A stretch of 64,000 nucleotides of DNA from positions 62,001 to 126,000 of the forward strand of contig NW_020845097.1 in the NCBI RefSeq assembly GCF_003704095.1, given 5' to 3'. Positions within the stretch are counted from its first letter, which is position 1; the number at the start of each line of letters is the position of its first letter. Of the stretch, positions 1-64,000 are shown piece by piece. Below the pieces are notes generated by a model. It was not told the origin of the DNA and made no database searches. It saw only the letters and a program-made list of their open reading frames with translations. Origin of the DNA: Pocillopora damicornis (Eukaryota). The position numbers were made by a program, and so were the translations under genes.

Positions 1-13111: not shown

Positions 13112-14839
13112 ATGGCGGGAAAAACGAGCCGCAGAGCGCGGGGATTCAAGTGCAAATATTTCCAGAGAGGAGGAAAACGGAATTCTATTCTTCAGTGTTC
13201 TAGACAGGTAACCATTAATTTTCTGTAATTTTTTTTAAGGGAAAAACATTTCGTCTAACAATTTACCATACCGTTCATTTTTCGCAAATAGATGTCCCTC
13301 CTCTGAATTTATATCCCGTTTTAGGAATACAAGTCTTCGAAGTACGGATTACCTAGAGATTCTCCTTAATTTAAATCTAGCGAACTGATTCCATGGCTTT
13401 TACAAGTAGCGAGGACGGCATTTTTCACTTTCTTCCGCCTCAAATTTCTCGCGAACAATAAGAGGACCTCAATTAAAAAAATACTAATACTAAAACCCCG
13501 CGCAATTAAAATACTCCGTGGAAAGAACTCTATTAGTGACATGCCGCAAACTTGGAATCTGCATATTTTAGGTTAAATAGTTTCGTGTCTTTTGTGTTTA
13601 TTCCTTTATATAGCTTATTTATTCATTTTTTATCTTACTCTCGTACTTGTTATATATTTAGGAATAAGGCTATTACAACCTTACGTCATCAATGGTAAAA
13701 CGCTGTCTTTACCAAAAAAACAGTTAACGCTGAATTTCATTAGCTTGTAACGTACGAAATTAAGCTTTAATTTGACTGACATCAAGAATCAAACTATCAT
13801 TTATATCTACACAGAAGAGTAAACTGAAACCATCTCAGATGACTGTACCATTCAGTTACACGCAGTCTCCGTTTCTGTTTCATCACGTTCCAAATTCGCC
13901 ATTTTTGTTGTCAACAAGGAGACCTGCGACACAATCACCAATCCCATTGGTTCCCGACGTCGAACTCGCGAGAAACAACAACTATTCTTCAAATGATGTA
14001 CTTCGAAATGGTAAGCCTAAGTGTAAAGAAAAGTTCGAATCTGTGCAAATGCAAGAAAGTTTAAAGAAAGCCAAAGGAATTGTGGCAAGAGAACAACTCA
14101 CCCTTCCCTACGCTCTTGGTGTTCCTCTTCATTAAATAAAGGAAGAAACGTTTGTACCTTTTTATACATTGGAACGAAACCAGCTGTCTTGCAAGCTAAG
14201 TTTTGCAATTGTTCTCTTTTCTTTTTCTGACAGGAACTTTTCTTTCTCCCACACCTGTAGTCCCATCAAATTCCAATCCAACAACACCACAAGCAACTCC
14301 AACCAGGATAAATGCTTCTTCTGATTCACAAAGAGGTAAACTCCAAACTTTCAAAATAAATTATTTTTTCTATATGGCAAGGTAGTCCTGAGTTAAATTG
14401 AAACCTTATGATTGGTTTCCACTCAGTCCTTGGTTTTGTTTGCAAAAGCCAATAAATTCAAGATAAACAAGTTTGGTCCAAGTGCCATGTAATAAACCAC
14501 TTACTGACTGCACTTGTTCAAGCTGTACTGCCATGACCTCAGGCCAATATTCCTCAGTACAGTCCTCGCACATGGTTAGTGCAAAATTAGTAAAATTGAT
14601 AGAGTCAGCAATAATTGAGCTCCTTTGTATTTACTATGAAAAAAAACAACCACAAGGAAAGGACAAGGGCTTGAAATATAGACCTTTGCATTGAACTGCA
14701 CTCATGAAATGGTAAACACAGGGTAAGATCCATTGTAACTTCCATAGTTGTTAGTTTTACATCAAAATGTTACATCTTTCAAATCCCTGAGCAAAAATGG
14801 TTTTTAGCTTTTGCTTTTATTGCAGTGTCAAGTAGTTAA
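13112..14839 (+). CDS. Small uncharacterised protein (~127 aa). Four exons: 13112-13207, 13839-14010, 14234-14335, 14826-14839
   Basis: ATG in a strong context and three GT-AG introns with consistent phases (0,1,1) give MAGKTSRRARGFKCKYFQRGGKRNSILQCSRQ-MTVPFSYTQSPF...DVLRN-GTFLSPTPVVP...SDSQR-VSSS*. No homologue recognised; the last exon is uncertain. Confidence 0.55.
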
Positions 14840-16107
14840 ATTGTGTGGCTAATGGCTTCCACAAATTTTAAGTTCATCATTTGAGTACTCTTATGGGCAC
14901 ATGCACTGGGTCAAAAGTTTAGTTTAGATCTTTTTGGGCAAGAGTTAACCACCGAACTGTGACATGAGAAAGAAGTACCCTTGCATTTTTTCCAGAACAA
15001 GTTGTTCCACATTTCTCTCCCATGATGGAAAATAAATCACTTAACAGAAAGGAAAGGAGGCTGGATATGTCACCAAAGCAGGGTACAGTTCCAGAGATTA
15101 ACCTGTTTTCAGGGGAAGAAATATTTGCTTGATGGCCATCCTGACCCTTCACACATCTCCCAATTGTACCTTGTGAAAAACAATTTTTAACATCGAGATC
15201 AGGATATTGTATGGTTCTTAGCTTTAAAACAAATCAACATTAAATTTGGTTTTACTCAACTAAATCTGAGGTTAGATATTGCATGCATATTTACAAAAAT
15301 TTTGTTGAATGTACAGTTCAGTCAGAGTTTTGGATGTACATTATGCAACAGTAAGTTATACAATGTTGGGCATTAGATAAAGAAGTTTGAATGAGTAACA
15401 ACTGCACTTTCATGAAAACCTAAAATTTGGAATGTAATGGTAATCATTCAAACTTGTTTTTATGAATTAGCCTCTATTCCAACTAACAAAAACAGAAAAT
15501 TGGGGCAAACATAATGTAAAATATTTATGCACACCGTCAATAAATTATCTTTAATTCCAACTTTATTTGGTGCATTGCAGCACATACTTTGGTATTACAA
15601 ATACAATTAGTTGAAGTTCTTGGATATTTTTGTTACAGACTTTTATGAGTAACTTTTTTAAACACAGTGTACTGAATATATTTCCCACAAATTGTGCAGC
15701 TATAAATAATTTTAATGAATTGTTGAATAAATTACCCACAAAAAGAACTGTTTGAAGTATTAAATTTCTATTTATAATTTCTAATATCAATATTTCTTGA
15801 GCTAGCAATTAAAGATTCATGCTTTATCTGAGAGAAAACATCCAGGAATATAAACAAAAACAAACTGAAAAAACTTGACCTAGAACTAATAAAGAGCAAT
15901 GGAAAATGATAAAGCACTGTGCATTAAAACTTTGACCATTGTGTCAATGAGTTAATTACTACAGTGTATTAGTCCAATTAAATATTGCATTCTACCTAAT
16001 TAGATACTAGATTTCCTGAGTTTCCAAGTGTGTTTAATACCAGCAGACATCAGTGGAGTCACATGTTTGAAATTGAGAAGATAGCCAAACTGTTCAAGCC
16101 ATGTTCC

Positions 16108-19100
16108 CTACTCAGTTTTCTGTTTTCTCTTCTTCTCTTCGAGTGCTTTCTCATAATTTTCTTTGGCAACTGCAATGCGTACCCACTTGGGTTTTTCAGA
16201 CACCAAACATCTTGCAATTACAGCACACAGTATCAAGAAATGCTCAATGCAAAACACAATAGCCACAACATACCTGAAAAATGAAAACAAATTGAGATTG
16301 CCAAGTGCAAATTAATAATATTAATACAGAAAACAATGGGAAATGTTATGTGTTTCTTATGATCTCATTTATCCTACTTACCTTCCATATCCAGAAACAA
16401 TGAACTGATCATTGTCAATGGTCTCATACATCCAGGGACACCAAATAGCAAGTTGTTCCGAAGAAAATCCAACAATTAAACTGTTTGTAAGCATGGAGAG
16501 GACCATCATCTGGTAAAGGACATTGTACCACACACCAATATTGGATACCCTGCGAAAGGACTTATAAATCTTAGCTTAGCAACCACACAGAGAATTCTAG
16601 GACAAGATATTGAGGACTTCTTTTTAATGACTTTTGAAGTGACCAAATAGAGAACTTTCTTCTCTTCCTGGATGAAATTATTCCTTGCCACACCACTCTT
16701 ACATAACATTCACTCATACAGCGAACAATGTAGACAGCGAATGTGTTTAGGCATCTTTAAGCCTTTAACTCCCAAGATCTCATTAGTAATTCTCTTTACA
16801 GTCTGCCATACAATTCTTATGATGTCAATTTGGAGAATTTGGTATTGAATCAACTAATAATCCCCTAATTGATATTTTGCTTTATTCTCATAACTTCTAT
16901 GCTGATATTGTTTTGATATTGTAAGGAGAAATTCTCTCCTGGTCACTCATGGGAGGTAAAGGGTTGATAAGGAAACAAGGAGCTCCTGGGGGACAGAAGG
17001 GACAAATGTCACTCAACAGCTGACCAGTTGCAGTACAGAGGCCTGGGGCTAATTCAAGTTATTTTGCAGGATAACAATAAATTGTTTTAGTCTTCATTAG
17101 TTTGAGCCAACAGACAAGTGAAAGACAGTTTGAATTTTGAGAATTTAGAAGTTCTGGGGTACTGTGTACATGTTCATGTTGACCTGCAAGGAACTAACCC
17201 TGGACATACCTTCTTACTCGTGGTCGTTGACACACATAAAGTAACTTGAACAAATCAGCCCTTCCCTCTATGAACAAGAACACGATGCTCACAACAGCAG
17301 CAAGTGGAAATGCAGAGGCAAACAGTGTCACATACTGGTGAACAAAAGAAATTGTTGATTGATTGCTATTGAAATTGCTGATACTTGAAGTATGCAGTAC
17401 ATATGTTGTATATGAACTTTGTAATGGGCCTTGCTCACCATAGAGTTTCTGCAGCTCAGTGGTAGAGCAGGGAACACAGAATTTGAACATCTGTGGTTAG
17501 ATTCCTCATGGGGACTTTGTCCCACGCTTGAGATAAGACAAAAAACATCTTTCTCTATTTCTTTACCAAGCTCAAAACTTTCCCTCTTATTCTAATAAAT
17601 TAATAAACATACTTGACTTAATTTTTCCATAATATGTAAAATTTAAAAGTCAGGAATCAGTGAACTATTGGAATTTAAAATATACTCTCCTTTTTCATGT
17701 TTTTTGTACAATTACCTAACTTTATAACCAGATTAATAATAAACTGCTAATTTGAAAAACTATACTTACCCCAAACTGTACAACCATTTCCAAATAATCA
17801 TCAAACTGTTCATATTCCTCTAAAACAATGTCCCGCTGAGCCTATCATCAGAAAGATGTGCTAATTAAAATTAAGACCAGACAACCAGTAGACCAAAAAT
17901 AAAATTAAAATGCAAGGAAAAATTAAATCTGAAGAAAACAATGCAACTTGTAGCTATGTTTGCATTATAAATGGTTGAACAGATCAGTGCATTCACCTGA
18001 GAAGGAATAAATGTTTTCTCTTCTGAATCCTTTTTGCTTTTAGCATAATCTCTCTGTATTTTCCATACATGACCTTTCTCTGTCAAATATGGGAGAATTG
18101 ATTCTGTTACTAGGCGACGAATTTCATCACCTAAGACAAAAACAGAAAGGCAAAAAAGTTGGTGAATCTAAATATTGAATCAGTGGAAATACAACTGCAA
18201 ATAATCCTCTTTTTGCTCAAATGACATTCCCAATTCCCCCCCACCCAAAAAAAAAAGGGGAATCCCAAAGGGGTATAACTTCACTCACACACTTACCCCA
18301 AAACAGTCCAACAAGTTCTCTCCTCAGAGCAACAACATTGAGCTGGTAGAATGCAATGTAGAAGAGAGGAAGGAAGCAGTCAAAGACCTCAAACAAGACC
18401 CGTTTTATTATAAGAGAGTTGTCCCAATCTTTTTCAGTCCTGTAAAAAACAAGAGAAAATTATAACAATTGAGTTCTTTCTGTAACAAAGTACAAAATTG
18501 TGTTCCATTGTGGAACAGAAAAATCACCCAAGATGAATAATCATTCTGTCCATTGCCATATCTATTGCTTAACCCTTTGCACCCTAATATCAGAATACAT
18601 ATTCTCCTTAGTGTTCTCTTGATACATTTCTGAGCTAACAAAGAGAATTCATTTCACAATCAAGAGATTCTTTAGTTGATCATTTCCTTTATTCTCATAA
18701 CCTCAATGTGTGATTCATGGTGATACTGTGAGGAGATATCAGATGCCAATCACTCTTAGGTGTCAGAGGGTTATTTGCAAAAAGTAATTTAAATTCCTAG
18801 CACTTAATAAATAAACATCCTTTTCATCAAATTTCATTTATATCTCAATGTCTTAACCTTTTAAGTCCCAGTAGAGACCCAGACAGAATTTCTCCTTACA
18901 CTATATGTATGATATCAAGCAGACATGTAATGAGAATAAAGAAAGATATCAACTAGGGGATTATTGGTTGATCCAATTTCAAATTCTCCAAACTAACATC
19001 ACATGAATTGTATGACAGACAGTAGGGAGAATTACTGATGAAATCTTGGGAGTTAAAGGGTTAAACACCTGCCATTCCTTGTCCAGGTTGTAGAGAACAA

Positions 19101-22100
19101 CTTGGCCATAATTTCTATTGCTTTAAATCATCTTATGCAGCTAAAGTTTTTTTTGTATATTTGTGTAATAATTTGAGAAAACAGGTTCAAACCATTACCT
19201 ATGATTTTCCAGATCAGTACAAAAGTGTGCCACAGAACGGTACAGTTTGTTCAAAATATTGATAACCACTGAATGGCCAATTGTAGGGATCAGGTAACCA
19301 TAGTACTTGTTATCAGCTGCAAAAATGTGGCCCTTATAATGATAATAATAATAAAAAAGAAATTATTAAATGATCAACAACAGTAAAACAAAAAAGGAGA
19401 CTTATAGAGCACTTTTCATTCCACTCCCTCATACAAAGGCTAACCCTGAATACACCCTATTCTTCAAACTGTTTTCCAAACAGTTCCCATGGTATTGAAA
19501 TGGAGAATTTGTTTAACAATCAAAGCTTATTAGGTTGGTGATCATTTCCTTTACTCTCATGACTCAACAGGTAGTATTACTTTTATATTTTATGAACATA
19601 AAGGAGAAATTAGAAGCTGGTCACTCTTAAGGTTAAAAGGTTTGAATACAGTCCATAACCTTTTTTTTTTTTATAGGAGTTTTTGTTACAGAAGCAATAA
19701 GAGATTACATTACAATAGTTAAAAAGATTTCTGGAGTTACCTTAAGTTAATTATAGGATGGGAAGTTTTCAGGATATTCAAGGTGCAACAGAGTGACAGA
19801 AAGCAGAAAATTCACAAAAGATCTACATGTACAGTTTTCACATTTTGCAGAAATGAATGAAAGAGGGAGGAATATATGAGAAGCCATGATAATTTAAGAG
19901 ATTATATGAGAAGTCTGAATAATTTAATGTCAGACAAGGTTTCCATCGGCTAAGAAATTTAGTAACTGAGATTCAACAATTGTATGTACTTCAATTCTCA
20001 GATAAATATTAATAGCTGAGTAGTGTTAGTTTGAAATATGATGTTTTGAGCAGTGAATTTCCATATGCTAAATACAATTTATTTCCAAAGATCAAAATAG
20101 GATAATGTACTGTACACTCACTATCACTTACAACTAAGATAACTTGATATATATAAATTTAATAATGGGAAGATGGATAAGTAAATTGTGGTTGAAATTT
20201 TCTCTTTGTTTAAAATCTTGTTTCAGTTAAGATTATGATTAATACAAACAAAGTAAATTACAAACAAAACTAGTTTGGACAAATATTTCAACCAAGAATA
20301 AAAGTTCACTCAAACAGCTCAGAAACTAACCGGTTCTGCAAAGTAAGCAAAGGATGCAATGTAGACAGGACTCTCTTTATCCTTGATGTATCCATTGAAG
20401 TTCAATGAACACAGCATTGCACCAATAGCCAACAGAAGGACTGGTAAGGTCAACATGAAACTTAAACCATAACGTAGCCATCTTTTCCATCTGGGAAAAT
20501 ACTTCTCTGGTTTGCCAGTTATAGGACTGGGCCGTATTTCACCAGAAAACTCAGGACGAAGCAGTTCTAAGTGTTCAAGGCCATGTGTTCGCCACAAAAA
20601 AGAATATTCTGATTCTTTTCTTTTCCATACCTGATAGTGAAATAAATTGATGTTTAATATTTAACAAATGATCCTACAAATGAGCAATAATTAGTGAGCT
20701 GAATGGGAAAAAAGTCGCTTGAAGAATTAAAAGAAATGATGAGTTCACAAGGCCATATATTGAAAAAATTAATTTCCCGACATGTCAATAAGTAATTGGT
20801 AAATTTACCCCCCTTTCATTGCTGAAAGATTAATTAGTAGCTAAAATAATTTAAGAAATTAATAGTTAATGATAGCTTTTGTAGAGAAGTTTGATGGTAA
20901 ATTTGTATGTTTTCACAACTGACATTATCATGATTGTAGAACCTACTGCATGTTAAGTAAAGAGTTAACCTTTCCACTCCCAAAAGTGATTGACTAGTAA
21001 CTTCTCCCTTTAACATCCACACATCATCCAGCAAACAGGTAATGAACATACTCAAACTTATCAGGTAGTTGTTATCTTGATCTATAGCCCCAAATTCTTG
21101 TAAATAAATTGCAAGGAAATATGTAGCAGCTAGAGAGAAAAATCAAAAGTCAGATCCTGGGAGTTTAAGGGTCTCAGGAGAGGCCATGATCTAATTGATT
21201 ATCAAGTCTTACATACTGTTAGAAAGCTGATTGCCCAGAAAGCCATTAGAACTTCATACAATGGTAACAGAGGGTTGTCATCCACAGTGACACCAGGTGG
21301 CTTGAAGAAATACAACAGGACTCCTGCAAAAGCTATTGGCACTAAAGTCCAGGTGAAACATGTCATCCATCCAAAATAAAATGCTACACTTTCTCCTACA
21401 AAAAAAAGTTACAGATTTATTTAGAGTGGAACCAATTTTGCTTAGCTTCCTCAGAGACAGATAAATGCCCCCTATACATTAAGAAAAAAAAAACAACAAA
21501 CAAACAACAATAATAACTTTCTCAGTGAATAATAAGGAACATAACTGTTACAGTGTCTGAAAGATATAATCTTGAAGGGGAAGGAGTGGGGAACTGAGGA
21601 TAGTATGGTAAGGGCATCAAGGATCATAGGAACAAAGCAGGAAACTGGATAAGATATCTACAGACTCATTCATAGTATAAAGATATTGAAATGGACAGCT
21701 CTTGGTACTGCACACTTCTGAATTAAAGATATTTCTCCCTTTTAAGAGGGTCTATTTTTATAGTCAAGACAATTATCAAAGTTATTTTTCACAGGCAGAT
21801 CATGGGTCCTTTCCAGTAAATTCAGCATGTACATATATCATATTCATTAGTCTTACATTTCATTTCAGATTGGTACAGTTACCGATAAACATAAAAGCAA
21901 TCCTAACATAATATTCATTTGATAAAAGTTCACTTTTACCATAGTAATCTCTAATTTCTTGCAAGGGACAAACAATCACATTTTGCTTCATTTTGTTCCA
22001 TATTTTCTCTTGTTCGTGGGGTTGATGAAGAGGCAAAGCAGACTCAAAAATTGGTGGCTTGGAATGCAGCAAGTCTGTAACAAATGAACCCTCCCCTCTG

Positions 22101-24061
22101 AAGGTAACACCAAGAGACTTCAAATGCTCCTAACAAAGAGGAAATAAAGTAAAGCAATTCATGGTTCTCACTGGTGAGACACAATTTAAGCAGTTGCAGA
22201 AATGAAAAAAAATCAGGCTTTGATAAGAGTTGAACCTGTGCCTCCCAGATACTATTTGGGTGCTACTACCAACTAAGAAACTAGGATACCAAGCCACACA
22301 CTGGGAGTAGCACATTTTAAAGAGTTCTTCTTTCTCGTGGAAGAATCTGATCATAACTTTATTTTTTACTTGGAACATTTAAAATTTAAGAAAAAAAATT
22401 GTAAACAAAATGATAATTGAATGTAATTTAATGTCACACAAGGTTTTTATCAGCTAATAAATTTCATAATTGAAATTCAACAATCATGTTCTTCAATCCT
22501 CAGATAAATAAATAGCTGAGTGCAGCATTTTTGCTAGTTATTCAAATAAAAAGCTGCATTAAGTCATTGAAACACACCTGACAAGAGCTAGTATCATGCA
22601 CTGTTCAAGGAGTAACCACAATCTGTGGCAAACTTACCACAATCATTGTTTTCTATGGTCTAGTAAAACATTATTTAGGATCAACTTACCCTGTTATACT
22701 GCACAGATTCCAAGCAAATCTCAAGCAGATATGCTCTTTCAGCTGGAGTGAAAAATGTTTCCTGATTTTCATTTCCAACATACTCGCTAAGCCTTTCAAA
22801 AACAAACTGGCAAATCTGTGAAAACATTTGTGAAAGTTGCAGCAATTTCAAGTTCATCAATCCTGTGAAATTTTTTTCTTCTAGTTCATTAATGAACAGC
22901 AAGAAACTCATTGTTACTGGCAGACAATAGATGGGCTTGATAAAGGTACCCTTTTGTCTGCCCCCTCCTGTTACCTACTACTTTTTGGGGCAGGAAGGAC
23001 AAAATGTAGCCTTTTCTAGGCTTTCAGTAAGTGGGCACTGGAAAAAGAGTGGAAAAGGAACAAAAATTGGTTGTGCCTGCCTGATCCTACTGTTTTCACT
23101 CAAAGGAAAGGGTAAAGCCAGCCTAAGTATACATTGAAAGCAAAAAGAAATAAATGAGCCCTTGAATCAATTGGGGTTGGGAGAGAGGGGGGTTAGGAGG
23201 CCTGTTCAGAACAGAAAATGAACTACACCCTACAAGTGCTTCACACTGGGTGAAAAAAACAAACTCGAGTCATTACGGGTGTGGCAAAAGAGGGTATTCG
23301 GGTGTAAGTAACCCCCCCTTCTCTTTGTCAAGAAATGGGAATAATTTATTGCAATTTAAAAAAATTAATTAAACCCTATCATCATCATTAGCACTGCCTT
23401 TACCATTATTTTGTGGCGGAAAAGTACAAAGTACAAACTTATCGGTACAAGTTAAACAATTCTGACAATTTACACGCATTAGTTTGTTGCAATATATCTC
23501 AGTCGGATCTGGGAAATATGAAATTATAGCCTCTCTAGTTAAACTCAATAATTTTAAAGGAACAAAAAGCATAATAACTCTCCAAAAGAATCGATATTTC
23601 TAAGATACACGAAGTATTAAAACGTGGCCTATGCTAATATTGATCATTAATATTAAACAAGAATAAAAAATTCTGCAGTGCATCCACTTGCAAACGACCA
23701 CGATAAACGTTCCTACCTTGTTTTCAGCTGTTGCTCTTTTCTCCAAACCGGTCTCTTCCGCCTAAACAAGAAGCTTTCTACTCAGTAATATTTCTTGTTC
23801 CTTAACGGTATCGAAGGCCCAAATAATTTTTTAAAAATACTCTTTGAGCAAAACAATTTGTTCGCTATCTGACCTAAGCACCAGCCTCACCTTCTGAGCA
23901 AGGACATCGAACTGAGCGCCGATGGTCAGTAAAGTTTTCCCTTCAAATTCCTCTCGGGTGACACTAAACTTTGCAGAATTTAGACAATCGATGATGTACT
24001 GTTTTATGTCTTCTTTGTGGCATTTTTCCGAGAAGCAAACAAGAAACTCCCCGACAGTCAT
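16108..24061 (-). CDS. Anoctamin/TMEM16 family channel-scramblase (ANO10/ANO8-like branch). About 12 exons: 24061-23891, 23761-23717, ~22815-22690, ~22128-21939, ~21395-21214, ~20631-20331, ~19333-19199, ~18440-18297, ~18131-17997, ~17841-17770, ~17334-17210, ~16550-16382, ~16274-16108
   Basis: The spliced translation contains canonical TMEM16 motifs: PLQEIRDYYGESVAFYFGW, WKRKESEYSFLW, RPEFSG...PITG..EKYFPRWKRWLRY, ENHRT, FDDYLEMVVQFGYVTLFASAFPLAA...IEGRADLFKL...RP, NIGVW and EH...KPKWV. Confidence 0.95.
16760..16967. mobile_element. piggyBac-type MITE in an anoctamin intron
   Basis: CCTTTAACTCCCAAGATCT...TGGGAGGTAAAGGG; highly similar to the 28833 copy. Confidence 0.8.
17445..17595 (+). mobile_element. 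tRNA-derived SINE (degenerate)
   Basis: A-box-like GCAGCTCAGTGGTAGAGCA and B-box-like GGTTAGATTCCTCATGGG, followed by TTTGTCCCACGCT..GATAAGAC..AAAACATCTTTCTC. A related inverted copy lies at ~63620-63735. Confidence 0.65.
18569..19064. mobile_element. Two adjacent piggyBac-type MITEs (18569-18774 and 18853-19064) in one anoctamin intron
   Basis: TTAA-CCCTTT...GAGGG-TTAT and TTAA-CCTTTT...AAAGGG-TTAA termini. Confidence 0.8.
19440..19645. mobile_element. degenerate piggyBac-type MITE
   Basis: TAACCCTGAATACACCCTA...GGTCACTCTTAAGGTTAAAAGG; the body matches the 6011 copy. Confidence 0.6.
20965..21172. mobile_element. piggyBac-type MITE in an anoctamin intron
   Basis: TTAA-CCTTTCCACTCCCA...TGGGAGTTTAAGGG. 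Confidence 0.75.
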
Positions 24062-25037
24062 GTTTAGATCTCTAGCTTCTAGCTTTAATTTGGGATACAG
24101 CCAAAGTAGTGTCACGCTTTACATCGTGTGACAGACTGGTCAAGGATTACCTTCCCTCCCTCCCTCGGATAGCATCTTAAGACTCATCTGCAACCTAAAG
24201 GAACGCACTGTTATTTAAATTGGGATCTTTTCAGAGAGGAAGACTGTAATAAAGTATGGTATTTCTTTTAACTTTTTAACTTTTCTGTCAGTGTGCTTAG
24301 ACCGCATCTCTTCGCCAAAAGAAAACAAGAAACTTCATCCCCAAAGCTACTAAACTAAAACATTTCAGTGGCACAATTTTAGCAGGAACGACAAAATAAA
24401 TTAAAATAAAAGGGTACGGGGGATAGCCGAGCAGAAAATTGAATATAAAATAAATTATGATAAATGGATGGTCTAAATTAACGTCACTGGCTGCGGGTAT
24501 TTTATCAAGTTAAGCTATCATTTGGCGGGTACTTATACCTGGAACCAATTCCATTCGAAATCAAGTCCCATGTTCTTATGACAATAAACTGGTTAAATAT
24601 ACACTGACAGATTCATCTTTGTTCGTTTATTTCTCAAATATTAAGCCGACCAAATTTTACTAACTTACTCTAAAGAAACATTTCTTCCAACAAACAACGT
24701 TTTTCTCAATATATTTCACCAAGAATAGCAAAATTCTATATTTCCTGTCAACTTTTCTCTTCAAAAAGCGATTTCATTTTAAACTAGACTTGTATCAATT
24801 GAAGTATTCCCTGTTAAATGTTTTATTACCTGCGAGCTAGAAATTCAGTGATATTGTGACTGTCTTACAAGCATTTCTTTTGAAAAATGAAAAATCACAA
24901 ACACTTCTCAAAGCAACAAAAGACTAATGAATAGAAGTATTCTAATTTCATTCAAAGTTTCATCTATCGAATCCCAAAGCTACGGAAGGTTGTAACACAA
25001 TCGATCGAAAAATAAAACGCGTAACATCTTGAAACAG

Positions 25038-26030
25038 TTATAGTGATTTGTGCTCTTCCTCCTTGTTCGATCGAAGACTCTTACCAAACCATAACACTAT
25101 ACCGCAGTTAATTACACAAATAAACACCATAAGACCTAAACTGTTCCCAAATGTTGCAATTGGGAAACGCTCCAAATCGTTTCGTCTCGATTCCATTTGG
25201 ATTTGAATGGCTGTGAATTGATCCGCTGCCCCAAGAGCAGTGAAAACATGGAGGAAGTGATGGCTGTGGCCAACGAAATCGAACACACCGGGTATTAACC
25301 GCTCAGGCATTCGCGACATGTTGGCTAACGCAGAAATTAGGTAGAAGACCGAGTGACGTCGGAAATAGGAGATGGCGAGCTGCTCTTCCGGCGTATCAAA
25401 CTGGGATGGTGAATCCACAAATACACGATGTAAATATGGGAAACTGTTGAAGAAAAACGCTAGCACAAAGCAAAGCGTGCGAATAACGTATTTCATCTTA
25501 GGCCATCTGTGCCTCGAGGCACAACAGGTGAAGGTTGAGAAAACGGAAATTAAACATGAAATCGCTAGGAAAGCGCTACAGGAATTGAACAAAGTGTCAC
25601 TACTATTCAGAGAGCGACTGTAGAAGTAGAATGCTTGTCCTGCTCCGACACTGTAAACACTAATTGCTGAATAATCGAAGAAGAAGCAAATGTGTCGTAC
25701 TCTCGGAGACATGGAGTTGAAAAGATGTGCTCCAGAACTCATCAATAAAAATCCGCAGATTCCAATGGCAAATGACAGCAAAGGATACACATAGGCGTCC
25801 TTGATAAGAGAATATTTCGAGAATAAGAACGTAAAACGTACCAGGAAAAGCAGAAAAGGGACAAAGTGTGTCCAAACGTTGACAGTTTCGTTCAGTGGCA
25901 AGAAAGCACTCTTCACACAATCCATCGCCGTACTGTAAGGTTTGCGATAGCCAGAACAGATGAACATTTCGCGGAATTGAGCGGGAACTTCATCCGAGCG
26001 CAAGCCGAACTGTTGCCGTTTCTTCTCCAT
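25038..26030 (-). CDS. Progestin and adipoQ receptor (PAQR), class II membrane progestin receptor-like; intronless CDS, 330 aa
   Basis: Motifs EVP..FRE..I.SGYR, NETVNVWTH, SSGAHLFNSMS...FFFDYSAIS and PERLIPGVFDFVGHSHHFLH, plus seven hydrophobic segments. The paralogue (PAQR5-9) cannot be resolved by eye. Confidence 0.95.
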   Translation of the reverse strand: MEKKRQQFGLRSDEVPAQFREMFICSGYRKPYSTAMDCVKSAFLPLNETVNVWTHFVPFLLFLVRFTFLFSKYSLIKDAYVYPLLSFAIGICGFLLMSSGAHLFNSMSPRVRHICFFFDYSAISVYSVGAGQAFYFYSRSLNSSDTLFNSCSAFLAISCLISVFSTFTCCASRHRWPKMKYVIRTLCFVLAFFFNSFPYLHRVFVDSPSQFDTPEEQLAISYFRRHSVFYLISALANMSRMPERLIPGVFDFVGHSHHFLHVFTALGAADQFTAIQIQMESRRNDLERFPIATFGNSLGLMVFICVINCGIVLWFGKSLRSNKEEEHKSL

Positions 26031-26784
26031 TTTGGCTTAGTAGCTAAAAATAATTTTACAATTCTTTTCAGGGAACTCGCATGGTACAACTGATAATTTG
26101 GTCTCAGTTCACGGCGTGATACTTCAGTTTTTTATTTCAAGCCGGTGAAATAATTGTTCGCAGTAGTGCTGCACATTCATTGGCTGATATTTAATATTGT
26201 GGTTTTTCCTTTCATGAATAAATTATGCAATAATAATTAGACAGCGTCTCTTTTGAACTACTTGATCTTGCTTTCTTGAAAAAAATGTTGCATATCAACA
26301 ACATAATTCAAACTTGTGAATTTCGTTTTTTTTATTATTTTTTTTTCTCTTTCTTGCAATCCCAAACGTACTGAAATATACAAATGTTTTGGGTACATGA
26401 TTTTCCATTGAAAGAATAAATTGGCCTGGACTAGACTAGTGGAAATTTGGATCAAAGAACAGAAGTAAATGTCAGTTAGGTTGACCAAACCTTCCAAATT
26501 AAATAGAAAAATCTTGGGGAAAAGAGTGTCACCAATGACCAAGTTGTTAGTACTTTCAACCACTAACTGTAATCAATTTTGAGCAAAGAAAGGGGAACAG
26601 GCTGGAAAATCAGGGTTTTCACACTGTTCTCTTCTTGTCTCCAGTGGTACTAGTGAGGAAAATTTGTGTGACAAATTAGGAGCTTTTAAATTGTTGATCA
26701 TTTTATTCATTCTTATGACCATTAGATTGATTCAAGCAAGTTTATTGGAGAAATTTGCAGTCAGTCACTATTAGGAATCTAATC

Positions 26785-27297
26785 ATAAATAATTACAATT
26801 TTCTCCATTGTGATTGGTTTTAAAGACTCCTATTTTCCACAAGTTCACTTGCCAAGTTTTTATTGGACAGTTTGTTATCAGACAGTTCAATAAGCCAACC
26901 ACACTCATAGTTGTAGTTTGAATCAACCAATAACAACCTTGGTTTCAATCACCACAGAAACAGTGCATAGACTCCTAAATTTGGGCTTTCTTCAAAATGG
27001 AGATTTTTTTCCCCCTTGAACAATGACAATATTTTAGAGAACCAGTGATTTTGTTTATCCTATGGCACAAATGTTTATGCCAACAGTCCAGATTGCAAAT
27101 CTTGGCTATTCTTCTTTTTTCAGAAATTGTAACTTTTATGATTAATTGGTAATAATACTTTATGTCCTTCAATTCAGTCTGTAATGATCATACTTGTAAT
27201 AAACAAATCAGACTCCCACTACACAGTCATCCAGTTTTGTTATCACTCATATGATTATAGACTGAATTGGACTCTACTCATTCCTATTACCATTACA
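26785..27297. repeat. Interspersed repeat with an internally quasi-palindromic 3' part; a related segment lies at ~29046-29192
   Basis: The block AATTCxGTCTGTAA..CATA...AACAAATCxGACTC...TTGTTAxxCACTxxTATGAT..AGA..AATTxGACTC occurs at both 27171-27297 and 29070-29190. Confidence 0.55.
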
Positions 27298-28832
27298 AAT
27301 AGTGAAGAAATGCAAGTGCAGAAAAAATTGTGTGAAATAAGTCAAATAATACCAAGAGTACAAATGACATGTGAGTTGAGTGTAAATATCCTACAATATT
27401 GAAAAGTTGGTTGTTTTGTACTGTAAAAAAACCTGTTTAACAGGTTGGCTATGCACACTATGGATATCAACTATAGAAGTTGGATAATAAACAACTTTTT
27501 AAGTCATTTTGGTGTGAATTACAACTGAGTACTTTCACTCCTTGTTTGTATTTTGACTTGCCCTATGGACTCAGTAAAATACAGCCATGACCTGCAAAAA
27601 TACAAAGTGATATACACAAAAACTACTAAGAAGGTATATTTACATATCTGCAACTATGTATCATGATTTGTCAGGGTTTTCAAAAACTTGAAAAAAATAA
27701 AAGTCATTTGGTTTTCTCTTTCTTTTGTTTGGAAACCCTGATGAAACACTTGCACTCATTTTTGAAATAGTACATCAATAATTTTTTTTCCCTCCTTTAG
27801 AATCTAAAACAATATCACATAGAGTTCTAGCACTAGCTTTTGTAAATTTAGCTATCCTTCAACCATTACTATCTACAAATTATCTGAAATATTTACATTA
27901 CTGTAACTATATAATGCCACATCTGAGCAAAGTTATTCCTTGTTATTCCCTTCCTAATATATTTCTAAAAATCACTATTTGTCTGTAAATCATTTTGGCT
28001 TGATTGCATGCATAATATATGTGAATTTAGCACAAAAAAAATTGAAAAAGTACCTACTTTGAACAGGCCCTCCCCCCTCAAAAAAAAGCTAAAAAATGAA
28101 CTCCTCTAATAATAACATCTCCAATATACATTCAACATTCTTCATGTGCTTCATTAGGTGTTGTCATGTAACACACTATCTGGTAGGAAAGGGGAATAGG
28201 TTTGTGCCATGGAAAGACCAAAAAACAGTTGCATAGGAGGCTTCTGAGGCACTGCATTAAAAAAACTTTAAAAAACTTAAAAAATCCCATGTCTCTCTTT
28301 AAAGCTCCTCCAGAGAAATATCCACAATCAGTTAGAACCGGTAAGTCTTTTCTTAAAGAGAACATGAGGAATTAATTAATTGTGGAACTTTCACATAAAT
28401 TTCTGCTTCGATGAAAAGTTGACTACCTACAGCTAAGATGAGGCTGAGGCAATTCATATTGCATCTCCACCACAGTTTTAAGCTACATGAAGCTTCCATT
28501 TGTTTTCTGTCGTTAAAACATAATAACACACTCCACTTCTTAATCCTTCACTTCCAAGATATCATTAATAATTCTCCTTACTGTCTACAATACAATACAT
28601 ATGATGTCAGTATTTCAGTATTAGATCAACTAATAATCCCCAATTAAAACTATAACAAAATTTGGGAACATGATCGGTTATCACCAGCCTGATCAAACAT
28701 GAAAAGGACAGTGTACACATCATACTTGTAATTGGATAGTACTCATCAAGTGTGGGTGCTGTTACCATGCATTTCACAAAGCAAAAAGTTTGAAAGTATA
28801 TAACCAATCTGGTTTTTTTGTCATAGTTTTGA

Positions 28833-29045
28833 TTAACCCTTTCACTCCCAAGATCTGATTAGTAATTCTCCTTACTATCTGCCATACAATTCTTATGATG
28901 TTAGTTCAGAGAATTTGGTATTGGATCAACTAATAATCCCATGATTGATAGATCTTCTCTATTCTCATCACCTGCCTGCTTGATATTGTATTGATATTGT
29001 AAGGAGAAATTCTGTCTTGGTCACTTGTGGGAGTGAAAGGGTTAA
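28833..29045. mobile_element. piggyBac-type MITE, the best-preserved copy
   Basis: TTAA-CCCTTTCACTCCCA...TGGGAGTGAAAGGG-TTAA: perfect 14 bp TIRs and a TTAA TSD. Confidence 0.9.
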
Positions 29046-29636
29046 TTGGTAACAGGATTTAATATCATCCAATTCTGTCTGTAACCATATGCCTAATTAA
29101 CAAATCGGACTCATACTTTTAGGTCATTTGATTTGTTAATCACTTGTATGATCACAGAACAAATTCGACTCCACTCTGTCCCACTACCAGTACTCATTGA
29201 TATTTCCCTTTGTTTTCATTCTCATTCTGTCTTGGTCACTCATGGGAGTTACAGGGTTAAGATAAGTGAGCCATATGAGGTGGTGTGCTCCTGCTTAATA
29301 ATCAGGCTTGTAGACTCAGAATTTAGTCAAGGGCCTTTTTTGAGCCCTGGCTGTTTCATGGTTTTGCATGTTGGGTGAGACACTTTCTCCTCTCACAAAG
29401 CTTCTCTTCATCCAGGTGTATAAACATGTTCAAGCAAACTGTCAAAATATCAATGGGTAACCCATGACAGAGAAGCATTCTCTCCTGCAGGAGAAAGGAT
29501 ACTCCTAAACACTACCTCGTGCAGTGTTAGGGCCACTACCTCCATACAACATAAACCAAACATGTAGTGTAAAACACTGCAACATGTAATGTTCAACAAA
29601 AATCTATTCTCCATCCACAGAGGAATGTCTCCCATT

Positions 29637-31758
29637 TTATGTTGATTTACACTTGCATTTGGACTTCTTTGAACCTTTCGTCAACTTTACCTTATCATCA
29701 GTCTCAGCCAGTTCAATTTTAATTGTACCAAGGTCAACAGACCTTGTGAGAAGCTGAATCATTTTTTTGAACATGTCTTCAATATTTCCAACATCTAAAG
29801 CACTGACCTCTAAGTAGCTTAGCCCATGACATTTGGCAAGCTCTTCACCCTCCTCACGAGAAACTTTGCGATTCTCTTCTTGGTCGATTTTGTTGCCAAT
29901 GAGAATAATCAAAGCATTAGTTTCAGTGCAGTAAAGGTGAGCTAGGTCAAGCCACCTGGAAATGTGCTGGAAAGTTTCACGATTTGTTACATCACACACC
30001 AGAAAAATGCCATGTACTCCACGAAAATACATGGCTTGCACTGCAAAGAACTGCTCTTGTCCAGCAGTATCAACTACTTCTAAATGTACAAACTTGGAGC
30101 CATACTTAAAGGACTCAATGTCAACTTCTAAGCCTATGGTCATTGTACTCATAAAAATGTCATATGCAGGGTTTCGAAAGCGCTGAAAAAGGCATGACTT
30201 CCCCACTCCCCTATCACCTATGAAGAGGATCTTAAATTTGTAGTCATAACTGGGTTGACGCTGCACCTTCTCAATTACAGCTTCTTCATTCATTTCATAA
30301 GACTCAGAATGCCGCACTAGGTTCCACTTGTGCTTCTCTAATTCTATTTTGATATCTTTAGCAGATGGACGACAGCTGCTGTCATTCTCCAAACACCTGA
30401 GTACTAAACTTTGTACTAAATGATCTCCCATCTCGTTGATGTCAGCTTTGCGACGTTCATATTCACTAACCTTCTTCCCGCCTGAAAGAAATTAACATAA
30501 CAAAAGAGTTACATTAAACTCTTTGCAAGAAATAACTGACAATCACTTTATTGAAACACTTTATTGTAAACCAGGCATTTTGAAAAAATGTTCTTTTAGG
30601 CAGGAATTTAATGGTACTAGAGTGTGATTTTGTTGAGTTATTAGAAAAAATATAAACAATGAACTGCTTGTGATGATGCTCTAAAAGCAAGATGGCTATT
30701 AGGCCACTTGAGTAGAATACTAGGACATCATGTGTGTGTGGTACATACAATTTCAGTTGAGTGAGGGCAACAAGTTTGTCAACCACATTTTGACGTTAAA
30801 ATCATATTGTTGTCATGGGCAACTGGCTGTTTTTCCAGTAAGGACATGTCTATGGGCCTCTTTTGGCAGGTTTTCACCTGTGATGGTTGGCAATGCACAG
30901 CCATTAATTAAGACTCAGTTACCTCTGGAAACGAGGAAGGTTGCCCATGATCAAACAGTAATTTTATGACCAAAACCCCATCACCAAACATTTATTGCAC
31001 ATCACTCAACTAATAATCATAATACCTTTGGTAATTGGAGAAATTGGCCAGACTTTAGGCTCATGACCAACAGCCATGGCCAGTAACATGACACCAAAAG
31101 AAAATATATCCACTCGGGGACCATACTTTGCATCGTTCACGATTTCAAAATTCTCCATAGCTGGATATGTTTCTGGTGCTGCATAAACTGGTGTGCCTCG
31201 CACGGGAGTTGCATACATTTCGTACCCTTGGACAAAAACTTTAGCCACGCCCATGTCCGCGATCTTGGCAGTGCCGGTATCTGTTAGTAGGATATTTTTT
31301 GTCGCCAGGTCGCGATGGACAATTGGATTTTCTAAGCCATGCATAAACTGAAGACCTTGAATCACGTCTAAGGCTATGCATATCAGATGAATTAGTGGGA
31401 CTTTTGGGGACGACTTCGATTCTCTAATGAACCTTTCCAGATCACAGTGCAAAAGTTCTGTAATAATTACAGGCAATCTTCCCTTGGGAAACACAACTTC
31501 ATGGAATTTGACCACGTTCGGATGATTGAGTGACTTGAGGGCATCCCATTCTCGCTGGAACTCTTCTCTAAAGTGGTCGATCATTTGGCCGCAGCTATCA
31601 TTAGCGAGAACGGCGTGAAACCTTTTCGCTGCCACTTCTTTTCCTTTCCATAGAGCTTTGTACACTTTTCCATACGATCCCCTTCCAATTTCTCTTTCTA
31701 GCACAAGGTCCTTCACATGAGACTCAAGTGACTCTCCCTCGGCTTGTTCCTGATTCAT
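29637..31758 (-). CDS. Protein kinase-Rab GTPase fusion protein (~525 aa). Coding exons 31758-31026 and 30481-29637
   Basis: Exon 1 carries kinase subdomains I-IX (IGRGSYGKV, VAAK, HPNVV, HRDLATKN, DMG, GTPVYAAPE, DIFSFG). A phase-1 GT-AG intron (31025-30482) joins in frame to GGKKVSEYERR...CLENDSSCRPSA (subdomain XI). The same exon continues into a full Rab domain (GDRGVGKS, TIG, DTAGQE, YFRG, LVCDVT, GNKID, EVSA) ending CKCKST*. Confidence 0.9.
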
Positions 31759-32339
31759 GCTACTAGTTCGTAACTGCCGGTTCTTTCTTCTTACAGCGAC
31801 GACTTCTGAAACATGTTGGGCAAACAAGATAGTGCAGATTGTAAATTAAAGGCAAATCAAGTGAGATTTTCCGTGTATGCAGTTAAAAAGACATTAAATT
31901 AAATATTTTTAGCTAATATTTCGCATCTTTTAGTGTGTCCATGGACGCCAAAATCGAAATACACCATCGCTATGCATTCTGGTTAATGTTATGTCACGCA
32001 CCTTACCCGGACTAAGTAAAAAAACAACAACAACAACAAGAGACTAGCAAAGAAACCTGTCGAGTTCCCCTTTCTGACTAACTTTTAGCCATTTATTGTT
32101 TCTACCTCACACAATGGTTAACTTTTCTTGGAGTCGAAGGCGTGATTCGCCCAAAAATTTCCGATAACGACTCTTATATTTCCGATGGCCACCTCGAATG
32201 ATTACAATGGTTAAGGTTGCGCTCCATTTAAATTTTAATCATGAAACGAAAAAAAATTATCACAGAAAAGTACGATAATTCGTAAACAAATCTCTTTTCT
32301 CGTATTCGAGCGAGTCTATTATGTTTTATTAACTTTGAT

Positions 32340-32372
32340 AAGACCACGCCCATTACCAGGGCATGCGCATAG
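32340..32372. promoter_or_regulatory. Candidate proximal promoter motifs of the kinase-Rab gene
   Basis: CCACGCCC (Sp/KLF) next to GCATGCGCA (NRF1-like). On the - strand, a donor at 32006 and an acceptor at 31806 define a likely 5'-UTR intron. Confidence 0.4.
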
Positions 32373-32387
32373 ACAAGAGAATATCAA

Positions 32388-32587
32388 GTAATTTAGTGTT
32401 AACAACTGAGTTGAAAACGTAAATTAGCCATCGCAAAAGGGTAAAGAAGCTGACGTTTCGAGCGTTAGCCCTTCGTCAGAGCTAATGAAGGGCTAACGCT
32501 CGAAACGTCAGCTTTTTTACTCTTTACGGTGGCTAATTTACGTTTTCAACCCAGTTGTTAACACTAAATTACCTGCTATACTCTCCT

Positions 32588-32620
<33 letters not shown>

Positions 32621-32632
32621 ACCCCCTTTATT
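32388..32632. mobile_element. Penelope-like element terminal fragment in inverted duplication (~185 bp palindrome, 32388-32572), carrying hammerhead ribozyme cores
   Basis: GTAATTTAGTGTTAACAAC...AATTAGCCA is mirrored by TGGCTAATT...GTTGTTAACACTAAATTAC. The centre reads CTGACGA-A-GGGC-TAAC-GCTC-GAAA-CGTC on the - strand. Confidence 0.7.
32449..32482 (-). ncRNA. Minimal type I hammerhead ribozyme motif
   Basis: The reverse complement is GCU-CUGACGA-A-GGGC(UAAC)GCUC-GAAA-CG-UC-AGC: conserved core boxes, a 4 bp stem II and a palindromic ACGU in place of stem III. Confidence 0.55.
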
Positions 32633-33629
32633 CAAGAGAATACCAGTTGATATTCTCTTACCCATGCGCATCCAAGATAGAGAAGGAGACTACCCTCCAA
32701 GCGAGGCCGAGGAAGGATAGAAGAGAGAGCTGCCCTATTTGCGACGCATAGCTAAGACTTTCAAAGTGGGGATTACATGGACGAATTTTATTGCGCCTTA
32801 CGTGAGAGGCTAATACCGCTCCTTTATCTTGTTTATTGGCAAACCTGAATTCATGCAGCGAAAAGGACCGAAAAATATAGCGAATAAGCGCCCACGTTCT
32901 AATAAGCACCCTCCCCCGATTAAGTGCCCACTCTTGGGCCGTAATATTAAACAATCGCCCCCCATGAACAAGCGTCTTTTCCCTCCTTCTTCACTTTATT
33001 AAATAGTAGGGATACGAATTTTTAATAGGGATCCCAAATTTCTTGATATTTCTGCATAAACGATGCTTAAAACCTTTATTTTTCGTTCTCCACAATCATT
33101 AATGACATCGGTCAAGAAATGTTGCCTGAAACTTAGCTTTAAAGAGTTGCTCGCTCCCAAATATTGGCAAAATGTATGAATAATTCAAATCTAACGCAAC
33201 AAAACACATGGTTCATTCGACTTCTTGCCTGACGATATGAGGGAACTTGAACGAAACTAGCTCATTTGATTGTATTCTCAGAGATAAACACTGAAGAAAT
33301 TCGCATACATTGAAGTTTTCTACGAAATCGTTGACTTTCCCGTGCTTGATATGTCCTTGAACCTACATTTTGCTCAAAATTGCTCTGAAAAGCAAAATTC
33401 TTATGAAACGCAAAAATCGCTCGAGGTTTCTAGAACCGCAAAAAGTTGCTCCAAACGCCAAAAGTTTCTGTACGTGATATGGTTTCAGGTACGTGACTGG
33501 AGTCTCTTACAGAACCCCACCCAATCGTGTTCCACCCATCTGGCGCCCCCCATGACTCAGTCACTCCTCATCTCCAAACGGACGTGATATAATAGCCAGG
33601 ATGAGAAAGTTGAGGAAGATGTCGATTAC

Positions 33630-33906
33630 AATATTTATTTATATTTCAGTCAGAATGTCGCGTATGGCTTCTCTTACAACGCCACACCTCAACTTCAGCA
33701 TAACGTATGTGAGCGGCGGCGTTGAGCACCAAATGGAAAGTTAAATAATTTGCCGTTGGGGTTTCCGTTCTCAAACCACACAAATTTTGGTGATTTCGCG
33801 TTGCTGTTTTGCAAAGGACGTGCTGAGCTATTGTTCTGCCCAGTATGTCTTTTGTACTGCCACGTCCTCGTTGGCGTCACCATAATGGTTTGCTTAAGGT
33901 TCCTAA
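33630..33906. repeat. Degenerate interspersed repeat/MITE; related copy at ~54635-54998
   Basis: Both loci share GTTGGGGTTTCCGTTC...GATTTCGCGTTG...TTTT.CA.AGGACG...GGTTTG...TCC(C)TA. Confidence 0.55.
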
Positions 33907-35724
33907 TGAGAAAAAATCGGGTCGTGGACCGTCCTTGCCCGTTTAAGATATCACTTTAGCTAAGTGATCCAGCAGTTTTCTTTCTAAATATAACTTTCCG
34001 TTTAGCTTGAGGCCACATATCCGGCTTTTATGACCTGTAATTGGATCTCTAAGTCACCCACTCACTCAATAATGTCACCTTTTTTAAAAAGATATAACCC
34101 GATCGTATTTTCTGCTTTCCGTTATGTCTTTTTTAGCTGAAACATAAATAAGTCAGTATTTGCTAAAGGAAGGCGTCATTGCACAAGACTTGACGCCTAC
34201 TAGAAGTAAAGGGATCAAACTTAGATTTATTAAAGTTAGATAGCGGAAGTGTTTAAGCTATTAATTCTACAAATCGACTATAGACCAATCATGCGCAGCT
34301 CGCATAGAACTTGTGCGTGTTCCACTGAACATTCAAGGGCGCCATCCATTAATTGAATTATGTAGTGATGCTAAACGGTAACAATCAGAGTTATAGTCGC
34401 TAAAAAGGTTTTTCTTAATGATTCAATCACATAAAAAAAAATAAACTTCTCGTCTTGAGGATCTACGCATTGTGTTGTTTATTAACGGCTAGGTAAGAAC
34501 TTAACTGGTCAATTTGTGGCTTCATGGCACTATGAATGGTCATTTTCATCGAAAAATGCTCCCTTGGTTGGAATCAATTAGATCTTTGGTGAAATCCTTA
34601 CATCCGGTTTGTTTTGGAGATCACGCGAAATCAGCTAAGTCACGCTTTTCAATTAGAGATATTAGTCGAACGCTTTTCTATGACAATTGTAATGCAGACA
34701 TTTCCACACCAAAAATGTTTATTTTTGCATGAGTCCTATCCACTTTTCTTTCCGGTTAAATTTTCAGTTTACAAGTACTCGTCCGCCAAGCGCTGACACT
34801 CACGACAACCTCGTTAAGTACACCGCTCAAAGATTTAATTACCCGGCCGAGCTGTTGGATCTGGACAATCCTTTATTGCCTAAAGGTAAAATTACCCGGA
34901 TGGCCGAAAATTGCTTAGTGCTGATCAATTATAGAATACACTTTTAATCTCTTTCTAGGAGTATTTAATGCAAATCAGATTTCCCCCTATTAGGAAATTT
35001 ATTGAGTGTTAACCGAGAGTTTTCCGGTAACTGAATCCTGAAAGGCCGGTGACTTCGGCTAGAATCCAACCATGCACGATCTTGTTTCGAAAATTATTTT
35101 TTCAAAACTGGAAAATATATACTGTATATTCTCATTGATTTTTAATAAACTTTTCAAAGGAAGCAATGTTTTCTGACATTTCCTTACTCTAGAATATTTC
35201 CATTAGTACTAATACTACATAGGGGTTAGACTAACTCCCTCTGTGCAGAATGTTTGTGTTTGATGAGGGGCAAATTAATAGAGATAAAGAGTAAATTGGC
35301 CTTATTCCAGGTTTCCTAAAACTCCGCCCACGATGCTTCGAATTTTTTTTTTTTTTTTTTTTTTTTTAACCAGACTAGAGTCGAATGAGAGGAAATCGGC
35401 CTTGCATATACAAAACTTGAAGTGAGGAAAATAAAAACTTCTATTCATTTCAGTCGTTATCGGTATCTGCTGAATGTGATATTCAATATATTTGTCTTTC
35501 TTTTGACATTTTTACCCGATTTAAACCCGTCCTGACAGATAAGCCGTCTAAAATAAGCTTTATCTCTGGTAGCAAAGAAGGAAAGCAACCCGATTTCTCC
35601 TTTTTAAGTTTCACTGCTTCTTTTCAGAACGCTGATTTCTTTTAAGATTAAAAAATAAAGATGAACACAAATCAACAAGCGGAAATTGCAAATTATGCGA
35701 TGATTTGAAGTTGTAATAAACGAC

Positions 35725-35900
35725 TGTGAATATATGAAAGTCATATATTTGAACTGCGGATAAAGACGTTAACATGAAAGCGATCTTCGCTGTGATAAAC
35801 CGGCACTACTTGACCAGTACTGAAATTAAGGCCTGAAAAAAAAAATCCAGGCTTCTACGGGATTTGAACCCATGACCTCTTCGATACCAGTGCAGCGCTT
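35725..35900 (-). mobile_element. tRNA-derived SINE fragment; degenerate relative at ~22160-22290
   Basis: The - strand reads AGCGCTGCACTGGTATCGAAGAGGTCATGGGTTCAAATCCCGTAGAAGCCTGGATTTTT (B-box GGTTCAAATCC), followed by a non-tRNA body. Confidence 0.65.
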
Positions 35901-38119
35901 TACGAAGGTTTGAAGTTGTATTTGGGAAAAAAGAAGATATTCCATGCAAAAAATAACTTGCTTTGGAGCGTTCACGCAAGTGACTTACCTCGAGCGAGAC
36001 TGCTCCGCGCGATTCGTGTGCTTGCGTGTGAACACGTTTGGCGCGTGCCAGTGTTATTTTTCGCGCCGATTTCATAGTCAGTAGGATCAATTGGGAGTTC
36101 AAGGCTAAATTATTGGATTATAGATGAGCTGAATGGAAAATTGAATGTTCGAAGTTAATAATATGAAAAATTAATCATGTTCTTCTCTTGCGGAAGGTTT
36201 CCGTTCTTATTTGAAGTCTGCAGCCTACTTTCGTGCTAGCACTGAGCTATCTCGAATAATGTTATATGGCGGTTCGTCTTCGGAAGGGCTTCAGAAAAGT
36301 ACTCAATTAGTTTCCTATAATATCTTGGGTTATTTTGAGGATACGAGCTCCTGGACCTGTTGGCGACTCCTGGCAATAGCATTCCTTCTATGCCCGCTTG
36401 CTTTTGGCTCGATGTAACAAAACTTTTCAAACACACGATAAATCAGGAGCCTCTCCGACTCTTGCATACATTGCCTCATTTGTGTCATTTGTTCACCCCC
36501 CCAGTATGGCGTGCCAAACGCCGCGCGATTCTAGATTTTTCAAAAAGCGTCAATCAAGTTTCATAAACATTGGAAGGGTTTAATCTATAATTTTCCTCTA
36601 CGAAAAAATTCATGGATGCACCCAAAATAGACCTGGAAGAACTCAAAACATGCCGGTTACCTAACCAATTCACAATCCACTAAATTGGTTTTTAAGACAT
36701 CGGCTTTTCGATAACGCATGCTCATGAATACTGCTCTTAAGAAGATTACTGGTGATCTGTTACGACAGCAGGGGGAACGTTTGAGAAAAATAAAATTATT
36801 CAGCTCTTGTTGACAGTATTTAAAACTCCATGGAAAAGAGGAAAGCAAATAAAACTTACTTAGCGCACTTTAGTCCTCTTGATGGTGAAAGTGGGACTGT
36901 TTGTCGAGGAAGATTGTTTGTCTCCCTTGAAACAAGGAAAGCACTCAGTGCTATTTATTCTTTTAAACGCGTGTCGTAAAATGGCTAGCACAAGTGGTGT
37001 GAAATGTATATAGAATCTTGGAAAAAAAGAGAAAAAAAGCGCTTGATTTATAACAAAAAGGAATTTCAATCAAAAAGTTTCTATTTCCTCGAACGCGACG
37101 AGAATAACTTTAAATTGACATACGAAATAAACAGAAAAAACGCCAGCCTTCTGACTCTTTTTGCTATCCATTAAGAGCCGTTATGGCGATGGTTTTGTGT
37201 TATAAGGATTACGTGAAAGGCACTTTGCGTATTAACAGGCTAGAGGTCACAGGCTACCCAATCAAGCCGATTCGATTAAGCGGTTGTGTTTATTTGTGCA
37301 AGAATTATCCGAAGTAACTCAAACGATTCGAGCATACGTATCGCAGGCCATGGAGCTAAATTTAACATGATGTTTAAAAATGGAATGAATTGTGACCCTC
37401 GCAGTTAATTTTTGAACAAAAAGTGAAGGGCGTTATGCGGGAGCGTGACTCGTTTTAAGTCCAACAGAAAAACTATGTGTGCTATCTGATTAACCAGAGT
37501 TTTAAGCTAGACAAAAATTGCTAGAATCTTAGAGCCATATTGTCGTTGTAAAGGTTGCAGATCGAGAGGGGAAAGAGAAATGGCGCCCCTAGAACAATTG
37601 TGAATCTTCTTACCACATGCTCTAATATAGATTAGAGATTAAGTCATGCTAAAGTCGGTAAGGACAGTACTTTCTTTAAAAAACTCTTGGGGGATCGATC
37701 CAGAAGGATTTGCGCGTGATCGTAACTTTACCTCCCAACTTTATTCGTATATATATCCATATCTTCTTCATTTTATCATGTTTACGGCGGCGTTTTTGTC
37801 GGATAGATTTATTGATTTGTCTTTTGAATCCTGTCATGAGTGAAATTACACAGTATGTCTAAATGACAGTTAGAGCATAACTTGACTTTTTTGGGGTGAT
37901 AGGCTACAGCCATCTGTCAATTAATCCGGCCATTTTATCAGCTAAAGTCTTGGTATTAGGTCGGCATATTTCATTTCATAAACTCATGACATATCAGGTA
38001 GTATCGATTTTAACTTGTTGACAAGAAAATACTCCGTGGGAAATAAATTCGAACTTTCTCGCCGGAGGTGTAGTGAGCTGACACAAAAGTAGTATGAGAA
38101 ATCCTTGAACTAAAATCCT

Positions 38120-38242
38120 ATGGTGCAGTGGTGAGAGCGCTGTGGCCTGGGTTCGATCTTCGCATGTGGGCTGAATTTGTTGTTGGTTCTCATCCTTGCT
38201 ACGAAATTTTTCTCCGGGTCCTTCGGTTTTCCTCTTTCCACA
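38120..38242 (+). mobile_element. tRNA-derived SINE fragment
   Basis: TGGTGCAGTGGTGAGAGCG (A-box) and GGGTTCGATC (B-box), then ATGTGGGCTGAATTTGTTGTTGGTTCTC...CTCCGGGTCCTTCGGTTTTCC. Confidence 0.6.
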
Positions 38243-38775
38243 TAACATTATTCCTTCTTGTTAAATATTCGAAAACACAGATGACAACGAGATTAATACG
38301 AGGGCTGCCACATGCATGTACGTAATACTCACCGTAAACTTTGTAGCCTCTCACTGTCTGAATTGCCTCTCTCTTCTTCATTTTCTCACCCGTTAGACTT
38401 AACAAATCTGTTCAAACAACTTTTTAGGTATCCTTCTCTTGGGCCCCCTTTCTTGAAAAAGCGGCTCCCCCCTCCCCTAAAATTAAAGAAGAGGACCCAG
38501 TGGGCCTTCTCAAGCCAATTTTTAGAATAAACCTTGATAGCTAAAAACATGCTTGTACATTTTTACACAATCTTTTACCGTAATGCATCAAGAAGGGTAA
38601 AGTTTATGTCACCTACATCTTCAGTAAGCTAAGGGGTTTTTATCAAATATCTTCTGAAGTGTATTCCTTAAATTATCCGGAAAATGAAATTGTGAAAAGC
38701 GATTACTTTGCTCCTCGTATTTTCAGTTTAGTAAGAACTGAGTTTCAAGGAGTTGGCTAAAATGTTCGTAAGTTT

Positions 38776-39354
38776 ACCGTAATTCCTCGAATAAACGCCT
38801 GGGCACTTATTTAAAATTTCACGAATTTTTAGAAGAAGGAACACGCTAATCCACAAGTCAGGCAAACATGTAGGGTCCTTGCCGACATATCCGAGAACAG
38901 GGTCTTTGTCTAAATTTCGTTTACCCTCTCAAGAGGATTTCGAAAAGTTTTTTCGTGGAATGCTCGATCATTTTGGCCATGGACGAAATCCTGACCAGTG
39001 AGTGAAAGTAAGGTGAATCAAAACAAAAGGTTGGCCAACCAAGGGAACATTTAAAATTTTTTAGAGGCTCTAGTTGAGCATCGTCCAGGAAACGTCATTA
39101 GAGTGGTATCACTAGGAAGCCCTGAGGAAGTGGAGGATGGATGACAATCCCAAAACCATACTATGGAATTATCATCCGACACAAGTTCACCTCTGTTTAC
39201 CGATGAACAGGTTAGGGAGAGGGAGAAGGATTAACGCCCTTCCTTCCTGCAGAAGGGGGTCTCGCNNNNNNNNNNGGTGGCGGCTTATACGGGGGAAGGC
39301 AGAGTTGAAGGCGGAGTTTAAGAGCGTGGGCGCTGATTGGAGGAAATACGGTAT
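38776..39354. mobile_element. Candidate TA-flanked Tc1/mariner-type MITE ends spanning an assembly gap
   Basis: TACCGTAATTCCTCGAATAAACGCC at the left end and GGCGCTGATTGGAGGAAATACGGTA at the right are imperfect inverted repeats with TA ends. The gap at 39266-39275 lies between them. Confidence 0.5.
39266..39275. other. assembly gap
   Basis: run of 10 N. Confidence 1.
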
Positions 39355-39945
39355 TTCTTCCAAACACAATCGAGAGCTAAATAGCGAAGTTTTTAGACCC
39401 GTCAAACAAAACGAAACAACATTTCTGTGATCTAAAATAAATATTTATTTTAATCATCAGCTAAAATCTTGTTACAATTATTTCCTAAATTTCTACTCTC
39501 TGTTTATATAAATATTATAGATAAATAAATACAAATATTACAAAATATTTATAAATATATATTCTAAAATAAATATATTTGTAAGGCTTTTTCGTTGAAA
39601 TAAAATGAACAGTTATAACTTTTAAATAAATAAAAGACGTTAATAAATATTTAAAAATAATCGGCAATAAATACAATCTCGCATATAAACAATTTGACAA
39701 TTTTAGACTAAGTCAACAAACTATTTTAATTTAGTGGCCATGTAACAATGTTCAAATGTACCAATAATGTGGTATTGTCAGTTATTTTATATTTGAGACA
39801 AGAATGCGTGACTAATTAATTTGAAACTATTTCGAAGCATTTTTTTGGTTCCTTTTGGGAAGGAAAATAATTTTGTCTCGAATATCGAATACTTTGTAGA
39901 ATTCAATATACAAAATTAAATTATATTTCGGTAAGATATCTCAGA

Positions 39946-40353
39946 AACATTTTAATAGCAAGTTTTTCTGTTTCTCCCATAGAGAGCCATGTAAAATTAA
40001 TATTTTCAGGTAAATAAACCTTCATTTACGAAAGTGAGTTCATACGAACATTTTAATAACATCTTTTTTTCTGTTTCTCCTATAAAGAGCCTTGTAAAAT
40101 TAATATTTTCAGGTAAATAAACCTTCTTTTACGAAAATGAGTTCATATGAACATTTTAAGAACATGTTTTTCTGTTTCTCCCATAGAGAGCCTTGTAAAA
40201 TTAATATTTTCAGGTAAATAAACCTTATTTTACGAAAGTGAGTTCATATGAACACTTAAATTACATCTTTTTTTCTGTTTCTCCTTTAAAGAACCTTGTA
40301 AAATTAATATTTTCAGGTAAATATACCTTTTTTTACGAAAATGTGTTCATATG
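39946..40353. repeat. Tandem repeat, four copies of a ~101-102 bp unit
   Basis: TGTAAAATTAATATTTTCAGGTAAATA recurs at ~39990, 40093, 40194 and 40297. Confidence 0.95.
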
Positions 40354-40501
40354 ATAACAAAAAATCCAAAATTATATTCTCACGAATGGAGTAACTTCTG
40401 TTACAATATAAATACTAAATGAAATTTTTTTGCAATAAATACTTTAAATAATTTTTCTGAATTTCAAATAAATAACCTAAAGACTCTTAGCATTATTTCT
40501 G

Positions 40502-43500
40502 TTATATGGTGTATTCTATAAACTGCACTGATCTTTGCGACGAGCGCACCTTTTTCGCTGACTTTGTTCTTCCATCCCTGGTGATCGCTAGATACCACCG
40601 TTTGTTCAGTTTTGATCTGTACCGCGTGTAGCCCTTAGACGTGTGTTCCTGATGAAAGATGCAACCAAGGTCTGTCTTCACTTGATGCGACGGCTGTGAA
40701 ATAATACAAGTGTTATTAATGTCAGTACTTCAGTGGAGATGATCCTATCTGGTTTATATACATTGCCAGTTTGGGAGGTGAGTCCATATTGTGAAAGACT
40801 GACCATAGAAAACCTTTTTTCAGGTACAGTAATAGATACCTTATTCATGGCGTGACAACCACCGAACGGAAATGAAAAGTTTTGCCCTATTAATTCATCG
40901 CTTTTCTGAACAATACCGCCCTAAAGAGTTGTTTCTCTTTTTCTTTTTGGGAAAACTTCATTTCGATCTTCGTTTCATGACAGGATTCGTCTCAAACATT
41001 AGTGTGAAAATCTTGATAGCTTGCCCTTGCAACGTTGGCTAATTCCAAGGCCAGACGATATGATCTGTCTAGGCATTTTGGTATGATATTATCAGACACC
41101 GACTAATCGTTCAATCAAGGTTAAGAGACCCTGATTCAATCGATATTAAGCACCTTTTCAGGTGGTTGTCTCACGATGATTCATCGTTGTCCCTATTCAC
41201 TGATTAGTTCATTGACACTTTCTTCAGGTTAGCCTTTGAGGCGGGTGTAACTCGCTCGCAGCCCATCCCTCTCGCTTATCCATCACGTATGTACATCCGT
41301 ACGTGAACGAACGTTCTCGAACACCCCTACACCTTATTCGCATTCATTTCAAAGCTCTTGACTACACTTCTATCTGCTATCGATGTTGAAAAAACAATCC
41401 AATCGCTTGTGTGTGGGGTATGTGGTGGTTTATGATTTGCCCGTATTACTTTTCGATCTCATCCAGTCCGGTATTGATTCTCAGATCTTGTTTAATACTT
41501 CACGGGAGGCTGCGCTCCAAACACTTTCCTGTCTGCGGTTGCTCTCTCGAATGAAATTTTCTGAACAGTTAACGCGTACTCCTCAGTCTAAATGAGGCAG
41601 GGCTGTTTGAAATAAGTTGAACTTGAGAAAAAAATTTCCTGTTTTGCGTACATCCGCAATAAAAAAATGCAGTTCGCGAAGCTCATCCGGAGTTAGAAGC
41701 TCCTGAACACTAACAAGTGATTTCTTGTGTCGAGGGCACTGTCAACACGGAATCAGTAATCCGTATAAGGTAATTTACGACTGTGTAATTTCCGTGAGAA
41801 ATCCTCGCCCAGCTTGGTTGGAACACCCCATAACTGTTTCCTCGACATTGTTTCGCGCAGCATGATTTAAAATATCGCCAAATCACCCAAGTGAGTCGTG
41901 CCTGATTCTTTACGATAATACCCTTAAATGCCCCGCCACAGGAGGGTTACTTCTTAGCTTACAATACGGTTGAGACAACAAGATCCTTCACTAGACTCGC
42001 AATTACTTTATCCACTTCTCCGATTGTACAATACAACAATTCCTCTCCAGCAGAGAACTCTTGCTTGTTTCTACTGTACGACGAAGCTCTCGTTACACCA
42101 AAAATTACAGCTGATACATTTTGGTGGTCATCATTCTACGTCGGAATTAGTAAAAATTAAAACTTTAAGGACTTACTCTTGTGACCACCGATCCGCTTCT
42201 GTCCAGACAAATACAGACACTTCCATCATACGACTTCAATATAACCTGACCATGGGATCCCATAGATTCTAGCTTCATCGTAACTGCAAAACAAATGATA
42301 ATATCGTGACAACTTAGCATAGCAAATTGAATAACTATGCACGTTGATTTGAAAGTCTGCTGTTTTGTCACGCTCTTAAGAGAAAATTGCGCTGCTTAAA
42401 AAATCGCGCTCGACAGAAACGAAAGTTTGCAGATTTGGTTGGATACAGAGGAAGCACTTTTGTACAGTTAAATAAAATTCGCATCAAAAATCAATCAACT
42501 ATGGTATCAGTTATTTCATAAAAATTGGAAATTTGCAAAATTGTGTTATTAAGTGTCACTTAAAATCGGCGGCGATGTTTACATTTGCAGTCGCAGTTCA
42601 TAAAATTTCCCTTGAAATCTGGCCAAAATTCGTCCGTGCTCAACTTTGAACTGTCCATGAAATTCGATTAAGATTTTCTTTGCCCTATTATGATAGTTCA
42701 TCATCCAGACTAAGAGTTCGGCGGAAGGAGAAATCGATGGTAAAAGACTTACCGATGGGATCGTGTTTGTTTCCAATGCCGTCCACTTTATCGCGATGGA
42801 TTCGCACGAATTTCGCGCTGTTTCTGGAATACAACCTCTTGTACGTATGGATTCTGACAACATTTTGGACGTTATTTACCACATCTCCGGGATTGATTCC
42901 GCTATTTTCCAGTGCATTTGTTGCCTAGAAAAATTACGTTGAATTCAAATACATTAGACCTACCAGGGCGATGCGACTTTCGGCAAATCGTTAAGATTCG
43001 CGCTGCGGTTTCGGTGAGCTTAAGGTATAAAATTCGCAGGATATACCAGTTTGCTTTACAGAGCCTTGGATGCTATGCCGCCAAATAACAAATTAGTACA
43101 ACCGCGCTAGGTAAACATCGCGTGGGCCTCGCGCGCGGCGGGTAATTGAATTGAACGTGGGCGTTTTGTAAATTGATTTTGTGCCAATTATAAGTTCTCG
43201 CGTTCTCGCGTTCACTCGTCTTGATTCACTTAGAGTTTCAACAAAGTCGCTTAAATTGCCAAGAAAAACAAAATTCTCAAATAGCAGGACGTTGACCCCT
43301 GACACCAAAGTTTTATTATCTTCCAGCTGTGCGGACTTAACCGGCGAAATTCTTTGTGGATAAATTGCTGTCACTCTTCTTTTAAAGTCAGACTGATATT
43401 TCAGTTCAGTGGTTTTCTTGTGCCGAGAAGCAATAACAAAACTACAAAACTCTTTTAGATACGAATCTTACTGATATTGCTTAAATGACGTAAATTCTTT

Positions 43501-43986
43501 GATGGAAGTCAACTCGTTGCGGGTTTTGTTTGTAAGACGAGCGTTCAATAAAAAAAAAATAATTTGAAAAGTTCACGAACAATTAATAGGTCATCTAACT
43601 ATATTTAAAAAAACTGTGATGGGAACCGACCCTAACTTAAGGCTTAATACAACTTAAATTCAAGCTTGGAATTTTTGTTTTTTCAAACAAGGCATTTCGG
43701 GCAAACGCTGTTTAGTTGTTAAGTTAGATATGGAATTTCAATATATAAGAAACCGCCAACGATTTTGCATTGAAAGGATGATAGACATAAAAATACTTAC
43801 TGATGATGATGACTTTCTGGTGGGTTTAGCAATACATCTGCAAATTTGAACAAAGAGTACGCTTAAAATCTTGGAAGTCTTAGAAGAAGCCGGAGTCGAA
43901 GATTAAACATACAATGTCAAATTGGTTACTCACGGTGAAAGCCACAAAACAGAGAGAACCAACGCACTGAGTAGTCGCCTCGCCAT
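40502..43986 (-). CDS. Fibroblast growth factor, FGF8/17/18-like (186 aa). Exons: 43986-43934, 43837-43801, 42924-42753, 42283-42177, 40693-40502
   Basis: Phase-consistent GT-AG splicing gives a signal peptide (MARRLLSALVLSVLWLSPCIA). The FGF core follows: KRLYSRNSAKFVRI...VDGIG...KLES...GQVILK...ICLDRSG...GCIFHQE..SKGYTRYRS...WYLAITRDGR...QRSVQFI*. LYSR and Q.xVxF resemble FGF8/17/18. Confidence 0.92.
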
Positions 43987-44116
43987 TTAGATGTTGAGTT
44001 CGTACGAAATGTCACTTTCACGCGGCAACAAGTTCTTTTGTATGTCAAGGAATCCAGGAGCAATTGACCTTACAGATACGAGATATGATTAACTTGTCTC
44101 GTCTGCCGACCAGCTC

Positions 44117-44122
44117 TTTATA
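44117..44122 (-). promoter_or_regulatory. Candidate TATA box of the FGF gene
   Basis: TATAAA on the - strand ~130 bp upstream of the ATG, inside a CpG-rich stretch. Confidence 0.45.
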
Positions 44123-47100
44123 CAAACCCCGACCGGACACGCGAGCCTTTTAAACGCATTGACAGACGTCGTCAAGTGGTCGGCATTCCGAAAATTCCCG
44201 ATTTGATCCGACTATTTCCCCACAAATACTAGACAATGTACCCCGCCCTTACTTGTCAGCGAGTTACACAATGCTGACATCGGTTTTTTTAAACGATCCT
44301 GGGGAGTTTTTTAGCCCTGTATACGCGGAAAGCGCGGGTTGGGTAGGAAGACTATCCCAACAGCCAACCACAGTAACAGCTCCATAAGTGACCAATTCAA
44401 ATGGTCTTAAAATACAGAGCAGTTTAACGCAAATCCATCAATGATCTTAACATAGAAATTTTTTTTTTACCTTGGCAGCTCTCAAAAAATTTTCCGGGTT
44501 GGTTAAGACTCATTGCGATGCTGTTGACGTAAAAGAAACAAGTTTGATCAAGGTTTAAAGGAATGGATCTATATACATTTTAGCAGGAACTGCGTCGTGC
44601 AAAACTAAACAAATTTTAACAGACATGTTATGCTGAATTTATTCCCCATCCGCTCCAAATTACGAAATGGTTACAAAAATATTCTTCGAAGTCAACGCCT
44701 TTGAAGTCCAGTTTTAGCTCTTCCTTTCCAGTGGGAGAATCATATCGTTAATTGATGTCGGTACATGGAAGTTTTGGCTGGCTTTTTTTCACCTTTTACG
44801 CAAGCTATACTCCCAAGTATTATTAAAATTTACTTGGATCATTTGAGCGGAAAATTTTATGCAATAATAAAATAATTTCCAGAATTATTTGGCAAACAAA
44901 GGTAGGATTAATGTATTCTATTCTGATAAAAGAAATGCGTTTAGGGCCCGGCCTGTTCAGCATTGCTGTAACTTCACGTCACAGATTTGAAGGTGTTGCA
45001 GGGGTTTTCCCAGAGGGAGACGAAGGCCTTATATTGCAACGATTACAAAACACGATGAAAATCTATTTAAAAAGGTGATTAATTTTATTTGAATGGTGAA
45101 ATAAAGGATGTACATTAAATCATTGACTAGTAAAGAGCTTTAATTGTACAGTTCCCAGATGAAACCTTTCTAAGAAAGCTAATCAGCTTCGAGTTAGCTA
45201 TTGAGCATTTTTCGTTTAACTTCTGAAGCTTGTATGTTCGGTTTTCTGCACAGGTTGAAACCTGGCAATCATGTTCTTCATATGTCAAAATATTCTCACG
45301 GCATAAAATCACCGTTTTATTAGGATTCAACTGAATTTCCCATAAATGTTTATTTGAGAATGAGTTGCGGGAAAGACGAAATTGTTTGTCCTTACTAAAT
45401 ATTAGTAATATTATTACCTCATGAACGTCAGCTTTTTTCAATCTTATATTTGCTGCGTTGATTTTGAAAGTAAGTCTGGCCGGAATTTATTTTTAGCATT
45501 CTTTATGTTGGTTTCTCGATGAATTTGAGATAAAGACTTTTGTTTGATCATAGATAACGTCATTGAGTGGCGCAGCTTGTAATTAGATGGAAACAAACTC
45601 ACTGTCGTAAGATTAGTAGGAACAGTGCTGAAGAAGTGCATCGAAATTAATCGAAAATTGCACACAATTGCCACCTTATTTAACATTTATCGCATGCTTG
45701 GCTTAGCTCTTTATTTCTCAAGCTTCCGGTAATTTTCAATTCAAATAACGAAATGAAATATTTAAAATTTGTTTCGAAGTTTCTGTCCTGGCGATTAAAA
45801 GTGTTCCGGGGAAATGTAATTTCTTCCTTCAGATATTCTTAAGAAATGAAACTGAGAGAGAGTTCTGCTGACTCGCTTGAAAATTAATTCAACTTAAATT
45901 TTTCACGGCGCCATTGCCATTTGCCAGGAGTGTAACAAAACAAAAAAATGCCTGAGAAGCAAAACAAACCTTGCAACTTACCCAGGTATTCGTTACACGT
46001 AAGTCTTCGCCAAGTTGGAGCCTTTCCGCGTTTCCGCCTTCGCAGGAGACTCTTTGGCTGAGCAAACAAGGGCCTTTGGGTAACACCTATTGTCCGAACC
46101 ATTTGTTGACTAAGTGACAGCCGGAAACACGCTCTCAAACAACTCAATACTACTTAAATAAAATTCAAAGGTCTGCGGAGCCTGAGGAAATATTTTAGAT
46201 GAATGCGGTTTGGGTTTGTTCAGAGAGTTTGCAAATCGGTTATACATTAGCCTAAACACAATGCCGGCAACAGATCAAGACCTTCGTTCAAAACGTGTTG
46301 TAAACAAACCTCCAAACCAAATTGCCCCTCAGTTGACATTTTCAGTTGAACTTTTGAGAGTAGCACGTCGCATTTATGCCACCACAAAATTTTAAGCTCA
46401 AAAGTTTGGAGATTATAGCTCAGGAAAATCGGCAACTCGAGCTTGCCAGAGCTAATTTTTGACACCTCTTATTGAATGGAGTTACAGCGCACGTAATTTC
46501 AAGAAATTAGGGCTTAAAAATACAAATCTCTGAGGTGAAAGCATATTGTTGGCTTACAAGCTAAAAAACATTAATCAGCTCGTTTTTATGAAAGGCATTA
46601 ATAAGTATAAATACTTATACTCTTTGTGCAGTTTTCTATCTTGGATTATCTGATTATTCTCAAACGGTCGCGTGCTCGGCAACAATCAGCAATTTATCGC
46701 GACTCGTGTAACAATACAAGAGAATGAACAACACGTACAAAAAAATCTGATTCAAAAGTAAAAATATTCCCATATTAATTCTGTAGAACTAGTAGACCGA
46801 AGTATAATCTTACCTAAGCTCAACTGATCAATCTACTGTGATAAAAAATTCGAACGAAACTGTTTTGTTTGATTCAAGTCGACAGCTAAATCAGCCAAAC
46901 TCAGTGGTTTTTTAAAAGGCACTTTACTCTTTCCACGAACCTCTCTTATAGGCGGTAATAAATATGATAGGCATTTAGCATTGTTGTTGTGGCATTGGCT
47001 GAAGTTAACGCTCAAAGTCCTTGACTGAAATTTTTTTTGCCCAGACTGGGTACTTGGGTAACCGGCTAGTTAAGTTACTCCAGGAAAAATCAGCGCACAC

Positions 47101-50100
47101 AATCCACGAACCAATGGCGCGTTGATCTCATCACACTCATTGTTCTTTGCGTTATGATTCGTTGGTCAATACCATTGAGATAAACATTCACATTTTCCCA
47201 AGTAAACATTTTACGATAACAAACAACACATCCTTATAGGGAACTAGCCATGGAACGCATCGCTCTCAAAGAGACAAAATTGAAAATATCGACCGGATTC
47301 CCTCACTTAGGAAGAATTAATTCCTGGTTTCCACATTGTCGAAAAACTTGGCTTTATAAATTGTTTGAGTAGGTCATTTGAAATCTGTTAAAACTTTATT
47401 TGTCCTTCTCCCACTCCTGCCTCACAGATTCTTCTTTCTATTTGGGTGTAATTCTATAAAACAACAAAAAAATATTAATATCTACATTCCCTTAAAGTGG
47501 AAGATTATTTTTTCATGTCGTTACACTTGCATGACTCAAAATGCCGCGAAGTAATTGCATTGCATAATAATGTTTCAAGTGTGAAATATAGATCACTATT
47601 CAAAATAATTCCCCAAGACTTAAATTTCTTGGACATCAGCCCTTTTGTGATCAATTTAATCACAGAACAAGAAATCTTGAAGGAGAACAATTAAAAAAAT
47701 GCGGTTGGGGTTTGTCTATTTTGCAAGGAGAAACAACAGGCCCAAATTCCAGTTAAGAACTCAATGCAGATTTTGCCAACAGTGTTACTAGACTACGACA
47801 GTAATTAAATTACTCTTAAATCCCCAAAGGATTAATTGACGTCAATTAAAAAAATAATTCTTGTTAATTACTTGTATGAGCCACCAAACTAGGAAAAAAT
47901 GGGAAATATGAAAGGAAAGAACACACAAATTAGGATTAACACTGTTAAAATTGAGATTTTCTCTTCAGCTCTAGATGAATTTATCCACGAAATCGACACG
48001 AACTCAACTGATTGACACCGACTTCATAAGTTACTTTTCGCCTTACGTAGTAATGTCAATTTTCAGTTCCTCTTTTGCGTCAGCCGAGATTAGCTATTGC
48101 TAGTGTATAATTACGAATCACGTATATTGTAAATGAACTGCTTTTGGAACAGAAACGTCGATATGTGTTCCAAGTTGGGCCCACGCACCCGCCCTTTCAG
48201 TTCCTTCTCAAAGATTTTAATCTAGAAATCTGCGTTGAGGACCTGCATATACGTGATGGAAATTTATTTACCGCTCAAACTTTCAACACTGATATTAGTG
48301 ATAAGAGAGAGATGTCTAATTCGGAAATGATTGCACGATGTAAAATTGCAAGACCCGCCAAAATAAACTGAGATCTTTTATCATACGTGTTTGTTTAAAT
48401 ATAGTTAATTGGAAATTGTTCAATTTTGTCAGCGGGGGACGATATTGTAGGCTAAACTGTCCAAAGTAAAAACAAAATCGCGATGTCATTACAGGCTGTT
48501 CGAGTGATTGATATAACAGCCTAAGGATTGATATTATAGGTCGTTATCGTTTCTTGGATTTAGCCGGGTTTACGTTAGGTCGATGATATCATAACATTGT
48601 TAATCTGCCGCAATTTTGATTTAAGCCTTTCCAGCAACTTTTCTATTTTACTTCCTTTCCGTTCGGAAGTTGCGCACTTGTCGAACAAACACGTAAACCA
48701 AAATTTATATAAAGAATTAGACAACAAGCAATAAATAATTTACGCTTGGTCATGTTCGAAAATGATCTACGGAAAAATGAACAATTTAATATGTACGTCA
48801 TAAATGACTTAAATGACGTTTCACTGAGTTTCCGAAAACCTTACAGTATTGACACAGACAAAACAACTAATCCCTGAACAACTACTCTGAAAAATATTTC
48901 ATTTTTCTCTTTAGTGCGGAATTGTACAGTTACCATTGTAGGTCTCTTTGATGATAAATGCAAGGAGACGGAAGGCTTTTCCAAAGAGTTAGACACCTCA
49001 AACTTACCAGCTTTACAAATTTGCGGTTACGGAAAAACGCGGAAAAAATACATCGCGCTCGAACGCAAAACTTGCGGTTGCCTAATTTGGTCTGTAGTCT
49101 TAAAGATAACTGTAAGAAATTTGGGCCGATTTAAAATAGATATAGGCCTTTAGGACAAGTTTTAAGAGGGCTCTACAAAGAGTGCTTTACAGGAATACAC
49201 GAAACATAACGGACTTTGCGAAGGCCCCCAAATAACGAAAGCTTTTAAATTGTACTGATTTAATTAACTACTGAGTGCGCAAGAAAACAACAACAAAAAA
49301 ATCGGTTTTGATTGAATTCGATCTAAGCTACATTTCCTTCTCAGTTTAGGGCTGATATTTAACGACGAGCAGCCTTAAGATGTCTCGTCATTAGTGATGG
49401 TTTTACGTACTTGTCTGTTAGCTCACCGAAATTATATTTATTGAGTCAAGTCAAACATCTATTTTGCAGTCTTTAGAAATATTGTAGCACCTAGTGGTTT
49501 CAGTGAAGTTTCAGCTCCATATTTTCTCCGCCTTAATTGAATATTTGCAATATTTCAGTTAAAACAACCGGTTGAAAAAGATTCAATCTATTGATATGCG
49601 CCCAGTAAGTCTTTAGAATTTGAGTTGAAATGGTTTAATCTCGTAAAACGTTTCTAATATTTTCCAAGACCTCGATGATTCGGGCATTAATTCAGCGTCT
49701 CCAAAAAATTTCAGTCAAACTGCACCCAGGAATTTTAAGATAGGGGTATCAAAATCTCGTTTTGTTTCTCTATTTCTTCTTCTTTTGTTGTTGTTGTTGT
49801 TTATTTAAAGAAGCCGTCGTCGAGTCCTAAGCAGTTCTTGCATTTCATCGCTTAGGTCCGCATCGAAGAAAGCTTCAGAGAGAAACGTGTGAGCTAGAAA
49901 TTACCACAATTTCTCTTCACTTCGTAACGTGATCTACATACACAAAAGGCATTGTTTTTCTGAATCTCTTTCAACCATGATTCTTACTGTTAACCATAAA
50001 TCTAAAAGCAACGTTGAACTGTGACTTATAACGGTGACTTAGAATGCAGATGATCTTTAAAGTTTCTCATACATGGAACACAAGCTGGCGGATGTTATGT

Positions 50101-53100
50101 AACATCAATTAGCTATTGACTAATATTTACTATATAGATACTAGCGGTGAGCGAAAAGGTGGATCCTTTAAAAGTAGTTTCTGGTAAAACTGGCCAAAGG
50201 TAATTCACTGGAACTAGAGTGACTAGAGTCTAGAACTGTTTACTATTCCCAACAATGCTTATACACTCGCGTGCGTTTATTTCTAGAGAATTCCCTCACT
50301 CGTTATGTAACACTGGAAGAGGGATGTTTGCAAGCTTCGGCTACATTCACGACAAGAGAGTTTTGTCCCATTTCCTTTTTTAGTTAATAAGATCTTCGAA
50401 CATTTCTCTCTAAAATAAGTTCTGATACTAAAACGGCACGGATTGGAATTACGATCATTTTTATGGCTTATCCGGCGTCTATAAAACAAAAATGATAAGT
50501 TCAATTTAGATGGGAATGAGAGAAAGTCGTAAAACTGTAGACGTGAAAGCTAATTATTTTGTCTAATTAAGGTTTTTGGTGCGTACTTTACACCTTAAAT
50601 AGAAAAAGCTTGTTATAAGCTGTTTAGAGGGAAAAGACACCTCCAGGGACATGAATAGTATTTCTTGTATTTTTTACGTTGTCAACAGCCTACCAAATAA
50701 GGATAAAAAATCTCACAGATAGAAAATATCGCCCGTTTTTATTGCGTGTTTATATGTCTCATCCAAGAGGAATTTAATCAACATAAGTATCATAAAAACA
50801 ATGAATTTTTTATTCCTCCATTCGAATATTTCTTTGTTACTACATTCCACTGGTATTTCAAAAGAATACGGGTTGATATTGGTCAGTCGTCAAAAGCTTT
50901 TTTCAAACTTCATTCGAACCACACCACGTTCCAAGGTTCACAAGGTTGGCTTAGAAGTTCAGGCAAATTTCTGGAACTACGAAAGTTCTCGCAAACTGAA
51001 TTTTGGGATTTTTGACGAGAACGGAAACGAAAAAAGTGGTTGCGAAATCGTAGCATATCTCAAACAGGTTTTGATACGATATACTTGAAACGCACACTCC
51101 AAAATAGAAGACAACACCACGTGTATCGAGGAAGTCAGATTGAAACCGATCGCCCAGGGGATAATATTGATCCCCGCACTGCGCTAACTAGACAAATCCA
51201 ATATCATTTCTTTCATTCGGTGAAAGAAATATATCTTCATTTCACACGTTTACTATAAGTGAATCGTTGTAAACAAAGTCGCTTTAATTATAAGCTTTGT
51301 CATACCTCTGCTGACGTACGCAAGCCTTTCAAGTAGACCGGTTTTTTTCCGCCGGCCAAGTAAAGATGTGCGTTTGTGGTTTCTACCGAAATTGTCCTGT
51401 CTTTGATGGCGATAACCTGATAATACCTTCGCTTACTCTGGCGGCAAGTTAAATAAGTTCAGGCGGCTTACGGTGGACATCACAAAAAGGGAATTTTTTT
51501 TCTTTGTAAGCACATGTGATGAGCAAGCCAACATTTCATTGATACACACGCGTTTGTCGGTATCGGTTTGTTTCATATTCTACGCTCTCTTCTCTAAGTT
51601 AAGCTTGCCACGTGTTTACAAAGTAGTCTTTGTTGTCTAGATTGTTACAATGCGCGCAACAACTTTGTTAATGAGTAGACAATAATGCGGTAAAAAGAGA
51701 GCAAGAGAAAAAGTAGAATTGTCGGCGTCTTACAATTTTGGCCAAAATCAAACATCGCTGGCAAAAACTGTCATGTAAATAGCGCAAGATTTGAATTAAC
51801 CGTCTTCAATTTAACTAACATTCCTGTTTGTCCTGATCTCTGGGCACTTTTATCCATAAGTAATTCTAATGTAAAAAAGAAACGGATTTTTTCCGAGCTA
51901 AAAAAAGTAGTTCGACCTTTTGTCAACATACAAAAAATTGTATTAATTAACTTATAATTCCTTCATTAGAATTCTACCCAACTGGCTCTTAAAAGTGCAC
52001 AGGTGGATTGCATTGAATAGTTGCTTGAGAGAGCTTTGTCTCCACGTAAAGTCTGGGATCAATTTTAATTTTCAGGATCTCTAGACAAAATTTGAGTTTA
52101 TCCTTACTTAAGTTCTTTCAGTGACCCTTCTCCCCTTTTTTTGTTTTGTTTTAATTCAAATATACTTTCTGTGTTTTTCACTCAGGAGGCAAACACACGT
52201 TTTTTTTGTTGTTTAGAGTACGAGGGTCAACTCAACACAATGAACAACAAAAGTGTAATTTTCCAATGTTGTAATTCTAAACGTAAAAAAGTGACACTGA
52301 TATAGTAGAGACAATTCAGGTCAGTGTCGGGGGTTTTTGAGCTTGTCTGAATACAAACTAAATTGCATTGCATCGAAATTAATGTTATGGCAATAAACAG
52401 GACACTTTGTAACATGTATCTCTTTTATCCTCTGTGGCTCATTCTCTCCTGCCGAGATTCTCTCATTCTCTCTTCAAGTTATAAAGTTCTACGTGTTCTG
52501 TTTACCTGAGATAGGACTTAAAAAAAAAACGTACAGCAAATATGTATAAATTGAGACACTTAGTCTAACGAGAGAAAAAGAACGGGTTAGAAGCTCACAG
52601 TTGGTAAAATCAGCTTTCGCGAAAAAGATAAGATAAACAGATAAAAAAATTAAAAAACCAACTCGATAAAAACTTAACTAAAAATATTGTTTGAATTGTA
52701 TATTCAAGACAATAATATCCCCTAACTGCCAGACACAATAATCCCAACAAGCGAAATTAAGAATAAAAAAAAAAAAAAGGCGTTTAGTTGTTAATCACGT
52801 TATAAAGAAATCGTAGAAAAATTCATAAGTCGAATTTTTTTAGTAATGAGTGGATCCAGACATGCCTCATTGTCAGAATCCGAGATTGAAACAACAAAAA
52901 AAAAAGACCTGGTTTGTTGCAACCGATGTGGCTCTCGTCAAATCAATAGAAGATGACAGAATGGAAACTTAGCTACTTTGATTGTTTAAGTTGGATGAGA
53001 CAAACACATTACAATAAAATTGCTATAATAAAACATCCTAAACCAGACAGTATTGTCACAACTCGTGCCTTAAAAATAAAAGCGCAAAGGCAGAACCTTA

Positions 53101-53107
53101 TTGAATG

Positions 53108-53115
53108 TATATAAA
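53108..53115 (+). promoter_or_regulatory. Candidate TATA box of the Pinhead-like gene
   Basis: TATATAAA ~70 bp upstream of ATG 53182. Confidence 0.55.
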
Positions 53116-53181
53116 TACGGTAAAGAGTAATAAACGAAGCTATTCTGTGCTTGAAAACGATCGCAAACGTTCACAGCAGAA

Positions 53182-56100
53182 ATGTCTCGACCAGTTTCCG
53201 TTTGCCTGTGCCTTGTGTTCCTCATGCATAGAAAAACAGAGCCGAGAAGTCTTCATTTCAACCAAGGTAAGTTACTTCTAAGCTTGTTTTTTCATTAAAA
53301 GTGTTCCAAAATGATAAGTAAGGAAAGTTGGTTTCAATCAGTTTATTTGCAACATTTTCTTCAAACCCCTTTTGACTCACGTATCCGAGGAAGTCATCGA
53401 GTTTAATAGCTGATGCTTATCTGCTGCTTTGGTAGCATCTCAGAGAACATAGAGGGTCACATGCCGATGATTGCAGTAAACCATGCGCCCTACTCGGCAC
53501 GGTGCAGCTTAAAAAATATAACGGTTTTGCCTTAATTGCTTTAGCATAAAACTGTCTATTTTGGCGAAATAGAAAAAAAGCTGTTTATAGATTTGAGGTT
53601 GACGCTCACTTCATTTCATGTTTAAAATTCGTAGTATGAAGTTAATAGTACGTTGTTCTAACGTCGAGGGGGGAGGGGGCAAACTTAAGTCAGGGTAATT
53701 TGATTTCATCAGCTGAGTTGATAATGTGCATTGGCCACGGTGGTGAGTTTTTAAAGCTGACGGTGTTTCGAGCCTTTCGTAATCATAAGCCGAACGTGTG
53801 TCAAGCTTGTTTAGGTGTAATAAACACGGCGTTCTGTCTTGACAGAATACTCAGTGCTTTGCGAATTAACAGGATGACACAAAATAAGATGAATAGACAC
53901 CAAAAATTCGAAAATGCGATCAACTTTGTGATACTTAAAACCAAAGCTATATAAATCACTTGTTTTTGCCAAAATAAGAAGTAATTTAGTCTGGTCTTAT
54001 TATAAAATGGACTAATCCCACTCTACATCAGCCATTCTTTTAGATAAATCTTGCTTGTCTCTAAGGGAACAGCTCCTTTAAAAATAAGGCCTTTTACATC
54101 TTGTAAATTGGTTGGCGCCTCTGTGGAAAATACCCCCTAGGCTCTGCGAGAAAAATTCTCGACTCGAATTCAATCTCGCGTGGTAAACTCGCTTTTCATC
54201 TCGACGTAATACGATTTACTAAGTGTAAAGCTTTTAGGACAAGATGTCCTCCCTGCGTTTTACCCCATGCCGGAATACTCGAGTATAGGGAATTTCCTTA
54301 ACTAATCCAACAGTACTTAGGGGATGAAGAGGTGACTTGAACAGTTTAATCAGAAGACATGTTTAGTGAAAAACTTTACCCTGGCAGCTCTTCATGTTAT
54401 TACACCAGATTACAGCCTTTCTCTCAGTATCATTTGTTTGTTTGTCAATAAAACTAGTTGTACAGAACAAGCAAAACTAGAACTATTTTTGCAAGAGTTG
54501 ACGCGATCAAACTTAAGTTAAATTATTATTTTGTATGCTGTTTTTTAAATCTTGTTTTGATGGGCACTGACTGAATTAGTTCTATTTCAAACTTCACGCT
54601 ATTGCTCTGCCGAACGGATTTGACCTAGCAGCGTAATTAAGGACCTCACGCCAGCACGTCCGCGAAAACGCCGACATAAAAAACATCCTTTAACAATAAA
54701 CATACATTTTTCGCTACCCTTCCGCATACATTTTGATGTTTTTAATGTTTTAAACACCGTCAGACCTTCTCTTTAACGAAGGCCGGCATCTTAGAGTTCC
54801 AAAGAGAAACGTGAAATCTTTGGTGTTGGGGTTTCCGTTCATCTAGCGATTTCGCGTTGTTATTTTTCAGAGGACGATTAGGAAACTTAATAAGTTTATA
54901 GCGCACGTGAAGATTGTTGTTTTGCACATAAATTATTTGTTTTTCCAGTTTATTCGTTTCCGTAGCTGTCCTGGTTTGTGTTTACGTCAGTTCCCTATCA
55001 CAGTTGCATAAGGACGGGTTCAAAAGTCCAATATGATTTAGTAGCTCAAAGTAAAATCATGACTTAAGAAGCGAAATAACAACTGAAATCTCCCTTCAGT
55101 TTTTAGCCATTTAAGATACATTGAACCAATTCATGAATTAAGTTTGAAACCAGGTCGCCTCGCGCCTCGCGCCTCGCTTCTTGCCGCAAAGTTAGCTTGT
55201 CGCGTTGAAGGGTTTCATGGGTTGTGCGGCAACTCTCGAGCTTAGATTAACATAAATTTTGACTTTAGTTTTAAGGTGATAGCTCGACTCGTGACGCAAA
55301 AGGGCTCAACGAGAAAAGTAACATGCAGAAGAAAACCAGCTAAATACAGGAGTGTATTGAATCAATTACTACCAAATACGAAAAAATTACAAACACTTTC
55401 TAAATTAATACTTTCTTCTTATATTTAGAAGGACCCTTGAACTCACTTCCCGACAGCGCTATTGGTCACTGGCTTCAGAAACATAACATGATGAGGAGAA
55501 TATGTCACAGGGCAACCACGGGCACAGTGCATACAGGTATACCACAGATGTAGAAATTAAGGAAAACTCGAGCTTACAACTTAGACAATACTAACGAGAA
55601 GAGAAAAAACTGTTTTTCACTGTGCTAAATTGGAATGCAAGTGCTGAACAACAGAGTTCAAGTCTTTTATTACCACAGACCAACTTCATTGTTATAACGT
55701 TAAGTTTTTTCATTCAAAATAGCTTGTTTTCAGTTCTTTACTGTTAAATGTTTCCTTAATTTCAACGAGAGGAAAAAACATGTCTATTTATTCCATCTCA
55801 ATTGTCAATGTGTTTTCTTTCCTCTCAACTACAGTCTATTAAGATCGTAAGAAACTTATGCGCGAGAAGGCAAATGGAACCGAAAAAGACAAATTTAATG
55901 AGGGAAGACAAAACGTGTGCAGGGGGTGTATGAGTGCTTTCGGTTCTAGCTCTGAAACGCAAAAATGAAGAGTAAAAGGAATCGAAAATTAAATAAGTGG
56001 AGACCAATGGAACAACAAGGGAGAATGCGTATTGAAAAACGAATTTAAATTTCATTTCCGTTTCACAATTCATGTTTTCAGCTTCCGGCGTCCGGCCAAA

Positions 56101-59100
56101 CTATCTACAGCTCTCGATTCTTTTAAACTTAAAAAGGTTCATTTTGGTAGCCGACGATTTTCAAATCTAAGAATGGTCATGTGTATTAATCTTTTGTCTT
56201 TCCACGTTGTTATTTTGAGAAAGATGGTGTATGGCTGTAAGAAACGTGTAGCGATAAACCAGTATACAAACACTATCGAAGATTATGTCAGTACTATATT
56301 AAGAATAACACTCGGAGCCGAAAACAAAGATTATGCTAAAAAACACATCACGTGTCCCAACACTTGACATTGGCGGTTTTTCACGAGCAGCTGAACTTGT
56401 TGACCACACACAGTATACTGATCGTAGTGTTTTGTTGATCCAGCACGGTGGATTCCTCATCTTAGGCTATTTATAATAGGACATCTCGTGGAAGCATTTA
56501 AAAGTCCGGAACACACATTGCATGTGGGATAGGGGTAACCACATCGACTCACGAAAAAAAGGGTTATACTACCAATGGTTGTTAAGGCGAAGGCCATTTC
56601 AGGAAGGGTACGTATGTAGCATACGTCCTAAGTAAAGTTAGAAAAGCGTGTCGAAAGCGTTTTTGTAGAGATATTCTTCAGAGAGTTACATTTGAGCCAA
56701 GTCGTTGAATGACGGAAGGTAGGATTGAAAAACAAAAAAATTGCGTCTTCCTTCAAGGACCTTTAAGAGTTCTAATACCAGTCTACAATATGTGCACGAA
56801 ATGCCAACCTCTCAGCACAAAAAAAAAAAAGATAAACAGAAGCAATACCAGAGCGTCAAGTTACACGGAATCAAAACACTTGACGATGAGTGACTTGCTG
56901 CCAGCGCGTGATGTTTGCTGTTTTCAGCAATAAGTACCTCAAGTGTTCAAACCGTATCATTTCGTTTCAGGAATTGGACACAAAATCAACGTGATTAGTT
57001 GTCAAACAAGTCTTGTAGCCGCCACTAGGAACGATCAGGAACTAGAGGAAGATGGGGTGTGTATCAACTTATTTTCAAGTTACGATTCACGAGTTTTAGC
57101 TTAGAAGCGCACAAAGGGGTAAACGTTTCGTGCATTTAAAACAGTTGAAACTCGTGAAGAATCGCTCTAAAACCACTTATTCAATATCCTTTGAGAACTA
57201 AGAAGTTAAGAGGCTCTTGAGCTCGTTACACAACCGGAGTGAAATAAAGAGCGGGGTTTAACAAACCAGGAAGTGATGGTCGATTAAAATAGATCGGAGG
57301 ATGAGAGAGGGTAATGCTATGCATCCCTGTAAATCCTAAGAGTGACGAGCATCTAATTTATCCCTATAACGTCACTCCTGAATCGCACATTTAGGTCATG
57401 AGAATAAAGGAAATGATCACCAGGAAAGGAAGATTTTGGTTGGCAAACAAATTCTCTCTGTCAGCTCCTTAGGAAATGTATATAGAGCAGTGTGGAGAAT
57501 ATGCATACTGATGTTAGGGTGTAGAGAGTTAATACGTCCACACACTTACTCAGGCTTAACTACCGGGGTTTCATGATGGGTTTAGAAAAATCGTAGGCGT
57601 TACTCTGAAATCTGACTGATTGATGTGCGCGATTCAGTTCCGACAAAAATTTAATAATGCGCGCGAGAAGTGCTGCAAAGGGGTTTTGCGCCGCATTAAC
57701 ATACGAGGGCAAAAAAACGATGTTCACTTGCAAGAATTTTTTAATGCAACATGTTCAAAATTCCTTTCCGCGAGAAGCCATAAGACGATAGTTTATAATG
57801 AAAAGTTAGCTCATTCGAACCTTTTCACATTTGAAACGTGTTTTATTTTACCTTGAAGACTGTTCTTACAAGAATTAACCAATTGGATATAGAGATGCGT
57901 AATGTCCGAAGCAACGAGACTTCCCCTGTAGCGAGTGTGTTCTTTACATAAGACGTACTTACGTGTCCACATACCTTGACATTTTTCAGAAACTTTGTCC
58001 TGGTACCAATTTTTGCACTGCCTCCCTGGCCGAAGTAAAAACCGTCAGGTCCTTGAGCGATGTTCGTGACGTCACAAGCGCTCTCAGCTGCACCTGTACG
58101 TCGCGTGAAAAGAAATGTCAGCGTATACCTTCTGAGCAAGTCTTTTTCAGAGGGACTAAGTTTGAAACGAGAGTAGATGTTGGTCAGTGCGTTGGAAAGT
58201 GCCTCTCACACGGTAAGTGCTTATTTTGGGATTCAAAGCGCGCCAAATGATAGATACTTATGGCAGGTTCTGATGCAAGTAAGAATGGCGTTGTGTGTGC
58301 AGCCATGTTAATGAGCTCTTTTTCAAAATGGCATCATCCATGTTCGAATATTTTGCACTCTTGAAGACAATTTCTGAATTACAAATTCGAAACGCGTTAA
58401 GAAGTCAATCTTCATATATGCTTTTTAATGGGAGAACGTATGGTTTGTAAAGCATTTTTCTTCTCTAAGCCACAATAAATAGCATTCCCGCACTGGTTGT
58501 TGCAATCAAAGTATTGTTTGAATCATGATAGCCTTTTTCTTTGGATCCTTATTGTTTGGATAAACTCGCTTGAAAGGAAAACAATGAGGAATAAAGCTTT
58601 ACTACATAACAGTTAAACAGCCAGGTTAAAATACGAAAAAAGGCGGTTAACGTTTAAAAATTGTTATAAATCAATTTTGGGAAGGTTGGATTACCCTTTG
58701 GAATCTAGAAATGCCGTCAGTGGTGTCTTAATTGAATTCATATATGCTCCTTAATGTCAGAGTTAAACATTTTCTCTGTTTTAGCCCGTTCCAGGCAGTC
58801 AGTCGGCAAAACGAAGCGCGTTAGTCGCGTTAGGCGCGACAGGAGCGGCTAAGGGAGGCTTGGGTCGGGTTACGCGACCCGTTCCGAGTTTCCCTCGCAT
58901 TTTCAATTCGCCTGCTATTGCATGGTTTGTTGTTTCGTTCCGTTTTCTAACTTAACGTCTAGAATGGACTAGAATAGTTTCGAGAGAATTTTGCTCCGTT
59001 AACACAAGCATGGAAAGAGAAAGCCAAATTGTGAATTTTGAGCAAGGTTATGCATAATCTCGTACCCAGATCCTACCATGTAATTAGTTGACCGTGGAAG

Positions 59101-61127
59101 GTATGGGTACGAGACTTCGTTATGGATAAGTGAAAAATGATACCACACATCTGTTATGAGCTCGGGGCAAAGAAAATCTGAATTAACCGTAATGATTGAA
59201 ACCATAGCCGTCTATGTTGTGGCGGCTTGTTTCCCCCCACAAATATTTTTTTTGACGAGCTAGGACGTGAGCCAGATCATGATATATAACAAGGGTCCTG
59301 TATGGGTAACCAGGCCTTCTGACCTATTTGATTGGGTTGCCTTCAATTAATTTTAGTTTCTCTCGTTTTCTCAGGCGCACGCGACGTCAAATGCCGATCA
59401 ACCTCTTCAAAAACCGTCACAATTATGGGTCCGAACGGTAAGTAACAATAACGTCAACAGAAAACCAAAAAACAAAATTCGGTCATCTGTAACTTAATGA
59501 TCTCTAGTAATTATTTATTCGGGGCTGGGGGTGGGGAGGGGTGGGGGCGGCTGGAGGATTTTTCTGGGGGGTCACAAGGTTTTCTCGGGGAACCTGGGGG
59601 GGGGGGAGTGTCGTTGCCAACAGAGTACAAAGGAGGGATTGTAGAAAATTGACTGCCAATTAACTGCTGTGGTCATAGGAATATCACCGAGCTTTATGGG
59701 GGAACTCAGTAAATATCATCGTGACACAACCAAAAACCCCGGCCCCTTACCCCCCTCCTAGCTTTAAATAATGAACATATCGTAAACGGGCTATGACTAC
59801 TAATACAATTATGTTAAACTTGGCTTGAGGAAAAAATTACATTGTTCACCTAGTCCGTCGACTGTTGCAATGTACTTAATAAAGCTTACTGGCCGAATGT
59901 TTTATGTTCAGGGGCCAGATGTGTTGAGGTGATTCAATCATGCGGATGTGAGAGAAAATGCTACAGGGCGTCACATAATGAGGCTGTTCAAATCCAACTT
60001 AACAATACAACCATGACAGAGGTAAGACAAAAAAGGAATACTACTCCTACACGACAGAGAAACCATCAAATATGAATGAACCTCTGTAACTAACTAACAA
60101 TTATTCTACGAGGGCGCATCAAATACGAGATGATATCATAAATAGTTGGTTATAATAATCTCATGTTCGACAAGCTTGAGTAGAAAAACTGTTTTGGCAA
60201 AAGCGCGCACTAAAAACAACGCTACCAACTAGATTTTATTTGGTTTAACAACGGACGGAAGAAAAAAACAACATGTAAACAAATCATGTTATGCATATAG
60301 CAAATAGACTTAAGTTTCCGTAAAATACCTTAAACCATTTTCATACCAAATTTAGTGGCATTGCTTCACAGCTCGCTCACATAATTTTTTCTCTTTTCGT
60401 TGAGCTCGGTACTATTAGGTTGCAAGAGGTTACAAGCTCATAACGTGGCTCCGTTCAGCCAATCAGAAGGCTAGGTTTAAATAACTGTGATCCAGTTTTT
60501 GCTTTTAATAAATATTCGTCAGTGCGTTTTGGTTAAAGAAACATCGCTTTTCCGACAGGTACAACAATGTAGAAGGTGAATGCTTTTTTTGCTATCTTAT
60601 TTCAGTTTATTCAATTTTTTTTCAGATCATTGATGTTGGACGCTGCGTCGGAACTTGTTCTGGACATGTGAAGGGTGAATGTCTTCTCTGGTAAGTATTG
60701 TGGTGAGAATGAGATGAAATCCAGTTTATCTATGAAGCATTTAAAGGTTGCTAAGCAGAAATTATGTTTTCGAGTGGTGGACCATCGGGCTCTCAAATTT
60801 TTTTAAGATCCTTGCAAACCATGTATGATCCCCAAAATCTTCTGTCCTCCCCACCCCCAGACAGGGTGAAAAATGACCGGTCCCTAAAGGGAAGTACAAT
60901 GATAGATTTGGATAATGGTAGAACATTGATGCTCTTGGATGTAACCGTCTGCCCACTGATTCATTTCATTACACAGGATAAACAACCCAGACGAATCAGG
61001 GTCAAGAGCAAGGCGATGCGTAATCCATACCAAGACGAGACAAAAAGGATGTTACCCAGAATCCACCAGAGTAGAGATATTGGGTGACAAGAGAGTAACT
61101 GTGGTGGAGTCCTGTGCGTGTCGATAA
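53182..61127 (+). CDS. pnhd: Pinhead-like secreted protein with three tandem cystine-knot-like repeats (296 aa). Exons: 53182-53266, 55429-55536, 56971-57056, 57990-58212, 59375-59437, 59912-60021, 60626-60690, 60977-61127
   Basis: All seven introns are GT-AG and phase-consistent (891 nt CDS). After a hydrophobic N-terminus come three repeats of the pattern CxR...(D/N)VGxCxGxC...C...CxC: CHR..INVISC..C..CTC; CQRIP..FFRGTKFETRVDVGQCVGKC..C..GPNGARCVEVIQSCGC; and CYRAS..IIDVGRCVGTC..C..VVESCAC*. The pattern matches my recollection of the Pinhead family; it was not verified by search. Confidence 0.85.
57325..57532. mobile_element. piggyBac-type MITE in intron 3 of the Pinhead-like gene
   Basis: CCCTGTAAATCCTAAGAGTGAC...TTAGGGTGTAGAGAG-TTAA; reverse-complement match to the 6011 copy. 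Confidence 0.7.
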
Positions 61128-62905
61128 ACAAGGCGCTACTGCATAGATCGAGCTCTACTACCTTTTTTAGCAAGTGCAGTTTACATATTGAATAAAGGAG
61201 AGAGAAGAGATGGAAGAATAATTTAGGGCCGGTAATTATTTATCGCCGGGGGGGGAGGGGGTTCGGAATATTCGGGTTATGTCACAAAAATTTTCATAAT
61301 CCCTCTATACGGCTCTGTAGTTCTCTAAGGCAGTCAATTTTCTCGCTTATACTCTGTTAGCAACGACTGAATCCCCTCTGTTCCCCCTTAGAGTAATGAG
61401 ATCCTCAAGCCCACTCTTCTCCCTTCTTGATAATAAATGTGGACTGGTCCCTTAGAGAAATAGCATAAACCACAACAGTGTTGAATGTAAGATGTAGATG
61501 CACAAAAATTATCAGTAAAAATTGACCTCTTAAAGTTAATTAAACAACAGAAGTTTTGGCAGCCCAAGTTAAGTTTGTGATCGCTTCTAATTAATGACCT
61601 TGTCATAATTACAGATGTGACTCGTTTACTTAGCTCATGTGAAATTAAAACAAAAACGCAAGCGAACTTCTCGAAAAACTGGACAAAAAAATATGCAATA
61701 AACGAGGGTGTCAATGAGGTTCGCCGTTTGCCATAAAACGGCAAAAAAAATTAGCCGTCAGGCGTAAAAATTGGCAAAATTTTAATCGTTGGTCGTAACA
61801 AAAGTTAACCGTAAAAAATTTATCTTAATTGCAACGGAAAGAAATTAACCGTAAGCCGTAAAATGGCCAAATTTTAACCATTAGCCGTAAAAGCCAACAC
61901 TCCATTTAGGCCCTCATAAAGTGTCAAAAGTTAGATTTTCGTCCACCTAGAAATTTAATCCCAAAGAAAAAGCCGGGAAAGAAATATGATTATAGAAACA
62001 AATCATGTTATTGCCCCAAAGTTAATCCAAACCGTTCTAAAGATTCTTATGTTGTTAGTCTAATTTTCAAATACAAGGTAGCGTTGTGGTGTAGTGTTTA
62101 TAAATGTTTACAATTTTATTATTTTTAACCTTTTTACCACTTTTTCACGTTTCCGTTTTGTAACATAATACATGTAATTTTTATCTTGTGAGGAAATAAA
62201 GACAATAACGCCTAGGATTACTAAACCGTCAGTCTGTTGAAAAGCAGCGGAGTAATGAAGGCAGCCATTAGTCCATTGAATCCTTAGGGAGACATCTATT
62301 AGCATGAAATCGAATGTAATTGTTTTCATCTCCTTGAGCTTTATTATTCCCGGAGAGTGCCAATCTTTTTTTAATAGGTATAAGAAAAACTGTAAATGTA
62401 AATACGAACGAGACAACTTGCATAGAAAAATTTAGAGATAAGAAAGCCAGACTCTTGCGCTTTTTGTGTGCGGTGTAACTCCTTCGAGCTCATTGGCCAA
62501 GTTTCCCGTTTTGTTCCGTTGAAGAGTATTATTCTTTTAGTGTTAAATATATTTTCCCTCTCAGCGATATTAAATGAACATCAAGACAACTTTGCCAGAC
62601 GTTTCCATCTCTTCAACAATATGCAAAAATTTTCGGAACATTTTGAGCTACTCTACGCAGACAAACGGTCGTTCAGAGAGAGTTCTCTTGTTTTGAAAAC
62701 TGTAATCCCTTTTAACAATTAATATTTTTGCCTTCATAAGCTCTAATTACCACCTGCGAGCCATCAGTATTGTTTCGTCACCTCAGTTCAAGCTTGAATT
62801 ATCAAAGGAGGTGCTTTCAATGGGGCTGCCATTTGAAGAGATCTTAATTCATTTAGCACTATATTCCTTATTAATTCAACTCTCGGTGCAATCTCATTCG
62901 AAATA

Positions 62906-63281
62906 ATGTCGGTGCTATTTCAAATGTTCGGGATCTTTTCCACCTGTATTTGGTCCGCTATATGGATAAATGTCGTCCAAGTCCCTACTATAAGTGGATG
63001 TAAGTTGTGCAACAGCAAAGTGGAACGAGAGAAAAGATTGATTACTGTCCAAGGACAAATTTTGGCGAAGCTCGGTTTAAAGAAGCCCCCAGATGAAAGT
63101 GAAAGTGCTTCGAATGTGAGTCGTCAGGTCTTGCAGACCTACAAAAGTGCGGTGAGGGAAAAAGACAAGCTTTTACTTGAGACGAAAATTTGCCGTTCCC
63201 AGATTGACACCGAAGAGTTTTTCGCGAAGAGAGTTGAGCGAATTCTGCTGGAAAAAGAGGTCGCACGAACGGCTGTATCAA
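62906..63281 (+). CDS. Exon 1 of a TGF-beta superfamily ligand precursor (signal peptide and start of prodomain); the gene continues beyond the window
   Basis: Hydrophobic leader, CxxC, then KRLITVQGQILAKLGLKKPP (alpha1/latency lasso), VLQTY (alpha2) and [11 protein letters not shown] (fastener-like). A phase-1 donor A|GTGAGT lies at 63281/63282. Confidence 0.9.
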
Positions 63282-63619
63282 GTGAGTATGCCATGATAAC
63301 CTTAAAGCTGATTTACATTTAAAAAAACTTTTAATTAGTTTTGTTGTTTCATGATCCATCGTCTTCATTTAATGAATACCGAGATTTTAGTTTATCGCCA
63401 CATTCACTTTTCTCTTGCTAACTTGTCATGACAGCCGTAACTACAAGAACAGGAAAATACGCTTGGAACTCTGTTAATCTAACTGTGAAGGAGACGAAAA
63501 TTGTAGTTTGAGAGAATGGCGAGTCCGAGATATCCGATAGTAAGTGGACGAGGTTACACTGTTCTTGAATAAGTTTCTGTATACATTGAAAAAAAAAACT
63601 CCAAACGAAGTTCAAGATG

Positions 63620-63735
63620 AAGAGAGATGTTTTTCCAAAGTCTTGTTACGAGAGTTTGACGAAGGAAAGATTTGAGTTCCCATGAGGAATCAAATCTTAG
63701 ATCTTAAGATTTCGCGCTCTGATGCTCTATCACTG
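63620..63735 (-). mobile_element. tRNA-derived SINE (degenerate) in intron 1 of the TGF-beta-family gene
   Basis: The - strand reads CAGTGATAGAGCATCAGAGCGCGAAATC...TTTGATTCCTCATGGGAAC...AAGAC...AAAAACATCTCTC; same family as the 17445 copy. Confidence 0.55.
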
Positions 63736-64000
63736 TACAACAGGGAACGATATGGTGAAATAGGTAACGAACTGACAGAATAACTTGACTATTTCACAGG
63801 TTCTAAAGACAGGAATTTCAAAGATATATACTGGCTGAGGTTTAATACCAGTAGGCTGGTGAAGGAGAAAGTTAGCGTGTCTCTGGCAGAGCTGCGCGTT
63901 TATCAGACACCAAACCAGCGACATCCTGTGAGTGATGTGCGAATTGATGTTTGTGAAAACACACGAAAATACAACAAAAACAACATAAATGGCTGCTCCA

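What the first reader, a model, noticed from the sequence alone, without database searches (positions are those of the whole stretch)
29637..31758. Protein kinase fused in frame to a complete C-terminal Rab GTPase with a prenylation-type tail
Seen in sequence: the end of the kinase C-lobe (CLENDSSCRPSA) and the whole Rab domain lie in one uninterrupted exon, so the fusion does not depend on the splice prediction. The kinase keeps the Gly loop, catalytic Lys, alphaC Glu, HRD..N and APE, with a TK/TKL-style HRDLAxxN loop and DMG in place of DFG. The GTPase keeps G1-G5 and the catalytic Gln, has altered RabF motifs (VDTAGQE for WDTAGQE, QFFAV for RFRSI) and ends KKSKCKCKST. Established: the familiar kinase+small-GTPase proteins are Roco/LRRK/DAPK, which always have a COR domain, and large Rabs (RAB44, RASEF, CRACR2A) carry EF-hands or coiled coils, not kinases. 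Inference: this could be a membrane-anchored, GTP-switched kinase module. The intronless Rab half suggests a retrocopied Rab captured by a kinase gene. A role in phagosome/symbiosome or immune signalling is speculation.
Basis: partly seen in the sequence, partly recalled or inferred. Interest (0 to 1): 0.85.

Follow-up and report, generated by a model that had tools for sequence, protein, structure and literature searches.

The report
Coral kinase fused to Rab GTPase
This is a real, expressed two-exon coral gene that joins an active-looking protein kinase to a complete Rab-type GTPase with a lipid-anchor tail, and it belongs to an old gene family of stony corals and sea anemones that appears never to have been described.

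Summary
A minus-strand gene (mRNA about 31941 to at least 29232) has two coding exons, 31758-31026 and 30481-29640, with the stop at 29639-29637. They are joined across a 544-nt GT..AG phase-1 intron and encode 525 aa.

- **Domains.** Exon 1 matches Pfam Pkinase (3.6e-38). Exon 2 carries the kinase C-lobe end, a short linker, a Ras/Rab domain (1.8e-43, nearest solved Rab1/Ypt1) and the tail ...KKSKCKCKST.
- **Transcript.** Contigs from RNA-seq runs of four studies (three poly(A)/oligo-dT libraries, one random-primed) carry exactly this joint. Three of them run on through the Rab half.
- **Family.** Full-length kinase+Rab proteins without COR exist in Stylophora, Porites, Montipora, Acropora, Oculina and Actinia. 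All are auto-named or "uncharacterized".
- **This genome.** Besides this gene it holds at least three more subtypes, in two clusters.
- **Conservation.** The Actinia copies share the two-exon layout, broken at the same point of the protein. Both halves each separate from their nearest non-fused relatives by a single branch. Catalytic residues are invariant or nearly so. dN/dS is about 0.15 (kinase) and 0.09 (Rab).
- **Tail.** Two C-terminal cysteines occur in about 57 of 64 relatives. The motif is canonical (CXC, CCXXX) in sister subtypes but non-canonical here.

It is not a ROCO protein. The best reading is a membrane-anchored, GTP-gated kinase. The retrocopy and symbiosis ideas are unsupported. 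No paper describing the family was found.

The parts
31759..31941 (-). 5'UTR. RNA contigs of two runs end at 31941 and a third at 30 nt... corrected: a third at 31930. It holds three short upstream ORFs.
   Evidence: table 8 (X1 and X5 records end at 31941, X12 at 31930); sequence.
31026..31758 (-). Coding exon 1: aa 1-244 plus the first base of codon 245. It carries the kinase N-lobe and most of the C-lobe: Gly loop 25-30, K45, E70, HRDLATKN 148-155, DMG 168-170, APE 194-196.
   Evidence: Pfam Pkinase 3.6e-38.
30482..31025 (-). Intron, 544 nt, GT..AG, phase 1. It lies inside the kinase C-lobe, not at the domain boundary.
   Evidence: sequence. table 5 (joint 30480/31025 in 4 of 4 RNA runs). 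Actinia paralogues break into two exons at the same point of the protein.
30345..30481 (-). Start of exon 2: the end of the kinase C-lobe (GKKVSEYERRK...CLENDSSCRPSA...ELEKH), including the family-invariant Arg of subdomain XI.
   Evidence: P0051's Pkinase match runs to the equivalent point.
30234..30344 (-). Linker of about 37 aa between the kinase and the Rab core. It ends in the Rab1-type N-terminal motif SYDYKFK. There is no COR domain.
   Evidence: AlphaFold pLDDT is below 50 at 304-310 in the homologue model.
29751..30233 (-). Rab-like GTPase core with G1-G5 and the catalytic Gln: GDRGVGKS, T359, DTAGQ, NKID, SAL.
   Evidence: Pfam Ras 1.8e-43. Nearest solved structures are Rab1a/Ypt1, E=1e-40.
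29640..29750 (-). Hypervariable C-terminal tail, ending in a polybasic stretch plus two cysteines: KKSKCKCKST (C520, C522).
   Evidence: About 57 of 64 family tails carry two C-terminal cysteines.
29637..29639 (-). Stop codon TAA.
29232..29636 (-). 3'UTR, minimum extent. Contigs break where a dispersed repeat begins (about 29231-29236); one run continues to 29031. The true poly(A) site was not determined.
   Evidence: table 8.

Best explanation
**What it is (shown).** This is a genuine, transcribed two-exon gene encoding a 525-aa protein. An N-terminal TKL-like protein kinase (aa ~17-290) is joined by a ~35-40-aa linker to a complete Rab1-like small GTPase (aa ~325-490). The protein ends in a basic tail with two cysteines. 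It is the single-copy 'type A' member of a kinase-Rab gene family that so far has been found only in Hexacorallia (stony corals and a sea anemone). A single fusion fits the data, followed by diversification into at least four subtypes, often in tandem arrays.

**How it most likely works (inferred).**
- The Rab module is lipid-modified on its C-terminal cysteines and cycles between GDP and GTP.
- In the GTP, membrane-inserted state it holds the attached kinase on one endomembrane. There the kinase phosphorylates local substrates, probably on Ser/Thr and possibly with dual specificity.
- This would be a built-in, one-polypeptide version of the way Ras-GTP recruits Raf or Rab-GTP recruits LRRK2.

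**Open.** Whether nucleotide state also controls the kinase allosterically through a kinase-Rab contact.
For: **One transcript.** RNA contigs from four studies carry the exact exon joint. They run from the 5'UTR through kinase and Rab into the 3'UTR with no indels.

**One ORF elsewhere.** An uninterrupted 524-aa ORF with the same architecture sits on cDNA contigs of another coral (L017/L018).

**Family.** Full-length Pkinase+Ras proteins occur in Stylophora, Porites harrisoni, P. lutea, Montipora, Acropora, Oculina and Actinia. The own genome holds paralogues on contigs C871 and C4076. Actinia has at least five tandem copies broken into two exons at the same point of the protein.

**Single origin.** The Rab halves separate from the 38 nearest single-domain Rabs by one branch (SH-aLRT 96). 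The kinase halves separate from the 75 nearest non-fused kinases by one branch (99). Both trees give the same type A + Actinia grouping.

**Function kept.**
- In the 12 full-length sequences the kinase residues K45, E70, HRD, N155, D168, G170, APE and R282 are invariant. With the N-terminally truncated P0172 added, K45 and E70 drop to nearly invariant.
- The GTPase residues G333, G338, K339, D382, G385, NKxD and S471 are invariant in both alignments.
- dN/dS against the P0169 cDNA is 0.15 for the kinase, 0.085 for the Rab and 0.13 for the linker.

**Tail.** About 57 of 64 family tails carry two C-terminal cysteines. The motif is canonical (CXC, CCX, CCXXX) in types B and C.

**Relatives.** The Rab half is nearest Rab1/Ypt1 (1e-40). 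The kinase half is nearest the Raf-like MAP3K CTR1 (1.2e-24).
Against: - No biochemical or localisation data exist. GTP binding, kinase activity and prenylation are all inferred.
- The tail of this gene (CxCxxx) and of most type-A orthologues (CxxCxxx, CxxCx) is not a canonical Rab geranylgeranylation motif.
- The Rab-family motifs used by REP and GDI are altered: RabF2 reads HLEVV instead of KLQIW, and RabF3 reads QFFAVQ instead of RFRSIT. Handling by the Rab prenylation and GDI machinery is therefore uncertain.
- This gene has DMG where every other family member aligned here has DLG and most kinases have DFG.
- Inter-domain packing is unresolved. The AlphaFold pTM is 0.69 for the closest full-length homologue, the Atlas model of the Actinia protein has pTM 0.52, and no PAE or coordinates were available.
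- The complex test could not be run.
Confidence: 0.6

Rival explanations
1. The Rab half is only a passive membrane address. It is a constitutive lipid anchor plus a compartment label, with no nucleotide-dependent control of where or when the kinase acts.
For: - The linker is short and poorly predicted, with pLDDT below 50 at 304-310.
- The Atlas model of the Actinia protein has pTM 0.52, as expected for two unfixed domains.
- Linker length differs strongly between subtypes.
- The RabF2 and RabF3 motifs are degenerate.
Against: - The GTPase residues, including the catalytic Gln (nearly invariant), the switch I Thr and NKxD, are kept across subtypes.
- The Rab core has the lowest dN/dS of the protein, 0.085. 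That is more constraint than a mere anchor would need.
Confidence: 0.2
2. The control runs the other way. The kinase regulates its own Rab, or neighbouring Rabs, by phosphorylation, as LRRK2 does to Rab8 and Rab10. The protein would then be primarily a trafficking GTPase with a built-in modifier.
For: - LRRK2 phosphorylates Rabs of the Rab1/8/10 group in switch II (established knowledge).
- The fused Rab is closest to that same group: Rab1, Rab2, Rab10 and Rab8.
Against: - By my reading of the alignment plus recalled Rab10 numbering, the switch II position equivalent to the LRRK2 site (Rab10 T73...RFRT*IT...) is Ala in this protein (QFFAVQ). It is Ala or Ser in the relatives.
- The kinase shows no special similarity to LRRK or Roco kinases: Roco4 scores 4e-20, behind CTR1, WNK and TNNI3K.
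Confidence: 0.12
3. The kinase half is a pseudokinase or scaffold because of the DMG motif. The protein would then act as a large Rab whose N-terminal domain only binds partners.
For: This gene carries DMG instead of DFG or DLG. Pseudokinases are common in expanded TKL families (general knowledge).
Against: - All other catalytic residues are intact and invariant or nearly so across the family.
- DLG, the family's usual form, occurs in active TKL kinases such as RIPK1 and the type I TGF-beta receptors (own knowledge).
- Met is a conservative replacement for Leu.
- Kinase dN/dS is 0.15.
Confidence: 0.06
4. Artefact: two adjacent genes joined by a mis-assembly or by read-through, or a chimeric contig.
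For: None found. RNA 'contigs' cannot by themselves show protein products.
Against: - The kinase domain itself is split by the intron. Its last helices lie in the same exon and the same frame as the Rab.
- The identical joint appears in four studies.
- The same architecture and exon structure occur in several coral genera and a sea anemone.
Confidence: 0.02

Closest known systems
ROCO proteins (LRRK1/2, DAPK1, Dictyostelium Roco4, MFHAS1)
   Same: A Ras-superfamily GTPase and a TKL-type kinase lie in one polypeptide, so a G-domain and a kinase could regulate each other in cis.
   Different: - There is no COR domain.
- The domain order is reversed: kinase first, GTPase at the extreme C-terminus.
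- The G-domain is a Rab (Ras 148 bits against Roc 78 bits; nearest solved Rab1/Ypt1), not a Roc.
- It carries a C-terminal di-Cys lipidation-type tail.
- There are no LRR, ankyrin or WD40 repeats.
- The protein is small, 525 aa.
- The kinase is no closer to Roco4 than to CTR1, WNK or TNNI3K.
Rab1/Ypt1-group Rab GTPases
   Same: - Full G1-G5 set and catalytic Gln.
- YDY(L/K)FK N-terminal motif.
- RabF4 and RabF5 retained (YFRGV, LVCDVT).
- C-terminal cysteines.
- Best PDB matches 1e-40 to 1e-36.
   Different: - It is fused behind a kinase.
- RabF2 lacks the Trp (VVDTAGQE).
- RabF3 reads QFFAVQ instead of RFRSIT.
- There is a two-residue insertion before switch I.
- G5 is SAL, not SAK.
- The tail is CxCxxx rather than CC or CXC.
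Large Rab GTPases (CRACR2A, RAB44, RAB45/RASEF)
   Same: A C-terminal prenylatable Rab domain sits behind a long N-terminal functional extension.
   Different: Their extensions are EF-hands plus coiled coils. Here the extension is a catalytic protein kinase, and no EF-hand or coiled-coil Pfam hit was found.
Ras-Raf and Rab-LRRK2 recruitment modules (separate proteins)
   Same: The proposed logic is the same: a lipid-anchored GTPase in the GTP state brings a TKL kinase to a membrane. The nearest solved kinase is the Raf-like CTR1.
   Different: Here the two partners are covalently fused. There is no Ras-binding domain and no armadillo or ankyrin Rab-binding site. This is an analogy only and was not tested.

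Membership tests
ROCO family | A COR domain immediately follows the Roc GTPase | tested here: not met
   Pfam scans of both exons at E<=0.01 show only kinase and small-GTPase families. The same holds for the full-length relatives P0051 and others. The Rab lies at the C-terminus, followed only by a ~35-aa tail.
ROCO family | The G-domain is of the Roc type and lies N-terminal to the kinase | tested here: not met
   Ras PF00071 scores 148.4 bits against 77.6 for Roc PF08477. The nearest solved structures are Rab1/Ypt1. The order is kinase then GTPase.
Rab family of small GTPases | G1-G5 nucleotide-binding boxes and the catalytic Gln | tested here: met
   GDRGVGKS, T359, DTAGQ, NKID and SAL are present. 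G333, G338, K339, D382, G385, N441, K442, D444 and S471 are invariant in 18 family members.
Rab family of small GTPases | Closest sequence relatives are Rabs | tested here: met
   The top 60 PDB matches are all Rab/Ypt/Sec4, with Rab1a best at 9.8e-41.
Rab family of small GTPases | The five RabF motifs (IGVDF, KLQIW, RFRSIT, YYRGA, LVYDIT; Pereira-Leal and Seabra, recalled from memory) | tested here: inconclusive
   By eye: F1 IGLEV (partial), F2 HLEVV (not kept), F3 QFFAVQ (not kept), F4 YFRGV (kept), F5 LVCDVT (kept). The Actinia and type C relatives are closer to consensus, with ERF.S and LVYDV.
Rab family of small GTPases | C-terminal double-cysteine geranylgeranylation motif (CC, CXC, CCX, CCXX, CCXXX) | tested here: inconclusive
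   Two cysteines are present (C520, C522) but as CxCxxx. About 57 of 64 family tails carry two cysteines. The canonical forms CxC (9), CCxxx (5), CCx (3) and CCxx (1) occur in other members. Actual prenylation cannot be tested here.
Active eukaryotic protein kinase (TKL-like) | Gly loop, VAIK Lys, alphaC Glu, HRD..N, DFG Asp, APE, subdomain XI Arg | tested here: met
   All are present and invariant or nearly invariant in the family. The DFG Phe is Met here and Leu in every other member aligned. The Pfam scores for Pkinase (131.9 bits) and PK_Tyr_Ser-Thr (114.5 bits) are close to each other, which I read as typical of TKL kinases (own knowledge). The nearest solved structures are CTR1, WNK1 and TNNI3K.
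Large Rab GTPases (CRACR2A/RAB44/RASEF) | N-terminal EF-hand and coiled-coil region | tested here: not met
   No EF-hand or coiled-coil family appeared in the Pfam scan. The N-terminal 290 aa are a kinase domain.

The most novel reading that the evidence does not exclude
Hexacorallia evolved their own self-contained GTPase-kinase switch. A prenylated Rab1-derived G-domain is fused in cis, without COR, to a Raf/CTR1-like TKL kinase. Its nucleotide state would gate both the membrane residence and the catalytic output of the kinase. The family then radiated into at least four subtypes in tandem arrays, each possibly addressing a different compartment, and the symbiosome or phagosome could be among them. 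This would be a second, independent solution to the design problem that ROCO proteins solve.
Probability: 0.3. Interest if true: 0.75.

Novelty: new variant of a known kind. Interest (0 to 1): 0.6.

Why it matters
Kinase-plus-GTPase proteins are known almost only as ROCO proteins. There the COR domain and dimerisation make the coupling between the G-domain and the kinase hard to take apart, which is the central open problem for LRRK2.

A small 525-aa natural protein offers a minimal model of that coupling. It links a Rab directly to a kinase, is conserved between stony corals and a sea anemone, and is expressed in coral holobiont transcriptomes.

It also adds a lineage-specific signalling family to cnidarian cell biology. 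At least nine loci lie in this one genome, in tandem arrays that suggest ongoing diversification.

Public annotation currently mislabels the members as "GTP-binding protein YPT1", "receptor-like protein kinase At5g59670" and similar. Expression studies will therefore misread them.

Tried and rejected
- **Artefact or read-through:** rejected.
- **ROCO membership:** rejected. There is no COR, the order is reversed, and the G-domain is Rab-type.
- **Large-Rab (EF-hand) membership:** rejected.
- **Retrocopy capture:** I added this genome's four intronless Rab-like genes (C2045 x3, C2955) to the Rab tree. They fall among ordinary Rabs, not next to the fused Rab. The idea gains no support, though it is not excluded.
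- **Kinase-Rab docking test:** It was not run, so there is no verdict.
- **ESM Atlas:** P0169 is not held. With P0051, no large cluster combining Pkinase and Ras was returned, only kinase clusters.
- **Foldseek:** the full-length homologue model matched PDB kinases only (TMq about 0.4). No solved chain matches both domains together.
- **Literature:** seven full-text searches and one on the misnomer "GTP-binding protein YPT1" found no description of a kinase-Rab fusion. PMC12289216 and PMC12630909 were opened and are unrelated.
- **Stylophora locus:** The look-up of encoding contigs had no record for P0171.
- **Earlier scan notes:** nothing on this gene.
- Full-length analyses used natural homologues. 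P0169 is 69% identical to exon 1 and 79% to exon 2.
Full report
**1. The observation**

On the minus strand there are two long open frames. The upstream one (31827-31006) contains the first in-frame ATG at 31758 and matches Pfam Pkinase at 3.6e-38, covering profile positions 3-196 of 263. It therefore stops inside the C-lobe. The downstream one ends at the TAA at 29639-29637 and stays open upstream to a polypyrimidine-AG acceptor at 30482/30481. It begins with the missing end of the kinase C-lobe (...RRKADINEMGDHLVQSLVLRCLENDSSCRPSAKDI...) and continues, without any stop, into a Ras-family domain (PF00071, 1.8e-43).

- A GT donor follows ...ATTACCAAAG at 31026. The intron is 544 nt and phase 1, and the split codon G|GC encodes Gly.
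- No COR, EF-hand or other domain is detected.

**2. Is it one transcript?**

Eighteen public runs hold the stretch, and 13 of them are recorded as RNA. I laid contigs of four RNA runs from four different studies on 28200-34000.

- All four show the same joint, 31025/30480, skipping 544 nt with CT..AC on the plus strand (GT..AG on the gene strand).
- A 2166-nt contig (X1) and a 2367-nt contig (X5) run from 31941 through both exons to 29232 and 29031. X12 covers the joint and the whole of exon 2.
- Depth in the middle of the intron is zero. Only one low-depth X9 piece lies in its 5' part.
- No insertion or deletion is listed in the CDS.
- Of the 18 listed nucleotide differences in the CDS, nine are synonymous and nine are not, and none is a stop.
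- The contigs end at 31941, 31941 and 31930, which suggests that no upstream exon exists. The N-terminus also aligns with that of the relatives.
- The 3' end is not fixed, because contigs break where a dispersed repeat starts.

**3. Relatives**

A full HMMER search with exon 2 returned many ORFs of 260-340 aa that cover both the kinase tail and the Rab. These are exon-2-type calls on eukaryotic contigs. It also returned one 541-aa protein with Pkinase (18-285) plus Ras (328-498): Actinia tenebrosa XP_031572102.1, auto-named "receptor-like protein kinase At5g59670".

Searches seeded with that protein and with family alignments found further full-length Pkinase+Ras proteins:

| Source | Protein | Public name |
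|---|---|---|
| Actinia tenebrosa | two more paralogues (P0166, P0167) | auto-named kinases |
| Stylophora pistillata | P0171 | "GTP-binding protein YPT1" |
| Porites harrisoni | P0170 | hypothetical protein |
| Porites lutea | P0349 | uncharacterized |
| Montipora foliosa | P0268 | uncharacterized |
| Acropora palmata | P0269 | uncharacterized |
| Oculina patagonica | P0277 | hypothetical protein |
| Transcript contigs from Logan runs and JGI samples | many | none |

Searches give the contigs. I believe the JGI samples are coral metatranscriptomes, but that is recalled, not checked. Every named full-length family member is a hexacorallian. None from Nematostella, Exaiptasia, octocorals, medusozoans or non-cnidarians appeared. 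That is a blank from a word-seeded search, not proof of absence. Two fish hits are Eph-receptor+Rab models that I take to be prediction chimeras, though I did not check them.

An uninterrupted cDNA ORF of 524 aa (L017 292-1866), 69% and 79% identical to exons 1 and 2, is independent evidence for a single product in another coral.

**4. A multigene family with an old, fixed gene structure**

The window's own genome (234.35 Mb, 4393 contigs) has this gene once. It has other kinase-tail+Rab loci on two contigs.

- **C871:** four tandem copies of a "type B" (P0176-like, CCxxx tails) and one "type C" (P0179-like, HRDIKSxN catalytic loop, CxC tail).
- **C4076:** several "type D" (Oculina P0277-like) exon-2 copies.

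In Actinia a 24-kb stretch holds at least five tandem copies, each broken into two exons at the same point of the protein, about residue 240.

Trees of the two halves agree.

- The Rab halves of all subtypes lie on one side of a single branch, away from the 38 nearest single-domain Rabs (SH-aLRT 96; 92 after adding four own-genome Rab-like genes).
- The kinase halves lie on one side of a single branch, away from the 75 nearest non-fused kinases (SH-aLRT 99).
- Both trees join type A with the Actinia copies.
- The window gene's nearest relative is the Stylophora protein, at 84% identity in the kinase. This fits a pocilloporid coral.

These are quick, unrooted trees with some long branches. They are consistent with a single fusion before the Scleractinia-Actiniaria split and do not prove it.

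**5. Constraint**

In the 12 full-length members, the kinase residues G25, G27, G30, K45, E70, H148-R149-D150, N155, D168, G170, A194-P195-E196, D217 and R282 are invariant. So are the GTPase residues G333, G338, K339, D382, G385, N441, K442, D444 and S471. T359, Q386 and A472 are nearly invariant. In the 18-row alignment, which adds the N-terminally truncated P0172, the N-lobe positions (Gly loop, K45, E70) drop to nearly invariant.

Nei-Gojobori estimates against the P0169 cDNA:

| Region | dN/dS |
|---|---|
| Exon 1 (kinase) | 0.15 |
| Linker | 0.13 |
| Rab core | 0.085 |

dS is about 1.2-1.3, close to saturation, so these ratios are rough. Both halves are clearly under purifying selection.

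**6. What each half resembles**

The Rab half is closest to Rab1/Ypt1 (9.8e-41), then Rab2, Rab10, Rab8 and Rab14.

- It keeps the Rab1-type YDYxFK N-terminus and the RabF4 and RabF5 motifs.
- It has lost the Trp of WDTAGQE.
- It has QFFAVQ in place of RFRSIT.
- It has two extra residues before switch I.

Relatives in Actinia and type C are nearer the Rab consensus, so type A looks derived.

The kinase half is closest to CTR1 (a Raf-like MAP3K), WNK1/3 and TNNI3K. Roco4 appears only at 4e-20. By my own reading of the sequence, the catalytic loop HRDLATKN is tyrosine-kinase-like while the P+1 loop GTPVYAAPE is Ser/Thr-like, a combination seen in dual-specificity TKL kinases. DMG is unique to this gene, and every other family member aligned here has DLG. 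From my own knowledge, DLG also occurs in active RIPK1 and type I TGF-beta receptors.

**7. The tail**

About 57 of 64 family C-termini carry two cysteines within the last eight residues.

- Types B and C have textbook Rab motifs: CCxxx, CCxx, CCx and CxC.
- Type A, including this gene, has a polybasic PKKSK stretch followed by CxC or CxxC and then one to five more residues.
- The tail is therefore "prenylation-type" by descent and by conservation, but it is not canonical here.
- Lipidation by geranylgeranyl, or by palmitate next to the basic patch, remains an inference.

**8. Structure**

AlphaFold2 on the closest full-length homologue with an 18-row family alignment gave mean pLDDT 80.5 and pTM 0.69. 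Kinase and Rab folds were confident, while the linker (304-310) and the tail (495-513) were weak. A pTM of 0.69 is somewhat higher than expected for two freely placed domains. The Atlas model of the Actinia protein has pTM 0.52, and I had no PAE or coordinates.

Foldseek matched kinases only. No solved chain has this two-domain arrangement. The docking test with controls could not be run. Whether the Rab touches the kinase is therefore open.

**9. Mechanism**

*Shown:* one gene, one mRNA, conserved catalytic residues in both halves, a conserved di-Cys end, an ancient family.

*Inferred:* the Rab module is lipidated and GTP-cycled, and it places the kinase on a particular membrane in its GTP state. 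This would be a covalent version of Ras-Raf or Rab-LRRK2 recruitment.

I put about 0.6 on this reading and more than 0.95 on the gene model itself. The rivals are:
- a passive anchor with no switch (0.2);
- a kinase that modifies its own or other Rabs (0.12), weakened because the position I equate with the LRRK2 site is Ala here;
- a pseudokinase scaffold (0.06);
- an artefact (0.02).

**10. Comparison and novelty**

It works somewhat like a ROCO protein but fails the membership tests for that family: no COR, reversed order, and a Rab-type rather than Roc-type G-domain. It is a Rab by its nearest relatives and G-boxes, with partly degraded RabF motifs. It is not one of the EF-hand large Rabs.

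The sequences are already in public databases, but only as automatic and mostly wrong names. Eight full-text searches found no paper describing a kinase-Rab fusion. The library lacks most subscription journals, so this is not proof. I rate it a new variant of a known kind: a multidomain Rab, or a GTPase-kinase fusion.

The family does exist and is annotated in bulk.

**11. Surroundings**

The next gene downstream on the same strand is a single-exon PAQR/HlyIII-family ORF (25038-26030, 3.2e-35). Dispersed repeats with very high RNA depth flank the gene at 28782-29363 and 32274-32661. No paralogue lies in the window.

Noticed in passing
window 25038-26030 (-): A single-exon 330-aa ORF matching Pfam HlyIII (PAQR/adiponectin-receptor family) at 3.2e-35. 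It is the next gene downstream on the same strand.
   Followed up: partly
window 28782-29363 and 32274-32661: Dispersed repeats flank the gene. RNA contig depth reaches 10^4-10^5 and there are many conflicting joints. Two copies of a ...CCC(A/T)(T/C)(G/A)AGTGACCAAGACAGAAT... unit lie in the 3'UTR region at about 29225-29262 and 29006-29040. Transcript contigs break there, so the poly(A) site is unknown.
   Followed up: no
G000:C4076:155000-187000 (loci L022-L025): There are four to five 'kinase tail + Rab' exons of the Oculina-like subtype at about 155.5k, 163.4k, 166.5k (one in-frame TAA) and 182.6k, plus decayed pieces at 168.5-169.9k. A kinase exon-1 match occurs only at 185870-186802. These could be partial duplicates, pseudogenes or alternative 3' exons.
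   Followed up: no
G000:C871:12000-37200 (loci L019-L021): One contig holds five kinase-Rab genes of two subtypes. One is type C on the plus strand (12062-17999, ~4.4-kb intron). Four are tandem type B copies on the minus strand, and one of these has a shortened exon 2 (28797-29111).
   Followed up: partly
G000:C2045:1477782-1479860 (L002, L003); also C2045:1117376 (L006) and C2955:109245 (L011): Intronless Rab-like ORFs of 229-241 aa. Two of them are adjacent and end in CCSFS. They group with ordinary Rabs, not with the fused Rab. Many top hits are proteins with two to four tandem Ras domains.
   Followed up: partly
L016 (Actinia tenebrosa WAHB01000816.1, 38561-62204): At least five tandem two-exon kinase-Rab copies lie next to an ADAMTS-like gene. 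One copy (about 15367-17083) looks fragmented.
   Followed up: partly
proteins P0241 (930 aa) and P0368 (992 aa): Unidentified eukaryotic proteins with other kinase-plus-small-GTPase layouts. P0241 carries Pkinase, FYVE and Ras. P0368 carries Pkinase plus Roc/Ras. Kinase-GTPase fusions may have arisen elsewhere too.
   Followed up: no
window 62906-63322 (+): An ORF with a TGF-beta propeptide match (5.2e-06).
   Followed up: no
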